Part shown: positions 1-63,663 of the stretch, piece by piece | Layout: every line of letters begins with the position of its first letter | Numbering within the stretch: the first letter of the stretch is position 1 | NCBI GenBank assembly: GCA_041309005.1 | Contig: JBFZAN010000031.1 | Span: forward strand, 1 to 63,663 | Length of the DNA: 63,663 bases | Direction: 5' to 3' | Source of the DNA: Candidatus Omnitrophota bacterium | GTDB taxonomy: Bacteria; Omnitrophota; Gorgyraeia; Gygaellales; Profunditerraquicolaceae | The notes under the pieces: generated by a model | The model's database searches: none | What the model saw: the letters and a program-made list of their open reading frames with translations, nothing else | What the model was told of the DNA's origin: nothing | Made by a program: the position numbers and the translations under genes

Positions 1-141
1 CTCGATGCTCAAGCTCCATTGCCTAAAACTTCCATTCGCTCGCAAACCGGACAGATTCATTTATCAAAAGGCGGTTCTATTTTTAATCTTACGGATGGCT
101 TGGTTTGATTTTGAGCAGGGCGTCCATAGAACGATAACAGT

Positions 142-357
142 ATGCAAGAATTAGGAAAGACATTGGTCATATTCGGGATTATCCTGGTAGGGGTGGGATT
201 GCTGTTGACCTTTTTCAATAAGATCCCGCTTTTGGGGAAATTACCCGGAGATATATACGTCCAGAAGAAGAATTTCACGTTTTATTTTCCTCTGGCAACG
301 TCGGTAGTAGTGAGCGTTATTTTTTCGCTTGTGTTCTGGTTGTTTTCCCGCCGTTAA
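142..357 (+). CDS. DUF2905-family small membrane protein
   Basis: 71 aa with two hydrophobic segments flanking the GKLPGDI..KKNFTFYFPLATS motif typical of DUF2905. Sits in its usual position upstream of spoIID-queA. Confidence 0.85.
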   Translation: MQELGKTLVIFGIILVGVGLLLTFFNKIPLLGKLPGDIYVQKKNFTFYFPLATSVVVSVIFSLVFWLFSRR

Positions 358-368
358 TTCTGTATAAT
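340..368 (+). promoter_or_regulatory. Putative sigma70 promoter for the SpoIID gene
   Basis: TTGTTT (340-345), 17-nt spacer, TATAAT (363-368). ATG at 377 is 8 nt further on, with no Shine-Dalgarno. Confidence 0.5.
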
Positions 369-376
369 ATGTGATT

Positions 377-1519
377 ATGAAAAATAAGATTATCAGGATA
401 GTCGTGGTGGCGTGGTGTTTTGTCGGCGTTGCGTGTTTTTCCGGCGCCGAATTGCCCAAATATATCCGGGTCAGCGTGCTGAATAACGCTTCTTCGCTTG
501 TGCTCAGGATAAGCGGCAATTTCGAGATAAAGGACGGCCTGCATCACCAGGTGTTATACCAGGGCAAGGGCCTTGCCACTACGGTCACCGTGTATAAGGG
601 CGGCATCTCTATCGGCCCGGTCAACTGCCTTACCCAGAGGATCTTTGTGAAGACCTGGGGGCCTGATGAGATCATACTCAACGGCCGCGTGTTCAAAGGG
701 GACATGCTGCTGATCAGGGACTCAAACCGGCTCTCGGCAGTAAATTACGTGGAGCTCGAAGATTATATCAAGGGCGTGCTATATCATGAAGTATCGCACT
801 ACTGGCCGGAAGAAGCGCTGCGGGCCCAGGCAGTGGTAAGCAGGACGTTCGTCCTGTACCAGGCGCAGGCAAACACCAAAAACGATTTTGACGTTACCAA
901 TGACACCTATTCCCAGCTCTACGGAGGGCTGACCTCCGAGCGCTTCCGCACGAACAGGGCCGTGGATGAAACCAGGCGCCAGGTGCTTACCTACAAAAAA
1001 AAGCTCTTCCCAACGTATTTCTCCGCTACCTGCGGAGGCCACACCGAAGATTCATCCGTGCTCTGGAATATTTCTTTGCCGCCTTTAAAAGGAGTGGTGT
1101 GCGAATTTTGCAAGGAATCTCCGCATTATAACTGGCACGTGGTATTATCGCAGGATGAAGTCAGGGACAAGTTGAAAGCCGCCGGTTACAAGGTAAAAAA
1201 AGTAAAAAGCATCGAGATACAAAGCAGGGACAGCTCCGGCCGCATTACCGGCCTGAAACTTATCGACGACGATAGAGAAACGAAGATCAAAGCAAAGGAT
1301 TTCCGCAGTATTATCGGCTCTACGGTCATACGGAGCACCAACTTCACGGTGTCCCCGGCAGGGGATGACCTGGTATTCGAAGGCTTCGGCTGGGGCCACG
1401 GCGTAGGCATGTGCCAGTGGGGAAGTTATTTTTTTGCGAAAGCCGGCCGCACGCATCAGGAAATCCTTAAATATTATTATCCCGGTTCCGCGCTGATAAG
1501 CCTGGATACGTTACGTTGA
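377..1519 (+). CDS. SpoIID/LytB-domain peptidoglycan lytic transglycosylase with N-terminal signal/anchor
   Basis: Motifs VNYVELEDYIKGVLYHEV (catalytic Glu), EALRAQAVVSRT, YFSATCGGHTE, GWGHGVGMCQWG, ILKYYYPG. Start is ATG 377 or GTG 371. Confidence 0.9.
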   Translation: MKNKIIRIVVVAWCFVGVACFSGAELPKYIRVSVLNNASSLVLRISGNFEIKDGLHHQVLYQGKGLATTVTVYKGGISIGPVNCLTQRIFVKTWGPDEIILNGRVFKGDMLLIRDSNRLSAVNYVELEDYIKGVLYHEVSHYWPEEALRAQAVVSRTFVLYQAQANTKNDFDVTNDTYSQLYGGLTSERFRTNRAVDETRRQVLTYKKKLFPTYFSATCGGHTEDSSVLWNISLPPLKGVVCEFCKESPHYNWHVVLSQDEVRDKLKAAGYKVKKVKSIEIQSRDSSGRITGLKLIDDDRETKIKAKDFRSIIGSTVIRSTNFTVSPAGDDLVFEGFGWGHGVGMCQWGSYFFAKAGRTHQEILKYYYPGSALISLDTLR

Positions 1520-1524
1520 CCCTC

Positions 1525-2514
1525 ATGAAACTTTCCGATTTCGATTACAGCCTTCCCAAGGAGCTCATCGCGCAATACCCCCTGAAAGACCGTGACCAGG
1601 CAAGGCTTATGGTCGTGCACCGCGATGCCTCGTTGATAGAGCACCGCGTTTTCAAGGATATCTCGGAGTATTTTTCCAAAAACGACCTTCTTGTGTTAAA
1701 CAATACAAAAGTGGACAACTGCAGGCTCATAGGGAGGCGTTCAACAGGCGGCAAGGTAGAGCTATTGCTTCTTAACCTTAAGCAGGGCTTAACCTTTCAT
1801 TCCTTGCTTAAACCGGCGCGCCTGAAACTCAATGAAATAATACGCTTTGACCATGACGGGATCTATTGCGAGATAACCGGAAGAAATGAGGTGACTTTCC
1901 ATGCCCCTGATGTGGATGCCGTCTACGTCCTGGGCAAGACGCCGCTGCCTCCGTACATAAAGAGAGAGCCGGAGGATCTGGACCGCGAGTATTACCAGAC
2001 GGTGTACGCAAAACACCCGGGCTCGGTTGCTTCCCCTACTGCGGGGCTGCATTTTACGCACGGTTTGCTCGATACGCTTTTCGCTTCAGGCGTCGCTATC
2101 GCGCAGGTGACCCTTCATGTCGGGTATGCCACCTTTAAGCCCGTTAAAGCGGAAGATGTCATAAGCCATCCCATGGATAAGGAGTATTTCCTGATCCCTG
2201 ACGATACGATAAAGGCGCTGGATGAGGCTAAATCAGCCGGCGGCCGCGTATGCGCGGCAGGCACTACCAGCTGTCGCGTCCTGGAAACGTACGCCCGCGG
2301 CGCAACACAGGGCTATACCGATCTATTCATATACCCGGGATACGAGTTCAAGACGGTGGGCCGCCTGCTTACTAATTTTCATCTTCCCCGCACGACTTTG
2401 TTTATGCTGGTATGCGCTTTCGCAGGAGAGGGGCTTGCCAAAGAAGCCTACCGCAAGGCAATCGATGAAAAATACAGATTTTACAGCTATGGCGATGCCA
2501 TGCTTATCGTGTAG
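1525..2514 (+). CDS. queA: S-adenosylmethionine:tRNA ribosyltransferase-isomerase
   Basis: MKLSDFDYSLPKELIAQYP start, PLPPYIKR, YQTVYA, GSVASPTAGLHF, TNFHLPRTTL, YRFYSYGDAMLI. ATG 1525 preferred over TTG 1516. Confidence 0.97.
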   Translation: MKLSDFDYSLPKELIAQYPLKDRDQARLMVVHRDASLIEHRVFKDISEYFSKNDLLVLNNTKVDNCRLIGRRSTGGKVELLLLNLKQGLTFHSLLKPARLKLNEIIRFDHDGIYCEITGRNEVTFHAPDVDAVYVLGKTPLPPYIKREPEDLDREYYQTVYAKHPGSVASPTAGLHFTHGLLDTLFASGVAIAQVTLHVGYATFKPVKAEDVISHPMDKEYFLIPDDTIKALDEAKSAGGRVCAAGTTSCRVLETYARGATQGYTDLFIYPGYEFKTVGRLLTNFHLPRTTLFMLVCAFAGEGLAKEAYRKAIDEKYRFYSYGDAMLIV

Positions 2515-2524
2515 GGAAAATCTG

Positions 2525-2553
2525 TTGCTCCTTACTGTCAACTATAATATAAT
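2525..2553 (+). promoter_or_regulatory. Putative sigma70 promoter of the signalling island
   Basis: TTGCTC (2525-2530), 17-nt spacer, TATAAT (2548-2553); a second overlapping TATAAT at 2543-2548. ATG at 2563 has no SD. Confidence 0.55.
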
Positions 2554-2562
2554 TACTGTATC

Positions 2563-5500
2563 ATGGTGAATCTGCTCAGAGGGCAGTTGGACTACATTTT
2601 TTTCTTCTACGGCCTGGCATTTCTGGTCCTGGCAACCGTTTGTTTCTCCCTGGACAGGACGAAAATGCACAGGATACCCTGGTTGTGGTTGGGGATGTTC
2701 GGCCTCGTGCATGGCCTGCAGGAATGGCTTGACCTCGCCTGTTTTGTGTGGGCATCGAATAAAGTTATCCCGGTCATCCGCGCGGTCGCCCTGGTGATAT
2801 CTTACCTGTTTCTTTTTGAATTCGCCAGGAGAGGCTTCAAGCTTATATATAACCGCAGGCCCGGAGTCTGGATTTACATACCGTTCTTGTTGCTGATCGC
2901 CTTTTTTAACGGCCACAGCCTCGAAAGCCTCAATGTGGTCACTCGCTATGCGCTCGCGCTCCCTTCCGGCGTCAGCGCCTTCTGGATAATCTATAAGTTT
3001 TTCAAGGCCGAAACCCATCCCCGTCTGCGCCGGTTGCTTTTGGTCTTAAGCCTTTCACTGGGGTTGTACTCCGTATTAGCCGGCTTGATCGTCCCCGAGG
3101 CAGCATTTCCTCCCGCATGCTGGATCAATTATAATTCTTTCCTGAAGATATTCGGGTTCCCCGTACAGTTTTTAAGGGGAATCTCGGCGATAGTATGCGC
3201 GATGGCTATCTGGGCTTATTCGGAAGAGTACCGGCTGTTTATTTCCAAAGAGCAGCGGTATCCTGCGCGTTTACAGTTATCCACCTGGCTAATGTTCATA
3301 CTCATCGCGTTGATCGGATGCGGCTGGGTGCTGGTGAATTATTTAGGCGCGCAGTCTAAAGACCGGCTTATTACCGATACCAGGATAGACGTCTCTGATC
3401 TTTCTCATACTTTGCTTGCCGAGCTGACCAAGATCGAACAGGCGGCGATGACCATAAGCGGCTCTCCCTGGATAGCGCCGGCTTTGGTTACCGCAGACCT
3501 TCAGAACATAAGAAACGCCAATGCCGTGCTCACGCGGTACAGGCGTTCTCTGGGCATGTCGGAATGTTTCCTGCTTGATCTTAAAGGTACCGCGATAGCG
3601 TCTTCCAACTGGAATACCCCGGATTCATTCATAGGGGCTTCATTCGGCAGATTGGCATATTTTAAGCAATCGCTTAAAGGGGAATTGGGGAGTTATTTCG
3701 GCTTTGATCCTGTTTCCCGGGAACGCTGCTATTACTCCAGCTTCCCCGTGCGCAATGAAGAAGATATGATCATCGGCGTGGTGGCCATGAAAAGAAGCAT
3801 AGAGATACTTGAAGAAGAGTTCAGGTCGCAGTCGCGTTGTTTCCTGGCCGATCCTTTCGGCATCATATTTTTATCCAGCGACAGGGAATACATTTTCCAC
3901 AGTATCTGGCCGGTGAATAAGGCGTTAGAGCGGCGAATCGTGGATTCCGGCCAGTTCGGCGGGACGCCGTTCGCGGCGCTTTTATCCCGGGAAGTTCTCG
4001 ACGGCGACCGCATCGCTTTTCAGAAAAGCGATTTTTTCGTAATACGCGCGCCCATCGGCCGGGAAGGCTGGTCTATGGTGCGTTTTGTCTCGACAGGGCC
4101 GATCCTCCAGTACCGTTTATACGGCATTTCCCTCATTTTATTCCTTTCCATCATGGTGATGGTTCTGTTCGTCGCCGTCAAGCAGAGGGAGAACCTGCTG
4201 GCGCTTATTTCCACGGTCAATACGCAGTTAAAGACCGTGCTGGATGCGGCGACTCATGTCTCCATCATCGCCACCGAACTCCACGGTCTGATCTCGGTAT
4301 TCAATACGGGCGCCGAAAGGATGCTGGGGTATCCCGCAGAGGAGATGGTCGAGATGCATACCCCCGAGATCCTGCATCTTGAGTCCGAGCTCATCGCCTA
4401 CGGCAAGCGCTTAAGCGAGGAGCTTCATCATCCCGTTGCGGGGTTTGACGTGCTGGTCGCGCATGCCAGAGAAGGCCGCTATGACGAAAAAGAATGGACC
4501 TATGTGCGCAGGGACGGCCGTAAGATCACCGTAAGCCTCTCCGTCACTGCGCAGCGCGATGCCAAAGGCGAACTTATCGGGTTCCTGTTTATCGCCACGG
4601 ACATCACCGAGCGCAAGAAAATAGAAGAGGCGCTGCGTTACAGCGACGAGAGGTTCAAGCAGGTGGCGGAGAGCGCGGGCGAATGGATTTGGGAAGTCGA
4701 CAGGTTCGGGCTGTACACCTATTCAAGCCCCGTGATAAAAAACATCCTTGGTTTCGAGGCGCAAGAGATCGTCGGCAAGAAATATTTTTATGACTTTGTC
4801 CCCCTGGATGAAAAAGAAGCGTTACGCAAAGAAATGCGCGATATCTTCTCGAAAAGGGAGCCCTTTACAAAGCTGGCTCACCCGCATCTGCACAGAAATG
4901 GGGACCAGGTGATCATGGAGTCTACCGGCATACCGTTGCTGGATGAAGAAGGGATCCTCCTGGGATACAGGGGCGTTGATACCGATATCACCGAGCGTAA
5001 GCGCGCGGAAGAAGCGCTGGCGCGCCAGGCGCAGGAGCTGGCGCGTTCCAATACCGAATTGGAGCGTTTTGCCTATGTAGCCTCCCACGACCTGCAGGAG
5101 CCGCTGCGCATGGTGTCCAGTTATGTGCAGCTTTTGGAAAAGCGTTACAAAGGAAAGCTGGATGCCGACGCCGATGATTTTATCGCCTACGCGGTAGACG
5201 GTGTAAACTGGATGCAGACGCTTATCAACGGCCTCCTCGCCTATTCGCGCGTGGGTACTCAGGGCAAGAAATTTGAGGCTACGGACTTAAACAGCGTCAT
5301 TATCAGGGTCCTTATGAATCTCAGGATCGCCATAGAAGAGACGGGCGCGGTAGTGACGCGCGATCCCCTGCCCACCCTTGCGGCCGACGGCTCACAGCTG
5401 GAACGCTTGTTCCAGAACCTTATCGGCAATGCCATAAAGTTCCATGGCGACAGTCCGCCTGAAGTCCATGTTTCGGCGGAGCAGAAGGCCGATGAGTGGC

Positions 5501-5727
5501 TTTTTTCAGTGCAGGACAACGGTATCGGCATAGACGAACAGTATATCGGCAAAGTGTTCGATATTTTCCAGCGCCTGCATTCCAGGAAGGATTACCCGGG
5601 CACCGGCATCGGCCTTGCGGTGTGTAAAAAGATCGTTGAACGCCACGGGGGGCGCATCTGGGTCAAATCACAGCCCGGCAAGGGCTCTATATTTTATTTT
5701 ACTATCCCCTTATCGGATATTAAGTAA
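2563..5727 (+). CDS. Multi-sensor histidine kinase: polytopic membrane domain + dCache-like domain + 2 PAS + HisKA + HATPase
   Basis: About 9 hydrophobic segments; DctB-like GTAIASSNW..SFIG...YF; two PAS/PAC repeats ending DITERK; H-box ASHDLQEPLR; N-box NLIGNAIKF; DNGIGI; GTGIGLAVCKKIVERHGG. Confidence 0.93.
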   Translation: MVNLLRGQLDYIFFFYGLAFLVLATVCFSLDRTKMHRIPWLWLGMFGLVHGLQEWLDLACFVWASNKVIPVIRAVALVISYLFLFEFARRGFKLIYNRRPGVWIYIPFLLLIAFFNGHSLESLNVVTRYALALPSGVSAFWIIYKFFKAETHPRLRRLLLVLSLSLGLYSVLAGLIVPEAAFPPACWINYNSFLKIFGFPVQFLRGISAIVCAMAIWAYSEEYRLFISKEQRYPARLQLSTWLMFILIALIGCGWVLVNYLGAQSKDRLITDTRIDVSDLSHTLLAELTKIEQAAMTISGSPWIAPALVTADLQNIRNANAVLTRYRRSLGMSECFLLDLKGTAIASSNWNTPDSFIGASFGRLAYFKQSLKGELGSYFGFDPVSRERCYYSSFPVRNEEDMIIGVVAMKRSIEILEEEFRSQSRCFLADPFGIIFLSSDREYIFHSIWPVNKALERRIVDSGQFGGTPFAALLSREVLDGDRIAFQKSDFFVIRAPIGREGWSMVRFVSTGPILQYRLYGISLILFLSIMVMVLFVAVKQRENLLALISTVNTQLKTVLDAATHVSIIATELHGLISVFNTGAERMLGYPAEEMVEMHTPEILHLESELIAYGKRLSEELHHPVAGFDVLVAHAREGRYDEKEWTYVRRDGRKITVSLSVTAQRDAKGELIGFLFIATDITERKKIEEALRYSDERFKQVAESAGEWIWEVDRFGLYTYSSPVIKNILGFEAQEIVGKKYFYDFVPLDEKEALRKEMRDIFSKREPFTKLAHPHLHRNGDQVIMESTGIPLLDEEGILLGYRGVDTDITERKRAEEALARQAQELARSNTELERFAYVASHDLQEPLRMVSSYVQLLEKRYKGKLDADADDFIAYAVDGVNWMQTLINGLLAYSRVGTQGKKFEATDLNSVIIRVLMNLRIAIEETGAVVTRDPLPTLAADGSQLERLFQNLIGNAIKFHGDSPPEVHVSAEQKADEWLFSVQDNGIGIDEQYIGKVFDIFQRLHSRKDYPGTGIGLAVCKKIVERHGGRIWVKSQPGKGSIFYFTIPLSDIK

Positions 5728-5751
5728 TGTGAGCGCACAAAAGAGCATGCT

Positions 5752-6639
5752 ATGACGAATAAGCTCATGAAGATCCTCCTGGTCGAGGATAACGTCGGCG
5801 ACGCGCGTCTTTTAAAAGAACATCTGACGGAATCAAGCGAGCTCCAGTTTGAATTGGCCCACGCCGAACGCCTCGGTTCGGCGCTGCAGCGGTTAAGCAA
5901 GGACCATTTCGACCTTATCCTGCTTGACCTTATGTTGCCCGACAGCCAGGGTTTTGATACGTTCATCAAAGTCCACGAGCACGCGCAGGATACCCCTATC
6001 GTGGTGCTTTCAGGCCTTTACTACGATGCGATCGCCTTAAAGGCGGTCAGCGAGGGCGCGCAGGATTATCTTGTGAAAGGCCAGGTCGACAGCGCTATGC
6101 TGGTGCGCTCTCTAAGGTATGCGATCGAGCGTAACCGCATGCAGATGGCGCTGCGCAGCCAGTCGCTTATCGATGACCTTACCGGCCTCTATAACCGAAG
6201 GGGTTTTATAACCCTGGCCGAACAGCAGCTCAAGCTTTCGCGAAGGAGCAAAAGAGGGTTTTTCCTTGTCTTTGTCGACCTCGACGGTTTAAAACAGATC
6301 AACGATTCGTTCGGCCACCTTCAAGGTGACGAGGCGCTGACCAGGACGGCTTTGATACTTAAGAAGACGTTCAGGGAGACGGATATCGCAGCGCGCATCG
6401 GCGGGGATGAGTTTATGGTCCTGGCGATCGACGCCGCCGGAGATAGCGCCGACATTATCACCCGGCGCCTTGAGGATTGCAAGAGTGAATTCAACAGGCA
6501 GCAAGACCGCCTCTATCGCCTCTCGCTGAGTTTTGGCATCGTGTATGTTGCTCCCGGGGACGCTTCTTCGCTGGAGCAGCTTATGGAAAAGTCCGATGAG
6601 GAATTGTATAAACATAAACGCAGTAAAAAGGAGATCTAA
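5752..6639 (+). CDS. Response regulator diguanylate cyclase (REC-GGDEF)
   Basis: REC with EDN...LLDLMLPD...K; DDLTGLYNRRGF, DLDGLKQINDSFGHLQGD, intact RIGGDEF with an RETD inhibitory site 5 residues upstream. Confidence 0.95.
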   Translation: MTNKLMKILLVEDNVGDARLLKEHLTESSELQFELAHAERLGSALQRLSKDHFDLILLDLMLPDSQGFDTFIKVHEHAQDTPIVVLSGLYYDAIALKAVSEGAQDYLVKGQVDSAMLVRSLRYAIERNRMQMALRSQSLIDDLTGLYNRRGFITLAEQQLKLSRRSKRGFFLVFVDLDGLKQINDSFGHLQGDEALTRTALILKKTFRETDIAARIGGDEFMVLAIDAAGDSADIITRRLEDCKSEFNRQQDRLYRLSLSFGIVYVAPGDASSLEQLMEKSDEELYKHKRSKKEI

Positions 6640-6648
6640 CCTAAAGAG

Positions 6649-8079
6649 ATGACTCAGAAAAGAAAGAAAGTGCTGATGATCGAGGATAATCCCGGAGACG
6701 CCCGCCTGATGCAGGAGGCGTTGTCCGAGGCTAAAGACCTGTTATTCGACCTGGAATGGGCGGAGGATCTTGCGAAAGGCCTCCAGCGGGTCAGTGAAGG
6801 GAACTTGGACCTGATCCTTCTGGACTTATCCCTGCCGGATTCGCACGGCCTCGATACGTTCACCCGGGTCCAGTCTAAGGCGCAAGGTATTCCGGTAGTC
6901 GTGCTGACGGGCCTTTATGACGAGGCGGTTGCCATAAAAGCTGTCCACGAAGGCGCGCAGGACTATCTGGTGAAAGGCCAGGGCGGGACCGACCTGTTCC
7001 TGCGTTCCATGCGTTACGCCATAGAGCGCCAGAGGATAGAGGAAGAGCTCAGGAGAAGCAACGACCTTAACCAGTCTATCCTGAAGGCGCTGCCGTTCGG
7101 TATGGAGATCGTTGATGAAAAGGGCAATATCCTGTATTTGAGCGAAAGGTTCGAATCCATTTTCGGCAAGGAAGCGATAGGAAAGAAATGCTGGCTGGTG
7201 TACAGGGATGATAAAATGCAGTGTTATGACTGCGCGCTTAAGTCCGAGATCAGGATCGGCGAGGTAAAAAGTATCGAGTCAGAAGGTATTATCGGAGGCA
7301 AGATCTTTCAGATCATGCACATCGGGATCATGTATCAGGGCAAGAAAGCGGTACTGGAGATCTTTAACGACATCACCGAGCGCAGGCGCATCGAGCAGAT
7401 GAAAAGCGATTTCGTGGCCCTGGTGTCGCACCAGCTTAAGACCCCCGTGGGAGAAATAACCGGATATCTCGATAACATGCTCAGCGGCCTTACGGGAGAA
7501 TTGACGTCAAAACAGAAGCAGTATCTGCGCGAGATGAAAGAGATAAACTCCAGGGCCTACCGCCTGATCTCCGACCTGCTCAATGTCTCCAGGATCGAGC
7601 GCGGCATAATCTCGGTCAATATGCAGCCGGTCAAACTTGCTGAAATAGCGCAGCTATCGGTAAAAGATTATATGCAGGATATAAACAGGAGAGGGCTTTT
7701 GTTCAATGTCAAAAACGACGACGGCGATGTGCTGGTCATGGCGGATAAGGACAAGATGGTTGAGGCGGTGAGTAATGTCGTCAATAACGCCGTCAGGTTC
7801 ACCGAAGAAGGCTCCATCGGGGTCACCCTGACGCATGATGAAGCCTTCGGCTATATCGAGGTCATGGATACCGGAAAAGGAATACTGCCGGAGCTTCTGG
7901 ATAAATTGTTCACCAGGGATCAGACGTTGAGCGGTTGTCCCCGGGCCGATGGCGGGGCGGGGCTTGGCCTTTATATCGCCAAAAGCTTCATGCAGTTGCA
8001 GAACGGCGATGTGTGGGTTGAATCAGGCGCTGATAAGGGGAGCAAATTTACTTTTAAAATTCCTTTAGTTGTGGTATAA
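6649..8079 (+). CDS. Hybrid REC-PAS-histidine kinase
   Basis: N-terminal REC paralogous to the previous gene; PAS ending DITERR; H-box SHQLKTP; NVVNNAVRFT; DTGKGI; GGAGLGLYIAK. Confidence 0.92.
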   Translation: MTQKRKKVLMIEDNPGDARLMQEALSEAKDLLFDLEWAEDLAKGLQRVSEGNLDLILLDLSLPDSHGLDTFTRVQSKAQGIPVVVLTGLYDEAVAIKAVHEGAQDYLVKGQGGTDLFLRSMRYAIERQRIEEELRRSNDLNQSILKALPFGMEIVDEKGNILYLSERFESIFGKEAIGKKCWLVYRDDKMQCYDCALKSEIRIGEVKSIESEGIIGGKIFQIMHIGIMYQGKKAVLEIFNDITERRRIEQMKSDFVALVSHQLKTPVGEITGYLDNMLSGLTGELTSKQKQYLREMKEINSRAYRLISDLLNVSRIERGIISVNMQPVKLAEIAQLSVKDYMQDINRRGLLFNVKNDDGDVLVMADKDKMVEAVSNVVNNAVRFTEEGSIGVTLTHDEAFGYIEVMDTGKGILPELLDKLFTRDQTLSGCPRADGGAGLGLYIAKSFMQLQNGDVWVESGADKGSKFTFKIPLVVV

Positions 8080-8095
8080 TCAGGACAAAAGGAGG
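8072..8095 (+). promoter_or_regulatory. Extended -10 internal promoter and strong RBS
   Basis: TGGTATAAT at 8072-8080 and AGGAGG at 8090-8095 before ATG 8101. Confidence 0.55.
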
Positions 8096-8100
8096 AACTC

Positions 8101-8697
8101 ATGGAAAAAAACAAAAATACTATTTTGATAGTTGATGATGAACCTGGTTTTCGCAGGATCTACCGGGATGTCCTTGAGAATGAGGGGTATGCGGTCCTGG
8201 AGGCCGATGACGGCGAAAAAGGGCTTACCGTAGCCAAGGCAGAAAAGCCGGCCCTTATACTCCTGGACATAGTCCTGCCGACGTTAAGCGGATTCGAGGT
8301 GTTAAAGAAGATCCGCGCAGAAGAGGCAATAAAATCCATGCCCGTCATTATCTTTTCGGTGCTGGGAGATAAAGAGACCATCAAAAAAGGGCTTGATCTG
8401 GGCGCGAACGACTATACGGTGAAAGGTTTTTACACCCCGAGGGAAATATTAAGCAAGATCCGCGACCTGCTGGTGAAATCATCCATCAAGAGCACACTCA
8501 ACACCTATACCGTTGTCATTCAGCCGACCAGGAGTGACGCGATGAAATTGCAGCAGGATATAGGGTTATCGAATGAGTTCGAGTGCACCCATTGTAAGAC
8601 CGCGATGGCGCTTGAACTTATACCGGATTATACGCGGGCGGACGGCCACTGGTTTGTTTCCCACTTTGTGTGTCCTGAGTGTAAACGGCCGTTTTAA
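8101..8697 (+). CDS. Response regulator with C-terminal four-Cys zinc-ribbon-like domain
   Basis: REC (ILIVDDE, LLDIVLP, DYTVK), then CTHC-x23-CPEC at the C-terminus; no HTH. Confidence 0.85.
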   Translation: MEKNKNTILIVDDEPGFRRIYRDVLENEGYAVLEADDGEKGLTVAKAEKPALILLDIVLPTLSGFEVLKKIRAEEAIKSMPVIIFSVLGDKETIKKGLDLGANDYTVKGFYTPREILSKIRDLLVKSSIKSTLNTYTVVIQPTRSDAMKLQQDIGLSNEFECTHCKTAMALELIPDYTRADGHWFVSHFVCPECKRPF

Positions 8698-8713
8698 GGG
8701 AGCGTCTAAGAAG

Positions 8714-9085
8714 ATGGTTGAGAGAAGAAGATATTACCGGCTGAAAGACGGAGTGAAGGTCGTATATAAGGTCTCCGGTAAGCTCGGTGAAATTAACTCG
8801 AGCGTCTTCGACGTGGGCGGCGGTGGTCTATGCCTGCCTATCTCCCAGAAAATAGGGCCGGGCACAAACCTGGAACTGAACCTGCTTTTGCCCGACAACA
8901 AAGATTCGTTCTTTGCCTTTGCCAGGGTTGTTTGGCAGGAGAAAGCGCCTCAGAAGGATAAGAACGGCCAGAATTATTACAATACGGGTATAGAGTTCTT
9001 AAAGGTCGACCTTAAAAACCGGCTGCAGATAATCCATTATGTGCACACCAGCCTTAAGGAAAGAGTGAAAGGCAGTAATCCGTAG
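8714..9085 (+). CDS. PilZ-domain protein
   Basis: ERRRYYR (RxxxR), DVGGGGL (variant of D/NxSxxG), ARVVW, YNTGIEF. Start reassigned to ATG 8714. Confidence 0.88.
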   Translation: MVERRRYYRLKDGVKVVYKVSGKLGEINSSVFDVGGGGLCLPISQKIGPGTNLELNLLLPDNKDSFFAFARVVWQEKAPQKDKNGQNYYNTGIEFLKVDLKNRLQIIHYVHTSLKERVKGSNP

Positions 9086-9150
9086 CATATCAGGATATCC
9101 CGCCTGTGTAACCTACACGCACACTTTTCGCACATCCATTTCCCGATTAA

Positions 9151-10257
<1,107 letters not shown>

Positions 10258-10262
10258 AGCGT

Positions 10263-10946
10263 ATGCGTATCGATATCATCACCATATTCCCCGGGATGTT
10301 CGGGCCCGTACTGAACGAATCGATCATGAAGCGGGCTCAAGACAAGGGAAAGGTAAAATTTTTCCTGCATGACCTCCGGGATTATTCCGTCGATAAGCAC
10401 AGGAAAGTGGATGACCGTCCTTTTGGCGGAGGCTCGGGGATGGTAGTAAGCCCCGGGCCCGTGTTCAAAGCGGTAGAGCATATCAAGTCGCAAAGCCGTT
10501 CCTTACGATCGCGCGTGATACTTTTGTGCCCGCAGGGCCGGGTGTTTGACCAGAAGGCCGCCAAGAGGCTTTCGGCGTGCGGCCACCTGATCATTATTTG
10601 CGGACATTACGAAGGCGTGGATGAGCGGGTGAGACAATTCCTGGTCGACGAAGAGGTTTCTATCGGAGATTACGTGTTGACCGGAGGGGAACTGCCGGCC
10701 ATGGTCCTGGTTGACGCGGTAGTAAGGCTTTTACCCGGGGTATTGGGCGACAGAAATTCCTTGAAATTTGAGTCATTCGAGGGTAATCTATTAGAGTACC
10801 CTCATTATACCAGGCCCGCGCGTTTTCGCTCGATGCGCGTGCCGGCGGTGCTTCGCTCGGGCGACCATAAGAAAATTGAAAAATGGAGACACGCGCAGGC
10901 GTTGCGAAGGACCAAGCGTAAAAGGCCCGATCTTTTAAAAACGTAG
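10263..10946 (+). CDS. trmD: tRNA (guanine37-N1)-methyltransferase
   Basis: [48 protein letters not shown]. Confidence 0.98.
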
Positions 10947-10965
10947 CAGAAACAGGAGGTTTTAT

Positions 10966-11322
10966 ATGTCAGAGAAGATCAAGCTCGTTGAGCAGGCGTA
11001 CACGAAGAAAGAATATCCCGAATTCGGCGTCGGGGACACGGTAAAGATCATGACCCGTATCGCCGAAGGCGACAAGGTCAGGCTTCATCCCTTTGAAGGG
11101 GTGGTGATCGCCAGGAAGAATTCCGGCATCCACTCCAGTTTCACCGTGAGGAAGGTTTCTTTCGGCGAAGGCATCGAGCGCGTATTCCCCCTGTATTCCC
11201 CGAGCATCGAGCGCATAGACGTGCTCAAGCGGGGCAAGGTCAGGCGCGCGAGGCTCTTTTATTTGAGGGGCAAAGTGGGAAAGAGCGCGACCAAGATAGA
11301 GACTAGGGAAGAAAAAGCCTGA
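10966..11322 (+). CDS. rplS: 50S ribosomal protein L19
   Basis: PEFGVGDTV, FEGVVIARK, FTVRKVSFGEGIERVFPLYSP, RRARLFYLR; SD CAGGAGG. Confidence 0.98.
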   Translation: MSEKIKLVEQAYTKKEYPEFGVGDTVKIMTRIAEGDKVRLHPFEGVVIARKNSGIHSSFTVRKVSFGEGIERVFPLYSPSIERIDVLKRGKVRRARLFYLRGKVGKSATKIETREEKA

Positions 11323-11326
11323 TACG

Positions 11327-11929
11327 GTGCTGTATTACGAAAGAAAATTCAAGAAGCAGGGTTGCGATATCATCATTGGGGTGGATGAGGTAGGGGTTGG
11401 CCCCCTCGCCGGCCCCGTGGTCGCGTGCGCGGTCGCGTTAAGGACCACGCGATTTACAAACCGCGTGGACGATTCAAAGAAATTGTCTTGCAGCCAGAGG
11501 GAAAAAGCGTTCTTTGAGATCATCGGAAAATCGATGTACGGCTTGGGGATCGTGAACGAAAAGGTCATCGACCGTATCAATATTTTCGAGGCGGCCCGTA
11601 TCGCGATGGAGGAGGCGATAACCGCGTTGGCCGAAAGGCTGCGGCTTACCGGCAGCCGCGGCATCCATATTCTTATAGACGGTAGAGTTAAGCCGCGCGT
11701 CGAGTTCCCTTGTTCCAATATCATAAAAGGCGATGCAAAATCAAAAAGCATTGCGTCCGCCTCAATCGTGGCCAAGGTGACCCGCGACCGCATCATGGGG
11801 ATATACGATGCGATCTACCCGCAGTACGGCTTCAGGCGGCATAAAGGCTACCCGACCAGCGCCCATCGAAGCGCCATTAAAGAATTCGGGCCGTGCGTGA
11901 TCCACAGAAAGAGTTTTTGCGGTGTCTAA
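11327..11929 (+). CDS. rnhB: Ribonuclease HII
   Basis: GVDEVGVGPLAGPV, DDSKKL, ILIDG, IKGDAKS.SIASASIVAKVTRD, HKGYPT, IHRKSF. Confidence 0.96.
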   Translation: MLYYERKFKKQGCDIIIGVDEVGVGPLAGPVVACAVALRTTRFTNRVDDSKKLSCSQREKAFFEIIGKSMYGLGIVNEKVIDRINIFEAARIAMEEAITALAERLRLTGSRGIHILIDGRVKPRVEFPCSNIIKGDAKSKSIASASIVAKVTRDRIMGIYDAIYPQYGFRRHKGYPTSAHRSAIKEFGPCVIHRKSFCGV

Positions 11930-12302
11930 AGAGAATATTTCGTTAGGACGGTCCGCTGAAGAGGCTGCGGTAAGGCTGCTTGAAGCGCAAGGCTATACTA
12001 TCCTGGAAAAAAATTATAAAACCAGGGCGGGCGAAATCGATATTGTCGCTAAAGACGCAGACACGCTGTGCTTTATCGAGGTGAAAGCGCGCCACTCGGA
12101 GAAGTTCGGCGCTGCGGCAGAGGCGGTGGGAAGCGCGAAACAGAGGAGGATCGCCAGGGCGGCGCTTTGGTACCTTAAAGCGCACGGCCTCCTGGAGCAG
12201 AAATCAAGATTCGATGTGGTAGCCATACGCGCTGACCGGGGAGGATCGTGCGCCGGGATAATCAAGGACGCGTTCATACTGGAGGAAGGGTTCTCCTGCT
12301 AG
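11922..12302 (+). CDS. yraN: YraN family (UPF0102) nuclease-like protein
   Basis: GEIDIVAKD..LCFIEVKAR, KQRRI, RFDVVAI; usual position after rnhB. Confidence 0.92.
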   Translation: MSKENISLGRSAEEAAVRLLEAQGYTILEKNYKTRAGEIDIVAKDADTLCFIEVKARHSEKFGAAAEAVGSAKQRRIARAALWYLKAHGLLEQKSRFDVVAIRADRGGSCAGIIKDAFILEEGFSC

Positions 12303-12303
12303 C

Positions 12304-13998
12304 ATGAAGACCGATATCGAGATAGTCCGGAACGCAAAAATCAGGCCGATTGGCCATGTCGCGGCAAAATTAAAATTAAACAAAAAATACCTTATACCCC
12401 ACGGTAACTTTATTGCCAAGATAGACCCCGGGATCCTGCGCACGCTCGCCCATAAACCTAGGGGCAGGTATATATTGGTGAGCGCGATCACCCCTACCCC
12501 CCTGGGCGAAGGCAAGACCGTCACGACCATAGGACTTTCGATGGCGTTGAACCGTCTGGGGAAACGTTCCTCCTGCTGCATCAGGCAGCCTTCTTTAGGG
12601 CCTGTGTTCGGCATCAAGGGCGGGGCTGCCGGAGGAGGGTATTCGCAGGTGCTGCCGATGGAGGATTTCAATCTCCATTTTTCGGGGGATACCCACGCGG
12701 TGAGTGCAGCGCACAATCTGGCAGCGGCATTCCTGGATAATTCGGTCTTTAAGGGTAACCGCCTGGGCATTAACCCCGCGACCATGGTCTGGCGCAGGGT
12801 CATCGATATCAATGACCGTTCGTTAAGGAATATAAAGATAGGCCTCGCGCCTGAAGAGGACAAATTCGTCCAGGAATCGGGCTTCGATATTACCGCTTCT
12901 TCGGAGATCATGGCAGCGCTCGCCTTAAGCGGGGATATCTTTGATTTGAGAAAACGTCTGGGCAGGATCGTGCTGGCGTACACCTTCGACAACAAGCCGG
13001 TCACCTGCGACGACATAAAAGTTGCGGGCAGCATGGCTGCGCTTTTAAAGGAAGCCATAAAACCCAACCTGATCCAGACCATAGAAAATACCCCTTGTTT
13101 CGTGCACTGCGGGCCGTTCGGCAACATCGCTCACGGCAATAGCTCCATTCTGGCTGATGCGATCGCGCTGGCGTCATCGGAATATGTAGTTACCGAGGCC
13201 GGCTTTGGCGCCGATTGCGGCGCGGAAAAATTCTTCGATATTAAATGCCGGGTAAGCGGGTTCGTCCCCGACGCGGCGGTGATCGTATGTTCCGCGCGCG
13301 CCTTAAAAGCTCACAGCGGCAGGTTTAGAGTTGTCCCGGGAAAGCCGCTGGATAAGGCCTTGGGAAACGAGAACCTGCAGGCGCTGGAAGAAGGGATGCC
13401 TAACCTCGCCAAGCAGATAGAGAATATAAGGATTTTCGGCATTCCGGCAGTAGTGGCGGTCAACAGGTTTGATTCCGATACCGACCGCGAGATCGAACTT
13501 ATAAGAAACAAATCAATGGAATCGGGCGCCTATGGCTGCGAAGTAAGCAGTGTGTGGTCTTGCGGGTCGAAAGGGGGCCTTGCATTAGCCAGGTCGGTGA
13601 TAAAGGCAGCTTCCTGCGGGAAAGATTTTAAATACCTGTATTCGGTGAATATGCCGATCAAGGAGAAGATAGAAACGATCGCGGTCAGGATCTACGGCGC
13701 CAGGAACGTCGAATATTCAGAAGCTGCCGAACGCAAGATCGAACTGTGCGCGAAGCAGGGCTGGGACGCGCTGCCGATATGTATGTCCAAGACGCATTTG
13801 TCGTTGTCGCATGACCCCGGCCTCCTGGGAAGGCCGAAAGATTTTACCCTGCCGGTAAGAGATATCAGGGCGTTCGTGGGGGCGGGGTTCCTTTCTCCTT
13901 TGTGCGGCACAATAAATACCATGCCCGGCTTGCCGAAGCATCCGGCCGGCGAGAACATAGATATCGATAACAACGGTAATATCGTGGGGTTATTTTAA
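12304..13998 (+). CDS. fhs: Formate--tetrahydrofolate ligase
   Basis: ITPTPLGEGKT, LRQPS-like IRQPSLGPVFGIKGGAAGGGYSQV, HCGPFGNIAHGNSS, TEAGFGAD, TMPGLP. Confidence 0.97.
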   Translation: MKTDIEIVRNAKIRPIGHVAAKLKLNKKYLIPHGNFIAKIDPGILRTLAHKPRGRYILVSAITPTPLGEGKTVTTIGLSMALNRLGKRSSCCIRQPSLGPVFGIKGGAAGGGYSQVLPMEDFNLHFSGDTHAVSAAHNLAAAFLDNSVFKGNRLGINPATMVWRRVIDINDRSLRNIKIGLAPEEDKFVQESGFDITASSEIMAALALSGDIFDLRKRLGRIVLAYTFDNKPVTCDDIKVAGSMAALLKEAIKPNLIQTIENTPCFVHCGPFGNIAHGNSSILADAIALASSEYVVTEAGFGADCGAEKFFDIKCRVSGFVPDAAVIVCSARALKAHSGRFRVVPGKPLDKALGNENLQALEEGMPNLAKQIENIRIFGIPAVVAVNRFDSDTDREIELIRNKSMESGAYGCEVSSVWSCGSKGGLALARSVIKAASCGKDFKYLYSVNMPIKEKIETIAVRIYGARNVEYSEAAERKIELCAKQGWDALPICMSKTHLSLSHDPGLLGRPKDFTLPVRDIRAFVGAGFLSPLCGTINTMPGLPKHPAGENIDIDNNGNIVGLF

Positions 13999-14579
13999 TG
14001 TATCGGGACAAGACGCTTAAAAGATACCTGGATGATCTTGCGGCGAAGCGCGCCGTACCCGGCGGCGGCTCTGCGGCAGCGCTGTCAGCGGGGCTGGGGG
14101 TTTCCTTAATGGGCATGGTAATAAGGTTTACCTTGGGTAAACCGGCGTACGCGCCGTTTCAGAGCTTCCTCATAAGGACCCTTGCGCTTTCAGAGCGGCT
14201 TCGGCGCGAATGCTTAAGGCTGGTCGATCAGGATATCGCCGCGTACAAAAGCGGGAGCGCCGCGCGCTCACTCGCCGTACCTTTAAAGCTCGGGCAGTTG
14301 TGCCTGAAAGGCCTTCAGGCGTGCCCTTTACTTGCGGTCAGAAGCAATCCGCATCTGGCAAGCGATGTGGCGGTCGCCGCAACATTGCTTGAGGCTTCAT
14401 GCATAAGCAGCTGTTACACCGCCCGGATCAATTTACGTTCGGTGGGCCTTCGTGGCCGGGCCGCGGGTATAAGAAAGAGATTGGACCGCACCATCACCTT
14501 GTCAAAGAAGTTAAGGCGCGATACGGAGGTTAGTGTTGGCAAAATTATTGGAAGGAAAGATACTCGCCCAAAAGCTTAA
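13998..14579 (+). CDS. fchA: Cyclodeaminase/cyclohydrolase family protein (methenyl-THF cyclohydrolase FchA-like)
   Basis: YLDDLAAKRAVPGGGSAAAL, LVDQD, SNPHLASDVAVA, ARINL; lies between fhs and folD. Confidence 0.8.
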   Translation: MYRDKTLKRYLDDLAAKRAVPGGGSAAALSAGLGVSLMGMVIRFTLGKPAYAPFQSFLIRTLALSERLRRECLRLVDQDIAAYKSGSAARSLAVPLKLGQLCLKGLQACPLLAVRSNPHLASDVAVAATLLEASCISSCYTARINLRSVGLRGRAAGIRKRLDRTITLSKKLRRDTEVSVGKIIGRKDTRPKA

Positions 14580-15390
14580 ACAGGATCTCTCCAAAGAGAT
14601 CGTCGGGCTGCAGGCGAAACTCGCAAGGCCGCTGGCGCTGGAGAGTATCGTGGTAGGCGACCACGCTTCATCCAGCCTCTACTGCAACGCCCAGAAAAAG
14701 ACGGCTGAATCCCTGAACATAGAGTATCGTCTTCATACGTTAGGCGCCGCTGTCCCCGAGCAAGAACTTATCGGGCTGATAGAGAGGCTTAACCGGGATG
14801 AGACATCCGACGGCATCCTCGTGCAGATGCCGCTGCCCGGCCACATCGATTATAAAAGGGTGAGCCGTTTTATCGCCCCTCAAAAAGACGTGGAAGGCAT
14901 GCATCCTGCTAACATCGGCAAATTGCTGTTCGGTAAGGCGAAGATCGTCCCCTGTACGGCGGCAGCGGTCATGGCGCTGCTTAAAGAGACGGCTATTAAC
15001 CTTCGCGGTAAGTCCTGCGTTATCGTCGGCCACAGCGAGATAGTCGGCAAGCCTTTGAGCCTTCTTTTGCTGGATGAATTCGCGACAGTAAGCGTGTGCC
15101 ATATCGCTACCAGCGAAGCAGGACGCCTTAAAGACTACGTGCAGCAGGCCGAAGTGCTGGCGGTAGCCGTCGGCAAAGCGGGTATCGTTAAGGGAGAGTG
15201 GATAAAGAAAGACGCCGTGGTCATCGATGTAGGCATCAACAGGGTGGCGGACAAAACGGTAGGCGATGTCGAATTCGATGAAGCCGCAAAACGCGCTTCC
15301 TGGATCACGCCTGTGCCCGGGGGGGTAGGGCCATTGACCGTTGTGATGTTGATGAAGAACCTCGTCGAGGCGGTGAAGCAGAAGATATGA
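14533..15390 (+). CDS. folD: Bifunctional methylene-THF dehydrogenase/cyclohydrolase
   Basis: DGILVQMPLP, KDVEGMHP, PCTAAAV, VGHSEIVGKP, IDVGIN, GDVEF, ITPVPGGVGPLTV. Confidence 0.97.
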   Translation: MLAKLLEGKILAQKLKQDLSKEIVGLQAKLARPLALESIVVGDHASSSLYCNAQKKTAESLNIEYRLHTLGAAVPEQELIGLIERLNRDETSDGILVQMPLPGHIDYKRVSRFIAPQKDVEGMHPANIGKLLFGKAKIVPCTAAAVMALLKETAINLRGKSCVIVGHSEIVGKPLSLLLLDEFATVSVCHIATSEAGRLKDYVQQAEVLAVAVGKAGIVKGEWIKKDAVVIDVGINRVADKTVGDVEFDEAAKRASWITPVPGGVGPLTVVMLMKNLVEAVKQKI

Positions 15391-15716
15391 AGACCATACT
15401 GCTTCTTACGATATCAAACATATTCATGACCTTTGCCTGGTATGGGCATCTTAAATATAAGCATTCGCCGCTGTGGATCGCGATTCTGGTAAGCTGGCTG
15501 ATCGCTTCTGTCGAATACTGTTTTCAGGTCCCTGCTAACCGTATCGGCCATTACCGGTTTTCCGCGGCGCAATTGAAGACCATCCAGGAAGTCATTACCC
15601 TGGTTGTGTTCTCCGTTTTTTCCGTTTTCTATCTCAAGGAAGGCTTCAGATGGAATCATCTTGCGGGCTTCCTGATGATTATTTTGGCAGTGTTCTTTAT
15701 TTTTAGAAAATGGTAG
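15387..15716 (+). CDS. DMT-superfamily small membrane protein (DUF486 type)
   Basis: SNIFMTFAWYGHLK, EYCFQVPANRIG, QLKTIQEVITL; four hydrophobic helices in 109 aa. Confidence 0.88.
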   Translation: MKTILLLTISNIFMTFAWYGHLKYKHSPLWIAILVSWLIASVEYCFQVPANRIGHYRFSAAQLKTIQEVITLVVFSVFSVFYLKEGFRWNHLAGFLMIILAVFFIFRKW

Positions 15717-15730
15717 TGTATAATGTAGGC

Positions 15731-16570
15731 ATGAAGAGGAAGAATCCCATGCGTATCTTTTTTAGAAGCGTATTTCTGTTTCTTGCTGGCTCACTCGTTT
15801 TGTCTTCGGCCGCGTATGCCAGGGAGACCAGTTGGAATGAGCTCAATGACCAGGTTGCCTTGCTCTACCAGCAGGGAAAATACCAGGAGGCGATCAAGGT
15901 AGCCGAAGAGTCGTTGAGAGTGGCTGAGGATTCCTTCGGCGTGGACCATCCTAATGTGGCGCAGGCACTCAACAACCTGGCCCGGATCTATGACGCCCAG
16001 GGCAGATTCACGGAAGCAGAGACTTTTTACCGCAAGACCATCGGCGTGATAGAAAAAGCGCTCGGCCCGGAGCATCCAGACGTGGCGACGTCATTATACA
16101 ACCTGGCCGGATTTTATGATTCCCAGGGGAAACTCGCGCAGGCAGAGTCGTTGTACCTTCGGGCGCTTGACATATTCGAGCAGTCCCTCGGCCCGGAGCA
16201 CCCCGAGGTAGCGGCGGTATTGAATAATTTGGCCTTACTGTATAACTCTCAGGGCAGGTTCGATAAGGCGGAGCCGCTTTATCAGAGGACGCTTGCGATA
16301 ATGGAAAAGGCCTCAGGCCCCGATGACCCGAGCGTGGCGCAGACCTTAAACAATCTCGCGGTGCTCTACACCACGCAGGGCAAATATTTTGAAGCCGAAC
16401 CCCTCTATCAGCGGGCCCTCGCGATAATCGAAAAGACCTTCGGCGATGACCATCCCAATACGGCGATCGTGCTTAAGAATATGGCCGACTTTTACAGGAA
16501 GATCGCCAGGGAAAAAGACGCGGTGAGCTTCGAGGCGCGCGTCAAAGAGATTTACTCGAAAAACAAATGA
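15731..16570 (+). CDS. Secreted tetratricopeptide-repeat protein (42-aa kinesin-light-chain-type repeats)
   Basis: Signal-peptide-like N-terminus; five full and one partial 42-aa repeats LNNLA.LY..QG.Y.EAEPLY.RAL.I.EK.LGP.HP.VA. Start is uncertain (15710, 15731 or 15749). Confidence 0.88.
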   Translation: MKRKNPMRIFFRSVFLFLAGSLVLSSAAYARETSWNELNDQVALLYQQGKYQEAIKVAEESLRVAEDSFGVDHPNVAQALNNLARIYDAQGRFTEAETFYRKTIGVIEKALGPEHPDVATSLYNLAGFYDSQGKLAQAESLYLRALDIFEQSLGPEHPEVAAVLNNLALLYNSQGRFDKAEPLYQRTLAIMEKASGPDDPSVAQTLNNLAVLYTTQGKYFEAEPLYQRALAIIEKTFGDDHPNTAIVLKNMADFYRKIAREKDAVSFEARVKEIYSKNK

Positions 16571-17436
16571 CTTTCAAAGAAAAACTTGCGGCGGGGAAGT
16601 TCCTCGTCACTTCAGAGATAGGCCCTCCGAAAGGCATCGATACAAAACAGATCCTTGAAGAAGCAGAGGCTCTACGCGCCAGGGTGGACGCCATAAACGT
16701 AACCGACCTGCAGAGCTCGGTGATGCGCCTGGGTTCCCTTGCGGTATCAAGCCTGCTCGTGCAGCGGGGCCTTGAGCCGGTGTACCAGCTGACCTGCCGC
16801 GACAGGAACCGGCTGGCGCTGCAGTCAGACCTTTTGTCCGCGGCGGCATTAGGCATAGAAAACGTACTTATCCTTACCGGAGACCACCCTGTGCTGGGCG
16901 ACCATCCCGAGGCAAAGCCGGTATATGACCTTGATTCCGTGCAGCTTTTGCAGGTGGTAAAGTCGCTTGAGAAAGGCTTCGATATGAAAGGCAATAAGCT
17001 CGAGGGCGGCGCTCCGAAGTTCTGCGCCGGCGCGGCGGTGAATCCCGGCGCGGACCCGATAGAGCCGCAGATCATAAAAATGGAAAAGAAGGCCGAAGCG
17101 GGAGCGCAGTTCTTCCAGACGCAGGCAGTCTACGACATCAAGGTTTTCGAACATTTTTTATCCAAAGTACGCCATTTGAAGATACCCATATTGGCGGGCA
17201 TCGTGTTATTGAAGTCGGGGAACATGGCAAGGTACATGAATAAGAACGTCGCAGGCGTATCCGTGCCTGACGGTCTGATCAAGGAAATGGATGAGGCAAA
17301 AGACAAGCCTGCGAAATCGATCGAGATCGCCAGGCGGCTCATTCTCGAGCTAAAACCCATGTGTCAGGGCATACATATCATGCCTATCGGCTGGAACAGG
17401 CTTGTGGCCGAAATCCTTACGGCCTCCGGTTTATAA
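16567..17436 (+). CDS. metF: Methylenetetrahydrofolate reductase
   Basis: EIGPPKG, INVTD, TCRDRNRLALQSDL, LTGDHP, GAQFFQTQAVYD, GIHIMP. Confidence 0.93.
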   Translation: MTFKEKLAAGKFLVTSEIGPPKGIDTKQILEEAEALRARVDAINVTDLQSSVMRLGSLAVSSLLVQRGLEPVYQLTCRDRNRLALQSDLLSAAALGIENVLILTGDHPVLGDHPEAKPVYDLDSVQLLQVVKSLEKGFDMKGNKLEGGAPKFCAGAAVNPGADPIEPQIIKMEKKAEAGAQFFQTQAVYDIKVFEHFLSKVRHLKIPILAGIVLLKSGNMARYMNKNVAGVSVPDGLIKEMDEAKDKPAKSIEIARRLILELKPMCQGIHIMPIGWNRLVAEILTASGL

Positions 17437-17439
17437 GAT

Positions 17440-18330
17440 ATGGCAAGAATAGTCATTATCGGCGCTTCCATCGCAGGGCATACGGTCGCGCTCAAAATTA
17501 AAGAATCCTGCGCCGGTTCCAGCGTCACGCTTTTGACCGAGGAAAGCTACCCTCTCTATGACAGGAGGATGCTTACCGGGGTGCTGGCGGGTGAGAGAAA
17601 AGATAAAGAGGTGTTCCTGTTCGACAAAGACCTCTACGCCCGGAAGGCAATCGAATTCAAAAGCGAAAGCAGGGTAATTTCACTGAACCGGGATAAAAAG
17701 ATCCTTTCCTTGAAGGATAAACCGGCTGTCCCGTATGATTTCCTGGTGATCTGTACCGGAAGAAAATTCAGCCCGCCCCAGATACCAGGCATAAAAAAGA
17801 GCGGCGTATTCGGTTTCAGTTCTTTGGAAGACCTGAAGCAACTGAAGGCTTTCCCCGCGGGCGATACGGTCGCCATCTCCGGCTCAGGCGTTTGGGCCAG
17901 GAAGGTCGCCGCGGTATTCGCTTCCAAGGGGAAAGAGGTAAAGCTTTTGACAGGTGCCCCCGAAGCTCAAGAGGCGCCTGTCGTTCCAGCCGAAGGAAGA
18001 ATAGAGGCCATTCCCAGCAGCATCGTTGAGATAATAGGCGAATCAGAAATACAGGCGGTGAGGCTTAAGGAGGGCAAGATAGTCGGGACGACTATAGCGG
18101 TATTCATGGACGAATATAAAGGCGGTATAGAGTTCCTGAAACACTCCGGCATCGAAGTCCGCGGGGATTCTGTCCTGGTAGACGAGCGCATGCGTGCCGG
18201 TTGCGACCAGATCCTTGCCTGCGGCGCGGTATGCGCGCTAAAGGAAGGGCCTGCGGAAATGAAGTCCTGGGAAGAAACAATTGAGGAGGGCCTGCGAGCG
18301 GCCGATACCCTTCTTACGCTTGCGGGTTAA
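17440..18330 (+). CDS. NAD(P)/FAD-dependent oxidoreductase family protein, degenerate
   Basis: First Rossmann motif IVIIGASIAG, YDFLVICTG, PQIPGI; the second dinucleotide motif is eroded (ISGSGVWA) and the AxGD motif reads ACGA. Confidence 0.7.
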   Translation: MARIVIIGASIAGHTVALKIKESCAGSSVTLLTEESYPLYDRRMLTGVLAGERKDKEVFLFDKDLYARKAIEFKSESRVISLNRDKKILSLKDKPAVPYDFLVICTGRKFSPPQIPGIKKSGVFGFSSLEDLKQLKAFPAGDTVAISGSGVWARKVAAVFASKGKEVKLLTGAPEAQEAPVVPAEGRIEAIPSSIVEIIGESEIQAVRLKEGKIVGTTIAVFMDEYKGGIEFLKHSGIEVRGDSVLVDERMRAGCDQILACGAVCALKEGPAEMKSWEETIEEGLRAADTLLTLAG

Positions 18331-18341
18331 AGAGATTTTAC

Positions 18342-18370
18342 TTGACTTTCAATATAATTCTGTATAATAT
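18342..18370 (+). promoter_or_regulatory. Putative sigma70 promoter
   Basis: TTGACT (18342-18347) with TATAAT at 18363-18368 (15-nt spacer) or TAATAT at 18365-18370 (17-nt spacer), in an AT-rich intergenic region. Confidence 0.55.
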
Positions 18371-18384
18371 GATAGCAGATTACG

Positions 18385-19152
18385 ATGCTCACCTTAATTA
18401 ATAAATATATCCCCTTAAAAACACTGCTGTTATCGCTCATATCAGGGGCTATTTTTGCTTCTTGCGGCTTTGCGCAGGAGACGTCAAAATACTCCGGCCC
18501 CAATTATGAAGCGCAGGACCTTTCTTTGCTGCAGCAGCAGGCGAGGCTTTACCGCAGCCAGGGGCTCCAGTTGCAGAGCATGGGAAATCTGGACCAGGCG
18601 TTAAGTCTCTATCAAAAGGCGGCGGAACTCGACCCATCGTACGCGCTTGTCTTCAACGATATCGGGATCGTGTATGAGGCAAAAGGAGAAACCGATAAGG
18701 CGGAAGCCAATTATTTAAAGGCGATCTCTGTAGACCCTAACTTCCTGAGCGTCTACTCCAACCTCGGGTCGCTGTACGAAACAAAACGGGACCTTGAGAA
18801 AGCCGCGTATTACTGGGACAAGAGGGCGCGGCTTGGCCTGCCGGATGACCCCTGGACAAAGAAGGCAAAGAAGCATGTGCAGGGTTTAGCCATGGCGATA
18901 GGCGGCCCGAACGCAGCCAGTGAATTCGAACTTATCGATCTGATGAGAGAAGTGGCCTCACGCAAGTCCCGCCTGCAGGAAAGCGATAAGGCGCTGGCAA
19001 AGTCATACTTGGCCAAAGCGCAGAAAAGTTACAAAAAGGACGATTACGCGACCGCGGTCAAATACGCGATCAGCGCCCAGCAATTAGATCCCGATAATCC
19101 CGACATAGAAACATTCGTGAACAAAATCAAGATAAGAGCGCTGACTAAGTAG
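18385..19152 (+). CDS. Exported tetratricopeptide-repeat protein
   Basis: Hydrophobic N-terminus; 34-aa TPRs (ALSLYQKAAELDPSYA.VFNDIGIVY; AEANYLKAISVDPNF.SVYSNLG) plus a C-terminal TPR. Confidence 0.85.
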   Translation: MLTLINKYIPLKTLLLSLISGAIFASCGFAQETSKYSGPNYEAQDLSLLQQQARLYRSQGLQLQSMGNLDQALSLYQKAAELDPSYALVFNDIGIVYEAKGETDKAEANYLKAISVDPNFLSVYSNLGSLYETKRDLEKAAYYWDKRARLGLPDDPWTKKAKKHVQGLAMAIGGPNAASEFELIDLMREVASRKSRLQESDKALAKSYLAKAQKSYKKDDYATAVKYAISAQQLDPDNPDIETFVNKIKIRALTK

Positions 19153-19210
19153 AAGGCCACAACATTTTTTACAATCCCCTTCCATAGCGATGAAATCCAG
19201 TTGTTAATTC

Positions 19211-21751
19211 ATGAGCAATAAGCATTTATATTTGATCGACGCTACCGCGTTCTGTTATCGCGCTTTCTACGCGCTCAGCGGACTCGCCACGTCCTTCGGT
19301 CAGCCTACGAACGCAGTCTTCGGGTTCATCGTGATGCTTAATAAGGTCATGAAAGAGCACGCGCCTGAGCTCCTGGGGATTTGTTTCGACGTTTCGAGGG
19401 AGACCTTCAGGCAGAAGAAATTTGCGGAATATAAGATCAACCGGCCCCCTATGCCGGAGGGCTTATCCAGCCAGATACCGCTTATCAAGGAGGTCGTGAA
19501 GGCCTTCGGCATAGCGTTGTTCGAGCGGCAAGGGTACGAAGCCGACGATATCATCGCGACCCTCGCCCGCAAAGCTAAAGCAAAAGGCATCGCTACGACC
19601 ATCATAAGTTCCGACAAGGATATATTACAGCTGGTGGATGAGCGTACCTCGGTGTTCAGCCCCTACAAAGATGAAGGCGTCATGTATGACGAAAAGAAAG
19701 TGCACGAGCGTTTCGGGGTGAGCCCCTCCCGGATAAGCGACGTGATCGCGTTGATGGGCGACAGCGTGGACAACATACCGGGCATTCCCGGCGTGGGGGA
19801 AAAGACCGCCGTGGGGCTGATCAAGACCTTTGGCTCCGTGGATTCCTTATTGACCCAGGTCGAACGGATACCCCAGGAAAGAATAAGAACGGCGATACGC
19901 GAGAACGCCGATAAGATAAAGTTAAATAAAGAGCTGACGGTGCTGGATGAAGCGCTGGATTTAACGTTCGACGAGCGCGCATTGGAGGTCCCTGAGCCCG
20001 ACTATCAGGAATTATTCAGGATATACAAGCGCCTTGAATTCAAGGCGTTCTTAAAAGACCTTCCCGTCAAAGAAACCGGGCAGGATACCGTTAAGCCCAA
20101 GCTTTTAAGCGATGAGGCGATAAAAGGGCTCCTTAAGGAAGAAGGCGAATTGATCCTCTACGGGGATACCCTCAAGGATCTTACTTTTTTCGCGCACGCA
20201 ACCGCCTTTCAGGCGGACGGCATAGCTGCGGGCCTCAAAACAGCCTTGTCAAATCCCGCCTGCAGGAAAACAGGCTACGACTTAAAGAGGATGAAACTCG
20301 TCCTGGCAAAAGAAGATATCGCGCTGGAAGGCCTTGAATTCGACGCCATGATCGCAGCGTACCTGCTCAATCCTTCCAAGCCCGAGTATACCCTTAACGA
20401 CACGGCGTGGGATTTTCTGGGCACGCCTTTGCCGTCGGGGCAGCTTGAAGGGGCCAGGGCGGTCAGCGTCATTGCGCAGTTAGTACAAGCGCTTAAAGCG
20501 GCGCTTCAGGAAAAGTCCCTCGCCTCGCTTTTTACTGAAATCGAAATGCCACTGGTCGACGTGCTGGCGCATATGGAGATGACGGGGATAAAAGTAGACC
20601 CCGGCGTGCTTAAGAGGATCTCGGGTGAACTGGAAAAAAGGCTGATCGAACTGAATGAGGCTATCTATTCTTTAAGCGGGTGCCAGTTCAATATCAATTC
20701 CCCCAAGCAGCTTCGCGAGGTGCTATTTGAAAAATTGAAACTGCCCGTGGTGAAAAGGACCAAGACCGGCCCTTCTACCGACGAAGAAGTGTTAAGGAGC
20801 CTGGCGGCCAAGCACAAGCTTCCCGCCTTACTGCTTGAGTACCGCCAGCTGATGAAGTTAAAAACGACGTATGTGGATGCGCTGCCGAACCTGATAGACC
20901 CCGGGACCCAAAGGATCCACACGTCTTTTAACCAGACCGGTACTGAAACCGGCAGGCTCAGTTCCAGCAATCCTAACCTGCAGAATATCCCGATAAAGAC
21001 CGGCATCGGCAGGAGCATCAGGCGCTCGGTGGTTTCCTTCGAAAAAGGCACGTTTCTTCTCTCCTGCGATTATTCGCAGATAGAATTACGGATACTGGCC
21101 CATATTTCCAGAGACGCCCAGCTTATAGACGCGTTTAAAAAGGACGAGGATATACATAAGGCTACCGCCGCGTTGATCCACGGCGTCAAGGAAGGAGACG
21201 TTACCGAAGAGATGCGCACTCTCGCCAAGAGGGTCAATTTCGGCATCGTCTACGGCCTCACTTCGTTCGGCCTCGCCAGGGACCTTTCGATTTCGTTCGA
21301 AGAAGCCCAGGGGTTTATCGACGCCTATTTTGCCCGTTATCCCGGCGTAAAACAGTATATCGATACGCAGATCGCCTCCGCCCGCAAAGACGGGTTTGTC
21401 ACCACGATCCTGGGCAGGAGAAGATATGTCCCCGAGATCACTAATAAGAACCCGATGATACGCCAGCTCGCGGAAAGGCAGGCGGTAAATACTCCCATAC
21501 AGGGCTCGGCGAGCGACCTGATCAAATCAGCCATGGTCCAGATACACCGCGCGATAAAGGAAAAAGGCTTGCAAAGCGCCATGATACTGCAGATACACGA
21601 CGAGCTCCTGTTTGACGTGCCGGATGAAGAAGCGGCAGCATTTATTCCGCTGGTCAAAGATAAGATGGAAAACGTCCTGCGGCTTGAGGTGCCGGTAAAA
21701 GTGGATATGAAAAAAGGGAAGAACTGGGCGGAAATGGAGGAAATAAGATAA
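19211..21751 (+). CDS. polA: DNA polymerase I
   Basis: 5'-3' exonuclease (YLIDAT, GYEADDII, LMGDSVDNIPGIPGVGEKTA), a short degenerate 3'-5' exo region, and the polymerase motifs DYSQIELR, KRVNFGIVYG, LQIHDEL. Confidence 0.98.
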   Translation: MSNKHLYLIDATAFCYRAFYALSGLATSFGQPTNAVFGFIVMLNKVMKEHAPELLGICFDVSRETFRQKKFAEYKINRPPMPEGLSSQIPLIKEVVKAFGIALFERQGYEADDIIATLARKAKAKGIATTIISSDKDILQLVDERTSVFSPYKDEGVMYDEKKVHERFGVSPSRISDVIALMGDSVDNIPGIPGVGEKTAVGLIKTFGSVDSLLTQVERIPQERIRTAIRENADKIKLNKELTVLDEALDLTFDERALEVPEPDYQELFRIYKRLEFKAFLKDLPVKETGQDTVKPKLLSDEAIKGLLKEEGELILYGDTLKDLTFFAHATAFQADGIAAGLKTALSNPACRKTGYDLKRMKLVLAKEDIALEGLEFDAMIAAYLLNPSKPEYTLNDTAWDFLGTPLPSGQLEGARAVSVIAQLVQALKAALQEKSLASLFTEIEMPLVDVLAHMEMTGIKVDPGVLKRISGELEKRLIELNEAIYSLSGCQFNINSPKQLREVLFEKLKLPVVKRTKTGPSTDEEVLRSLAAKHKLPALLLEYRQLMKLKTTYVDALPNLIDPGTQRIHTSFNQTGTETGRLSSSNPNLQNIPIKTGIGRSIRRSVVSFEKGTFLLSCDYSQIELRILAHISRDAQLIDAFKKDEDIHKATAALIHGVKEGDVTEEMRTLAKRVNFGIVYGLTSFGLARDLSISFEEAQGFIDAYFARYPGVKQYIDTQIASARKDGFVTTILGRRRYVPEITNKNPMIRQLAERQAVNTPIQGSASDLIKSAMVQIHRAIKEKGLQSAMILQIHDELLFDVPDEEAAAFIPLVKDKMENVLRLEVPVKVDMKKGKNWAEMEEIR

Positions 21752-21768
21752 TGTCCCGGCTCATGGGC

Positions 21769-21898
21769 TATGCCAAAATTCTCTTCGATAATTTTGGCAT
21801 ATTCGCCGGGATTAATTCGCAGACGCCTCGCTGACGCGAGGCTATGATTTACGTCGCTGGCGGTGCAGCAGGCGCTCCGTAAATCATCTGCTCATTAA
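21769..21898. other. Structured intergenic palindromic element (hairpin + three-way junction)
   Basis: Perfect stems TATGCCAAAATT/AATTTTGGCATA (21769-80/21790-801), GCCTCGC/GCGAGGC (21825-31/21836-42) and ATGATTTACG/CGTAAATCAT (21844-53/21878-87); closing stem TTAAT-TC-GCAG/CTGC-TC-ATTAA (21812-22/21888-98). Confidence 0.75.
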
Positions 21899-21909
21899 GG
21901 AGGGTTGGT

Positions 21910-23292
21910 ATGAAGATAGCGATATGCGCAAGCGAAGTAGTGCCTTTTGCCAAGACGGGTGGCCTGGCTGACGTCGGGGGAGCGTTGCCTTTGGCGCTGG
22001 AAGAAGAAGGCCAGGATGTGATCGTCATCATGCCGGGGTATAAGTCTGTACGTAACCTTAAAGGTGTAAAGATCGAAAGACTGAAAGAGGGCGTTTCTTA
22101 TTCCGTGATCGGCAAGAAAGTAAAGGTCTTTTTTATAGAGAACGACGCCTATTTCGGCCGTGATTCACTCTATGGTGATAAGAGCGGCGATTATAAGGAC
22201 AACCTCGACCGTTTTTCATTTTATTGCCGGCGCGCGATAGAGCTGATGAAAGAAATAAAGTTTAAGCCGGACGTGGTGCACTGCCATGACTGGCAGTCCG
22301 CGCTGATACCCGTGTTCCTGAAGAACTCCTTTGCCGGTGACTCATTTTATAAGAACACTAAAACCGTCTTGACGATCCATAATATCGGCTACCAGGGGCT
22401 ATTCCCTAAAGAGGAGTTCCCGAAGCTGGGCCTTGACTGGAAACTCTTTAATATGGAGATACTGGAGTTTTACGATAAGGTAAATGTGTTAAAAGGCGGC
22501 ATCGTGTTTTCTGACCTCGTGACTACCGTAAGCGCAACGTACAGCAAGGAGATTCAGACCAAGCAATTCGGCTTCGGCCTTGAGGGGATATTGGCCAAAC
22601 GTAAAGCCTCGCTCTCAGGGATATTGAACGGCCTCGATTATTCGATCTGGAACCCCGAGACCGACAAGTATATCGCCGGTAATTATTCTCTGAAAACCAT
22701 AGAGGATAAATCTCAATGCAAAAAAGACCTTCAGAAAATATGCAACCTTCCTCTTAACGAGAAGGTGCCTTTGTTCGGGATCGTCTCAAGGCTCGCGGAA
22801 CAGAAAGGTTTCGATATACTCGCCGAAGACATTGACGCGATCTGCAAGCTTAAACTCCAGATGGTGATCCTGGGGACAGGGGATTTGAAATACCATCAGA
22901 TCCTGGAGGCTATCGTGAAGAAATACCCCAAGGTCGTGTCGCTGCATTTGAAGTTCGACGACTCGCTGGCCCATAAGATCTACGCAGGCTCTGATATTTT
23001 CCTTATGCCTTCCAAGTATGAGCCGTGCGGGCTGGGGCAGTTGATAAGCCTTCGCTACGCAACCCTGCCGTTGGTGTTTAAGACCGGAGGCCTTGCCGAT
23101 ACGGTCACCAGGGAGAACGGCTTTGTGTTCGATATATATAACAAGGAAGAATTGCTTAAGGCCATTAAGGGAGCGATGCTTGTGTTTGGCCAGAAGAAAA
23201 AATGGGCAGCGCTCATGAGCACGGCTATGCAATGTAAATTCTCCTGGAGAGAGTCGGCGAAGAAATACATCCAGCTGTACAAAAAGGCTTAA
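21910..23292 (+). CDS. glgA: Glycogen synthase (ADP-glucose type)
   Basis: PFAKTGGLADV, HCHDWQ, LTIHNIGYQG, GILNGLD, SRLAEQKG, MPSKYEPCGLGQL; SD AAGGAGG at 21897-21903. Confidence 0.97.
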   Translation: MKIAICASEVVPFAKTGGLADVGGALPLALEEEGQDVIVIMPGYKSVRNLKGVKIERLKEGVSYSVIGKKVKVFFIENDAYFGRDSLYGDKSGDYKDNLDRFSFYCRRAIELMKEIKFKPDVVHCHDWQSALIPVFLKNSFAGDSFYKNTKTVLTIHNIGYQGLFPKEEFPKLGLDWKLFNMEILEFYDKVNVLKGGIVFSDLVTTVSATYSKEIQTKQFGFGLEGILAKRKASLSGILNGLDYSIWNPETDKYIAGNYSLKTIEDKSQCKKDLQKICNLPLNEKVPLFGIVSRLAEQKGFDILAEDIDAICKLKLQMVILGTGDLKYHQILEAIVKKYPKVVSLHLKFDDSLAHKIYAGSDIFLMPSKYEPCGLGQLISLRYATLPLVFKTGGLADTVTRENGFVFDIYNKEELLKAIKGAMLVFGQKKKWAALMSTAMQCKFSWRESAKKYIQLYKKA

Positions 23293-23308
23293 CCTTCTAG
23301 CGGATGGT

Positions 23309-23992
23309 TTGATGGCGTTAAAGTGTGCGCGGGGCAAACTGGTTCTCGGTCTGACTGGAAGTTTCGGCAGCGGTAAAAGCACCGTCGCCGGGATGTTTCA
23401 GGCGCTCGGCGCGAAGGTCCTGGACGCCGACAGGATCGCCCACGGCCTTTATAAGCCCGGGACAAGAGTGCACGCAAGGATCCGCAACGCGTTCGGGCAT
23501 AAGGCGCTGAATGAAGATGGCGCGATCGACCGTGCGAGGCTGGGGCGTCTTGCCTTCGGTAACGGGCGGCTGTTGTTACGCCTCAACAGGATTACCCATC
23601 CGGAGATCGCGCGGATCATCAAGAAGAAAATAAAAGCCTCTGACGCAGCCCTGACAGTATTGGATGCGCCTTTATTGATAGAGGCGGGTTTAAAAAAACT
23701 GGCGGATGTCCTCATTGTAGTGGATATCCGAAAAGCCACGCAGATAGCCAGGGTCCGGGCCAGGACCGGGCTCGCCAGGCAGGCGATAGCGCAAAGGATC
23801 GCCCACCAGATGCCTTTGCGGAATAAAGTCCGCAGCGCGGATTTTGTGATAGATAATAACGGCGCACGGAGTCACACAAGAAAGCAGGTAAAGCGGATAT
23901 GGGAACAAATAACCAGGCAGGGACCAAAGCGCAGACAGAAAACAATGTGCCAAGACGTGAAAAAAAGGGGGAGGAAAGAGTGGAAAAGCTAG
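23309..23992 (+). CDS. coaE: Dephospho-CoA kinase
   Basis: [42 protein letters not shown]; carries a basic C-terminal extension overlapping the rho start. Confidence 0.93.
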
Positions 23993-25236
23993 ATATCGGC
24001 AATCTGAAGGACATGAAGATCGTGGAGTTGAACAAATATGCGAAAGAGCTGAACGTCATCGGCATGAGCGGCCTTAAAAAGCAGGACCTCATTTTCAAGA
24101 TCCTCCAGGCGCAGGCGGAAAAAGAAGGCCTTATGTTCGGCGAAGGCATCCTTGAGATATTGCCTGAAGGCTTCGGTTTTTTAAGGAGCCCGAATTATAA
24201 TTACCTGCCCTGCCCCGACGACATTTATATATCCCCCTCGCAGATAAGGAAGTTCGACTTAAGGACAGGCGATACGGTAAGCGGCCAGATCCGTCCTCCC
24301 AAGGAAGGTGAAAAGTATTTCGCCCTGCTGAAGGTAGAAGCGGTAAACTTCGAAAACCCGGAAGAGGCTAAAGAAAAGATACTCTTCGATAACCTGACCC
24401 CCATATACCCTCACCACAGGTTCATCCTTGAGACAAAGCCGGATGAGGTTTCCATGCGGGTCATGAGCCTGCTGACCCCTTTAGGCAAAGGCCAGCGCGG
24501 CCTCATCGTCGCGCAGCCCTACAGCGGCAAGACGGTGCTTCTGCAGAAGATCGCCAACGCCATCATGAACAACCACCCGGATGTCATCCTGATCGTGTTG
24601 CTTATCGATGAGCGCCCCGAGGAAGTTACCGATATGCAGAGGAATGTCAAGGGAGAAGTGATCTCATCCACCTTCGATGAGCCTCCCGAGAGGCATTTGC
24701 AGGTAGCCGAGATCGTGTTGGAAAAGGCAAAAAGGCTGGTCGAACATAAAAGGGACGTGGTAGTGCTCCTGGACAGCATTACCCGTCTTGCCCGCGCCTA
24801 CAACGCGGTAGTGCCGCACAGCGGTAAAGTGCTCTCCGGCGGTATCGACGCCAACGCCCTGCAGAAACCAAAGCGGTTCTTCGGCGCTGCCCGGGAGATA
24901 GAAGAAGGCGGCAGCCTCACTATCATCGCCACTGCCCTCGTAGATACCGGCAGCCGCATGGACGAGGTCATCTTCGAGGAGTTCAAGGGCACCGGCAACA
25001 TGGAGTTACAGCTCGACAGGAATTTATTCCAGCGCAGGATCTACCCCGCAATCGATATAAAACGCTCCAACACCCGCCATGAAGAGCTGTTGTTGAAGCC
25101 CGATGAGCTGCAGAGGGTCTGGATCTTAAGGAAGGTTTTAAACGATCTCAATAACGTGGAAGCCATGGAACTTTTGATCGAGAAGCTCGCAAAGACCAAG
25201 AATAACGAGGAATTCCTGAATAGCATGAATCAATAA
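23980..25236 (+). CDS. rho: Transcription termination factor Rho
   Basis: [60 protein letters not shown] 23980 after the GGGGGAGG SD is preferred to the ORF-track start. Confidence 0.98.
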
Positions 25237-25267
25237 TGAAGGCATACCTAACACAGAGGAGTAGAAA

Positions 25268-25468
25268 ATGAAAGACAAGATTCATCCAAACTACAAAGAA
25301 GCGACGATCGTATGCGCGTGCGGAGAGATCGTGCATACCCGCTCGACCAAGCCGAGCATCAGGGTAGAGATATGCTCCAAATGCCATCCCTTTTTTACGG
25401 GCAAACAGAAATTGATAGATTCCGCCGGCAGGGTGGATAAATTCTTGAAGAAATATGGCAAAAAATGA
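25268..25468 (+). CDS. rpmE: 50S ribosomal protein L31 (Zn-binding type)
   Basis: [38 protein letters not shown]. Confidence 0.98.
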
Positions 25469-26531
25469 TCTCTGGCTCGAGCGGCTTCAGAAGCTGGAAA
25501 GCCGCTATGTGGAACTTGAGCACCTTCTGGCCTCGCATGAAGTGCTTGCTAACGCCGACCAGTACAACAGGTACGCAAAAGAGCTTTCCGGTTTGAAAGA
25601 GCCCGTATCTTTATTCAAGGAGTACAAGAAGGTATCCCGGGAACTGAAAGACCTGGAAACGATACTCAAGGACAAGCATGACGCCGAATTCGTGCAACTG
25701 GCGGAAAAAGAGGTAAAAGACCTGCGTTCAAACGGAGCCGCCTTAGAGGACAGGCTTAAAGGGCTCTTGCGCGGAGAAGACAAAGATGCCGGTAAAGACG
25801 TAATGGTTGAGATCAGGCAGGGTACCGGAGGCCTTGAGGCAGCGCTGTTTGCCGCGGACCTCTACCGCATGTATACGAAATACGCTGTTCGAAAAAACTG
25901 GAGCGCGGAACTGATGTCCGCTCATGAAACCGATGTGGGCGGATTCAAGGAAATAATCTTCAGCGTCAAGGGCGCAGACGTCTATAAAAGGCTTAAGTTT
26001 GAAAGCGGCGTCCACCGGGTGCAGCGTGTTCCTTCGACGGAATCGCAGGGACGCATTCACACTTCTACCGCTACCGTCGCGGTGCTGGTCGAGCCCGAAG
26101 AAGTCGAATTTTCGATAGAACCGAAAGATTTGAGGATAGATACCTACAGGTCATCCGGCCCCGGGGGACAGCACATGCAGAAGACCGATTCAGCCGTTCG
26201 GATCACGCATATACCCAGCGGCATCGCCATCGCCTGCCAGGATGAGCGCTCGCAGATGAAGAATAAAGCCAAGGCGCTGAGGATCCTGCGCGCGCGTCTC
26301 CTGGATGTTAAAAAGCAGGAAGAGTTCAAGAGGATGTCGCAGGAGCGCAAGACCCAGATCGGCTCGGGAGACAGGAGCGAGAAGATACGCACCTATAACT
26401 TTCCCGACAGGAGGATTACGGACCATCGTATCAATTTTACCTCGCATCAGCTGGAGGCGGTCCTGGAAGGGGACATGGAGGAGCTTTCCGACGCATTGAT
26501 CAAGGCCGCCGAAGAAAAAGCCAATGAATGA
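25455..26531 (+). CDS. prfA: Peptide chain release factor 1
   Basis: PxT motif in [12 protein letters not shown] motif, [20 protein letters not shown]. Confidence 0.98.
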
Positions 26532-27315
26532 ATCAGAGCTTCTGTTTACCGATATCTTGCGCTGTGAGAGGCTTGATCTGTATCTGCATAAGGATATGCG
26601 GCTAAGCCAGCCTGCCGCGAAGCGGGTCTCCCGGGTATTTAAACGCAGGCTCGCCGGAGAGCCCTTCGAGTATATTCTGGGCAGGGCCGAGTTCATGGGT
26701 ATGGGTTTTAAGGTCACTGAAGATGTGCTTATCCCCAGGCCTGAAACGGAAATCCTGGTCGAAAAGGCCGTCGTTTTTTCGCGCGGCTTACGCCTTAAAG
26801 GATACCGCGTGAAGATCCTCGATATAGGTACCGGCAGCGGCAATATCGCGGTATCGATGGGAAAGCTGCTTCCTCTTTCCCGGATTTGCGCCATAGATGT
26901 TTCTGGTAACGCTTTGCGTGTTGCCGGTGAAAACGCGCGCGCACACAGGGTGGATATCGATTTTATACGGGGCGATTTCTTCGCGCACCCGTCGCTTCCT
27001 CATGCGCCGTACGACCTGATTATAAGTAACCCTCCGTATATCCGCACGGATGAGATCGATTGCCTGCAGCCGGAAGTCAGGCGCCAGCCGCGTATCGCGC
27101 TTGATGGAGGCGAAGACGGCCTGCGTTTTTATCGCGCTATAATCGGGGAATCCCCCCGTTTTTTCAGGAGGGGAGGGTTGCTGTTCATGGAGATGGGCTG
27201 CGGCCAGGGCGGGGCAATACAACAAATGCTTGCCGATTCGAAGAAATTCGACTTAATGGAAGTCATCAAAGATTACCGCGGGATCGACAGGATAATAGTT
27301 GCGAAATCCGTGTAG
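26524..27315 (+). CDS. prmC: Release factor glutamine methyltransferase
   Basis: VLIPRPETE, LDIGTGSG, ISNPPY, ALDGGEDGL; follows prfA. Confidence 0.96.
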   Translation: MNESELLFTDILRCERLDLYLHKDMRLSQPAAKRVSRVFKRRLAGEPFEYILGRAEFMGMGFKVTEDVLIPRPETEILVEKAVVFSRGLRLKGYRVKILDIGTGSGNIAVSMGKLLPLSRICAIDVSGNALRVAGENARAHRVDIDFIRGDFFAHPSLPHAPYDLIISNPPYIRTDEIDCLQPEVRRQPRIALDGGEDGLRFYRAIIGESPRFFRRGGLLFMEMGCGQGGAIQQMLADSKKFDLMEVIKDYRGIDRIIVAKSV

Positions 27316-27351
27316 CCTTTAGAGGGCCGGACAGGGAAGAAGGATCTGAAT

Positions 27352-28614
27352 ATGGATAAGCTGGTTATCGAAGGAGGCGTCAGGTTAAAAGGAGAAGTAG
27401 CGGTCTCCGGCTCCAAAAATTCGGTGCTGCCCGTATTGGCGGCTACGCTTTTGACCGATGCGCCCTGCGTGATCACGAATGTGCCTAACTTACGGGATAC
27501 TATTACGATGCTTAAGATCCTGCGTTCTCTCGGCAAAACGGCAGAATTCGACAAAGGCGCGGTAACGATAACTTCAACCAGCGCCCCGGGGTTTACCGCC
27601 GATTACAAGCTTGTTTCTACCATGCGTGCGTCGTTTTGCGTGCTGGGGCCGCTTCTGGGAAAGCAGAAGAAAGCCAAGGTTTCCCTTCCCGGGGGCTGCG
27701 TGATCGGGTTGAGGCCGGTCGACCTGCATCTTAAAGGGATAAAAACATTAGGGGCCCAGGTGAATATCGAATCCGGTTACGTAATCGCAAAAGCGGCGCG
27801 TCTTAAGGGACGCCATGTGTACCTGGGGGGCGAGTACGGCTCTTCGGTCCTGGCGACCGATAACGTGATGATGGCAGCCTGCCTGGCGCAGGGCAAGACC
27901 ACTATTGAATCGGCAGCGTGTGAGCCTGAAGTAGCGGATTTAGGGGAATTCCTCATAAAGATGGGCGCCCGGATCAAAGGACACGGTACGCCGGTAATAG
28001 AAATAGAAGGGGTAAAGAAATTACACGGCGCTCAGCATGCCATCATCCCCGACCGCATCGAAACAGCCACGTTCATACTGGCCTCGCTTATCACCGAGGG
28101 GGATATTCTCATAAAGAACGCCTCCCCAAAACACCTGGGCGCGCTTATTGATAAGCTGGAAGAAGCGGGCGCCCTGATCCATAGAGGCGATAGCTCCATA
28201 CGGGCGGTCTTAAAGAGGAAGCTTAAGCCGATCAATATCACGACGCTGCCTTACCCAGGTTTTCCGACTGACGCGCAGGCCCAGATCATGAGCCTGATGA
28301 GCGTGACCGGCGGCATCAGCGTCATTACCGAAAAGATATATCCGGACAGGTTCATGCATGTTGCCGAGCTTAACCGCATGGGCGCGCATATCCAGAGGGA
28401 AGGCCCCCACGCGATCGTAGAAGGGGTGAAATATTTATCAGGCGCTCCGGTTATGGCGTCTGACCTTCGGGCTTCGGCCTGTTTAGTGCTTGCGGGGCTC
28501 ATTGCCCGCGGCAAGACTTCCGTGTCCAGGATTTACCATTTAGAGCGCGGTTACGAAGACCTGGAGCGTAAGTTGCAGAAATTAGGCGCCAGGATCTGGA
28601 GAGAGAAGGAATAA
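27352..28614 (+). CDS. murA: UDP-N-acetylglucosamine 1-carboxyvinyltransferase
   Basis: [33 protein letters not shown] (catalytic Cys), PDRIE, PGFPTD, DLRAS, HLERGYE. Confidence 0.98.
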
Positions 28615-28624
28615 GGGGCCAGCG

Positions 28625-29188
28625 ATGGTACTGATGATCGATAACTACGATTCTTTTACCTATAACCTGGTGCAATATCTGGGTGAGCTGGGCGAGGTTA
28701 TAAAGGTATACAGGAACGATAAAATAACTATTCCTTTGATCAAAAAATATAAGCCTGCAAAGATAGTCATCTCTCCCGGGCCGGGCAGGCCCGAAGATGC
28801 CGGGATTTCCTGCGCGGTGATACGCGAGTTCGCCGGCAAGGTGCCCATACTGGGGGTGTGTTTAGGCCACCAGTCTATCGGGTATGTGTACGGGGGCCGT
28901 ATTGTGGGCGCCAGAAAACTTATGCACGGCAAGACTTCTTTCATCCATCATTCGGGTAAAGGGATTTTTAAGGGGATACCCAATCCATTTGAGGCGACGC
29001 GCTACCACTCGTTAGTGGTCCAGAAAAAGAGCCTTCCCTCGTGTCTGGAAATAACCGCCTGGACGAAAGAGGGTGAGGTCATGGGATTAGCGCATAGGAA
29101 ATTTCCCGTGTGGGGGGTGCAGTTCCACCCGGAATCCATTTTGACAAAAGCAGGCAAGGATATCCTTGCTAACTTTCTTAAGGTATGA
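28625..29188 (+). CDS. trpG: Anthranilate synthase component II (glutamine amidotransferase)
   Basis: [34 protein letters not shown]; heads the trp genes. Confidence 0.93.
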
Positions 29189-30210
29189 TTGTAGAGGCCA
29201 CTGCGCAATTAGCCCGTAGGCTCGACCTGAGCGCTTCTTCCATGGAAGAGACCATGGAAGAGATAATGAGCGGCAAGGCGCACACCGAAGAGATCGTCTC
29301 TTTCCTGACCGCGCTCGCCGATAAAGGCGAGACGGTAAGTGAAATAGCGGCCGCGGTGTCGGTCATGCGCAGGTTCGCTACCGCGATAACGGTAGAAAAT
29401 AAAGTGATACTGGACACCTGCGGCACGGGGGGAGATACAAAAGGCACGTTCAATGTCTCGACCATCGTAGCGTTTGTAGCCAGCGGCGCGGGGGTAACCG
29501 TTGCAAAACACGGCAACCGTTCCGTATCGAGCCGCTCGGGCAGCGCGGATATCCTGGAGGCCGCGGGTGTTAACATCCGCATGGGCCGGGATGCGGTGAA
29601 ACAGTGCCTTGAAAGCGCGGGGATCGCGTTTCTCTTCGCGCCTGATTTTCATCCCGCGATGCAATATGCCATGGCAGCCAGGCGCCAGATGGGAAGGCGT
29701 ACCATTTTTAATATCCTGGGTCCTCTCACTAATCCCGCAGGGGCCACCCACCAGCTGGTGGGCGTATTCTCCTCAGCCTGGACGCAGAAAGTAGCCAGCG
29801 TGCTGGCTGCGTTAGGCACGGTGCACGCGATGGTCGTCTACGGTAAAGACGGCCTCGATGAAATAACCACGACCGCCCAGACGCAGGTCTCTGAAGTGTT
29901 CGAAGGCGCGGTCAGGAACTATGAGATTACGCCGGAAGAGTTCGGTTTCAAAAGGGCAAGGCTTTCGGACCTGGAAGGCGGTTCACCGAGAGATAATGCC
30001 AGGATACTGCTTGAGGTGTTAGGGGGGCAGGAAGGCTTTGCCAGGGATATCGTCTTGTTGAACGCAGCCGCGGCACTCTGCGCGGCTGATAGGGCTGCCT
30101 CTATCCCGGAAGGGATAGCGCTGGCTAAAGAATCCATTGACGCAAAGAAAGCGCTTGAAAAATTTGAATTATTAAGAGATCTTTCCCACGGCCATTCTTT
30201 ACAAGGATGA
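29185..30210 (+). CDS. trpD: Anthranilate phosphoribosyltransferase
   Basis: [46 protein letters not shown]. Confidence 0.97.
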
Positions 30211-30995
30211 AAAAAAACGACGCGTTAAAGGAAATAATCCTGAAGAAGAAAGAGAGGCTCGTATCGGCGAAACAAGCCTTTCCTGAAGAAACATTAAAGG
30301 AGAGGATAAAGGCGCTTGAGCCTGCTCGGCCTTTTGCGAAGGCGATTAATAAACCTCACGCGATCTCTTTGATCGCTGAGATAAAGAAGGCTTCTCCCTC
30401 GCGCGGCGTGATCCGCCAGGATTTCGATCCCCAGGCAATCGCCCGGGTCTACCAGGAGTCCGGCGCGCAGGCGGTCTCAGTATTGACGGAAGAAGATTTC
30501 TTCCTGGGCAGCCCGTCGTTTATCAATGAGGTAAAAAACGCCGTAGCGCTTCCGGTACTACGGAAGGATTTCATACTGGAGCCTTATCAGGTATACGAGT
30601 CCCGTTTCCTGGGCGCGGATGCGATATTGCTGATAGCTGACATTCTTTCGAAAGAGAAGCTGGAGGAACTGGCGGTCGTTGCCGGGGAGGTGGGGCTTGA
30701 ATGTCTTATCGAGGCGCATGCGGAAAAAGAACTGAAGAAGGCCTTGAGCCTTAAGGCAGGGATGATCGGCATCAATAACCGCGATTTGCATACGCTTGCA
30801 ATAGACCTCAAGACCACGGAGAGGTTATTTCCCCTTATCCCGAAGGATAAGACCGTGGTGGTTGAAAGCGGCCTTACGAATTACCAGGATGTGCTGTTTT
30901 TGAAGATCCTGGGGGTGGAGGCGGTTTTGATAGGCCAGGCTTTGATGGAAGCCGGGAACACCCGGGGAAAAATAGAAGAGATCATGGGCTGGTGA
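30207..30995 (+). CDS. trpC: Indole-3-glycerol phosphate synthase
   Basis: IAEIKKASPSRG, SVLTE, PVLRKDF, GINNRDL, VESG. Confidence 0.97.
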   Translation: MKKNDALKEIILKKKERLVSAKQAFPEETLKERIKALEPARPFAKAINKPHAISLIAEIKKASPSRGVIRQDFDPQAIARVYQESGAQAVSVLTEEDFFLGSPSFINEVKNAVALPVLRKDFILEPYQVYESRFLGADAILLIADILSKEKLEELAVVAGEVGLECLIEAHAEKELKKALSLKAGMIGINNRDLHTLAIDLKTTERLFPLIPKDKTVVVESGLTNYQDVLFLKILGVEAVLIGQALMEAGNTRGKIEEIMGW

Positions 30996-31004
30996 AATGC
31001 TGCC

Positions 31005-31625
31005 ATGGTAAAAGTCAAGATCTGCGGTATCACCAATATGGAAGACGCGTTAGCCTGCGTCGATGCCGGTTGCGATGCGCTGGGTTTCGTGTTCTATAAG
31101 AAGAGTCCGCGTTATATCGAGCCTCTATGGGCGTTACGGATCATCAGGCGGCTACCCCGACGCATCATTAAGATCGGAGTATTCGCCAATGCGCGGGAGA
31201 AGACCGTAAAACACATCGCAAAACGCTGTCATCTTGACATCTTGCAGTTTCACGGGAATGAATCAAGCGCCTACTGCGCGAGATTCAAGGGCTTTAAGGT
31301 AATCAAGGCGTTCAGGGTGAAAGATACGATAGATATGCGGCGCGTATCGGCGTATAAGCCGTTCGCTTTTCTTCTTGATACATTTGACGCCAAGAGGCAG
31401 GGCGGCACCGGCAAGCAGTTCGACTGGTCGCTGGTAGCGCCTTTTGGAAACATAGAAGAACCTGTTTTCCTGTCGGGTGGCCTTAGCGAAAAGAACGTAA
31501 AGAAAGCGATTAAAACGGTCCGGCCGGACTGGGTGGATGTTTCCAGCTCCCTTGAGTTAACGCCGGGGAAGAAAGACCGCCTGAAGATTAGAAAGTTCGT
31601 CAGGGCGGCGAAGAGCCTGCGCTAA
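31005..31625 (+). CDS. trpF: Phosphoribosylanthranilate isomerase
   Basis: VKICGIT, GFVFYKKSPR, QFHGNE, GGTGKQFDW, LSGGL, VDVSS.LE. Confidence 0.97.
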   Translation: MVKVKICGITNMEDALACVDAGCDALGFVFYKKSPRYIEPLWALRIIRRLPRRIIKIGVFANAREKTVKHIAKRCHLDILQFHGNESSAYCARFKGFKVIKAFRVKDTIDMRRVSAYKPFAFLLDTFDAKRQGGTGKQFDWSLVAPFGNIEEPVFLSGGLSEKNVKKAIKTVRPDWVDVSSSLELTPGKKDRLKIRKFVRAAKSLR

Positions 31626-31631
31626 AGACGT

Positions 31632-31991
31632 ATGAAGAAATGTCCTTTTTGCTCTGAAGAGATACAGGATGAGGCCTTGAAATGCCGTTTCTGCGGCGAG
31701 TTCCTTAACAAAAAGAAGAAAATAAGAAGCTGCCTGCTTGGATGTCTTGGGGCGGTCCTTATCGGCCTGGCGCTGTGCATCACGGCCTTTGCGCTCGGCG
31801 TATTGATCCTTAAATTTATTTTTTGCAGGGCTATGTATGGCATCTTTGATATGCCTCCTTATCAGTATGTTCCGTATCCGTTTAACGGTTCAGGGCTGGA
31901 AGGCGTGTTAAAGGATTTTGGCGAGTTCTTCAGGTCGTTATGGGAAAGGTTCAGGGACTTTTTCCACCTGTATCAGTATCGCACCGTATGA
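31632..31991 (+). CDS. Double-CxxC zinc-ribbon protein with one membrane segment
   Basis: [25 protein letters not shown], then a lysine run and a ~25-aa hydrophobic stretch. Confidence 0.8.
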
Positions 31992-33184
31992 TGAAAGACT
32001 CAAAGACTCCGGACAAAAAAGGTTATTTCGGCGATTTCGGCGGCAGGTTCGTACCTGAAACGCTTATGCACGCGTTGGCCGAGCTCCAGCAGGAATATAG
32101 CGAAGCAAAAAAAGATATGCTCTTTAAGGGCCGCCTCGCCTATTATTTGAAAGAATACGCGGGCAGGCCGACGCCGTTGTATCTGGCTGCCAGCCTCAGC
32201 AAGCGCTTAGGGGTAGGCAGGATCTATTTAAAGAGAGAGGACCTCCTGCATACGGGCGCACACAAGATAAACAATACGTTAGGCCAGGTGCTGCTTGCGC
32301 TCAGGATGAAAAAAACGCGTATCATTGCCGAAACAGGCGCGGGCCAGCACGGGGTGGCTACGGCGACCGTGGCGGCGATGTTCGGCCTCGCCTGCGATAT
32401 CTACATGGGTACGGAAGATATCGAAAGGCAGAAGCTGAATGTCTTTCGCATGAAGCTTTTGGGAGCGCGCGTGATCCCTGTAAGAAACGGGTCAAGGACG
32501 CTTAAGGACGCCATGACCGAAGCGCTCAGGGACTGGGTGACCAACGTGCGCCAGACGCACTATATCATAGGTTCTGTTGCGGGGCCGCATCCGTATCCGG
32601 AGATGGTCAGGGACTTTCAATCCGTGATAGGCCGGGAGGCGCGGCAGCAGATACTCAAAAAAGAAAAGAGGCTGCCGGATTACCTGGTCGCTTGCGTGGG
32701 CGGAGGCAGTAACGCCATGGGGTTGTTCCATCCGTTCCGTAAGGATAGCCAGGTCAATTTCATCGGCGTAGAAGCGGCGGGGCTGGGTCTTACCTCGGGA
32801 AAGCACGCGGCCACGCTTGTCGCGGGCAGCCCCGGAGTGTTGCACGGTTCGAAATCATATCTTTTGGAAGATGCGTTCGGACAGGTAAAGATCGCCCATT
32901 CTATTGCCGCGGGCCTCGATTATCCGGGGGTAGGCCCGGAGCACGCCTATTTTAAAAAGACAGGAAGGGCCTCGTACGTGGCGGTAAGCGATAAAGAGGC
33001 GCTTGAAGGTTTCAAATTATTATCCGAGACAGAAGGCATCATCCCGGCGCTTGAGCCGGCGCACGCGGTTTTCTATTTAACGAAATTAGCCAAGACAGCA
33101 GGCAGGAAGTCGGTAGTGATACTGTGTCTTTCCGGCAGGGGGGATAAGGACACGCACGCCGTTGCCGATATCTTAAAGCTATGA
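31988..33184 (+). CDS. trpB: Tryptophan synthase beta chain
   Basis: [58 protein letters not shown]. Start reassigned to 31988 (or 31991). Confidence 0.98.
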
Positions 33185-33969
33185 ACAGGATCGAGCGTAC
33201 ATTCAGGCGGTTAAGACAGGGCGGGAAAAAAGCCTTTATCGCGTTTATCACCGCAGGTTACCCTGACCTGGAGACTACCGAGAAGCTCATTGTCGCCTTT
33301 GAAGAGATCGGCGTGGATATCATCGAGCTGGGCATTCCTTTTTCCGATCCGATGGCCGACGGACCGATCATCCAGGAAGCGTCGCAGGAAGCGTTAAAAA
33401 AAGGCGTGCATCTGGCTGATGTAGTAAAGCTGGTCAAGCGGGTGCGCAGGCGCGTGGAGGTGCCCATCTGCTTTATGACGTACTATAACCCGGTGTTGTG
33501 TTTCGGGGAAAAAAGATTCATCGCCGCGGCGTCCGAAGCCGGTGTGGACGGCATTATCATTCCCGACCTGCCTCCGGAGGAGGCGCTCTCCTTGATCAGT
33601 CAGGCGCGTCCAAACAATTTAGACACGATCTTTTTTATCGCTCCCACTACCGATGTGAAGAGGGTACGGTCCATTGCGGCGGCATCCAGAGGATTTATCT
33701 ATTACGTTTCATTGACCGGCGTCACCGGTCTCCGGGAGGCACTGCCTGAAGACCTGATCAGGAATCTTGAAGCGATCAAGAAGCGCACGAACAAGCCCGT
33801 TTGTGTGGGCTTCGGGATCGGCAGTCCAGCGCATGTCCGCCAGGCGGCACGATTCTCCGACGGCGTAATAGTGGGAAGCGCTATCGTGAAAAAGATAAGG
33901 CAGAATATCGGGAGCCCGAATTTAGTAAAAAATGTAAGCAGATTCGTCGCGCGTTTAAAAAATGTATAA
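33181..33969 (+). CDS. trpA: Tryptophan synthase alpha chain
   Basis: [51 protein letters not shown]. Confidence 0.98.
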
Positions 33970-35230
33970 AAAAACTATAGTAAACAACGGGGTAAGGATC
34001 GTTACCAACCGCATGGCTGCCATGCAGTCGGCTGCGCTGGGGATCTGGATCAAGACAGGCGGCAGGTATGAATCCGACGCCGATAAAGGAATAAGCCACT
34101 ATCTGGAGCACCTTCTTTTCAAAGGGTCAAAGCGATATTCCTGCCGAAAGATTAAAGAGTCCATCGAAGGGGTAGGGGGTTCCCTGAACGGCTTTACCTC
34201 TGAAGAGCTTACCTGCTTTCTGGCAAAGCTGCCGGGGCGCCACCTGTACACGGCGCTGGATATCCTTGCCGACATGGTCCTTAACCCGCTTTTGTCGCCG
34301 CGGGAGATCGACAAGGAACGGACCGTAATTCTCGAAGAGATAAAGATGTACAAGGACCTTCCCCAGAGCTACGTCTATGAATTGCTCGATGAACTGCTCT
34401 GGCCGAAGCAGCCGTTGGGTTCAAGCGTCCTGGGTACCGCGGAAACGGTACGCGCCATCGATAAGCACAGCATTTCGGCGTATCAACAGAAGCACTATAC
34501 GCCTCTGAATATCGTAGTCAGCGCCGCCGGGGCCGTCACGCACGCAGAGCTGGTAAAAAGAGTGGAAAAAATATTTTCGGGGCTGGAAGCAGGCGGCAAA
34601 AATACGTTTTTGGAGGTAAAAGAAACGCAAAGTGCGCCGCAGCTGAATATCCTGCACAAAGAGACGGAACAGACGCACCTGGCGCTGGGGTTCCATGCGT
34701 TTAAAAGAGACCATCCGTTAAAGCACGCGCTGGGGCTTTTGCACGTGGTGCTGGGTGCCAATATGTCAAGCCGGCTGTTCAATGAATTAAGGGAGAAAAG
34801 AGGGCTTGCGTATGAGATCGGCACCGCGGTCAAGCGTTTCCACGATACCGGCGCGTTCGTCGTGCACGCCGGGATAGATAACCGCCGGGTCCAGGAAGGG
34901 CTGCATCTGATCTTGAAAGAGCTTACGCGGACGGCGCACGCGCTTGTGGGTGAAAACGAACTCAGGCGCGCCAAAGATTTTTATGTAGGACAGCTTTCAC
35001 TCGCTTTGGAGGACACCCTTGACAATATGCTCTGGATAGGCGAGTCTACTGCCGCGCTGGATAAGGCGTATTCGCGGGAAACTATCGTCAAAGAAGTGCG
35101 CAGATTGAAGCGCCAGGATTTACGCGAGGCCGCGAGCATGATCTTTAAGGAGCAGAACCTGAATCTTTCTTTGATTGGCCCGCTACGGGGAAACCGGAAA
35201 GAGTTATTCAACCAGTTGCATATACGCTAG
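33962..35230 (+). CDS. M16 family (pitrilysin-like) zinc peptidase
   Basis: HxxEH motif SHYLEHLLFKG, NGFTSEE, SSRLFNELREKRGLAY. Confidence 0.93.
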   Translation: MYKKTIVNNGVRIVTNRMAAMQSAALGIWIKTGGRYESDADKGISHYLEHLLFKGSKRYSCRKIKESIEGVGGSLNGFTSEELTCFLAKLPGRHLYTALDILADMVLNPLLSPREIDKERTVILEEIKMYKDLPQSYVYELLDELLWPKQPLGSSVLGTAETVRAIDKHSISAYQQKHYTPLNIVVSAAGAVTHAELVKRVEKIFSGLEAGGKNTFLEVKETQSAPQLNILHKETEQTHLALGFHAFKRDHPLKHALGLLHVVLGANMSSRLFNELREKRGLAYEIGTAVKRFHDTGAFVVHAGIDNRRVQEGLHLILKELTRTAHALVGENELRRAKDFYVGQLSLALEDTLDNMLWIGESTAALDKAYSRETIVKEVRRLKRQDLREAASMIFKEQNLNLSLIGPLRGNRKELFNQLHIR

Positions 35231-35238
35231 GGGACACG

Positions 35239-36258
35239 ATGCCTTTTTTGCTTCCGCTCATAGCCTTGTTGTTGGTCGTCTTCGCGCTGGTCTCATTCTT
35301 TTTCTCGGCTTCGGAGACCGCGGTCATCGGCTTAAGCAAGATAAAGCTGCGCCATATGGTCTCCCAGGGCGTCAAGCGCTCGCAGAGTATCCAGCGGCTG
35401 GTCACCAAGCTCGACAAGTTCATAGCGGCCATCCTGATAGGCAACGATTTCGTGAATATCGCGATCTCCGCCATCATTACGGCGATCTGCGTGCATATAC
35501 TCGGTTATCACTGGGGGGTGGTTATTGCCACGCTGACTTCGACTTTTTTCGTCCTGATCTTTTGCGAGATCACCCCCAAGATACTGGCGACCAAACATAC
35601 GGAGAAGGTCGCGCTGCTCACGGCGCCGGTGATGGAATCGTTCATCAAGCTGTTTCATCCGGTTATTCTCGTGTTTACGGGGACGAGCAACCTGATCTTT
35701 AAGATACTGCGGTTACAGCCGGCAAAAAGATCGCCCCTGATCACAGAAGGCGAGATCAGGCTCATGATAGAGGTAGGCAAGGAGGAGGGGGTCTTAAGCG
35801 ACGAAGAAAGAAAGATGCTGCACCGTATCTTTGAATTCGGTGACACCAAGGTCGGCGAGGTAATGGTGACGAAAGATAAGATCGTGGCCGTCAATATTAC
35901 TGTCACGCCCGATGAACTCTTGAATGTGTTCGTGGAACAGGGCCACGCCAGGCTTCCGGTGTACGCGGGATCCGTAGATAATATCATAGGCATCGTGTAC
36001 GCAAGGGACCTCTTGTATATCCTGCGGGATAAAGGGCTTTTCGTGCTGCAGGACCTGGTGCATAAGCCCTATTACGTGGAGTCGGGCCTCAGGGTAAACG
36101 ACCTCCTTAAGAAATTCCAGGTGGACAAGATCCAGATCGCGATCGTGGTGGACGAACACAAGAAGACTATAGGGTTGCTCACCCTGGAAGACCTCATCGA
36201 AGAGATTGTGGGAGAAATAGAAGAAGAACGCACAAATCACCCCGCAAATAAGCATTGA
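35239..36258 (+). CDS. CNNM/hemolysin-family protein (DUF21 + CBS pair)
   Basis: FFFSASETAV, ILIGNDFVNI, FCEITPK, two CBS domains (HARLPVY; IAIVVDEH...LEDLIEEIVGEI). Confidence 0.92.
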   Translation: MPFLLPLIALLLVVFALVSFFFSASETAVIGLSKIKLRHMVSQGVKRSQSIQRLVTKLDKFIAAILIGNDFVNIAISAIITAICVHILGYHWGVVIATLTSTFFVLIFCEITPKILATKHTEKVALLTAPVMESFIKLFHPVILVFTGTSNLIFKILRLQPAKRSPLITEGEIRLMIEVGKEEGVLSDEERKMLHRIFEFGDTKVGEVMVTKDKIVAVNITVTPDELLNVFVEQGHARLPVYAGSVDNIIGIVYARDLLYILRDKGLFVLQDLVHKPYYVESGLRVNDLLKKFQVDKIQIAIVVDEHKKTIGLLTLEDLIEEIVGEIEEERTNHPANKH

Positions 36259-36282
36259 CCCTCATACTTTTTATTGTATAAT
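36255..36282 (+). promoter_or_regulatory. Near-consensus sigma70 promoter
   Basis: TTGACC (36255-60), 16-nt spacer, TATAAT (36277-82); SD AAGGAGG at 36335-41 precedes ATG 36348. Confidence 0.7.
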
Positions 36283-36347
36283 ATATTTCAAAAGAGATTT
36301 TCGATCTTGGTTTTAAAAGCAGCATCTGTTTAACAAGGAGGAAAGAA

Positions 36348-36497
36348 ATGGCAGAAAAGGGATATTGCGTAAAATGCAAAAATATGAAGGAAATGAAGGA
36401 CGAACAGAAGGTCACGATGAAGAACGGCCGCGCGGCAGCGAAAGGCAAATGCCCTGACTGTGGTACCGGGATGTATAAGATCTTAGGGAAAAAATAA
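36348..36497 (+). CDS. 49-aa basic zinc-ribbon protein, DUF5679-like (absent from the ORF track)
   Basis: Translated by hand: MAEKGYCVKCKNMKEMKDEQKVTMKNGRAAAKGKCPDCGTGMYKILGKK. CxxC...CxxC, strong SD and its own promoter. Confidence 0.88.
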   Translation: MAEKGYCVKCKNMKEMKDEQKVTMKNGRAAAKGKCPDCGTGMYKILGKK

Positions 36498-36575
36498 CTT
36501 TCACCGCGAGAACGTTTTTATAAAGTACACTTATACGCGTAGAGGCTTATCGGTATACGCAAAGGTAAGGAACTC

Positions 36576-36929
36576 ATAGAATCCAGAAAGTTAGCTCAGC
36601 GCATCGCTCTGATCGCAAAAGACAAGAAAGCCAAAAACGTAGTCATGTTGGATATGCGTTCGCTTGTCAGTTTTTGCGATTATTTCGTTATCGCAAGCGG
36701 CACATCGCTTCGGCAGGTGAACGCGTTAAGGGATTCAATCCAGGAGGGGCTGCTCGAGGACAAGATCAAGCCTCTCTCTCGTGCCGAAGCGAATGATCGG
36801 TCAGGCTGGATCGTATTGGATTATTCCGCGGTGGTAGTGCATATCTTCCATGAGCCGATGAGAGATTTTTATGCGTTGGAACACTTATGGGCCGAAGCGA
36901 AGAAAATAAGGATCGCAAAACCCGCCTGA
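36576..36929 (+). CDS. rsfS: Ribosome silencing factor
   Basis: DYFVIASGTS.RQVNAL, WIVLDYSAVVVHIF, RDFYALEHLW. The conserved N-terminal helix requires a start upstream of ATG 36645, most likely ATA 36576. Confidence 0.9.
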   Translation: MESRKLAQRIALIAKDKKAKNVVMLDMRSLVSFCDYFVIASGTSLRQVNALRDSIQEGLLEDKIKPLSRAEANDRSGWIVLDYSAVVVHIFHEPMRDFYALEHLWAEAKKIRIAKPA

Positions 36930-36971
36930 CTCCAAAAACCCCGCACCCGCTCCCCCATCTTTCACTGAAAC

Positions 36972-38612
36972 ATGAAAAAGAATATCCAGGATATACTCAC
37001 CGAAGCCTTAAGGACCGCGGTAGAAACTCTATATGCGGACAGGATACACGCCCGTGAGGTACCTGTAGAGTTTTCTCTGGCCGGCGGCTTCGGAGACCTC
37101 TCCAACAATACCGCGCTAAGATTAAGCGGGCTGTTAAAAGAAGCCCCTCTTTCCGTCGCCACCCGCATCGCTCAGGAGATAAACGCTAACCCCGGCGATC
37201 AGCTAAAAGAATGCCTCAAAGAGGCGAAAGCCGAAGGCGCTGGGTTTATCAATTTTTATCTGCGCAACGAATATTTCTACGAGCGCTTAAATGATATCCT
37301 TAGCCCGGCTAAAACATTTGCCGGGTCGACGCAGGGTGAAGGAAGCGCGGTGCTGATCGAATTCGTGAGCGCTAATCCCACAGGGCCTTTATCGGTCGCC
37401 CATGCCAGGCAGGCGGTGGTAGGCGATGTCCTGGCGAATATATTGGCGCGCTTGGGGAATTCGGTCGCGCGCGAGTATTACCTGAATGACGAAGGCAACC
37501 AGATCACCATACTGGGTGAGTCGGTCCAGGCGCGCCTTGAGGAATTAGACGGTAAGACTGCGGAATTCCCTGAAAATTATTACCAGGGGGAGTATATCTA
37601 TGATATCGCCAGGCAGGCCAAGAAAGAGAAAATAAAAAGCGAAGAGATGGGTGATTTCGCCGCGCGCGTTATTCTGGAGGTAATCAGGAAAGAGCTTGAT
37701 GATTTCGGGGTCAGGTTCGATTGCTGGTACAGCCAGAAGGAATTGCGGGAAAGCGGCAAGATACAGGAGGCCCTGGATGCGTTGAAAGAAAAAGGATTTT
37801 TGTACGAGCAGGACGGCGCGTTATGGTTTAAATCCACTTCCTTCGGCGATGACAAGGACAGGGTAGTGATAAAGAGCGACGGGACCTATACGTACCTTGC
37901 GCCCGATATCGCCTATCACCGGGAAAAATATAACCGTAATTTCAAATGGCTCATAAACCTCTGGGGGCCCGATCACCACGGCTACATCGCACGGCTTAAG
38001 GCCGCGGTGCAGGCGCAAGGCAAGGACCCGGAGTCCCTTTCGGTAATTATAGTACAGCTGGCTTCCATATTTAAGGAAGGTAAGCCTCTTGAGATGTCTA
38101 CCCGCAAGGGCCAGTATATCACGTTAAGGGAAGTGCTTGATGAAATCGGAACCGACGCGGCCAGGTTCTTCTTTCTTATGCGCAGGACCCAGAGCCACCT
38201 GGCCTTTGATCTGGAGACGGCCAAGAAACAAACCTCGGAGAACCCCGTGTATTACGTGCAATACGCCTATGCCAGGATGCGCAGTATCCTGCGCAACCGT
38301 ACCGCCCCGCACCTTGCGCGCGAGAAAGCTTCGCTTGAGCTGTTGAAGGAACCGGAAGAGATGGCTCTTGTGAAGAAGCTCTGGCAGTTTGATTTCATGC
38401 TGCAGGTTTGCTTCAAGACGCTCGATCCCTATATGCTCACCGTATACCTTCAGGAAACCGCGGAGAAATTCCACAAATTTTATGACCGCCACCGCGTATT
38501 AGGCCAGGATGAAGGCCTGACGAACGCGCGTCTTTCGCTGGTAGAGGCGACGCAGGTAGTGCTTGCGGCCGGCCTTGACCTCTTGGGCATCTCAAAGCCC
38601 GAGGAGATGTAG
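36972..38612 (+). CDS. argS: Arginine--tRNA ligase
   Basis: GAGFINF, EFVSANPTGPL, YYLNDEGNQ, GDDKDRV, WGPDHHGY, ENPVYYVQYA, DALR domain. Confidence 0.97.
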   Translation: MKKNIQDILTEALRTAVETLYADRIHAREVPVEFSLAGGFGDLSNNTALRLSGLLKEAPLSVATRIAQEINANPGDQLKECLKEAKAEGAGFINFYLRNEYFYERLNDILSPAKTFAGSTQGEGSAVLIEFVSANPTGPLSVAHARQAVVGDVLANILARLGNSVAREYYLNDEGNQITILGESVQARLEELDGKTAEFPENYYQGEYIYDIARQAKKEKIKSEEMGDFAARVILEVIRKELDDFGVRFDCWYSQKELRESGKIQEALDALKEKGFLYEQDGALWFKSTSFGDDKDRVVIKSDGTYTYLAPDIAYHREKYNRNFKWLINLWGPDHHGYIARLKAAVQAQGKDPESLSVIIVQLASIFKEGKPLEMSTRKGQYITLREVLDEIGTDAARFFFLMRRTQSHLAFDLETAKKQTSENPVYYVQYAYARMRSILRNRTAPHLAREKASLELLKEPEEMALVKKLWQFDFMLQVCFKTLDPYMLTVYLQETAEKFHKFYDRHRVLGQDEGLTNARLSLVEATQVVLAAGLDLLGISKPEEM

Positions 38613-38613
38613 C

Positions 38614-40305
38614 GTGTATACCCACAAAATATTGAATATCGCTTCCCGCAACCGACCGCTCAGCCTGAAAATGAGCGAAGAGCTCGGCATCTCCGGCATA
38701 CTCGCGCAGCTATTGATAAACCGGGGTATTGAAAATAGCGCCGAGGCCGCGTTATTCCTGAACCCTGACCCTAAGGACCTCCTTGACCCTTTTCTGTTTT
38801 GCGATATGCCGAAAGCGGTAGAGATCATCCGCAGGGCTGCCAGGAACAAAGAAAAGGTGATGGTGTTCAGCGACTATGATGTGGATGGCCTGACCTCGCT
38901 TACGCTGTTGGAGGAGAAGCTCACGGGCCTCGGGTTACGGGTAACCCATTATATCCCCAACAGGGTAAAGGAAGGTTATGGCCTGAACAGCAATATCCTG
39001 CGGATCGTAAAAGAAGAGGGTATCAAAGTCCTGATTACCGCGGACTGCGGGACCAATAGCGATGAGGAGATCAGGGAGTTACGTCGCCTGGGCGTAGAGG
39101 TGATCATCACCGACCACCATGAACCGACGCACCAGGGGCAGGAGATCGCGGCTCAAGCGGTCATCAATCCGAAAATGAATAATTCAGGCTATGGGTACCG
39201 GTACCTGGCAGGCGTAGGGGTGGCATATAAGCTCTGCCAGGCGATCACCGGTGAACTCCTTGATGAGGACCTTGACCTTGTGGCGCTTGGCACGGTCGCT
39301 GATTCCGTTCCTTTGACGGGAGAGAACCGCATTATCACCAAGGCGGGCCTCGTGAAACTTACTCACACCCGCAGGACCGGACTGGCAGTGCTCATGGAAG
39401 CAAGCGGCATAAAAAATAAAAAGATTACCCCCGGTTACGTCAGTTACATAATCGGGCCGCGCATAAACGCAAGCGGCAGGGTCGATACGGCCGAGGTGGC
39501 GCTGGACCTGTTGATGAGCGAGCACAGGCAGGAGGCCGAGAAGCTGGTTACCCTGATACAGTCGCATAACCGCACGCGGCAGAAGATAGAAAGCGCGATC
39601 CTCGAGGAAGCCGGCGACCTGATCGATAAAGAAGTCAATTTCAAGGAGCATAAGATCATGGTAGTGGCAAAGGAGGGCTGGCATGCGGGGGTATTGGGGA
39701 TAGTCGCCGCGAAACTCACGGAGAAGTTCTGCCGTCCGACCATCCTGATCTCGCTTGGCGAAGAAGTGTGCAAAGGCTCCGGCCGTTCGGTGAAGAATTT
39801 CCATCTTTTCGAGGCGATCCTGGAATGTAAAGACCTCCTCGAAGGCTTCGGCGGCCACCAGCATGCTACGGGCCTTTCCATAGCCCGGGGCAACATAGCA
39901 GATTTCAGGGATAAGATCAACCATCTGGCCAGGGAGAAATTAAGGCTTGAGGACCTGCTGCCCAGCCTCGATATCGATATGGAATTACCGCTTTCGGCGC
40001 TGGAAAACGGCTTCATAAAAGAAATAGCGCTGCTTGAGCCGTTCGGGATGGGGAATCCCCAGCCCTTATTCTATACAAGAAACCTTAAGATCAAAGGTGA
40101 ACCGCGGGTGCTGGCGCGGGAGACGTTGAAATTCTGGGTTACTGACGGAAGGGTTACGTGCCAGGCGATAGGCTTTGGCATACGCAGATTGAAAGAGAGC
40201 CTGCAGGAGGCTGACCTCTTTGACCTGGTCTATAGCCCCCAGATAGATGCCTGGGGAGGAGAAGAGTCCCTGATATTGGAGGTTAAAGAGATATTCTTCA
40301 AATGA
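38614..40305 (+). CDS. recJ: Single-stranded-DNA-specific exonuclease
   Basis: SDYDVDG, PNRVKEGYG, ITADCG, TDHH (DHH), GTVADSVPL, PRINASGR, GGHQHATG. GTG 38614 follows a GAGGAG SD. Confidence 0.96.
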   Translation: MYTHKILNIASRNRPLSLKMSEELGISGILAQLLINRGIENSAEAALFLNPDPKDLLDPFLFCDMPKAVEIIRRAARNKEKVMVFSDYDVDGLTSLTLLEEKLTGLGLRVTHYIPNRVKEGYGLNSNILRIVKEEGIKVLITADCGTNSDEEIRELRRLGVEVIITDHHEPTHQGQEIAAQAVINPKMNNSGYGYRYLAGVGVAYKLCQAITGELLDEDLDLVALGTVADSVPLTGENRIITKAGLVKLTHTRRTGLAVLMEASGIKNKKITPGYVSYIIGPRINASGRVDTAEVALDLLMSEHRQEAEKLVTLIQSHNRTRQKIESAILEEAGDLIDKEVNFKEHKIMVVAKEGWHAGVLGIVAAKLTEKFCRPTILISLGEEVCKGSGRSVKNFHLFEAILECKDLLEGFGGHQHATGLSIARGNIADFRDKINHLAREKLRLEDLLPSLDIDMELPLSALENGFIKEIALLEPFGMGNPQPLFYTRNLKIKGEPRVLARETLKFWVTDGRVTCQAIGFGIRRLKESLQEADLFDLVYSPQIDAWGGEESLILEVKEIFFK

Positions 40306-40320
40306 CCGCAGGATGCGGCG

Positions 40321-40548
40321 TTACACTTTCTTGAGGTCGCCTTTCTTGATGCATTTTGTGCATACGTAGGCTCTTTGGGGATGGTTGTTAAGCAGGATGC
40401 GGACTTTTTGAAGGTTCGGTAAAAACTTACGCTTGGTGCTTCTGACTATCTTTGAGCCTGTGCCGCCTTTCTTCTTGGCCAGACCTTTCCTTACCACGCT
40501 TTTACCCGTAAGCCAGCCCTTTCCGCATATAGCGCATTTTTTAAGCAT
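40321..40548 (-). CDS. rpmB: 50S ribosomal protein L28
   Basis: KKCAICGK, RKGLAKKKGGTG, KRKFLPNLQ, VCTKCIKKG. Confidence 0.95.
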   Translation of the reverse strand: MLKKCAICGKGWLTGKSVVRKGLAKKKGGTGSKIVRSTKRKFLPNLQKVRILLNNHPQRAYVCTKCIKKGDLKKV

Positions 40549-40605
40549 GTCTACTCACTCCGTTTAGTCGTATCTTTAAAAATACCCTGATTTTCCTGAA
40601 ACTAA

Positions 40606-40633
40606 AGTATACTTGAAAATAAGGCTTTGTCAA
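40606..40633 (-). promoter_or_regulatory. Sigma70 promoter for rpmB
   Basis: On the minus strand: TTGACA (40633-28), 16-nt spacer, TATACT (40611-06). Confidence 0.7.
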
Positions 40634-40641
40634 GGTAAAAT
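40613..40641 (+). promoter_or_regulatory. Sigma70 promoter for addAB, overlapping the rpmB promoter
   Basis: TTGAAA (40613-18), 17-nt spacer, TAAAAT (40636-41); ATG at 40648. Confidence 0.6.
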
Positions 40642-40647
40642 GAATCC

Positions 40648-43600
40648 ATGAGCCGCGCACAGATAGCCAGATCTTCAGTATCGCCGCAAGTATGCGTAGT
40701 AGAAGCCTCCGCGGGTTCGGGCAAAACATACGCATTGGCAAAGAGATACATCAAACTCCTCATAAATCCTCTCCTTGGCCCCGACGCCATTCCTTTGCAG
40801 GCCATCCTCGCCATCACCTTCACCAATAAAGCCGCGATCGAGATGAAAGAGCGTATCATGGAATTCCTGAAGAAAATAGCGCTGGATGCGTTTTCAAGCC
40901 GCGCGGAGAAAGAAGATATCCTTTCGTCGCTGGGCGTGGAAGAAGCGTTCGCCCGCAGGAAAGCAGGCGCGATCATGGACTACGTGATACGCAACTATAA
41001 TTTTTTTCAGGTCCAGACGATCGACAGCTTCATAAATACCATACTCTCCGGCTGCGCCTTCAAGCTTGATCTCTCATCGGCGTTCAAGACAAAAGAAAAC
41101 TACAGGGACTATCTATCCTTTAGCCTCGACAGGCTCATAGACAAAGCCGCTTGCGATAAGGAGGTTTTAGGGCTTTTTTCAGGGTTCATCACGCAGTATC
41201 TTTTCATAGAAAATAAGGCCGGATGGTTCCCGAAACAGAATATTTTAAAAGCCCTTGATTCCTTATTCCTGAAAAGCAACCAGTATGCGCTCGAGTTTGC
41301 GCCCAGCAAGACGCAGGCCGCTGATTTGATCTCGCAGAAGAAGCGCATTCTTAAGCTGATGCGTGCGCTTCGCGAAGGTCTTCCCGAAGGCGTCCACAAG
41401 GCATTCCGCAATAACCTGGATTATTTTCTTGAGCGTAACGCCGAGACGTTCGGCATAGAGAGGGTATCAGACTTTTTTAAACGGGATGCCCTTCCGGTCA
41501 ATAAGGGCGTATTGATCCCTCCCGAAGCGCAAAAGCTGTGGTGTAAGATAAGGGGAGCCCTCACCGAACTTTGCGAACAAGAGTCGGCTTCGATGTTCAA
41601 TTACTACGTTGGCATTTTTAATCAGGTGGCAAGTGATCTGAAGGCGGTCTCGCGCAAAGACGATGTGCTGTTTCTGGAGGGGCTTAATAAACAGGCACGC
41701 AGTCTTTTTGACGAGAAATCATTAGGCCTGCCCGAACTGTATTACCGGCTTGCCTGCCGTTTCAGCCATTTCCTTATCGATGAATTTCAGGATACCTCGG
41801 GCTTGCAGTGGGGCAATCTTTCGCTTATGGTTGAAGAGGCGCTTTCTACCGGCGGTTCCCTTTTCTATGTAGGCGATAGGAAGCAGGCGATCTACAGGTT
41901 CAGGGGCGGTTCGATATCCCTCATGGACGCGCTAAAAAAACAATACCGTGATTTCAACCTGACCGAAGAACCGTTGGCCGTGAATTACCGAAGCCAGAAA
42001 GAGATAGTCGAGTTCAACAACACGGTTTTCTCCGAAGACAACCTCAAAGAATTTCTCGGCAGGAAGGAAGAGAAAGGAACGTCGGGCTTTGCGCTTTCCG
42101 ACGATGACACGCAAGAGATAGTGGGGGTGTTTAAAGATTCCCGTCAAAGTTTCAAAAAAGGCAACGATGCGGGATATGTATCGGTTACGCCGATTTACGC
42201 AGGAAGCAGGGAGGAAAGAAACCGCCTGTTGAAAGAAGCGCTGTATCGTCTTATCGGGGAACTGCGTGCGAGGTTCCCCCTGAAAGAGGTTGCGCTTCTG
42301 GCAAGGAAGAATGATCAGGTCCAGCTGCTTACCTCGTGGCTCCTGGAAAAGGCCATCCCCGCGGAGTCGGAAAAGACCCTCGATATAAGGCAGAATTCGT
42401 TCATCAAGGAGCTTGTCTCGCTGCTTACCTTTCTTAATTCGCCTATCGATAACCTGGCGTTCGCCTCTTTTATACTCGGGGATATATTCCTTGCGGGCGC
42501 CGGGCTCACCAGGGAGGCGGTCCAGGAGTTTATTCTTGATTTTAAAGAGAAAGGCAGGGACGCGTCGTACATGTATAGAGAATTCCGCGCGCGGTATGCT
42601 TCGGTCTGGGAAGGATACCTCGAAGAATTCTTCAGGAGCGTGGGGTTCGTGCCTCTCTATGAACTGGTGATAAGCGTACTGGGTAAATTCAGCGTGTTGC
42701 ACCGGTTTCCGGGGTACCAGGGTTTTTTCATGAAATTCCTTGAGCTTATCAAAGCTCAGGAGGAGGAAAACGCGAGTATTTCGTTGTTCCTTGAGTTTTT
42801 TGAAAAAGCCCCATCCGATGAGCTCTATGTCAACGCCGCCGAGAGCGATTCCGTTAAGATCCTTACTATTCATAAAGCCAAGGGGCTGGAATTCCCCGTG
42901 GTGATCATACCATTTCTGGAAATGGAGCTGAAACTTGAGCAGGAAGTGGTCATCGCGGACGAAGCGTCGCTTAAGCTCGTATACGTAAAAAAGAAATACG
43001 CGCAATTCTCGCCTTCGTTGTCGGCGATTTCCGCCAGGGAATACGTGAAGTCGCTGATCGATGAATTAAACGGGATCTATGTCGCTTTTACAAGGGCGAA
43101 AGAAGAGTTGTACATTTTTTCATCACCCGGCAGCCATAAAGGCGCGGGTCTTGCGAGCCTCCTTTTGCCGCAGGAGCCGCTGGAATCCGGCAGCAAGCGC
43201 GAGTTTAAGGGAGCCCGTAGTCCCGAACGGGCGATCGTGGCAATAGCGCCCAGCGAATATAAGGACTGGATCCATCTTTTGAGGGATGAGTTTATCGATG
43301 AGCACCTGCTTGAGTCAAGGGATAAGATCGTAAGGGGTGAGGTTTTACACTTCGCGCTTTCCCGTATCGGCAACCTCCACGGCCAAAAGCAGGATAAAGA
43401 CTTTTTGCTGCGTCAGGCGCTGGAATTGGCGCGCTGCCGTTTTCCTGCTATCCGCGATTTCGATGGCTTGGAGCCTCTTTTGCGGAACCTGTTGGAGCGC
43501 CCAGAACTTGAACGCTATTTTGACGTGGCCGAAGGTTTTGTATTTACGGAGAAAGAGATCGTAGACGCTTTCGGGAATACGCACAGGATTGACAGGTTGA

Positions 43601-43794
43601 TCGTTAACGCGCAGGAGGCAGTGATAATTGATTATAAGAGCGCCAGGGAAAAGGACGCTCCTTACCGCGAGCAGGTTGTAGAGTATATGCGCAGCGTCAA
43701 GGAAGTATACCCGGATAAGGCGATCAGGGGCATCTTGATGTATCTGGACGACGCAAGCACAGAGGAAGTCAATGGAACAGGTAATCTCCTATAG
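40648..43794 (+). CDS. addA: AddA/RecB-like UvrD helicase-nuclease
   Basis: ASAGSGKT, AITFTNKAA, LIDEFQDTS, VGDRKQAIYRFRGG, VNYRS, TIHKAKGLEFP, YVAFTRA, C-terminal nuclease RIDRL...IIDYKS. Confidence 0.88.
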   Translation: MSRAQIARSSVSPQVCVVEASAGSGKTYALAKRYIKLLINPLLGPDAIPLQAILAITFTNKAAIEMKERIMEFLKKIALDAFSSRAEKEDILSSLGVEEAFARRKAGAIMDYVIRNYNFFQVQTIDSFINTILSGCAFKLDLSSAFKTKENYRDYLSFSLDRLIDKAACDKEVLGLFSGFITQYLFIENKAGWFPKQNILKALDSLFLKSNQYALEFAPSKTQAADLISQKKRILKLMRALREGLPEGVHKAFRNNLDYFLERNAETFGIERVSDFFKRDALPVNKGVLIPPEAQKLWCKIRGALTELCEQESASMFNYYVGIFNQVASDLKAVSRKDDVLFLEGLNKQARSLFDEKSLGLPELYYRLACRFSHFLIDEFQDTSGLQWGNLSLMVEEALSTGGSLFYVGDRKQAIYRFRGGSISLMDALKKQYRDFNLTEEPLAVNYRSQKEIVEFNNTVFSEDNLKEFLGRKEEKGTSGFALSDDDTQEIVGVFKDSRQSFKKGNDAGYVSVTPIYAGSREERNRLLKEALYRLIGELRARFPLKEVALLARKNDQVQLLTSWLLEKAIPAESEKTLDIRQNSFIKELVSLLTFLNSPIDNLAFASFILGDIFLAGAGLTREAVQEFILDFKEKGRDASYMYREFRARYASVWEGYLEEFFRSVGFVPLYELVISVLGKFSVLHRFPGYQGFFMKFLELIKAQEEENASISLFLEFFEKAPSDELYVNAAESDSVKILTIHKAKGLEFPVVIIPFLEMELKLEQEVVIADEASLKLVYVKKKYAQFSPSLSAISAREYVKSLIDELNGIYVAFTRAKEELYIFSSPGSHKGAGLASLLLPQEPLESGSKREFKGARSPERAIVAIAPSEYKDWIHLLRDEFIDEHLLESRDKIVRGEVLHFALSRIGNLHGQKQDKDFLLRQALELARCRFPAIRDFDGLEPLLRNLLERPELERYFDVAEGFVFTEKEIVDAFGNTHRIDRLIVNAQEAVIIDYKSAREKDAPYREQVVEYMRSVKEVYPDKAIRGILMYLDDASTEEVNGTGNLL

Positions 43795-46618
43795 CGAAAG
43801 CGAAGATTTCATAGACAATCTCGCAGATTTTATAGAATCCCGTTTCCTGAAGCGAGGTAAAGATGTTTCAAGGCTTTCTTTTGTGTTCGGCGGCAAGCGG
43901 CCGTCTCTTTTCCTGAAGAAAGAACTCTCCCGGCGCATAGGGCGCGGTTTTTTTTCTCCGGCGTTCTTTTCGGTAGATGAATTCATAGAGTACTGCGTCT
44001 TGAAAAAAGGCGCCTTTACCAGGATCTCGGACCTGGACGCCTGCCATCTCATCTATAGTCTCGCTCAAGAGGTGGCGCCGGATATCCTTGAAGGCAGGGG
44101 CAGTTTTTCCAGATTTCTGCCCTGGGCAAGGGAGATCCTTACCTTTATCGAGCAGCTGGACCTGGAAGATACAGGGACGCAGCCGCTTGAAACCATACAG
44201 CTTAAAGCCAGGATAGGTTACGATGTCCCGGAGAATATCAACGCGCTGCTGGGCAGTATCGTGTCGCTGCGTGAAGCCTACCATCGTGCATTGGCCGGCC
44301 GTAACGCCTATTCCAGGGGGCTCATGTATCTATCCTGCAGTCGCTCTATCCAGGACATTACCTTCGCGGAATTTGATCATATCATTTTCTGCGGTTTTTT
44401 TTACCTGCACAAAACAGAGCAGGATATCATAAAAAAGCTCTACGAAAGGAACGCCGCCCTGCTTATTTTCCAGGGCGATGAAGACCAATGGAGCGTGCTC
44501 AAGGATGCCGCGAAGCTTTTTTCCTGCCGCATAAAACCCGCAGAAGACAAGCCGCCAGAATATCGCCTTAGCGTCCTGGCAGGGTTTGATGTCCATTCCG
44601 AGGCCTGTCTGGTCAGGGAGGTCATCCGTAAGATCCCCCGTCTTGAGAAGACGGCGATCGTATTGCCCTTGCCCGAGCATATAATACCCCTTCTGTGTGA
44701 AATTGGAGGAGAGGTCGAGGATTTTAACGTATCCATGGGGTATCCTCTCAAGAGAAGCTCCCTGTATTCGCTCCTGGAAGCTGTGTTTAAGGCCCAGGAA
44801 ACCAGAGGCGGTGGCGCTTACTACTCAAAGGATTACCTGCGGGTTGTAAGCCACCCGTTGATAAAGAATTTAAAAATCTTTCCCAACCCTTCCGTGACCA
44901 GGGTGCTTGTGCATAAGATCGAAGAGATCCTCTCGGGCATAGAAAAAACTTCACTCGGGGGCAGCCTGTTTACTTCCCTCACCGAAATAGAACATACCAA
45001 AGACGTGTATGACCTTGCGCTTACGACCATGAAAAGGATGGACATCGAAGTAAGTACCGATGAATTGAAGCAGGCGCTGCGCGCGCTGCATACGCTTTTA
45101 TTTTATTCCTGGGAAAAGGTGGGTGATTTCTTTCAATTCTGCGCCGCGCTCTCGGGGTTGCTGGAAACGCTCACCAGGAAAAGCTTCCTGTCGAGCTATC
45201 CGCTCAATCTGAAAATGGCCCAGAAGCTGTTCGAGCTAAAAGAAAAATTCGAAAACGCGTCTTTCAGCCGCGAGCCCTTTACGCAGGACGATATGTTCAG
45301 GATATTCCGCCATGCCTTAGGCAACGAGCTGATATCATTTTCCGGCTCTCCGCTTAAAGGCCTTCAGATACTGGGGCTGTTAGAGACCCGTTCTTTGAGT
45401 TTTGAGAGCGTAGTGGTGATGGACGCGAATGAGACCGCGCTGCCGGCGTTAAAGATATACGAGCCTCTGATCCCCAGAGAGGTGATGGTCTCCCTGGGCT
45501 TAAACCGGCTGGAAAAAGAAGAGGAGATCCAGCATTATCAGTTCAGGAGGCTGATCTCGAGCGCCAAGGACGTGTATCTTGTCTACCAGGAGAAAGACAC
45601 GAAGGAAAAAAGCAGGTTCATCGAGGGGCTTATCTGGGAAGAGCAGAAAAGACTTACGCGTATAGAGGTGCTTCCGGTATCCCGGGCAGCGTTTAAAGTC
45701 AAGGTCCTTCCCAAGCGCCTAGCAATAAAAAAAGACCCCGGGATACTGCGTTCTTTAGAAAACCTTGAGTATTCCGCTTCCAGCATCAACACGTATTTAC
45801 GCTGCCCCTTACGGTTTTATTATCAGTACGTGCTGGGGCTTAAAGAAGCCGAAGACTCGCTCGAAGAGCCGCAGGGCCGCGATATAGGAACGTTCATTCA
45901 TGAACTGTTACAGGAATCATGGGGGCATTTCGTCGGGAAGAAGCCGCGTATCGATGAGGCGTTCAGAAAAGATTTTTTCCTTCTGTTCGACAAAAAATTC
46001 GCCGATGAGATAGAAAGAAAAACAAGGTCCGATTCGTTCCTCATCCGGGAAGTGCTCGAATTCAGGTTGAAGAGACTGCTGGACTATGAACGCCGAAGGC
46101 CCGTCAAAGAACTGGTGTGCGTGGAGAAAACATTCAGGCTCGCCATACCTTTTAACGGCGCGGAGTTTAAATTCAAGGCCATCATCGACAGGATAGACAG
46201 GCTTGACGACTCAAGCTTCCTGGTGATCGATTATAAAACGGGTGGGGCAGATGGCCTGCCGTCTACGGACATCGGGAAGATCGTTTCCGCTGGTTTCCAA
46301 AGAGAAGCGCTCAAGGAAAGCATAGGGTCTTTTCAATTGCCGCTTTATCTTTACATGGTTTCTTCGGATAAACGGTTTGCCCGCGCACGGGCCAACGCCG
46401 CGCTGTATTCGATCAGGGAGGCTGGTAGCGAGGGGAGCCTCAAGCCTCTTTTCACCACGCAAGAACAGTTTCGCGATAAAGAAAGGATCATGGCGACCTA
46501 CTTTGAGGCAATGGGTTCGCTTCTGGCGGAAATAATAGATCCCGGCGTCGCATTTACGGCTGACGAAGAAGACAGCCGTCAATGCCAGAACTGCCCGTTT
46601 TTTTATCTATGCAGATAA
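43772..46618 (+). CDS. addB: AddB-like PD-(D/E)XK nuclease subunit with four-Cys cluster motif
   Basis: Inactive helicase-like N-terminal part; YSASSINTYLRCPLRFY, IIDRID..VIDYKTG, terminal CQNCPFFYLC. Confidence 0.85.
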   Translation: MEQVISYSESEDFIDNLADFIESRFLKRGKDVSRLSFVFGGKRPSLFLKKELSRRIGRGFFSPAFFSVDEFIEYCVLKKGAFTRISDLDACHLIYSLAQEVAPDILEGRGSFSRFLPWAREILTFIEQLDLEDTGTQPLETIQLKARIGYDVPENINALLGSIVSLREAYHRALAGRNAYSRGLMYLSCSRSIQDITFAEFDHIIFCGFFYLHKTEQDIIKKLYERNAALLIFQGDEDQWSVLKDAAKLFSCRIKPAEDKPPEYRLSVLAGFDVHSEACLVREVIRKIPRLEKTAIVLPLPEHIIPLLCEIGGEVEDFNVSMGYPLKRSSLYSLLEAVFKAQETRGGGAYYSKDYLRVVSHPLIKNLKIFPNPSVTRVLVHKIEEILSGIEKTSLGGSLFTSLTEIEHTKDVYDLALTTMKRMDIEVSTDELKQALRALHTLLFYSWEKVGDFFQFCAALSGLLETLTRKSFLSSYPLNLKMAQKLFELKEKFENASFSREPFTQDDMFRIFRHALGNELISFSGSPLKGLQILGLLETRSLSFESVVVMDANETALPALKIYEPLIPREVMVSLGLNRLEKEEEIQHYQFRRLISSAKDVYLVYQEKDTKEKSRFIEGLIWEEQKRLTRIEVLPVSRAAFKVKVLPKRLAIKKDPGILRSLENLEYSASSINTYLRCPLRFYYQYVLGLKEAEDSLEEPQGRDIGTFIHELLQESWGHFVGKKPRIDEAFRKDFFLLFDKKFADEIERKTRSDSFLIREVLEFRLKRLLDYERRRPVKELVCVEKTFRLAIPFNGAEFKFKAIIDRIDRLDDSSFLVIDYKTGGADGLPSTDIGKIVSAGFQREALKESIGSFQLPLYLYMVSSDKRFARARANAALYSIREAGSEGSLKPLFTTQEQFRDKERIMATYFEAMGSLLAEIIDPGVAFTADEEDSRQCQNCPFFYLCR

Positions 46619-46643
46619 TCCTATTCTGCAAACTTTGTTTTTC

Positions 46644-46671
46644 TTGAAAAAAACCTATTTAGCAGTACAAT
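46644..46671 (+). promoter_or_regulatory. Putative sigma70 promoter
   Basis: TTGAAA (46644-49), 16-nt spacer, TACAAT (46666-71). Confidence 0.5.
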
Positions 46672-46740
46672 TATGGTAATCGCGGCCGCGGCATGCATGG
46701 GCCATTGGTTAACCGGAAGTCCTTAGTAAGGCTATCGATA

Positions 46741-47145
46741 ATGGAGAATAATTATAAGGGGCAGGAAAGACGCAGGTTCAGGAGGGTAAAGGTGGGCCTC
46801 ACTGTGACCTATAGGAAAAGCGAGCCCCCGGAAGTCAGGATACAGACTTTAGAGGGCGAAGCCCAGGCGCATATGCTTGACATAAGCGAGGGCGGTTTAA
46901 GTATCGTGACCGAGCGCAGCATTCCTGCGGCGACCGTACTCTGGGTAAGATTTACCTTGACCAGGCCGGAGAAAAAAGGGATCGGTTACTACGGAGTGGT
47001 CGAGGTGATGGGAGAGGTTCGCCATAGCGTTGTGAACGAGCAGGGCCAGTACCGTCTAGGCATAGCCTTTGTCAAGATAGACGAAGAATGCAAGCGTCAG
47101 ATCGCCAGTTTTATCGGCATGCTCGAAGACCCGGGTGCTCCATGA
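46741..47145 (+). CDS. PilZ-domain protein
   Basis: ERRRFRR (RxxxR), DISEGG (DxSxxG), GEVRH, YRLGIAF. Start reassigned to ATG 46741. Confidence 0.9.
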   Translation: MENNYKGQERRRFRRVKVGLTVTYRKSEPPEVRIQTLEGEAQAHMLDISEGGLSIVTERSIPAATVLWVRFTLTRPEKKGIGYYGVVEVMGEVRHSVVNEQGQYRLGIAFVKIDEECKRQIASFIGMLEDPGAP

Positions 47146-47543
47146 ACCTTGCGGTTCCGGCGCCTTTTGATGAGATAGTGCCTTTGGAAATCAGGGAAGA
47201 AGATATCATCGAAAGGTTCGTGAGGTCAAAAGGGCCGGGGGGCCAGAATGTCAATAAGACCTCTACGTGCGTCCATTTGAGGCATATTCCTACGGGAATT
47301 GAAGTCAGGTGCCAGCAAATGCGCTCACAGGCCTTAAACCGTGTTATTGCCAGAAGGCTTTTGAGAGGCAAGATTGAAGAGTTTTTTGAGGGAAAGAAGA
47401 AAGAGGAAAGGCAGCGCGTTGAAAGAATAAAGCGGCGCAGGCGCGGCAGGCCTTTGACCTTAAAACGCAGGATCCTGGAAGCCAAGCGCAGGCACTCGCA
47501 GAAGAAATCGCTACGTGCGCCTGTCCGGGAGATAGAGCAGTAA
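47142..47543 (+). CDS. Stand-alone GGQ peptidyl-tRNA hydrolase domain protein (release-factor-like) with basic tail
   Basis: FVRSKGPGGQNVNKTSTCVHLRHIPTGIEVRCQ..RSQALNR, then a K/R-rich tail (KRRRRGR...AKRRHSQKKSLR). ATG overlaps the PilZ stop (ATGA). Confidence 0.9.
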   Translation: MNLAVPAPFDEIVPLEIREEDIIERFVRSKGPGGQNVNKTSTCVHLRHIPTGIEVRCQQMRSQALNRVIARRLLRGKIEEFFEGKKKEERQRVERIKRRRRGRPLTLKRRILEAKRRHSQKKSLRAPVREIEQ

Positions 47544-47576
47544 GGCCGTTTTTACTTTCCCTTTACCCCGTTTCTC

Positions 47577-47585
47577 TGGTATAAT
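47577..47585 (+). promoter_or_regulatory. Extended -10 element
   Basis: TGGTATAAT; SD GGAGG lies before ATG 47621. Confidence 0.45.
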
Positions 47586-47620
47586 AATAAAAAGCGCGCT
47601 CTTTTGCGCGGGAGGCAGGT

Positions 47621-47872
47621 ATGGCAAATACTTTATTCATGCAATTCTTTTCACTGAGCCTATTTACGCTGTTTGTGGGATATTGTTTTGGCGACGGGTT
47701 CGGCCTGAAGCTTGCAAGGAGGATATTCTGGTATTTCTCATTGCTTGCGATCAGTATCTATACCTTGAACGCCAAAAGTGAATTTGACCTGGCGTTTATC
47801 CTGCCTATTCCCACTCTCCTGGCCACCATTTTCTGCAGTTATGAAAAGATTCAGTCAAAAAAGAAAAAATAA
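47621..47872 (+). CDS. Hypothetical small membrane protein
   Basis: 83 aa, about three hydrophobic segments and a KKKK tail; AT-rich; has an SD and an upstream -10 element. Confidence 0.6.
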   Translation: MANTLFMQFFSLSLFTLFVGYCFGDGFGLKLARRIFWYFSLLAISIYTLNAKSEFDLAFILPIPTLLATIFCSYEKIQSKKKK

Positions 47873-47888
47873 CCTAAGAAAGGGGAAA

Positions 47889-48512
47889 ATGAGGAAACAT
47901 ATACAAATACTTTGTTTTTTACTGCTGTTGGGATATTTATCCCCGTGCGCAGGGGCTGCGGACCAACTGGAGGATTTTTCTGCCGATATGGTATCACGCA
48001 GCCGGGCGGGAGAATTCAAGGGAAAGATCTTTGTTTCCGGGGAAAAGTCCAGGATGGAAGCGGAGGGCGTGGTCACTATCACCAGGATGGATAAAAGCGC
48101 CGTATTGGTGCTCATGCCGGAGCAAAAAATGTATATGGAGATGCCCCTTGACGCAAAAGCTGTGGACGCCGCGAAAGGAAAGATGCCCGGCGAGCTGGAA
48201 AGGACGCGTATAGGGCAGGATACCATAGACGGCAAGCAGGCGGATAAATACAGGGTGGTGTATGAGAACAATAACCAGAAGGTGTCCGCGTTTATCTGGA
48301 TCGTCAAAGGCTTCAAGATACCCGTGAGGACAGCCGCAGAAGACGGCAGTTGGATGATGGAATACAGGAATATTGCTTTAGGCCGGCAGCCCGACAGCCT
48401 GTTTGAGCTTCCTCCAGGATACGAGAAGTTTTCTTATCAGGGGCTTGACATGAAAGGGTTAATGCAGGGAGCCCAGGGCATGATGGGAGACGGGCCTAAG
48501 GGCAAAGATTGA
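47889..48512 (+). CDS. Exported DUF4412-like protein
   Basis: Signal-peptide-like N-terminus; GKIFVSGEKSRME, LVLMPEQKMYMEM, IG.DTIDG..ADKYRV, QPDSLFELPPGYEK. Start reassigned to ATG 47889. Confidence 0.75.
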   Translation: MRKHIQILCFLLLLGYLSPCAGAADQLEDFSADMVSRSRAGEFKGKIFVSGEKSRMEAEGVVTITRMDKSAVLVLMPEQKMYMEMPLDAKAVDAAKGKMPGELERTRIGQDTIDGKQADKYRVVYENNNQKVSAFIWIVKGFKIPVRTAAEDGSWMMEYRNIALGRQPDSLFELPPGYEKFSYQGLDMKGLMQGAQGMMGDGPKGKD

Positions 48513-48525
48513 GCTGCAAAAATAG

Positions 48526-48553
48526 TTGCATCTTAAAAAAAATATGTTATACT
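48526..48553 (+). promoter_or_regulatory. Promoter of the rpsB-tsf-pyrH-frr operon
   Basis: TTGCAT (48526-31), 16-nt spacer containing TGn, TATACT (48548-53). Confidence 0.6.
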
Positions 48554-48607
48554 TATAAAACTAACTTAAAGCCAGCTATTTAACCATTTTGAGAGGAGGG
48601 ATCAAGC

Positions 48608-49504
48608 TTGCCTTCAGATATAATCAAACAATTTTTGGAAGCGGGTGTCCATTTTGGCCATAAGGTATCCCGCTGGAATCCGAAGATGAAAAAGTTCATT
48701 TTCGGGCAGAGAAGCGGCATTTACATCATCGATTTAGAAAAAACCGAAGAAAGCGTCAATAAAGCAAGGGATTTTCTGCTGGACCTGGCGTCCAGGGGAG
48801 AAACAGTGCTTTTTGTGGGGACAAAAAAGCAGGCCCAGGAAGTGGTACGGCAGGAAGCGATCCGCTGCGGGATGTATTACGTCACTGAGCGCTGGCCGGG
48901 CGGTCTGCTTACCAACCTCGCCACGATCAAAAAGAGCATTAACCGTTTAAAAGAAATAGAAAAGATGAAAGAGGACGGCACCTGCCAGAAGCTCACCAAG
49001 AAAGAAGTCGCGCTCCTTGAGAAGGAGCTGGTTAAATTGAAAAAGAATTTTTCCGGCATCGTGCAGATGGAGCGGCCGCCGAAAGCGATCTTTATCGTCG
49101 ATACCAAGAAGGAAGAGACCGCGGTAAAGGAAGCAAGAAGATTGTCTATCCCGGTGATAGGCCTTATCGACACCAATTCCAATCCTGACCTCATCACGTA
49201 CCCTATCGCCGGTAACGACGATGCCACGAAATCCATACGATTGATCTCCAGCCTTATCGCAGACAGCATCATTGAAGGCCGCAAAAAGTTCCTTTCGTAC
49301 CTTTCCGAATCGGGGGTCGCGATAAAAACAGGTAAACAGGAAGCGGAAAAAACGGGAATCGGCCCCGAAGAGGAAGTCAAGATCAAGGAGATCGAAGAAA
49401 TAGTGGAAACGACAGAAATGAGCGAGGAAGAGGCAAAGAACTCCAAGAAAGCCAAGGCAAGGCAGGCCTCAGACGATAAAACAAAAGTCAGAAAGAAGGC
49501 GTAG
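48608..49504 (+). CDS. rpsB: 30S ribosomal protein S2
   Basis: LEAGVHFGH..RWNPKM, LFVGTKKQA, RWPGGLLTN, DTNSNPD, GNDDA; TTG start after GAGGAGG. Confidence 0.98.
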   Translation: MPSDIIKQFLEAGVHFGHKVSRWNPKMKKFIFGQRSGIYIIDLEKTEESVNKARDFLLDLASRGETVLFVGTKKQAQEVVRQEAIRCGMYYVTERWPGGLLTNLATIKKSINRLKEIEKMKEDGTCQKLTKKEVALLEKELVKLKKNFSGIVQMERPPKAIFIVDTKKEETAVKEARRLSIPVIGLIDTNSNPDLITYPIAGNDDATKSIRLISSLIADSIIEGRKKFLSYLSESGVAIKTGKQEAEKTGIGPEEEVKIKEIEEIVETTEMSEEEAKNSKKAKARQASDDKTKVRKKA

Positions 49505-49509
49505 CCGCA

Positions 49510-50034
49510 ATGAAGATACCGGTTGAATCGATCAAAGAACTGCGGGAGATGACCTCCGCGAGCGTCATGGACTGCAAAAAGGCGCTGCAGGAATCGGCAG
49601 GCGATAAAAAGAAGGCCGTGGAATTCTTGCGTAAAAGAGGTCTTGAAATAGCCGCCAATAAGCAGGGGAGGCTGGTAAAAGACGGCAGGATAGAAGCGTA
49701 TGTGCATATGGGCAATAAGATCGGGGTGCTCTTAGAGGTCGGTTGCGAAACCGATTTTGTGGCCCGAAACAGCGACTTCTGCCAGTTCACCAAAGACCTG
49801 GCTATGCAGATAGCGGCATGTAAACCACAGTATATCAAAAAAGAGGATGTTCCCCAGGAAGTGCTGGCTGATCAGAAAGATAAAGAGCTTTTTTTCAAGG
49901 AACAGTGCCTGCTCGCGCAGCCATTCGTGAAGGACCCCGGCCTCACCGTAGAAGATTATTTAGCGAGCATCGTAGCCAAAATCGGGGAAAATATCCTCAT
50001 CCGCAGGTTCACGCGTTATAAAGTCGGCGAATAA
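49510..50034 (+). CDS. tsf: Elongation factor Ts (short form)
   Basis: IKELRE...[46 protein letters not shown]. Confidence 0.95.
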
Positions 50035-50756
50035 TGTCTCATCCCATCTATAAAAGGATAGTCCTGAAGTTAAGCGGAGAAGCGCTGCAGGGTAAAAGGC
50101 TTCATGGAATAGACAATTCCGTCCTCGCTTCCATTGCCCGCCAGATAAAAGAAATAAGAGACCTAAAAGTTGACGTCGCCCTGATACTGGGCGGAGGTAA
50201 TATCTTCAGGGGCCAGGAGAACACCGCTTCTCTCGGCCTTGATATGGACCGTTCAGTAGCCGATTACATGGGTATGCTCGCAACTGTGATCAACGGTTTG
50301 GCTTTGCAAAACGTTCTGGAAAAAATCGGGGTTCCTACCCGTGTTATGACCGCGATAGAGATGCAGAGGGTTGCCGAACCTTACATCAGGCGAAGGGCGA
50401 TAAGGCATTTGGAAAAGGGAAGGGTTGTGATATTTGTTGCGGGAACGGGGAATCCTTATTTTACGACCGATACCGCCGCGGCGTTGAGAGCGATGGAGAT
50501 AAACGCCGATGTGATACTTAAAGCGACAAAAGTGGACGGCGTGTATTCTGCTGATCCGATGAAGGTTAAAGACGCGAAGAAGTTCTCGAGATTGAAATAC
50601 ATAGATGTATTAAAGAAAAGCCTTAAGGTCATGGATGCGACCGCAGTCAGCCTCTGCATGGACAATAAGTTACCGATCGTGGTGTTCAATCTCACCAGAG
50701 AAGGCAATATCAGGCGTGTTACTCTGGGGGAAAAGATCGGCACCATCGTGTGTTAA
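50034..50756 (+). CDS. pyrH: UMP kinase
   Basis: [43 protein letters not shown]. Confidence 0.98.
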
Positions 50757-50799
50757 ATTAAGGTAAGAGTTTCTAGGGATGAGATAAAAGGAGGTAGCA

Positions 50800-51360
50800 A
50801 TGACTACCAGGGAAGTATTGCACGCTACTGAAGATAAAATGAAGAAGGCCGTCGACTTTGTAAGCCGTGAATTTTCAGAAATAAGAACGGGCAGGGCAAG
50901 TCCCCATATCGTGGAAGGCCTGCATATAGATTATTATGGAACACCTACTTTAATTAAGCAGTTGGCTTCAATTTCCGTACCCGACCCGCATCTCATCGTG
51001 ATACAGCCCTGGGATATTACGGCGATCGCGGAGATCGAAAAGGCGATACTAAAATCAAACCTGGGAATAACGCCTAACAATGACGGTAAAGTGATAAGGC
51101 TTTCAGTGCCGGCGCTTTCTCAGGAAAGGCGCCAGGAGCTCGTGAAGGGTATCCACAAAATCTCCGAAGAAGGCAGGATTTCCCTCAGGACTATAAGGCG
51201 CGATGCGAAAGAGCTCTTAGAAAAATCAGAGAAAGACAAGGTAATTACCGAAGACGATAAATTCAAGGGTGTCGAAGAATTGCAGAAGCTTGTTGATAAA
51301 TATATCGCTAGGGTGGATGAAGTGCTTAAGGCGAAAGAAAAAGAAGTGCTAGAGCATTGA
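50800..51360 (+). CDS. frr: Ribosome recycling factor
   Basis: IRTGRASP, DYYGTPT, IEKAILKSNLGITPNNDG, LSQERRQEL, IRRDA. Confidence 0.98.
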   Translation: MTTREVLHATEDKMKKAVDFVSREFSEIRTGRASPHIVEGLHIDYYGTPTLIKQLASISVPDPHLIVIQPWDITAIAEIEKAILKSNLGITPNNDGKVIRLSVPALSQERRQELVKGIHKISEEGRISLRTIRRDAKELLEKSEKDKVITEDDKFKGVEELQKLVDKYIARVDEVLKAKEKEVLEH

Positions 51361-51376
51361 TTAAGAGGTTAAATTC

Positions 51377-51449
51377 GGGCCACTAGCTCATCTGGTAGAG
51401 CACCACCCTTTTAAGGTGGGTGTGCCGCGTTCGAGTCGCGGGTGGCTCA
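51377..51449 (+). tRNA. tRNA-Lys (anticodon TTT)
   Basis: Acceptor stem GGGCCAC/GTGGCTC, anticodon arm CCACC-CTTTTAA-GGTGG, T arm CCGCG-TTCGAGT-CGCGG; no encoded CCA. Confidence 0.95.
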
Positions 51450-51452
51450 TAG

Positions 51453-51549
51453 GATTTTCCCACCGTATGTGGGAAAAATCAACCCCGATGCATGCGTAGG
51501 AAATTTCAGGGGCGAAGCGACAGAAATTTACAAGCGTTTATGCAAGGGG
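51453..51549. other. Two hairpins in the tRNA-Lys/tRNA-Leu spacer
   Basis: TTTTCCCAC/GTGGGAAAA (51455-63/51469-77), then a long imperfect hairpin with CCCC/GGGG, TGCAT/ATGCA and AAATTTC/GAAATTT helices (51483-51549). Confidence 0.55.
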
Positions 51550-51589
51550 AAGGATTGATTCCGCACTGCCAGGAATAGAGTAAGATCAT

Positions 51590-51671
51590 GCGGACGTGGC
51601 GGAACTGGCATACGCGATAGCCTTAGGAGCTATTGGGGCAACCCTTAGGGGTTCAAATCCCTTCGTCCGCA
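51590..51671 (+). tRNA. tRNA-Leu (anticodon TAG)
   Basis: Acceptor stem GCGGACG/CGTCCGC, anticodon arm ATAGC-CTTAGGA-GCTAT, long variable arm GGGGCAACCC, T loop TTCAAAT; no encoded CCA. Confidence 0.95.
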
Positions 51672-51708
51672 TTATTGAAGCGCTCGAAGGCCGGGAAAGT
51701 AAAGATTT

Positions 51709-51781
51709 GCGGGAGTAGCTCAGTTGGTAGAGCATCACGTTGCCAACGTGAATGTCGCGGGTTCGATCCCCGTCTCCCGCT
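51709..51781 (+). tRNA. tRNA-Gly (anticodon GCC)
   Basis: Acceptor stem GCGGGAG/CTCCCGC, anticodon arm TCACG-TTGCCAA-CGTGA, T loop TTCGATC, U discriminator; no encoded CCA. Confidence 0.95.
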
Positions 51782-51842
51782 TTATAGTTCGTCGCCGGGT
51801 TTTGTACGTTTCAACACCAGGTTTGGAAAAAGGAGAAGATGC

Positions 51843-52310
51843 ATGAAGATCATAGATTTTCTGTCGAAGAAAGCGATATTGGCTGATATCAAGACGAGCA
51901 AGAAAGAAGATATAGTAAAAGAGCTCGTTGATGCGCTGGTCGGCGCGGGGGATATCGAAAAGAACAGCCGGAACAAAATAATAGATGCGCTTATGGAAAG
52001 AGAGTCGTTGGGCTCTACCGCGATAGGCCAGGGCATCGCCATACCCCACGCGAAGACCGACTGCGTCAGCAAGCTGGTGGGCGCTTTCGGGCTTTCCAAA
52101 AAAGGCGTGGATTTTGATTCTTTAGACGGAGAGCCGGTGTATATCTTTTTTTTACTGGCAGCTCCGCAGGATTCCGCGGGCCCTCATTTGAAAGCGTTGG
52201 CGCGCATTTCCCGTCTTTTTAAAGACAAATATTTTCGTGACAACCTGCGTGCGTGCGAAGATGATAAAGCTATCCTCAAAACCATAGCCCAGGAAGATGA
52301 AAAGCTCTAA
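51843..52310 (+). CDS. ptsN: PTS EIIA domain protein (Fru/Mtl/Ntr family)
   Basis: LMERESLGSTAIGQGIAIPHAK (phospho-His), VDFDSLDGEPV, HLKALARISR. Start reassigned to ATG 51843. Confidence 0.9.
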   Translation: MKIIDFLSKKAILADIKTSKKEDIVKELVDALVGAGDIEKNSRNKIIDALMERESLGSTAIGQGIAIPHAKTDCVSKLVGAFGLSKKGVDFDSLDGEPVYIFFLLAAPQDSAGPHLKALARISRLFKDKYFRDNLRACEDDKAILKTIAQEDEKL

Positions 52311-53559
52311 TATCGCGCAAGCCGTAACCAGGCTAAAGAGTGTCTTCAAATGGCTTTATCCCGGTATGGGGATAAAGAGATGGATAGGATTAAGCGCGTT
52401 CGGCATCATCCTGGTGATCATCGGTTCAAGCAGCCTTCGTAACGAGGAATACTGGATTATCCGTTCGCTGGACGTCGTAGTAACAGTTTCAGGCGTGGTC
52501 ATCGTGATACTGGGCATCAAGCGCCTGATGCGCTCATTTATCACTGCCTTCATACCGGCCTTTAAAGGCAAAGAGCTGGTCGATATTCTCTATCAAAAAA
52601 AACTGCTCAGCCAGGGGCCTAAGATCGTCACGGTGGGAGGAGGCACCGGCTTAGCGGTGCTTTTGTCAGGCCTTAAGGAGTACAGTTCCAACATTACCGC
52701 GATAGTGACCGTCGCCGATGACGGAGGTTCCTCCGGACGCCTGAGGCAGCAGTTCGATATGCTGCCGCCGGGTGATATCCGTAATTGCCTGGTCGCGCTC
52801 GCGGACGCTTCGACCATGATGCGGGACCTGTTCCAGTTCCGTTTTGATAAAGGCTCGGAGCTGGCGGGACATAATTTCGGCAATCTTTTTATTACCGCGA
52901 TGACAAGATTGACCGGGGATTTCGAGAAGGCGATCAAGGAGACCAGTAAGGTACTGGCGTTACGAGGCCAGGTGATACCTTCCACGTTAAGTAACGTGAT
53001 GCTGGTGGCGCATTATACGGACGGCTCTACCACCGAGGGCGAGGAGAAGATCCCTAAGGCAAGGATCCCAATAGAGAAAGTATTCTTAAGGCCAGGTCAG
53101 CCTGAAGCCACCCCTGAGGCGGTAAGGGCGATAGAGGAGGCGGACATCATTGTCTTGGGACCCGGTTCGCTGTACACAAGTATCATTCCCAATCTCCTTA
53201 TAAAAGGGATCACTAACAGTATCGTCGCCTCAAAAGCGATTAAGGTGTATGTCTGTAATGTGATGACCCAGCCGGGAGAGACGGACGGTTACGCCGCATC
53301 TGTGCACGTAAAGACGATTATCAAACATAGCCACGCGAAAGCCCTGGATTATTGTATAGTGAACACGGGGAAAATCCCAGTTGCGCTTTTGAAACGGTAT
53401 GAGCAGGAGAACGCCTTCCCCGTAGTCAATGACAGGAAGGCTATGGAGAATATGGGATACCGCGTTATCGAAGACGATATCGTCGCCACGGCCGACGTGA
53501 TACGACATGACCCGTTGAAATTAGCAAGGATCATTTTCGGTTTTATAGAAGAAATTTAA
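52297..53559 (+). CDS. YvcK/GlmR (UPF0052, CofD-like) protein with two N-terminal membrane segments
   Basis: IVTVGGGTGL, VTVADDGGSSGRLR, PPGDIRNCL, GHNFGNL, GPGSLYTSIIPNL, NVMTQPGET, RHDP.KLA. Confidence 0.92.
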   Translation: MKSSNIAQAVTRLKSVFKWLYPGMGIKRWIGLSAFGIILVIIGSSSLRNEEYWIIRSLDVVVTVSGVVIVILGIKRLMRSFITAFIPAFKGKELVDILYQKKLLSQGPKIVTVGGGTGLAVLLSGLKEYSSNITAIVTVADDGGSSGRLRQQFDMLPPGDIRNCLVALADASTMMRDLFQFRFDKGSELAGHNFGNLFITAMTRLTGDFEKAIKETSKVLALRGQVIPSTLSNVMLVAHYTDGSTTEGEEKIPKARIPIEKVFLRPGQPEATPEAVRAIEEADIIVLGPGSLYTSIIPNLLIKGITNSIVASKAIKVYVCNVMTQPGETDGYAASVHVKTIIKHSHAKALDYCIVNTGKIPVALLKRYEQENAFPVVNDRKAMENMGYRVIEDDIVATADVIRHDPLKLARIIFGFIEEI

Positions 53560-53562
53560 ACT

Positions 53563-53826
53563 ATGACGCTTATCAAGAAAACGCTGACAGTCAAGAATAA
53601 ACAAGGGTTGCACGCGCGCCCCGCGGCGGTTTTTGTGCAGGTCGCAAATAAATTCGATTCGAACATAACTATTGCGCGCGATAAAGAAAAAGTCAACGGA
53701 AAATCTATCATGGGTATCCTTATGTTGGGCGCAGAGCAGGGTTCTGCCATTGAGATCGAAGCTGAAGGGTCTGACGCGCAGCTTGCAATAGATGCGCTCG
53801 AGAAACTTATCAGCAGCGAGGAATAA
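53563..53826 (+). CDS. ptsH: Phosphocarrier protein HPr
   Basis: GLHARPAA (His15), VNGKSIMG (Ser46), AEGSDAQLA. Confidence 0.96.
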   Translation: MTLIKKTLTVKNKQGLHARPAAVFVQVANKFDSNITIARDKEKVNGKSIMGILMLGAEQGSAIEIEAEGSDAQLAIDALEKLISSEE

Positions 53827-53831
53827 ATCAC

Positions 53832-55562
53832 ATGATGCAATTTAAGGGAATACCGGCAGCCTCAGGGATCAGTATCGGGCCGGCATACAAGATCGGCAAA
53901 GAAGACTACGCGGTCGCGCGGCAGGAAATAAAGCCCGAAGAGGTGCCTTTGCAGATACAACTCTTTGAAGAAGCCCTTATCCAGACGAGAAAAGAGATCA
54001 TCGAACTGCAGAGGAAGATATCCCAGGAGATAGGCCAGCAGGAAGCCGATATATTTAACGCCCATCTTCTGGTATTGGAAGACCGCATGCTCATCGAAGA
54101 GGTGATCTCGCGCCTTAAGAAAGACCATCTGAATGTCGCGTATATATTTTCCGAAGTCTTAAAGAAATATATTGATGTGTTTTCAAGGATTGAGGACGAG
54201 TACCTAAAAGAGCGCACCTCCGATATCAATGATGTGGGTAAAAGGATCTTGCGTAACCTCCTTGGTAAAGAACAGAAGAGTCTAAGCGATCTGAAAGAGA
54301 AGATCATCGTAGTGGCGCATGACCTTTCCCCTTCGGATACGGCGGCGATGCATAAACAGATGGTAAGCGGTTTCGTGACCGATATAGGAGGCAAGACCTC
54401 TCATACCGCGATCATGGCTAAGTCACTTGAGATCCCGGCGGTAGTAGGCGCTGAGGAGGCGACCTCCAGGATCAAAAGCGGCGACATGCTAATTTTGGAC
54501 GGCAGCATGGGTATCGTAATCGTCGATCCCGACGAAGAAACCTTAAGCCGCTACAGGCAGGAAGACCTTAAGCTTAAAGGTATTGCCGAAAAGTTTTTGT
54601 CCGTGACCGACCTGCCCGCGGTCACCCTTGACGGCAGGACTATACAGATAAGCGGCAATATCGAATTCCCTGATGAAGTGCCTTCGGTAAGGCAGCACGG
54701 AGGCCAGGGCATCGGCCTCTACCGGACGGAATTCTTCTACATGAACAGGAAAGACCTTCCTTCGGAAGAAGAGCATTTCCAGGCCTACAAGTTTGTCGCG
54801 GAGCACATGGCCCCTTATTCGGTGATCATACGCACGCTCGATCTGGGAGGCGACAAGTTTCTTTCCCAGTTCGAAGTGCCAAAAGAAATGCGCCCCTTTT
54901 TAGGCTGGCGCGCCATCAGGTTCTGCCTCGCGAGGCCGGATATATTCAAATTACAATTACGGGCCATACTCAAGGCGTCTGTGTACGGGAAACTGAAGCT
55001 TATGTACCCGATGATCTCCGGTATAGAAGAATTAAAACAGGCCAAGAAAATACTCGATGACGCAAAGCAGGAATTAAAAACTGAAAATACGCCTTTTGAC
55101 GAAGCTATCGAAGTAGGGGCGATGATAGAGGTTCCTTCAGCGGCAATGACCGCCGACCTGCTGGCAACCGAAGCGGATTTCTTCAGCATAGGCACCAATG
55201 ACCTGATCCAGTATTCTTTGGCCGTCGACAGGACGAACGAGAAGATCGCGTACCTGTATGAGCCTATGCATCCGGCAGTCTTAAGGCTGGTCAAGAATAT
55301 CATCGATTCAGCGCACGCCGCCAATATCAAGGTAGGCATGTGCGGGGAAATGGCCAGCGAACCCGCGTCGGTACTTTTGCTCCTGGGGCTTGGCCTCGAT
55401 GAATTCAGTATGCCGCCTTTGGCCATCCCTGAAATAAAATACCTCGTGCGTTCGGTGACTTCAGGGCAGGTCCAGGATATCGCGCATACGGCCTTGACGC
55501 TGTCTACGGGAAAAGAAATAGAGGAATTCATTCAGTCAAAATTAAGGGAACTGTTGCATTAG
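53832..55562 (+). CDS. ptsI: PTS enzyme I
   Basis: IFNAHLLVLED, GGKTSHTAI (phospho-His), GIGLYRTEF, RTLDLGGDK, NPFLG-like RPFLGWRAIR, SIGTNDLIQY, CGEMA. Confidence 0.97.
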   Translation: MMQFKGIPAASGISIGPAYKIGKEDYAVARQEIKPEEVPLQIQLFEEALIQTRKEIIELQRKISQEIGQQEADIFNAHLLVLEDRMLIEEVISRLKKDHLNVAYIFSEVLKKYIDVFSRIEDEYLKERTSDINDVGKRILRNLLGKEQKSLSDLKEKIIVVAHDLSPSDTAAMHKQMVSGFVTDIGGKTSHTAIMAKSLEIPAVVGAEEATSRIKSGDMLILDGSMGIVIVDPDEETLSRYRQEDLKLKGIAEKFLSVTDLPAVTLDGRTIQISGNIEFPDEVPSVRQHGGQGIGLYRTEFFYMNRKDLPSEEEHFQAYKFVAEHMAPYSVIIRTLDLGGDKFLSQFEVPKEMRPFLGWRAIRFCLARPDIFKLQLRAILKASVYGKLKLMYPMISGIEELKQAKKILDDAKQELKTENTPFDEAIEVGAMIEVPSAAMTADLLATEADFFSIGTNDLIQYSLAVDRTNEKIAYLYEPMHPAVLRLVKNIIDSAHAANIKVGMCGEMASEPASVLLLLGLGLDEFSMPPLAIPEIKYLVRSVTSGQVQDIAHTALTLSTGKEIEEFIQSKLRELLH

Positions 55563-55572
55563 AGGGTGATGC

Positions 55573-56310
55573 ATGAAAGCATTGATATTGGCTGCCGGAT
55601 ATGCCACGCGGCTGTATCCTTTGACTAGAGATTTCCCGAAGCCGTTGCTTCCGGTCGACGGCAGGCCCATCATCGACTACGGCATAGAGAAGCTCTCGCG
55701 CGTAAAAAGCATAGACGAGATCTTCGTAGTGACCAACAGCAAATTCATCGGCCTTTTCAGAAAGTGGAAACAGTCCCTTGCCTGCGGAAAAAAAATAACC
55801 TTAGTCGATGATCTGACCAAGACCAAAGATGACAGGCGCGGGGCGATAGGGGATATGTATTTTGTGATCGCCTCAAAGCGCATAGGGGATGATTTTCTGG
55901 TCTTGGGAGGGGACAATATATTCGACTCGGGCCTGGATGCCTTCTTGTCGTTCGCCAGGGAGCATGCGCCGTATCCTGCGCTGGGCATATACGACGTGGG
56001 GAACAAGTTGCGTGCCCGCAATTACGGCGTGATCAAGCTCGACAGGGAAAAACGGATCGTCGATTTCAAGGAAAAGCCCCTCAATCCGGCTTCGACGCTG
56101 GCAGCGATGTGCCTCTATTACTTTCCGAAAGGGAAAATAGGGCTGGTTAAAAAATATATGGAAGAAAGAAAAGGCCAGTATGACGCGATAGGTCTCTACA
56201 TAGACTGGCTAAGGAAAAAAGAATCGGTCTACGGGTTTGTCTTCAGCGGCAAATGGTACGATATAGGTCAACACAAGGTATTTGAAGAGGCAAAAAAGAA
56301 GTTCAAATAA
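55573..56310 (+). CDS. Sugar-phosphate nucleotidyltransferase family protein
   Basis: ILAAGYATRLYPLT..PKPLLP, LGGDNI, FKEKP, WYDIG; substrate not assignable. Confidence 0.85.
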   Translation: MKALILAAGYATRLYPLTRDFPKPLLPVDGRPIIDYGIEKLSRVKSIDEIFVVTNSKFIGLFRKWKQSLACGKKITLVDDLTKTKDDRRGAIGDMYFVIASKRIGDDFLVLGGDNIFDSGLDAFLSFAREHAPYPALGIYDVGNKLRARNYGVIKLDREKRIVDFKEKPLNPASTLAAMCLYYFPKGKIGLVKKYMEERKGQYDAIGLYIDWLRKKESVYGFVFSGKWYDIGQHKVFEEAKKKFK

Positions 56311-56325
56311 AAAGGAGGCTGGTGT

Positions 56326-57489
56326 ATGCGTAGGCATTATTTTACGTCGGAATCAGTAGGAGAAGGCCATCCGGATAAACTCTGCGACCAGATATCCGAT
56401 GCGGTATTAGACGAAGTCTTGAAGCAGGACCCCTACGGCAGGGTCGCCTGCGAGACCTATGTGACCATGGGGCTGTTGATCGTGGGGGGCGAGATCACCA
56501 CGACCAGCTATGTCGATATACAAAGACTTGCCCGTAGCGTCATACGAGAGATTGGCTATACTCATCCCAAGTACGGCTTTGATTATCATACCTGCGCCAT
56601 CGTCAATACCATCAACAGCCAGTCCCCGGACATCGCCCAGGGCGTGAATGCCGGCGGCGCGGGTGATCAGGGCTTCATGGTGGGGTTTGCCTGCCGCGAA
56701 ACAGAAGAGCTGATGCCCTTACCTATAATACTGTCGCATAAACTGGTCCGCCGCATGGCGCAGGTAAGGAGAGAAGGTAAATTAAAATACCTCGGCCCGG
56801 ATTGCAAATCGCAGGTATCGGTGGAGTACCACGACGGCCACCCCAAGAGAGTGGATTCGGTGGTCATGGCCTGCCAGCATACGGACGATATCCTCGATTC
56901 TTCAAAGGCGAAGATCACCAAGAAAGCGCGCCAGGAAATGATCGATGTTATCGCCAAGCCTATATTAAAGGAATACATCGATAAAAACACAAAGTATTAC
57001 GTCAATGAAACCGGTAAATTCGTTATCGGCGGCCCCCAGTCTGATACCGGCATGACGGGCAGGAAGATCGTAGTGGATACCTACGGCGGAGCGGCTGCTC
57101 CGGGCGGCGGCGCCTTCTCGGGGAAAGACCCCACCAAGGTTGACCGTTCCGCAGCCTACATGGCGCGTTACGTAGCCAAGAATATCGTTGCCGCGGGCCT
57201 CGCCGACAAATGCCTCGTGCATCTGGCGTATGTCATCGGCCGCGCGGACCCGCTTGCGATAATGGTCGATACCTCCGGCACGGGCAAGCTCCAGGAAGCA
57301 GACTTCATTAAGCTCATCCGTCAGAATTTCGACCTCACCCCCCAGGGGATGATCTCCTCGCTTGAGCTCTTGCGGCCGATCTATAAGAAAACGGCCTGTT
57401 ACGGCCACTTCGGCAGGACCGAGCCGGAATTCACCTGGGAACTTACCGACAAGGCGGTAACCTTGAAAAAACAGGCAGCGAAATTGTAA
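56326..57489 (+). CDS. metK: S-adenosylmethionine synthetase
   Basis: [62 protein letters not shown]. Confidence 0.98.
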
Positions 57490-57515
57490 TTTTGCCATAA
57501 TCGCAAGGAGTGTGT

Positions 57516-58772
57516 ATGAAATACGACGTTAAAGATATCGCGTTAGCTAAAAAGGGAGCGTTGCGGATCGAGTGGGCGGGCAATAACATGCCGGTGCTTC
57601 GGCTTATCCAGGAGCGTTTTAAAAAAGAAAAGCCGCTTTCGGGATTAAAGGTCGCCTGCTGCCTGCACGTGACCACTGAAACCGCCGTGCTTATGGAGGT
57701 ACTGAAATCAGGCGGCGCTACCGTCGCGCTATGCGCCTCCAACCCCCTCTCTACCCAGGATGATGTCGCCGCTTCTTTAGCGAGGCATCTTAAAATTGGC
57801 GTATTCTCAATAAAAGGCGAAGATACCAAGACGTATTACGCGCATATGGAGTCTGCGCTTTCGATCAAACCTGACATTACCATGGATGACGGCGCGGACC
57901 TTGTCAGTACCATACATAAACGCCCTGTCGTACGCCACGCCAACATCATCGGCGGCACAGAAGAGACGACCACGGGTGTCATACGGTTAAGGGCCCTGGC
58001 CAACGAGGGCAAATTACGCTATCCCATCATCGCAGTGAACGACGCCCAGACCAAACACCTCTTCGATAATCGCTACGGCACGGGGCAGTCTACCATAGAC
58101 GGGATAATCCGCGCCACGAATAAATTACTGGCGGGCTCAAGTATAGTGGTTTGCGGTTACGGCTGGTGCGGCAGGGGCGCTGCCATGCGCGCCAAAGGCA
58201 TGGGCGCGGATGTGATCGTGGTCGAAATATCGCCTTTAAAGGCGCTGGAAGCGGTGATGGACGGTTTCCGGGTGATGCCGATAAAAGAAGCTTCCAGGAT
58301 CGGCGACATATTTGTTACGGTAACCGGAGACATCAACGTGGTCCGTAAAGAGCATTTCTTATCCATGAAAGACGGCGCGATCGTCTGCAACTCAGGCCAC
58401 TTCAACGTGGAGATAGATATCCCCGGCCTCAAGCAGCTATCGAAGCATAGAAGAGCGATGCGGGATTTTGTCGAAGAATATACCTTGAAGAGCGGCCGCA
58501 GGATATACCTCCTGGGCGAAGGCCGCCTGATCAACCTCGCTGCGGCAGAGGGCCATCCGGCAAGCGTGATGGACATGTCTTTCGCGAACCAGGCGTTGAG
58601 CGCGGAATATATAGGTAAGCATTATAAAAAGCTTGAACACGCGGTCTATAAAGTCCCCGAAGACATCGACAGCAATATCGCCTACCTTAAATTAAGGTCC
58701 ATGGGGATCAAAATAGACACGCTGACCGCGGAGCAGAAGCGGTATCTCTCAAGTTGGGAGATGGGGACGTAG
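57516..58772 (+). CDS. ahcY: Adenosylhomocysteinase
   Basis: [77 protein letters not shown] 57516 follows AAGGAG. Confidence 0.98.
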
Positions 58773-58822
58773 TTTCCGGTCCCGGGTATCGGGTCTTGTG
58801 CAGGTATACAAAGGGAGGCAGC

Positions 58823-60508
58823 ATGAGGAAACCGGGCATAATTTTTCCGATCTTCTTTCTTATTTTCACCGTGTGCCTAGCGGCCGGGACGTGCGCTGAG
58901 CTTACGGCAGATTCTTCTATCAGCAGGGTGACCGTGTATCCCGATTCCGCCCTGATCACCCGCACCGCAGCGCTCAAATTAAACCCCGGACACTATACCG
59001 TCGTATTTCCCGATATTATCCCCGAAGTCGATGAAAATTCTTTGAGGGTTTCGGCGCCCGGCAACGAGGGCGTCAAGATCCTGAGCGTCCAGCTGAAAAA
59101 AGAATTCCTTAAAGATGACCCATCGCTTAAGATACAACAGTTGAAGCAGGAAATCCGCAAGCTCGAAGATGAGGTCAAAAGCTCTTCCAACCTGAAAAAT
59201 ATTTTCCTGGACGAAAAGAACTTTCTTGATTCCATCCGGCTGTTCTCGAACAGGCAGATTCCTCAGGACCTTGTCACCAAGATGCCTTCGGTCAAGGACC
59301 TGGATGATACGCTTAAGTTCCTGGATACCAGGCTCAAGGATAATTCATCGGCCGTGATGGAATGCGAATTAAGGAACAGGGACCTGCGGGAGAGGATTGA
59401 GGTGTTAAAGAAAGAGCTCGCGCAGATTTCAGGCCCCGCTCAAAAAATGAAGCATTCGATAGAAGTAGAGGCGCAGCTTGCAAAACCGGCTGCGTTCGAA
59501 CTTGAAGTTTCGTATCTGGTTCGGGGCGCTTCCTGGCAGCCGATCTATGACGCCAGGGCAGATTTTGAAAGATCGGTCGTGGAACTGGCCTCGTTCGGGA
59601 TAGTCAGGCAGACTACGGGCGAGGACTGGAACGCAGTTGAGGTGTCTTTGTCCACGGCCAAGCCCGCGGTAGGCGGCAGGATGGCTGAAGTGCGCTCCTG
59701 GCTCTTAAAGCCGTATCTTCCCAGGCATTTGAGCCTGGAACGCAAAATGGATTATTCCGAAGCGCAAGCGTTGAGGGGGGCTCCTTTTGAGAAAACAAAG
59801 AACGCCGTTATGGCTCTGGGCGGGATGGACGCGTTGCAGGAAAGCGAGCCTTTATACGCCTACGCGCAGGAAAAGGGGATCGCGGTAGTCTATACAATAC
59901 CCCGCAAGGCCGATATCAAGTCGGATGGTTCGGAGCAGAAATTGCCGATATCCTCCCAATCATTGAAGGCCGACTTCGAATATTCCGCGTATCCTAAGGC
60001 GTCACTTAACGCGTACCTGTTGAGCAAAGTGGCCAACGCCAAAGACCTGCAGCTTTTGGCGGGCAGGGTCAATGTGTTCCTGGACGGCGATTTCGTCGGC
60101 TCTTCGAGCATCGATTCCATATCGCCGGCTGAGACCTTCGACCTTTATCTGGGAGTGGATGAGAACGTGAAAGTCAAGAGGGAAGAGATCGAGAAGAAAG
60201 TCGATGAGACGATTATCGGCAATATCCCCTCCCCCACCAGGCGCACGGCATACAGGTATAAGCTCAGTGTAGAGAATTATAAATCAAAAAAGATCAGGTT
60301 AAAATTATTTGAAGCGATGCCCGTGCCCCAGGACGACCGCATCAAGGTAAAGATGGGACAGGTTTCTCTTGAGCCGAAAGAGAAAGATTGGAAGGACAAA
60401 AAAGGCGTCTGGCTTTGGGAGCTGGAATTAAACCACGGCGAGAAGAAAGAGATAACGTACGGCTATACCGTCGAACATCCGCGGGAAATGCAGGTAGAAG
60501 GGTTATAG
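58823..60508 (+). CDS. Exported DUF4140/DUF4139 protein (MuiA/TIGR02231-like)
   Basis: Signal peptide; ISRVTVYPDSALITR, coiled-coil stretch, SYLVRGASWQPIYD, QTTGEDW..V.LSLST, LLAGRVNVFLDGDFVG, LGVD. Start reassigned to ATG 58823. Confidence 0.87.
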   Translation: MRKPGIIFPIFFLIFTVCLAAGTCAELTADSSISRVTVYPDSALITRTAALKLNPGHYTVVFPDIIPEVDENSLRVSAPGNEGVKILSVQLKKEFLKDDPSLKIQQLKQEIRKLEDEVKSSSNLKNIFLDEKNFLDSIRLFSNRQIPQDLVTKMPSVKDLDDTLKFLDTRLKDNSSAVMECELRNRDLRERIEVLKKELAQISGPAQKMKHSIEVEAQLAKPAAFELEVSYLVRGASWQPIYDARADFERSVVELASFGIVRQTTGEDWNAVEVSLSTAKPAVGGRMAEVRSWLLKPYLPRHLSLERKMDYSEAQALRGAPFEKTKNAVMALGGMDALQESEPLYAYAQEKGIAVVYTIPRKADIKSDGSEQKLPISSQSLKADFEYSAYPKASLNAYLLSKVANAKDLQLLAGRVNVFLDGDFVGSSSIDSISPAETFDLYLGVDENVKVKREEIEKKVDETIIGNIPSPTRRTAYRYKLSVENYKSKKIRLKLFEAMPVPQDDRIKVKMGQVSLEPKEKDWKDKKGVWLWELELNHGEKKEITYGYTVEHPREMQVEGL

Positions 60509-60512
60509 GCAG

Positions 60513-61478
60513 ATGTCCATAAAGAAAATAGCGGTGCTCACGGCAGGCGGAGACGCCCCCGGCATGAACGCCTGCGTGCGCAGCGTCGTGCGTTATTGCA
60601 CCAGTAAAGAACTGGCTGTGGTGGGGGTACTCCGCGGCTACCAGGGTTTGATCAATGAAGAGCTGAAATTGTTAGACCACCGCTCCGTTTCCGGCATCAT
60701 TAACCAGGGCGGCACGATCTTAAAGACCGCCCGCTGCCCGGAGTTTAAGACCGACGAAGGCAAGGCAAAGGCTTTCCAGACCATTAAAAAGCACGGCATA
60801 GACGCCTTCATCGCCATCGGCGGAAACGGCACGTTCACCGGCGCACATGCATTTTACAAAAAATACGGGGTGGCCTGCGTAGGGATACCGGCTTCCATAG
60901 ATAATGACGTAAGCGGCATCGACACCACTATCGGCTCGGACACCGCCATCAACACCGCGCTTGCCGCTATCGATAATATCCGCGACACCGCGACTTCCAT
61001 GGAGCGGATTTTCGTAGTCGAGGTAATGGGAAGAGAATCGGGCTTTATCGCCCTGCAAGTGGCTCTGGCAGGCGGCTGCGAAGACGTCATTATTCCCGAA
61101 AAGAAGCTTGACCTGGAAAGGGTCTGCGCCGATATCAAGCGGGGCTACGAGAAAGGCAAGATCAGCTGGATCATCGTGGTCGCGGAAGGCGCGGGCACGG
61201 CGCCTGAGCTGGCGAAAAAGATCACCGGCCTCACCGGCCTTGAGACCAGGGCAGTGATACTGGGCCATATTCAAAGAGGAGGCCGTCCTACCGCGGCAAG
61301 CCGCGACCTGGCGCTTCGCCTTGGCCCGGAGGCAGTGGACGCGCTGCTTCGCGGCGAGACGGATAAGGCCGTAGGGCTGAACAAGGGTGAGGTAGTGACG
61401 GTAGACCTTGAATTCGCCATCACAAAAAAAGAGATAGAAGTCGAAAGATTGTATCACCTTATAAAAGTGCTCACATAA
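60513..61478 (+). CDS. pfkA: ATP-dependent 6-phosphofructokinase
   Basis: LTAGGDAPGMNA, GGTILKTAR, IGGNGT, PASIDND, VEVMGR.SG, LGHIQRGG. Confidence 0.95.
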   Translation: MSIKKIAVLTAGGDAPGMNACVRSVVRYCTSKELAVVGVLRGYQGLINEELKLLDHRSVSGIINQGGTILKTARCPEFKTDEGKAKAFQTIKKHGIDAFIAIGGNGTFTGAHAFYKKYGVACVGIPASIDNDVSGIDTTIGSDTAINTALAAIDNIRDTATSMERIFVVEVMGRESGFIALQVALAGGCEDVIIPEKKLDLERVCADIKRGYEKGKISWIIVVAEGAGTAPELAKKITGLTGLETRAVILGHIQRGGRPTAASRDLALRLGPEAVDALLRGETDKAVGLNKGEVVTVDLEFAITKKEIEVERLYHLIKVLT

Positions 61479-61524
61479 CGTGAGGGAGAAAAGCCGGATC
61501 AGCTAAACTGGAGGGTACGCAGAA

Positions 61525-62850
61525 ATGGGAAGAAAACCTTTGGATATCGATAAGATCGTAATGGAGCTGGTAATGAGCGATGACGCCGCGGCAAAAAAGA
61601 AGCTCGCCAAGAAGATCATTACCATCGCGTACAAAAAAGGCATTTACCCTTCAAGCATTCATGAATTGTATATGGCCCGGGGCAGGAATGAATACAGCGG
61701 TTTTACGGTGCCGGCGGTGAACTTGAGGAGCCTTACCTACGACCTGGCGGCCGCGATGTTTAGGGTCGCCAAAAGGAACAACGCCGGGGCGTTCATCTTT
61801 GAGATCGCCAAGTCAGAGATGGGCTATACGGCTCAGCCTCCCGTAGAGTATGCGGCCGTGGTGCTTGCGGCCGCGGTCAAAGAAGGCTGGAAGGGGCCGG
61901 TGTTCATCCAGGCCGACCACACCCAGGCAAACGCCAAGAAATTCAAGGAAGACCCCGAAAAAGAAATGCAGGGCTTGCAGGCCCTGATCGCCGATGCCAT
62001 CGAGGCGGGGTTCTATAATATCGACATCGATTCATCGACTTTGGTAGACCTCTCAAAGCCCAAGGTCAAGCAGCAGCAGAAAGATAACTACGAGGTCTGC
62101 GCCAAGCTGACCCAGCTCATACGCCGCATTGAGCCTCGCGGCGTCACGGTATCGGTGGGCGGTGAGATCGGCGAGGTCGGCCATCAGAACTCCAACCCCG
62201 ATGACCTGCGCGCGTTCATGGAAGGCTTCCGCGAAAGGCTGCGTAAAGGCCTCGTGGGTATCAGTAAGATCTCGGTGCAGACCGGCACCTCTCACGGCGG
62301 CGTGGTCAAGGCCGACGGCAGCATCGCCGAAGTAAAACTCGATTTTAACACGCTTAAGACGCTTTCGGACCTCGCGCAAAAAGAGTTCGGCCTGGGCGGC
62401 GCGGTGCAGCACGGCGCTTCGACATTGCCGTCAGAACTTTTCCATAACTTCCCTGAGAACAATACCCTGGAAGTGCACCTTGCTACGGAATTCCAGAACA
62501 TGATTTATGAGAGCGCGCATTTTCCCGCAGCGCTGAAAGCCAAGATCTACGAATGGCTTAAAGCCAACGCGCAGTCAGAGCGCAAAGAGGGCGATTCCGA
62601 TGAACAGTTCTACTACAAGGCGCGTAAAAAAGCCCTCGGCCCTTTCAAGAAAGAGATCATGAGCCTGCCCGGAGAAGTCCGCCTGGCGATCGCAGGGGAA
62701 ATAGAGGCTAAATTCGAATTCCTCTTTAAAAAGCTTAATTGCGTCAACAACAAGGAAGTTGTCGATAAGTTCATTACTCTCAAGCGCGTCATTACCCGCA
62801 AGCGCCTTGAGGGTCCGGAGGTAGTGCACGACGGAGAAGGCGCGGACTGA
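61525..62850 (+). CDS. fba: Class II fructose-bisphosphate aldolase (long form)
   Basis: [49 protein letters not shown]; adjacent to pfkA. Confidence 0.85.
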
Positions 62851-62878
62851 TTTTCCGCCACCAGAGAGGGGTACAATT

Positions 62879-63663
62879 ATGCGTTCAGATAACGTCAAAA
62901 AAGGATTGGAGCGGGTCCCTCACCGGGCGCTTTTACACGCCACGGGGTTAAGCAGGAAAGACCTCGGCAGGCCTTTTATAGGCATCGCGACGTCCTTTAC
63001 CGACCTTATCCCCGGCCACATCGGCATGCGCGACCTTGAGCGCTTTATAGAGCGCGGCGTCTGTTACGGCGGGGGCGTGCCGTTCCTTTTCGGGGTGCCG
63101 GGCATTTGCGACGGCATCGCGATGGGCCATTTAGGCATGTGTTATCCGCTTGCGCTCAGAGAAATCGTGGCCGATACCATCGAGACGGTTTGTAACGCCC
63201 ACTCACTTGACGGCATAGTCTGCCTGACCAATTGCGACAAGATCACTCCCGGCATGCTTATGGGTGTTGCGCGTTTGAACATCCCCGCGATCATCGTGAC
63301 CGCAGGCCCCATGCTTTCGGGCCGCTTCAGGAAGAAGAAGCTCGCTTTCGTGCATGATACGTACGAAGGCCTCGCGCGCGCGAAACGAGGCGAGATCTCT
63401 CCCGAAGACCTGGTGTGCCTTGAGATGGAAGCCTGCCCCGGAGCAGGTTCCTGTCAGGGCCTTTATACCGCCAATACCATGGCTTGTCTCACCGAAACCA
63501 TGGGGATGTCTTTGCCCGGCTGCGGCACCGGACTTGCGGGCTCCGCCAAGAAGCGCAGGATCGCCGAGGCAAGCGGTGAACGGATCGTCGAGCTGGTGAA
63601 GAAACAGATCAAGCCTTTGGATATCATCAGCAAAGAGTCTTTAGAGAACGCCATCGCCGTGGA
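62879..63663 (+). CDS. ilvD: Dihydroxy-acid dehydratase (N-terminal part, runs off the window end)
   Basis: Translated by hand: [63 protein letters not shown]; no stop before 63663. Confidence 0.96.

Follow-up and report, generated by a model that had tools for sequence, protein, structure and literature searches.

The flavoprotein gene directly downstream of metF in the window (the whole 63,663-nucleotide stretch of Candidatus Omnitrophota DNA analyzed here) is probably a cut-down survivor of a lost CODH gene block that has been kept by selection, rather than a new partner of MetF. A preliminary description had recorded metF and a 296-aa Pyr_redox frame side by side and proposed the latter as a possible alternative MTHFR partner. 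Both open reading frames are real, and their adjacency is conserved among relatives, where the short-form gene mostly lies 0 to 25 bp after metF. The evidence from gene order, motif loss, phylogeny, and selection makes it probable that the flavoprotein is no part of the MTHFR enzyme.

Gene layout of the window locus

All genes of the locus lie on the + strand in the order fhs-fchA-folD-DMT6-TPR-metF-flavoprotein-TPR-polA:

12304..13998, +, fhs, formate-THF ligase (PF01268, 807 bits; PRK13505 above cut-off)
13998..14579, +, fchA-like methenyl-THF cyclohydrolase of the FTCD_C family (PF04961, 112 bits; NF045657 below cut-off)
14533..15390, +, folD (PF02882 and PF00763)
15387..15716, +, DMT_6 (DUF486) small membrane protein (PF04342), patchy and found in a minority of relatives' loci
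15710..16570, +, TPR protein (TPR_12), an insertion 5′ of metF
16567..17436, +, metF, subunit of a MetV-dependent (probably type II) methylene-THF reductase, 289 aa (PF02219, 138 bits)
17440..18330, +, short degenerate FNOR, a 296-aa Pyr_redox_2 frame with an eroded NAD motif, the FAD Asp and C-terminal domain lost
18331..18384, no strand, 54-bp gap at the position of acsB (about 2.2 kb) in relatives
18385..19152, +, conserved TPR gene that anchors the locus on its downstream side (in most relatives, acsB is followed by TPR-polA)
19211..21751, +, polA, downstream anchor (named from its translation)

The flavoprotein frame begins 3 nt after the metF stop, and no acsB remnant was found in the 54-bp gap. 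A TPR gene in the slot upstream of metF was seen elsewhere only in G019, L206, L219, and G018. Promoter and terminator scans of the window returned hits at chance level (7 versus 5.0 ± 2.1; 12 versus 8.9 ± 3.0), and the sigma70-like site TTGACT-17-TAATAT at 18342-18370, immediately 5′ of the TPR gene at 18385, belongs to a class of sites whose number is likewise at chance level. At 2563-9085 the window encodes a series of sensor kinases and response regulators together with a PilZ-like ORF, all identified by translation alone.

The flavoprotein occupies the FNOR slot of a CODH cluster

We compared the slot after metF across 61 genomes (Ca. Omnitrophota relatives, this genome included). In 24 of them metF was followed by (cooC)-cooS-cooF-FNOR-acsB, with an FNOR of about 420 aa (cooF was not called in G041), and in three by cooS and then the contig end. 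The short form alone was found in 31 genomes, all of which lacked cooS genome-wide; G059 had both forms, G038 a 400-aa form without cooS, and G057 no visible locus. Among the 31 short-only loci, acsB was a separate gene in 17 (seen from its start only in G002 and lying 3.4 kb away in G043) and fused in full to the flavoprotein in two. Seven more retained an approximately 110-residue fragment that has no FAD domain and is fused to AcsB, with metF alongside it normal, and the remaining five, this genome among them, had no acsB. As this genome is 93% complete, we give gene absences as "not found," which applies to cooS, cooF, cooC, acsB, acsC/D, and acsE; the contig is unbroken across the conserved positions of acsB and cooS-cooF, and neither is there.

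CooS-CooF-FNOR units were described previously, FNOR standing for FAD-dependent NAD(P) oxidoreductase (COG1251), a protein without biochemical study at that time (PMC6344411). The window flavoprotein is an FNOR homolog in the same slot, between metF and acsB/TPR, and is, judged by its sequence, a degenerate variant of this CODH-linked family. The long relatives in cooS-cooF-FNOR-acsB have intact GxGxxG and GD motifs and a PF18267 domain, whereas the window genome is without cooS/cooF and its protein has an eroded NAD motif and has lost the FAD Asp and the C-terminal domain. The window locus is therefore likely to be the reduced end state of the Omnitrophota Wood-Ljungdahl cluster folD-metF-cooS-cooF-FNOR-acsB-TPR-polA. 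In the scenario we propose, cooS-cooF would have been lost from between metF and FNOR, which would account for the adjacency of metF and the flavoprotein gene, and acsB/C/D/E would also have gone from this genome.

Omnitrophota acetogenesis has been divided into basic, partial (a Wood-Ljungdahl pathway without AcsA and CooS/F), and complete tiers (Seymour et al. 2023, PMC10066038), and our long, short-plus-acsB, and short-without-acsB loci match these tiers. The passages that describe them make no mention of a degenerate FNOR, its AcsB fusions, or a mosaic acsB, and the openly accessible literature that we searched yielded no paper on the short FNOR.

Intermediate states of two kinds were seen at L305 (G320), L308 (G318), L294 (G300), and L079 (G038), namely, cooF with an intact FNOR and acsB but no cooS at the locus, or an approximately 400-aa FNOR with GxGxxG and no adjacent cooS/cooF. 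Family f4 (L073, L074, L130, L133, L135, and L136) has a 365-aa BioD/DRTGG Pta-N-like gene between cooF and FNOR; its counterpart in this genome (G000:C66:15902-16990, 64% identical) lies in a trx-DRTGG-pta-ack run.

Motif losses in the short form

The preliminary description correctly noted an intact FAD-binding start, an eroded NAD motif, and a shortened middle. We found the first to comprise G8, G13, E35, and G107 and the second to read GSGVWA versus GGGLIG in long relatives; the middle domain has a deletion of some 10 residues relative to the long form, placed behind its second strand. The larger loss was overlooked, namely, an approximately 110-residue C-terminal domain (PF18267, Rubredoxin_C) present only in the long form, together with an FAD-binding Asp. 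GSGVWA nominally fits GxGxxA, a pattern found in only 3 of 24 short homologs, and GxGxxG is present in 20/22 long versus 0/24 short proteins. The Asp in question belongs to the GD motif and is kept in 22/22 long versus 2/24 short proteins; it is lost in the window protein, and the short form has also lost the CRC/NRC motif near residue 42. On the other hand, G8, G13, E35, G107, and G262 are retained in 86 to 100% of short forms, and with the N-terminal FAD motifs mostly kept and the GD Asp lost, the short form may bind flavin.

The window protein is 31% identical to residues 1-306 of the long FNOR, and a domain search found no Fe-S domain in it. Its AF2 model (pLDDT 92.6, pTM 0.88) is a two-domain glutathione-reductase-type fold ending at helix 277-295. 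The earlier suggestion of a pseudo-enzyme fits a protein with neither a conserved NAD motif nor the C-terminal domain; once a protein of this family has shed its NAD site as well as its partner-docking domain, the electron path is missing at both ends. P113, G117, K120, G122, E197, G200, G212, and K213 were considered as a special surface and rejected, as the pattern largely recurs in ordinary paralogs; the residues conserved across degenerate forms are largely fold-typical and therefore mark no special binding surface.

metV is unlinked, and MetF most likely belongs to an ordinary MetVF enzyme

The preliminary description reported no metV nearby. This is true of the whole contig, which has no PF12225 match, but a profile search of the genome identified a sole strong match on another contig (G000:C6:13022-13672, 216 aa, PF12225 116 bits). 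Its Cys pattern is intact, and the cysteines are conserved in 28 orthologs. The gene stands in the order pheT-metV-5-formyl-THF cyclo-ligase-like-rny-like (neighbors named from translations), with a 414-bp gap between pheT and metV. All 28 relatives of at least 90% completeness have metV, which adjoins metF only in G037, G046, G051, and G321. An unlinked metV is the rule in this order, so "metF without metV" read from one window misleads. The assignment of MetF to the MetV-dependent type was borne out, with orthologs 63 to 67% identical directly 3′ of metV in G037, G046, and G051. MetF orthologs are 63 to 80% identical across the order, the close relatives are mostly labeled Ca. Omnitrophota, and the genome holds a single metF.

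Because an intact metV exists elsewhere in the genome, MetF most likely works in an ordinary MetVF enzyme, and we infer a type II MTHFR by a published scheme whose type II members come from C. ljungdahlii, T. kivui, and E. callanderi (PMC8760232). As in that type, there are MetF, a MetV with Fe-S cysteines, and Rnf, with RnfC2 and HdrCBA-MvhD not found; unlike it, metV is unlinked, and there is no ACS. In this 93% complete genome the only PF01512 match is the canonical 425-aa RnfC of the rnf operon, and MvhD (PF02662) and HdrB (PF02754) had no match. Types III (MetVF-RnfC2, A. woodii) and IV (MetVF-HdrCBA-MvhD, M. thermoacetica) also have a flavoprotein gene adjoining metF, but the input subunits of those types have an NADH site and Fe-S clusters, neither of which the window protein has. 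Another likeness is the lpdA gene beside metVF in clostridial Wood-Ljungdahl clusters, a Pyr_redox-type gene by metF for which an MTHFR-partner hypothesis also arose. LpdA is an intact enzyme, unlike the window flavoprotein; its role in MTHFR was judged highly unlikely, the purified MTHFR being MetVF alone (PMC8760232). MetH is present in the genome and is the likely consumer of the MetF product, methyl-THF, and as this genome has no ACS, the probable use is methionine synthesis, not acetogenesis.

Alternative explanations for the short protein

The short-form family is under purifying selection, and its window member is no pseudogene. By the Nei-Gojobori method, dN/dS was 0.12 to 0.21 in nine measurable close pairs of relatives, four of them from acsB-less loci, compared with 0.09 in one long-form pair and 0.06 to 0.12 for metF. 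This genome formed a measurable pair only with G014, whose value of 0.17 is near saturation; a metagenome scan for close relatives gave distant matches only. A neutrally decaying pseudogene would be consistent with the faster evolution of the short form (37% versus 59% mean pairwise identity for the long form) and with one frameshifted copy in G004. However, dN/dS did not exceed 0.21 in any measurable pair, frames are open across dozens of genera, and the window protein has a confident predicted fold, making such decay extremely improbable. The same selection bears on the idea that the short protein serves specifically to cap or activate the N-terminal domain of a CODH-less AcsB, in which case it would be no more than a lagging relic here, where acsB is gone. 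Arguing for it, acsB is next to the short gene, fused or close by, in 26 of 31 short-only loci, with full fusions in G011, G035, and G280 and fragment fusions in seven more, and AcsB residues 1-310 divide by cassette type. Yet physical linkage alone would yield the same trees, and in acsB-less loci the gene is intact at 42 to 48% identity without a stop and is under the purifying selection described above; it also persists in other families without acsB. We thus consider this partnership unlikely. For one naturally occurring fusion of the flavoprotein to AcsB(N), the AF2 model (pLDDT 85.7, pTM 0.60) gave no interface information.

The alternative closest to the preliminary description is an accessory subunit of MetVF besides MetV, a flavin-holding, NAD(P)H-independent shuttle, e.g., from ferredoxin or Rnf to MetV. 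Its appeal lies in the position of the gene just after metF in most short-form loci and its persistence after acsB loss, in the retained FAD-binding glycines and E35, in an RnfC2 or Hdr/Mvh input module not being found, and in the physiological donor of type II MTHFR being still an open question (PMC8760232). Nevertheless, no MetF clade is linked to the short form; the short/long label requires one change on the flavoprotein tree versus 12 on the MetF tree and seven on the polA tree. Every fusion is to AcsB and none to MetF or MetV, the fragment form is entirely without the FAD domain, and the partner-docking domain is gone. Moreover, occurrence is not confined to MetVF genomes. In seven other families, 15 genomes have a homolog immediately 3′ of folD without an intervening metF; the five of these that were tested had neither metV nor acsB and encoded a different MetF elsewhere. 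G017 retains the short gene, but of metF there is only a scrap, and metV had no match. GxGxxG is missing from 13/15 of the folD-adjacent homologs (the G202 sequence was left out of this comparison), and FAD motifs are gone from several as well; as the group forms its own branch, the losses look partly independent. A MetVF subunit is therefore very unlikely, and we give equally little credence to a still FAD-binding, repurposed FNOR that would shuttle electrons into MetV independently of NAD(P)H as the missing physiological donor link of type II MTHFR. With metV intact elsewhere, a flavoprotein tree that does not follow that of MetF, and a protein that persists where metF and metV are gone, the claim of an alternative MTHFR partner or new electron-donor subunit is not supported. 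A co-fold prediction of MetF, MetV, and the flavoprotein with alignments gave no usable answer (score 0.00) and carries no weight as evidence.

A putative role outside MetVF and AcsB

Under the preferred reading of a selected survivor of the CODH block, MetF would pair with the unlinked MetV and feed methyl-THF to MetH, and this MetVF would work without the flavoprotein; characterized type II MTHFRs are ferredoxin-reducible, and an Rnf complex is present in this genome. Hydride transfer from NAD(P)H to an Fe-S partner, presumably the ancestral activity, would be beyond the flavoprotein. Most likely it folds but is either non-catalytic or a weak binder of flavin, and its predicted binding or structural role would need neither MetVF nor AcsB. 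Our best guess, a tentative one, ties that role to the fchA-folD part of the operon because these are the only neighbors kept in every context seen. That an enzyme subunit should lose its cofactor motifs and yet, in several families, outlive CODH, ACS, and MetVF would suggest a second function, and the label "NirB / FAD oxidoreductase" on this gene overstates its activity.

AcsB is mosaic between cassette types

A tree of AcsB residues 1-310 splits cleanly by cassette (support 99), whereas that of residues 311-726 shows no such split (nine changes), and the 37 positions diagnostic of cassette type all fall within residues 5-285. In the same-genus genomes G226 (long) and G227 (short), FolD and MetF are 83% and 89% identical, while AcsB is 35 to 46% identical over its first 300 residues and 73 to 92% over the remainder; the same jump in identity recurs in three other long/short pairs, and the mosaic of G059 runs in reverse. 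Most short-cassette AcsBs keep all A-cluster cysteines. These alignments suggest that the short flavoprotein and the AcsB N-domain form an alternative cassette, a block from the metF stop to approximately AcsB residue 300 that would be exchanged by homologous recombination; shared relaxation after CODH loss would account less well for the shared derived AcsB residues. The mosaic acsB suggests that Omnitrophota can switch between CODH-coupled and CODH-free acetyl-CoA synthase through one cassette exchange, which bears on the spread of the partial Wood-Ljungdahl pathway.

Several loci showed further AcsB peculiarities. L082 (G059:C33:18000-35000) has the short flavoprotein together with cooS-cooF-long FNOR-acsB, and the N-part of its AcsB is nearest to that of G024 in family f1 while the C-part falls with family f7, to which G059 belongs; G059 likely re-acquired a CODH cassette. 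At L080:7970-10033 and L146 (G046 and G037), AcsB is very divergent, with an altered Cys-Gly-Cys nickel motif and dN/dS of 0.23. The acsB frame after the short flavoprotein is only 425 aa at L248 (G132), L209, and L241, and in the same-genus pair G153/G262, AcsB is only 64% identical versus 86 to 93% for its neighbors. Finally, the 37 fixed differences between CODH-linked and CODH-less AcsB include two close to the conserved Phe222, A219P and A230W (G034 numbering), in a region that we take to line the CO tunnel/alcove.

Follow-up and report, generated by a model that had tools for sequence, protein, structure and literature searches.

Introduction

REP sequences that lie inside operons stabilise the upstream mRNA or attenuate read-through. 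REP/BIME sequences of enterobacteria and the REPIN-RAYT system of Pseudomonas are extragenic or intercistronic and occur in many copies. Bacterial MITEs (Correia of Neisseria, ERIC/IRU and RUP) and the BOX elements of Streptococcus pneumoniae are non-coding and 100–250 nt long, and the ends of IS200/IS605 elements, like their palindrome-associated derivatives, carry subterminal hairpins. Definitions of the REP-type elements can also be found in two papers (PMC3733652, PMC3337134). The family described below shares its extragenic position and many copies with the REP systems, its length and lack of coding capacity with MITEs and BOX, and its hairpins with the IS200/IS605 ends.

Omnitrophota are uncultured, widespread and very small bacteria with tightly packed genomes. 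To our knowledge, their non-coding repertoire is essentially uncharted, and the phylum is without genetics. We analysed a stretch of 63,663 nt from Candidatus Omnitrophota, hereafter called the window; among species representatives, the best matches to its GlgA came from Omnitrophota MAGs (71% and 67% identity). A first-pass annotation had singled out a highly structured element between polA and glgA. We conclude that window positions 21752–21898 very probably belong to a mosaic family of interspersed repeats in Omnitrophota, as one singlet among many non-coding copies; the family is similar in kind to REP, BIME and MITE sequences.

Results

The polA–glgA spacer contains a two-domain folded element

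Between the end of polA (21751) and the start of glgA (21910) lies a 158-nt spacer, which stands out because most other intergenic spacers of the window are shorter than 60 nt. All inverted repeats given by the first-pass annotation (a perfect 12-bp hairpin, a 7-bp GC hairpin, a 10-bp stem and a closing stem with a 2x2 loop) were present in the spacer sequence, as were its two TTAA motifs at 21812–15 and 21895–98. It had placed the element at 21769–21903; the structure was confirmed, but the start lies further left, since an outer stem (21754–60 with 21805–11) makes the unit 21752–21898. The inner GCTG/CAGC helix that it proposed can form, but this helix is outside the minimum-energy fold and is not conserved in relatives. 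The features are as follows.

21749–21751 (+): polA stop codon TAA, directly 5' of the element
21752–21898 (+): complete repeat unit, present as a singlet and of the three-way-junction subtype (match to covariance model R1; full-length alignment to 46 metagenome copies)
21754–21811 (+): domain A (minimum-energy fold and inverted repeats; compensatory changes within the family in P1a and in pair 12–52)
21754–60 with 21805–11: P1a, 7-bp outer stem of domain A (TCCCGGC with GCCGGGA), which encloses the 12-bp hairpin
21761–62 and 21803–04: TC/TC 2x2 loop of domain A
21763 with 21802: A–T pair of domain A, followed by a 5-nt bulge
21769/70–21780 with 21790–21801: P2a, the perfect 12-bp stem of domain A, with a 9-nt loop
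21812–21816 (+): 5' strand of helix P0, TTAAT, containing the left TTAA; pairs with 21894–21898 (columns 62–66 covary with 159–163)
21817–18 and 21892–93: TC/TC 2x2 internal loop of domain B
21819–21823 (+): GCAGA, 5' strand of the closing stem P1b; pairs with TCTGC at 21887–21891
21825–21842 (+): P1.1, an optional inserted hairpin (GCCTCGC-TGAC-GCGAGGC; stem 21825–21831 with 21836–21842) forming the third arm of the junction
21844–21887 (+): P2b, an inverted repeat of ATGATTTACG with CGTAAATCAT (10 bp, 21844–21853 with 21878–21887), and its variable apex 21854–21877
21894–21898 (+): ATTAA, 3' strand of P0 and 3' terminus of the element, containing the right TTAA (21895–98); supported by covariation
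21898–21912 (+): glgA SD AAGGAGG (21898–21904) and start codon, host sequence outside the repeat (motif common to relatives without the element)

We judged folding by shuffle z-scores and not by raw energy, because 160-nt tiles of GC-rich coding DNA reach −74 in the window. The RNA fold of 21752–21912 gave −66.1 kcal/mol (z = −4.28) on the plus strand and −66.7 kcal/mol (z = −6.28) on the minus strand, and with DNA parameters 21752–21898 had a z of about −7 on both strands. None of the 200 shuffles folded as well, on either strand.

The fold consists of a long hairpin followed by a three-way junction, and both domains carry the same 2x2 UC/UC internal loop beside a G–C helix, in opposite polarity. 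The right TTAA runs into AAGGAGG, as had been noted before; this SD ends 5 nt before the glgA ATG at 21910 and is unpaired in the minimum-energy fold. P1.1 together with the downstream TATGATTT resembles an intrinsic terminator (consensus scan match at 21825–21852, plus strand). A 27-codon ORF (MSRLMGYAKILFDNFGIFAGINSQTPR, 21751–21834, plus strand) starts at the TAATG overlap with the polA stop and runs to a TGA within the loop of the hairpin that resembles a terminator. This ORF was rejected as a coding sequence and is probably spurious: indels among the family members change its frame, and it is therefore not conserved.

The element is a member of a dispersed family

We scanned metagenomes with the 12-bp inner stem of domain A as the pattern, leaving the loop free. 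The scan gave 70 loci, 65 of which were homologous over the entire 118–147 nt unit, beyond the stem; the other five were unrelated AT-rich palindromes and not family members. The window copy and 46 metagenome copies made up alignment A2 (47 sequences), from which covariance model R1 was built. R1 matched the window copy with 106.6 bits (E 1.4e-21, model positions 1–118) and, in the 415 kb that the member loci span, picked up about 30 additional copies of greater divergence. The first half of the A2 consensus reads tCCCGSCTCAtaagc-TATGCCAAAATT-CTCTTYGAT-AATTTTGGCATA-TTCGSCGGGAT and continues as -aAATTC-GCGCA-t-TAACTTACG-(variable apex)-CGTAAGTTA-a-GCGCT-CAYTTA; the unit termini are T(A/G)TCCCG... 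and ...CTCAYTWA. The repeat unit is about 118 nt long, and it reaches 147 nt in the window because the optional extra hairpin is present. A hairpin with a different stem sequence occupies the position of P1.1 in at least eight other copies (in L100, L126, L132, L133, L115, L134, L138 and L141), and some copies have further optional modules or a different hairpin in domain A. The indels in A2 are not multiples of three, which argues that the family is non-coding.

Copies are often clustered, with four in 1 kb in L134, four each in L141 and L095, and several per 10 kb. At least eight head-to-head doublets were found, with spacers of 11–18 nt. Although the arms of a doublet are inverted, they are not of one subtype. 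In doublets of seven loci (L115, L133, L124, L155, L144, L111 and L099) the spacer holds a conserved RTTAYCAAT-like motif, and for this reason the doublets look like coherent units and not like two independent insertions.

Where source names were given, proteins of the member loci came from Candidatus Omnitrophota, and seven member loci were syntenic with the window, at 55–84% amino-acid identity. Across 667 kb of glgA loci, R1 gave no match in other phyla; its sole match was weak and came from an Omnitrophota locus, L001. In this locus (Omnitrophica GWA2_41_15, the 71% relative), a variant repeat lies at 6080–6212, between coaE and rho; it combines domain B with another kind of domain A and with a TTCGCTAA...GTGCTCAA module. 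No second copy was found in the 63.7-kb window by mismatch patterns, blastn-short or the covariance model with filters off; the multi-copy status of the family in the window's own species is therefore inferred from relatives. Blastn searches of phages and plasmids with the element as query returned nothing, or 25-nt chance matches in Burkholderia, and pattern scans of viral contigs gave 0 matches.

The first-pass annotation had recognised no Rfam family, and our Rfam searches agreed with it. The whole window gave only tRNAs, and the element region at E up to 10 gave one chance lncRNA match. Nothing was found in 20 member loci at the Rfam 15 gathering threshold, and four canonical copies at E up to 1 gave only sub-threshold chance matches. 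In the literature, searched also by sequence string, we found no description of the repeat family, which appears to be undescribed.

The helices covary

In A2, 94.2% of the cells of the specified structure were paired, compared with 83.9% in column shuffles and 24–41% when the partners were slid by 1–3 columns. Both sides had changed in 21 of the 43 pairs, and compensatory cells numbered 218 against 65 in shuffles, a value that none of 500 shuffles reached. The 12-bp stem is invariant in A2 only because it served as the search pattern. When no structure was supplied, RNAalifold recovered the same helices, with 16 compensatory pairs. In P1b (columns 69–72 with 153–156), 6 to 29 sequences had changed on both sides, and P2b (columns 102–111 with 143–151) showed strong compensatory variation. 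P0 occurs in the family as AAAT/ATTT, AAGT/ACTT, TAAT/ATTA, CAAT/ATTG and TTAT/ATAA. These results showed that the predicted helices have been preserved by compensatory substitutions.

The first-pass annotation had considered TTAA as a target duplication. This idea had to be dropped: both TTAA motifs are strands of the covarying helix P0, and the hairpin that precedes the first of them belongs to the element as well.

Which strand is the selected one is ambiguous. G–U outnumbered A–C combinations by 25 to 13 in the raw counts and by about 12 to 9 without misaligned rows, which is not decisive. The apical loops are GNA or AAA triloops and GCAA or GUAA tetraloops on the usually non-sense strand, and these loop motifs would favour the reverse strand.

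The polA–glgA copy was gained in the window lineage

Eight assemblies of the same species (L081–L088) were at least 99.8% identical and hence useless for covariation. The element was identical in all of them except L087, which had two SNPs, both at unpaired positions: G21765A, which shifts the bulge towards the family consensus A, and C21781A in the apical loop.

The five nearest relatives (L001, L002, L089, L090 and L091) have kept the order polA–glgA and lack the element. In L089 (GlgA identity 80%) about 100 nt of unrelated sequence separate the two genes (z = −1.6), in L091 (76%) 34 nt and in L001 (71%) 48 nt, while polA and glgA overlap in L090 (76%) and in L002 (67%; ATGA). The glgA ribosome-binding site AGGAGGGT is common to the window, L091 and L001, so that about 147 nt were inserted between the polA stop codon and a pre-existing SD. 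The orthologous junctions thus show that the window lineage gained the copy, precisely after the polA stop codon and before the ribosome-binding site of glgA.

Copies were present in some relatives and absent from others at four orthologous junctions.

polA–glgA: filled in the window; empty in L001, L002, L089, L090 and L091
trpC–trpF: filled in L095 (453–558); empty in the window (30996–31004)
recJ–rpmB: filled in L095, L134, L120 and L150; empty in the window (40306–40320)
coaE–rho: filled in L001 (variant copy); empty in the window, where coaE and rho overlap

A MITE/REP-like non-autonomous element had been among the proposals of the first-pass annotation, to be recognised by many dispersed homologous copies together with empty orthologous sites; both were found.

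Although the flanks of L095 and L134 have about 99% identity, entire modules distinguish the element block of one from that of the other. Such differences between near-identical strains are the behaviour of a mosaic interspersed repeat. In both loci, repeat clusters surround rpmB downstream of recJ (L095 10042–10722 and L134 796–1712), with modules swapped or absent, and the rpmB region looks like a hot spot of the family.

Copies adjoin unrelated genes in both orientations

The neighbours of the copies include rpsM, rplP, groES, hisF, fabF, rpsR, rplT, rnfE and others, and copies occur in both orientations. Many lie between housekeeping genes of operons: infA/rpsM, hisA/hisF, ssb/rpsR, infC/rplT, rnfG/rnfE and recJ/rpmB/rpsO. 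The 3' terminus CAYTWA directly abuts the next gene, at its SD or ATG, or at the stop codon when the gene is convergent. Relative to co-directional flanking genes, about 26 copies were co-oriented and about 13 reversed. Among the singlets, 28 had the forward strand on the G-rich, sense strand and 10 did not, a bias that could reflect a function at the RNA level and not selfish spread.

Mobility genes and element ends

An all-against-all BLAST of 355 flanking ORFs from about 415 kb of member loci, together with Pfam scans of 18 of them, revealed no transposase or other recurrent neighbour; the proteins that did recur were pilins, ABC ATPases and products of syntenic housekeeping genes. Among the same ORFs, no gene for a Y1 transposase (RAYT) or TnpB was found. 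No direct repeat that would mark a target-site duplication was seen at the junctions compared between L095 and the window or at polA–glgA. The singlets lacked a clear terminal inverted repeat, the nearest approach to one being TAATG...CATTA in some copies, and no fixed flanking target tetranucleotide was identified on the 5' side.

Other features of the window and of member loci

Nearly all genes of the window, and its GC skew, run with the plus strand; rpmB (ribosomal protein L28, 40321–40548) is among the very few minus-strand genes. A three-tRNA gene cluster at 51377–51781 (+) accounts for the only Rfam matches in the window. Other long 'intergenic' gaps were found to hold short genes that had not been called at first, and were discarded as candidates. 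An uncalled 49-aa ORF at 36349–36497 (+) has two CxxC pairs (MAEKGYCVKCKNMKEM...CPDCGTGMYKILGKK); upstream are a near-consensus promoter-like TTGACC-17 nt-TATAAT and an AAGGAGG SD. In L137 (1633–4882), two direct repeat copies flank a small island with a Fic/DOC-family protein and two unknown ORFs. The small ORFs beside the island (4895–5113 and 5103–5363) were read by eye as a putative pair of RHH antitoxin and RelE-like toxin.

Discussion

The family has the MITE traits of being small, non-coding, multi-copy and insertion-polymorphic. In its architecture, domain A consists of the outer stem, the UC/UC internal loop and the 12-bp stem, and domain B of P0, the UC/UC loop, P1, the optional P1.1, P2 and the variable apex. 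The family may have spread, or been reshuffled, as a non-autonomous element, with an enzyme acting in trans that recognises the folded hairpin, as with REP/REPIN-RAYT or IS200/IS605 ends; this route has somewhat less than an even chance of being the right one. Hairpins transcribed within operons could act in the manner of REP/BIME sequences, by holding up 3' exonucleases, offering sites for processing or terminating transcription weakly, and would thereby uncouple neighbouring cistrons. At polA–glgA, the insertion would break an ancestral translational coupling, leave the glgA SD free and place a terminator-like hairpin upstream of glgA. The likeliest consequence is a modest decoupling or attenuation and not metabolite-responsive control.

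Several other explanations were weighed against an interspersed repeat. Chance or trivial structure, that is, ordinary terminator hairpins of polA without homologues, would suit a site downstream of a long gene where one arm fits the terminator consensus; given z values of −4.3 to −7.0, 0 of 200 shuffles folding as well, and at least 65 homologues with compensatory changes, we consider this almost certainly wrong. A cis-regulatory RNA controlling glycogen synthesis had been another proposal of the first-pass annotation, and a glgA-specific leader (riboswitch or attenuator) might perhaps use the 27-codon ORF. The element does sit directly upstream of the glgA SD, with a terminator-like hairpin and T-rich tail on the plus strand and an ORF of 27 aa starting at TAATG. 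However, the five closest relatives do without such a leader at polA–glgA, homologues are found before or after dozens of unrelated genes and in either orientation, the ORF does not survive the frame-shifting indels of the family, and the arm that looks like a terminator is only optionally present, with a T-rich tail formed by the 5' strand of P2. Such a leader is very improbable, and on these comparisons a metabolite-sensing one is effectively excluded. More weight is due to a functional structured RNA module that is not selfish DNA, serving intercistronic processing, stability or termination or as the site of an RNA-binding protein, although we still think it rather unlikely; it partly overlaps with the repeat-family explanation. 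Selection would then keep the copies in operons, and the two conserved UC/UC internal-loop helices would do the work. Strong covariation in every helix, highly conserved loops and bulges, both orientation biases (28:10 for singlets and about 26:13 beside co-directional genes), a 3' end that consistently leaves the downstream SD or ATG free, and the location of copies within ribosomal-protein and biosynthetic operons all speak for it, whereas one third of the copies are antisense, doublets hold both orientations, the orthologous junctions of close relatives manage without the element, the block is reshuffled between near-identical strains, and the stable-hairpin loop motifs (GNA, GNRA) are on the usually untranscribed strand.

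The element could also derive from a single-strand DNA transposon of the IS200/IS605 or RAYT type, with domains A and B as subterminal hairpins and P0 as the contact between guide and cleavage site of a Y1 HUH transposase. This is an unlikely origin in our view: no Y1 transposase or TnpB gene was found in any member locus examined, the 5' side has no conserved flanking target tetranucleotide, and the orientation bias relative to GC skew is merely about 3:1. In IS608, guide and cleavage-site contacts are partly non-canonical, unlike the plain 4–5 bp helix formed here. Nevertheless, the absence of a target-site duplication and of a long terminal inverted repeat, hairpins at both ends, REPIN-like head-to-head doublets and the strong fold of both strands with DNA parameters all speak for such a transposon. 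The terminal AYTW tetranucleotide moreover covaries with the tetranucleotide just 5' of the foot of the domain B hairpin, and this P0 pairing resembles guide/cleavage-site recognition in IS200/IS605, a lead and not a result.

We also leave room, with little confidence, for the family being the folded RNA or single-stranded DNA substrate of a mobilisation or processing system specific to Omnitrophota. It is left open because of the two UC/UC loop motifs of opposite polarity, a terminal tetranucleotide and an internal guide-like one that covary, and the exchange of domain A variants as modules. These three features would fit a new mechanism of hairpin-guided transposition; an intercistronic RNA module, domesticated to set expression ratios in the tightly packed operons of such ultra-small cells, would be compatible with them as well. 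The reading that we prefer remains the mosaic interspersed repeat.

A covariation-backed repeat family of 118 nt accounts for puzzling structured spacers and prevents their misannotation as riboswitches or sRNA genes, and its copies can serve as strain-level markers through presence or absence and module swaps. Regulatory RNAs and mobile repeats cannot be told apart within a single window, whereas one pattern scan is enough to do so. Should the guide-like pairing at the terminus reflect movement, it would point to a hairpin-directed mobilisation system in Omnitrophota.

Compared with known systems, the family differs from REP sequences in size and design: a REP is an imperfect palindrome of 20–40 nt, whereas the Omnitrophota unit has 118–147 nt, two domains and conserved internal loops. 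The GTAG or CGTC end tag of REP/REPIN is absent from its consensus ends, and unlike in REPIN-RAYT, no RAYT gene was found among the 355 flanking ORFs. As in REP/BIME and REPIN-RAYT, however, the unit forms hairpins that are kept by compensatory change, occurs as singlets and inverted doublets, and builds mosaic clusters with conserved linkers and positions in operons. The family differs from IS200/IS605 in that P0 is a regular covarying helix, that it has no defined target motif, and that neither TnpA nor TnpB turned up among the flanking ORFs; the likeness lies in the subterminal hairpins without terminal inverted repeats or target-site duplication, and in a tetranucleotide 5' of a hairpin that pairs with the terminal tetranucleotide. 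MITEs conserve the termini that bind a transposase, while the Omnitrophota family conserves covarying intrastrand helices; it has no known parental IS, and neither terminal inverted repeats nor target duplications are demonstrable in its singlets. Like MITEs and BOX, it shows insertion polymorphism between relatives, occupies sites beside the starts and ends of genes, folds strongly when transcribed, and has a modular build that recalls boxA-B-C.
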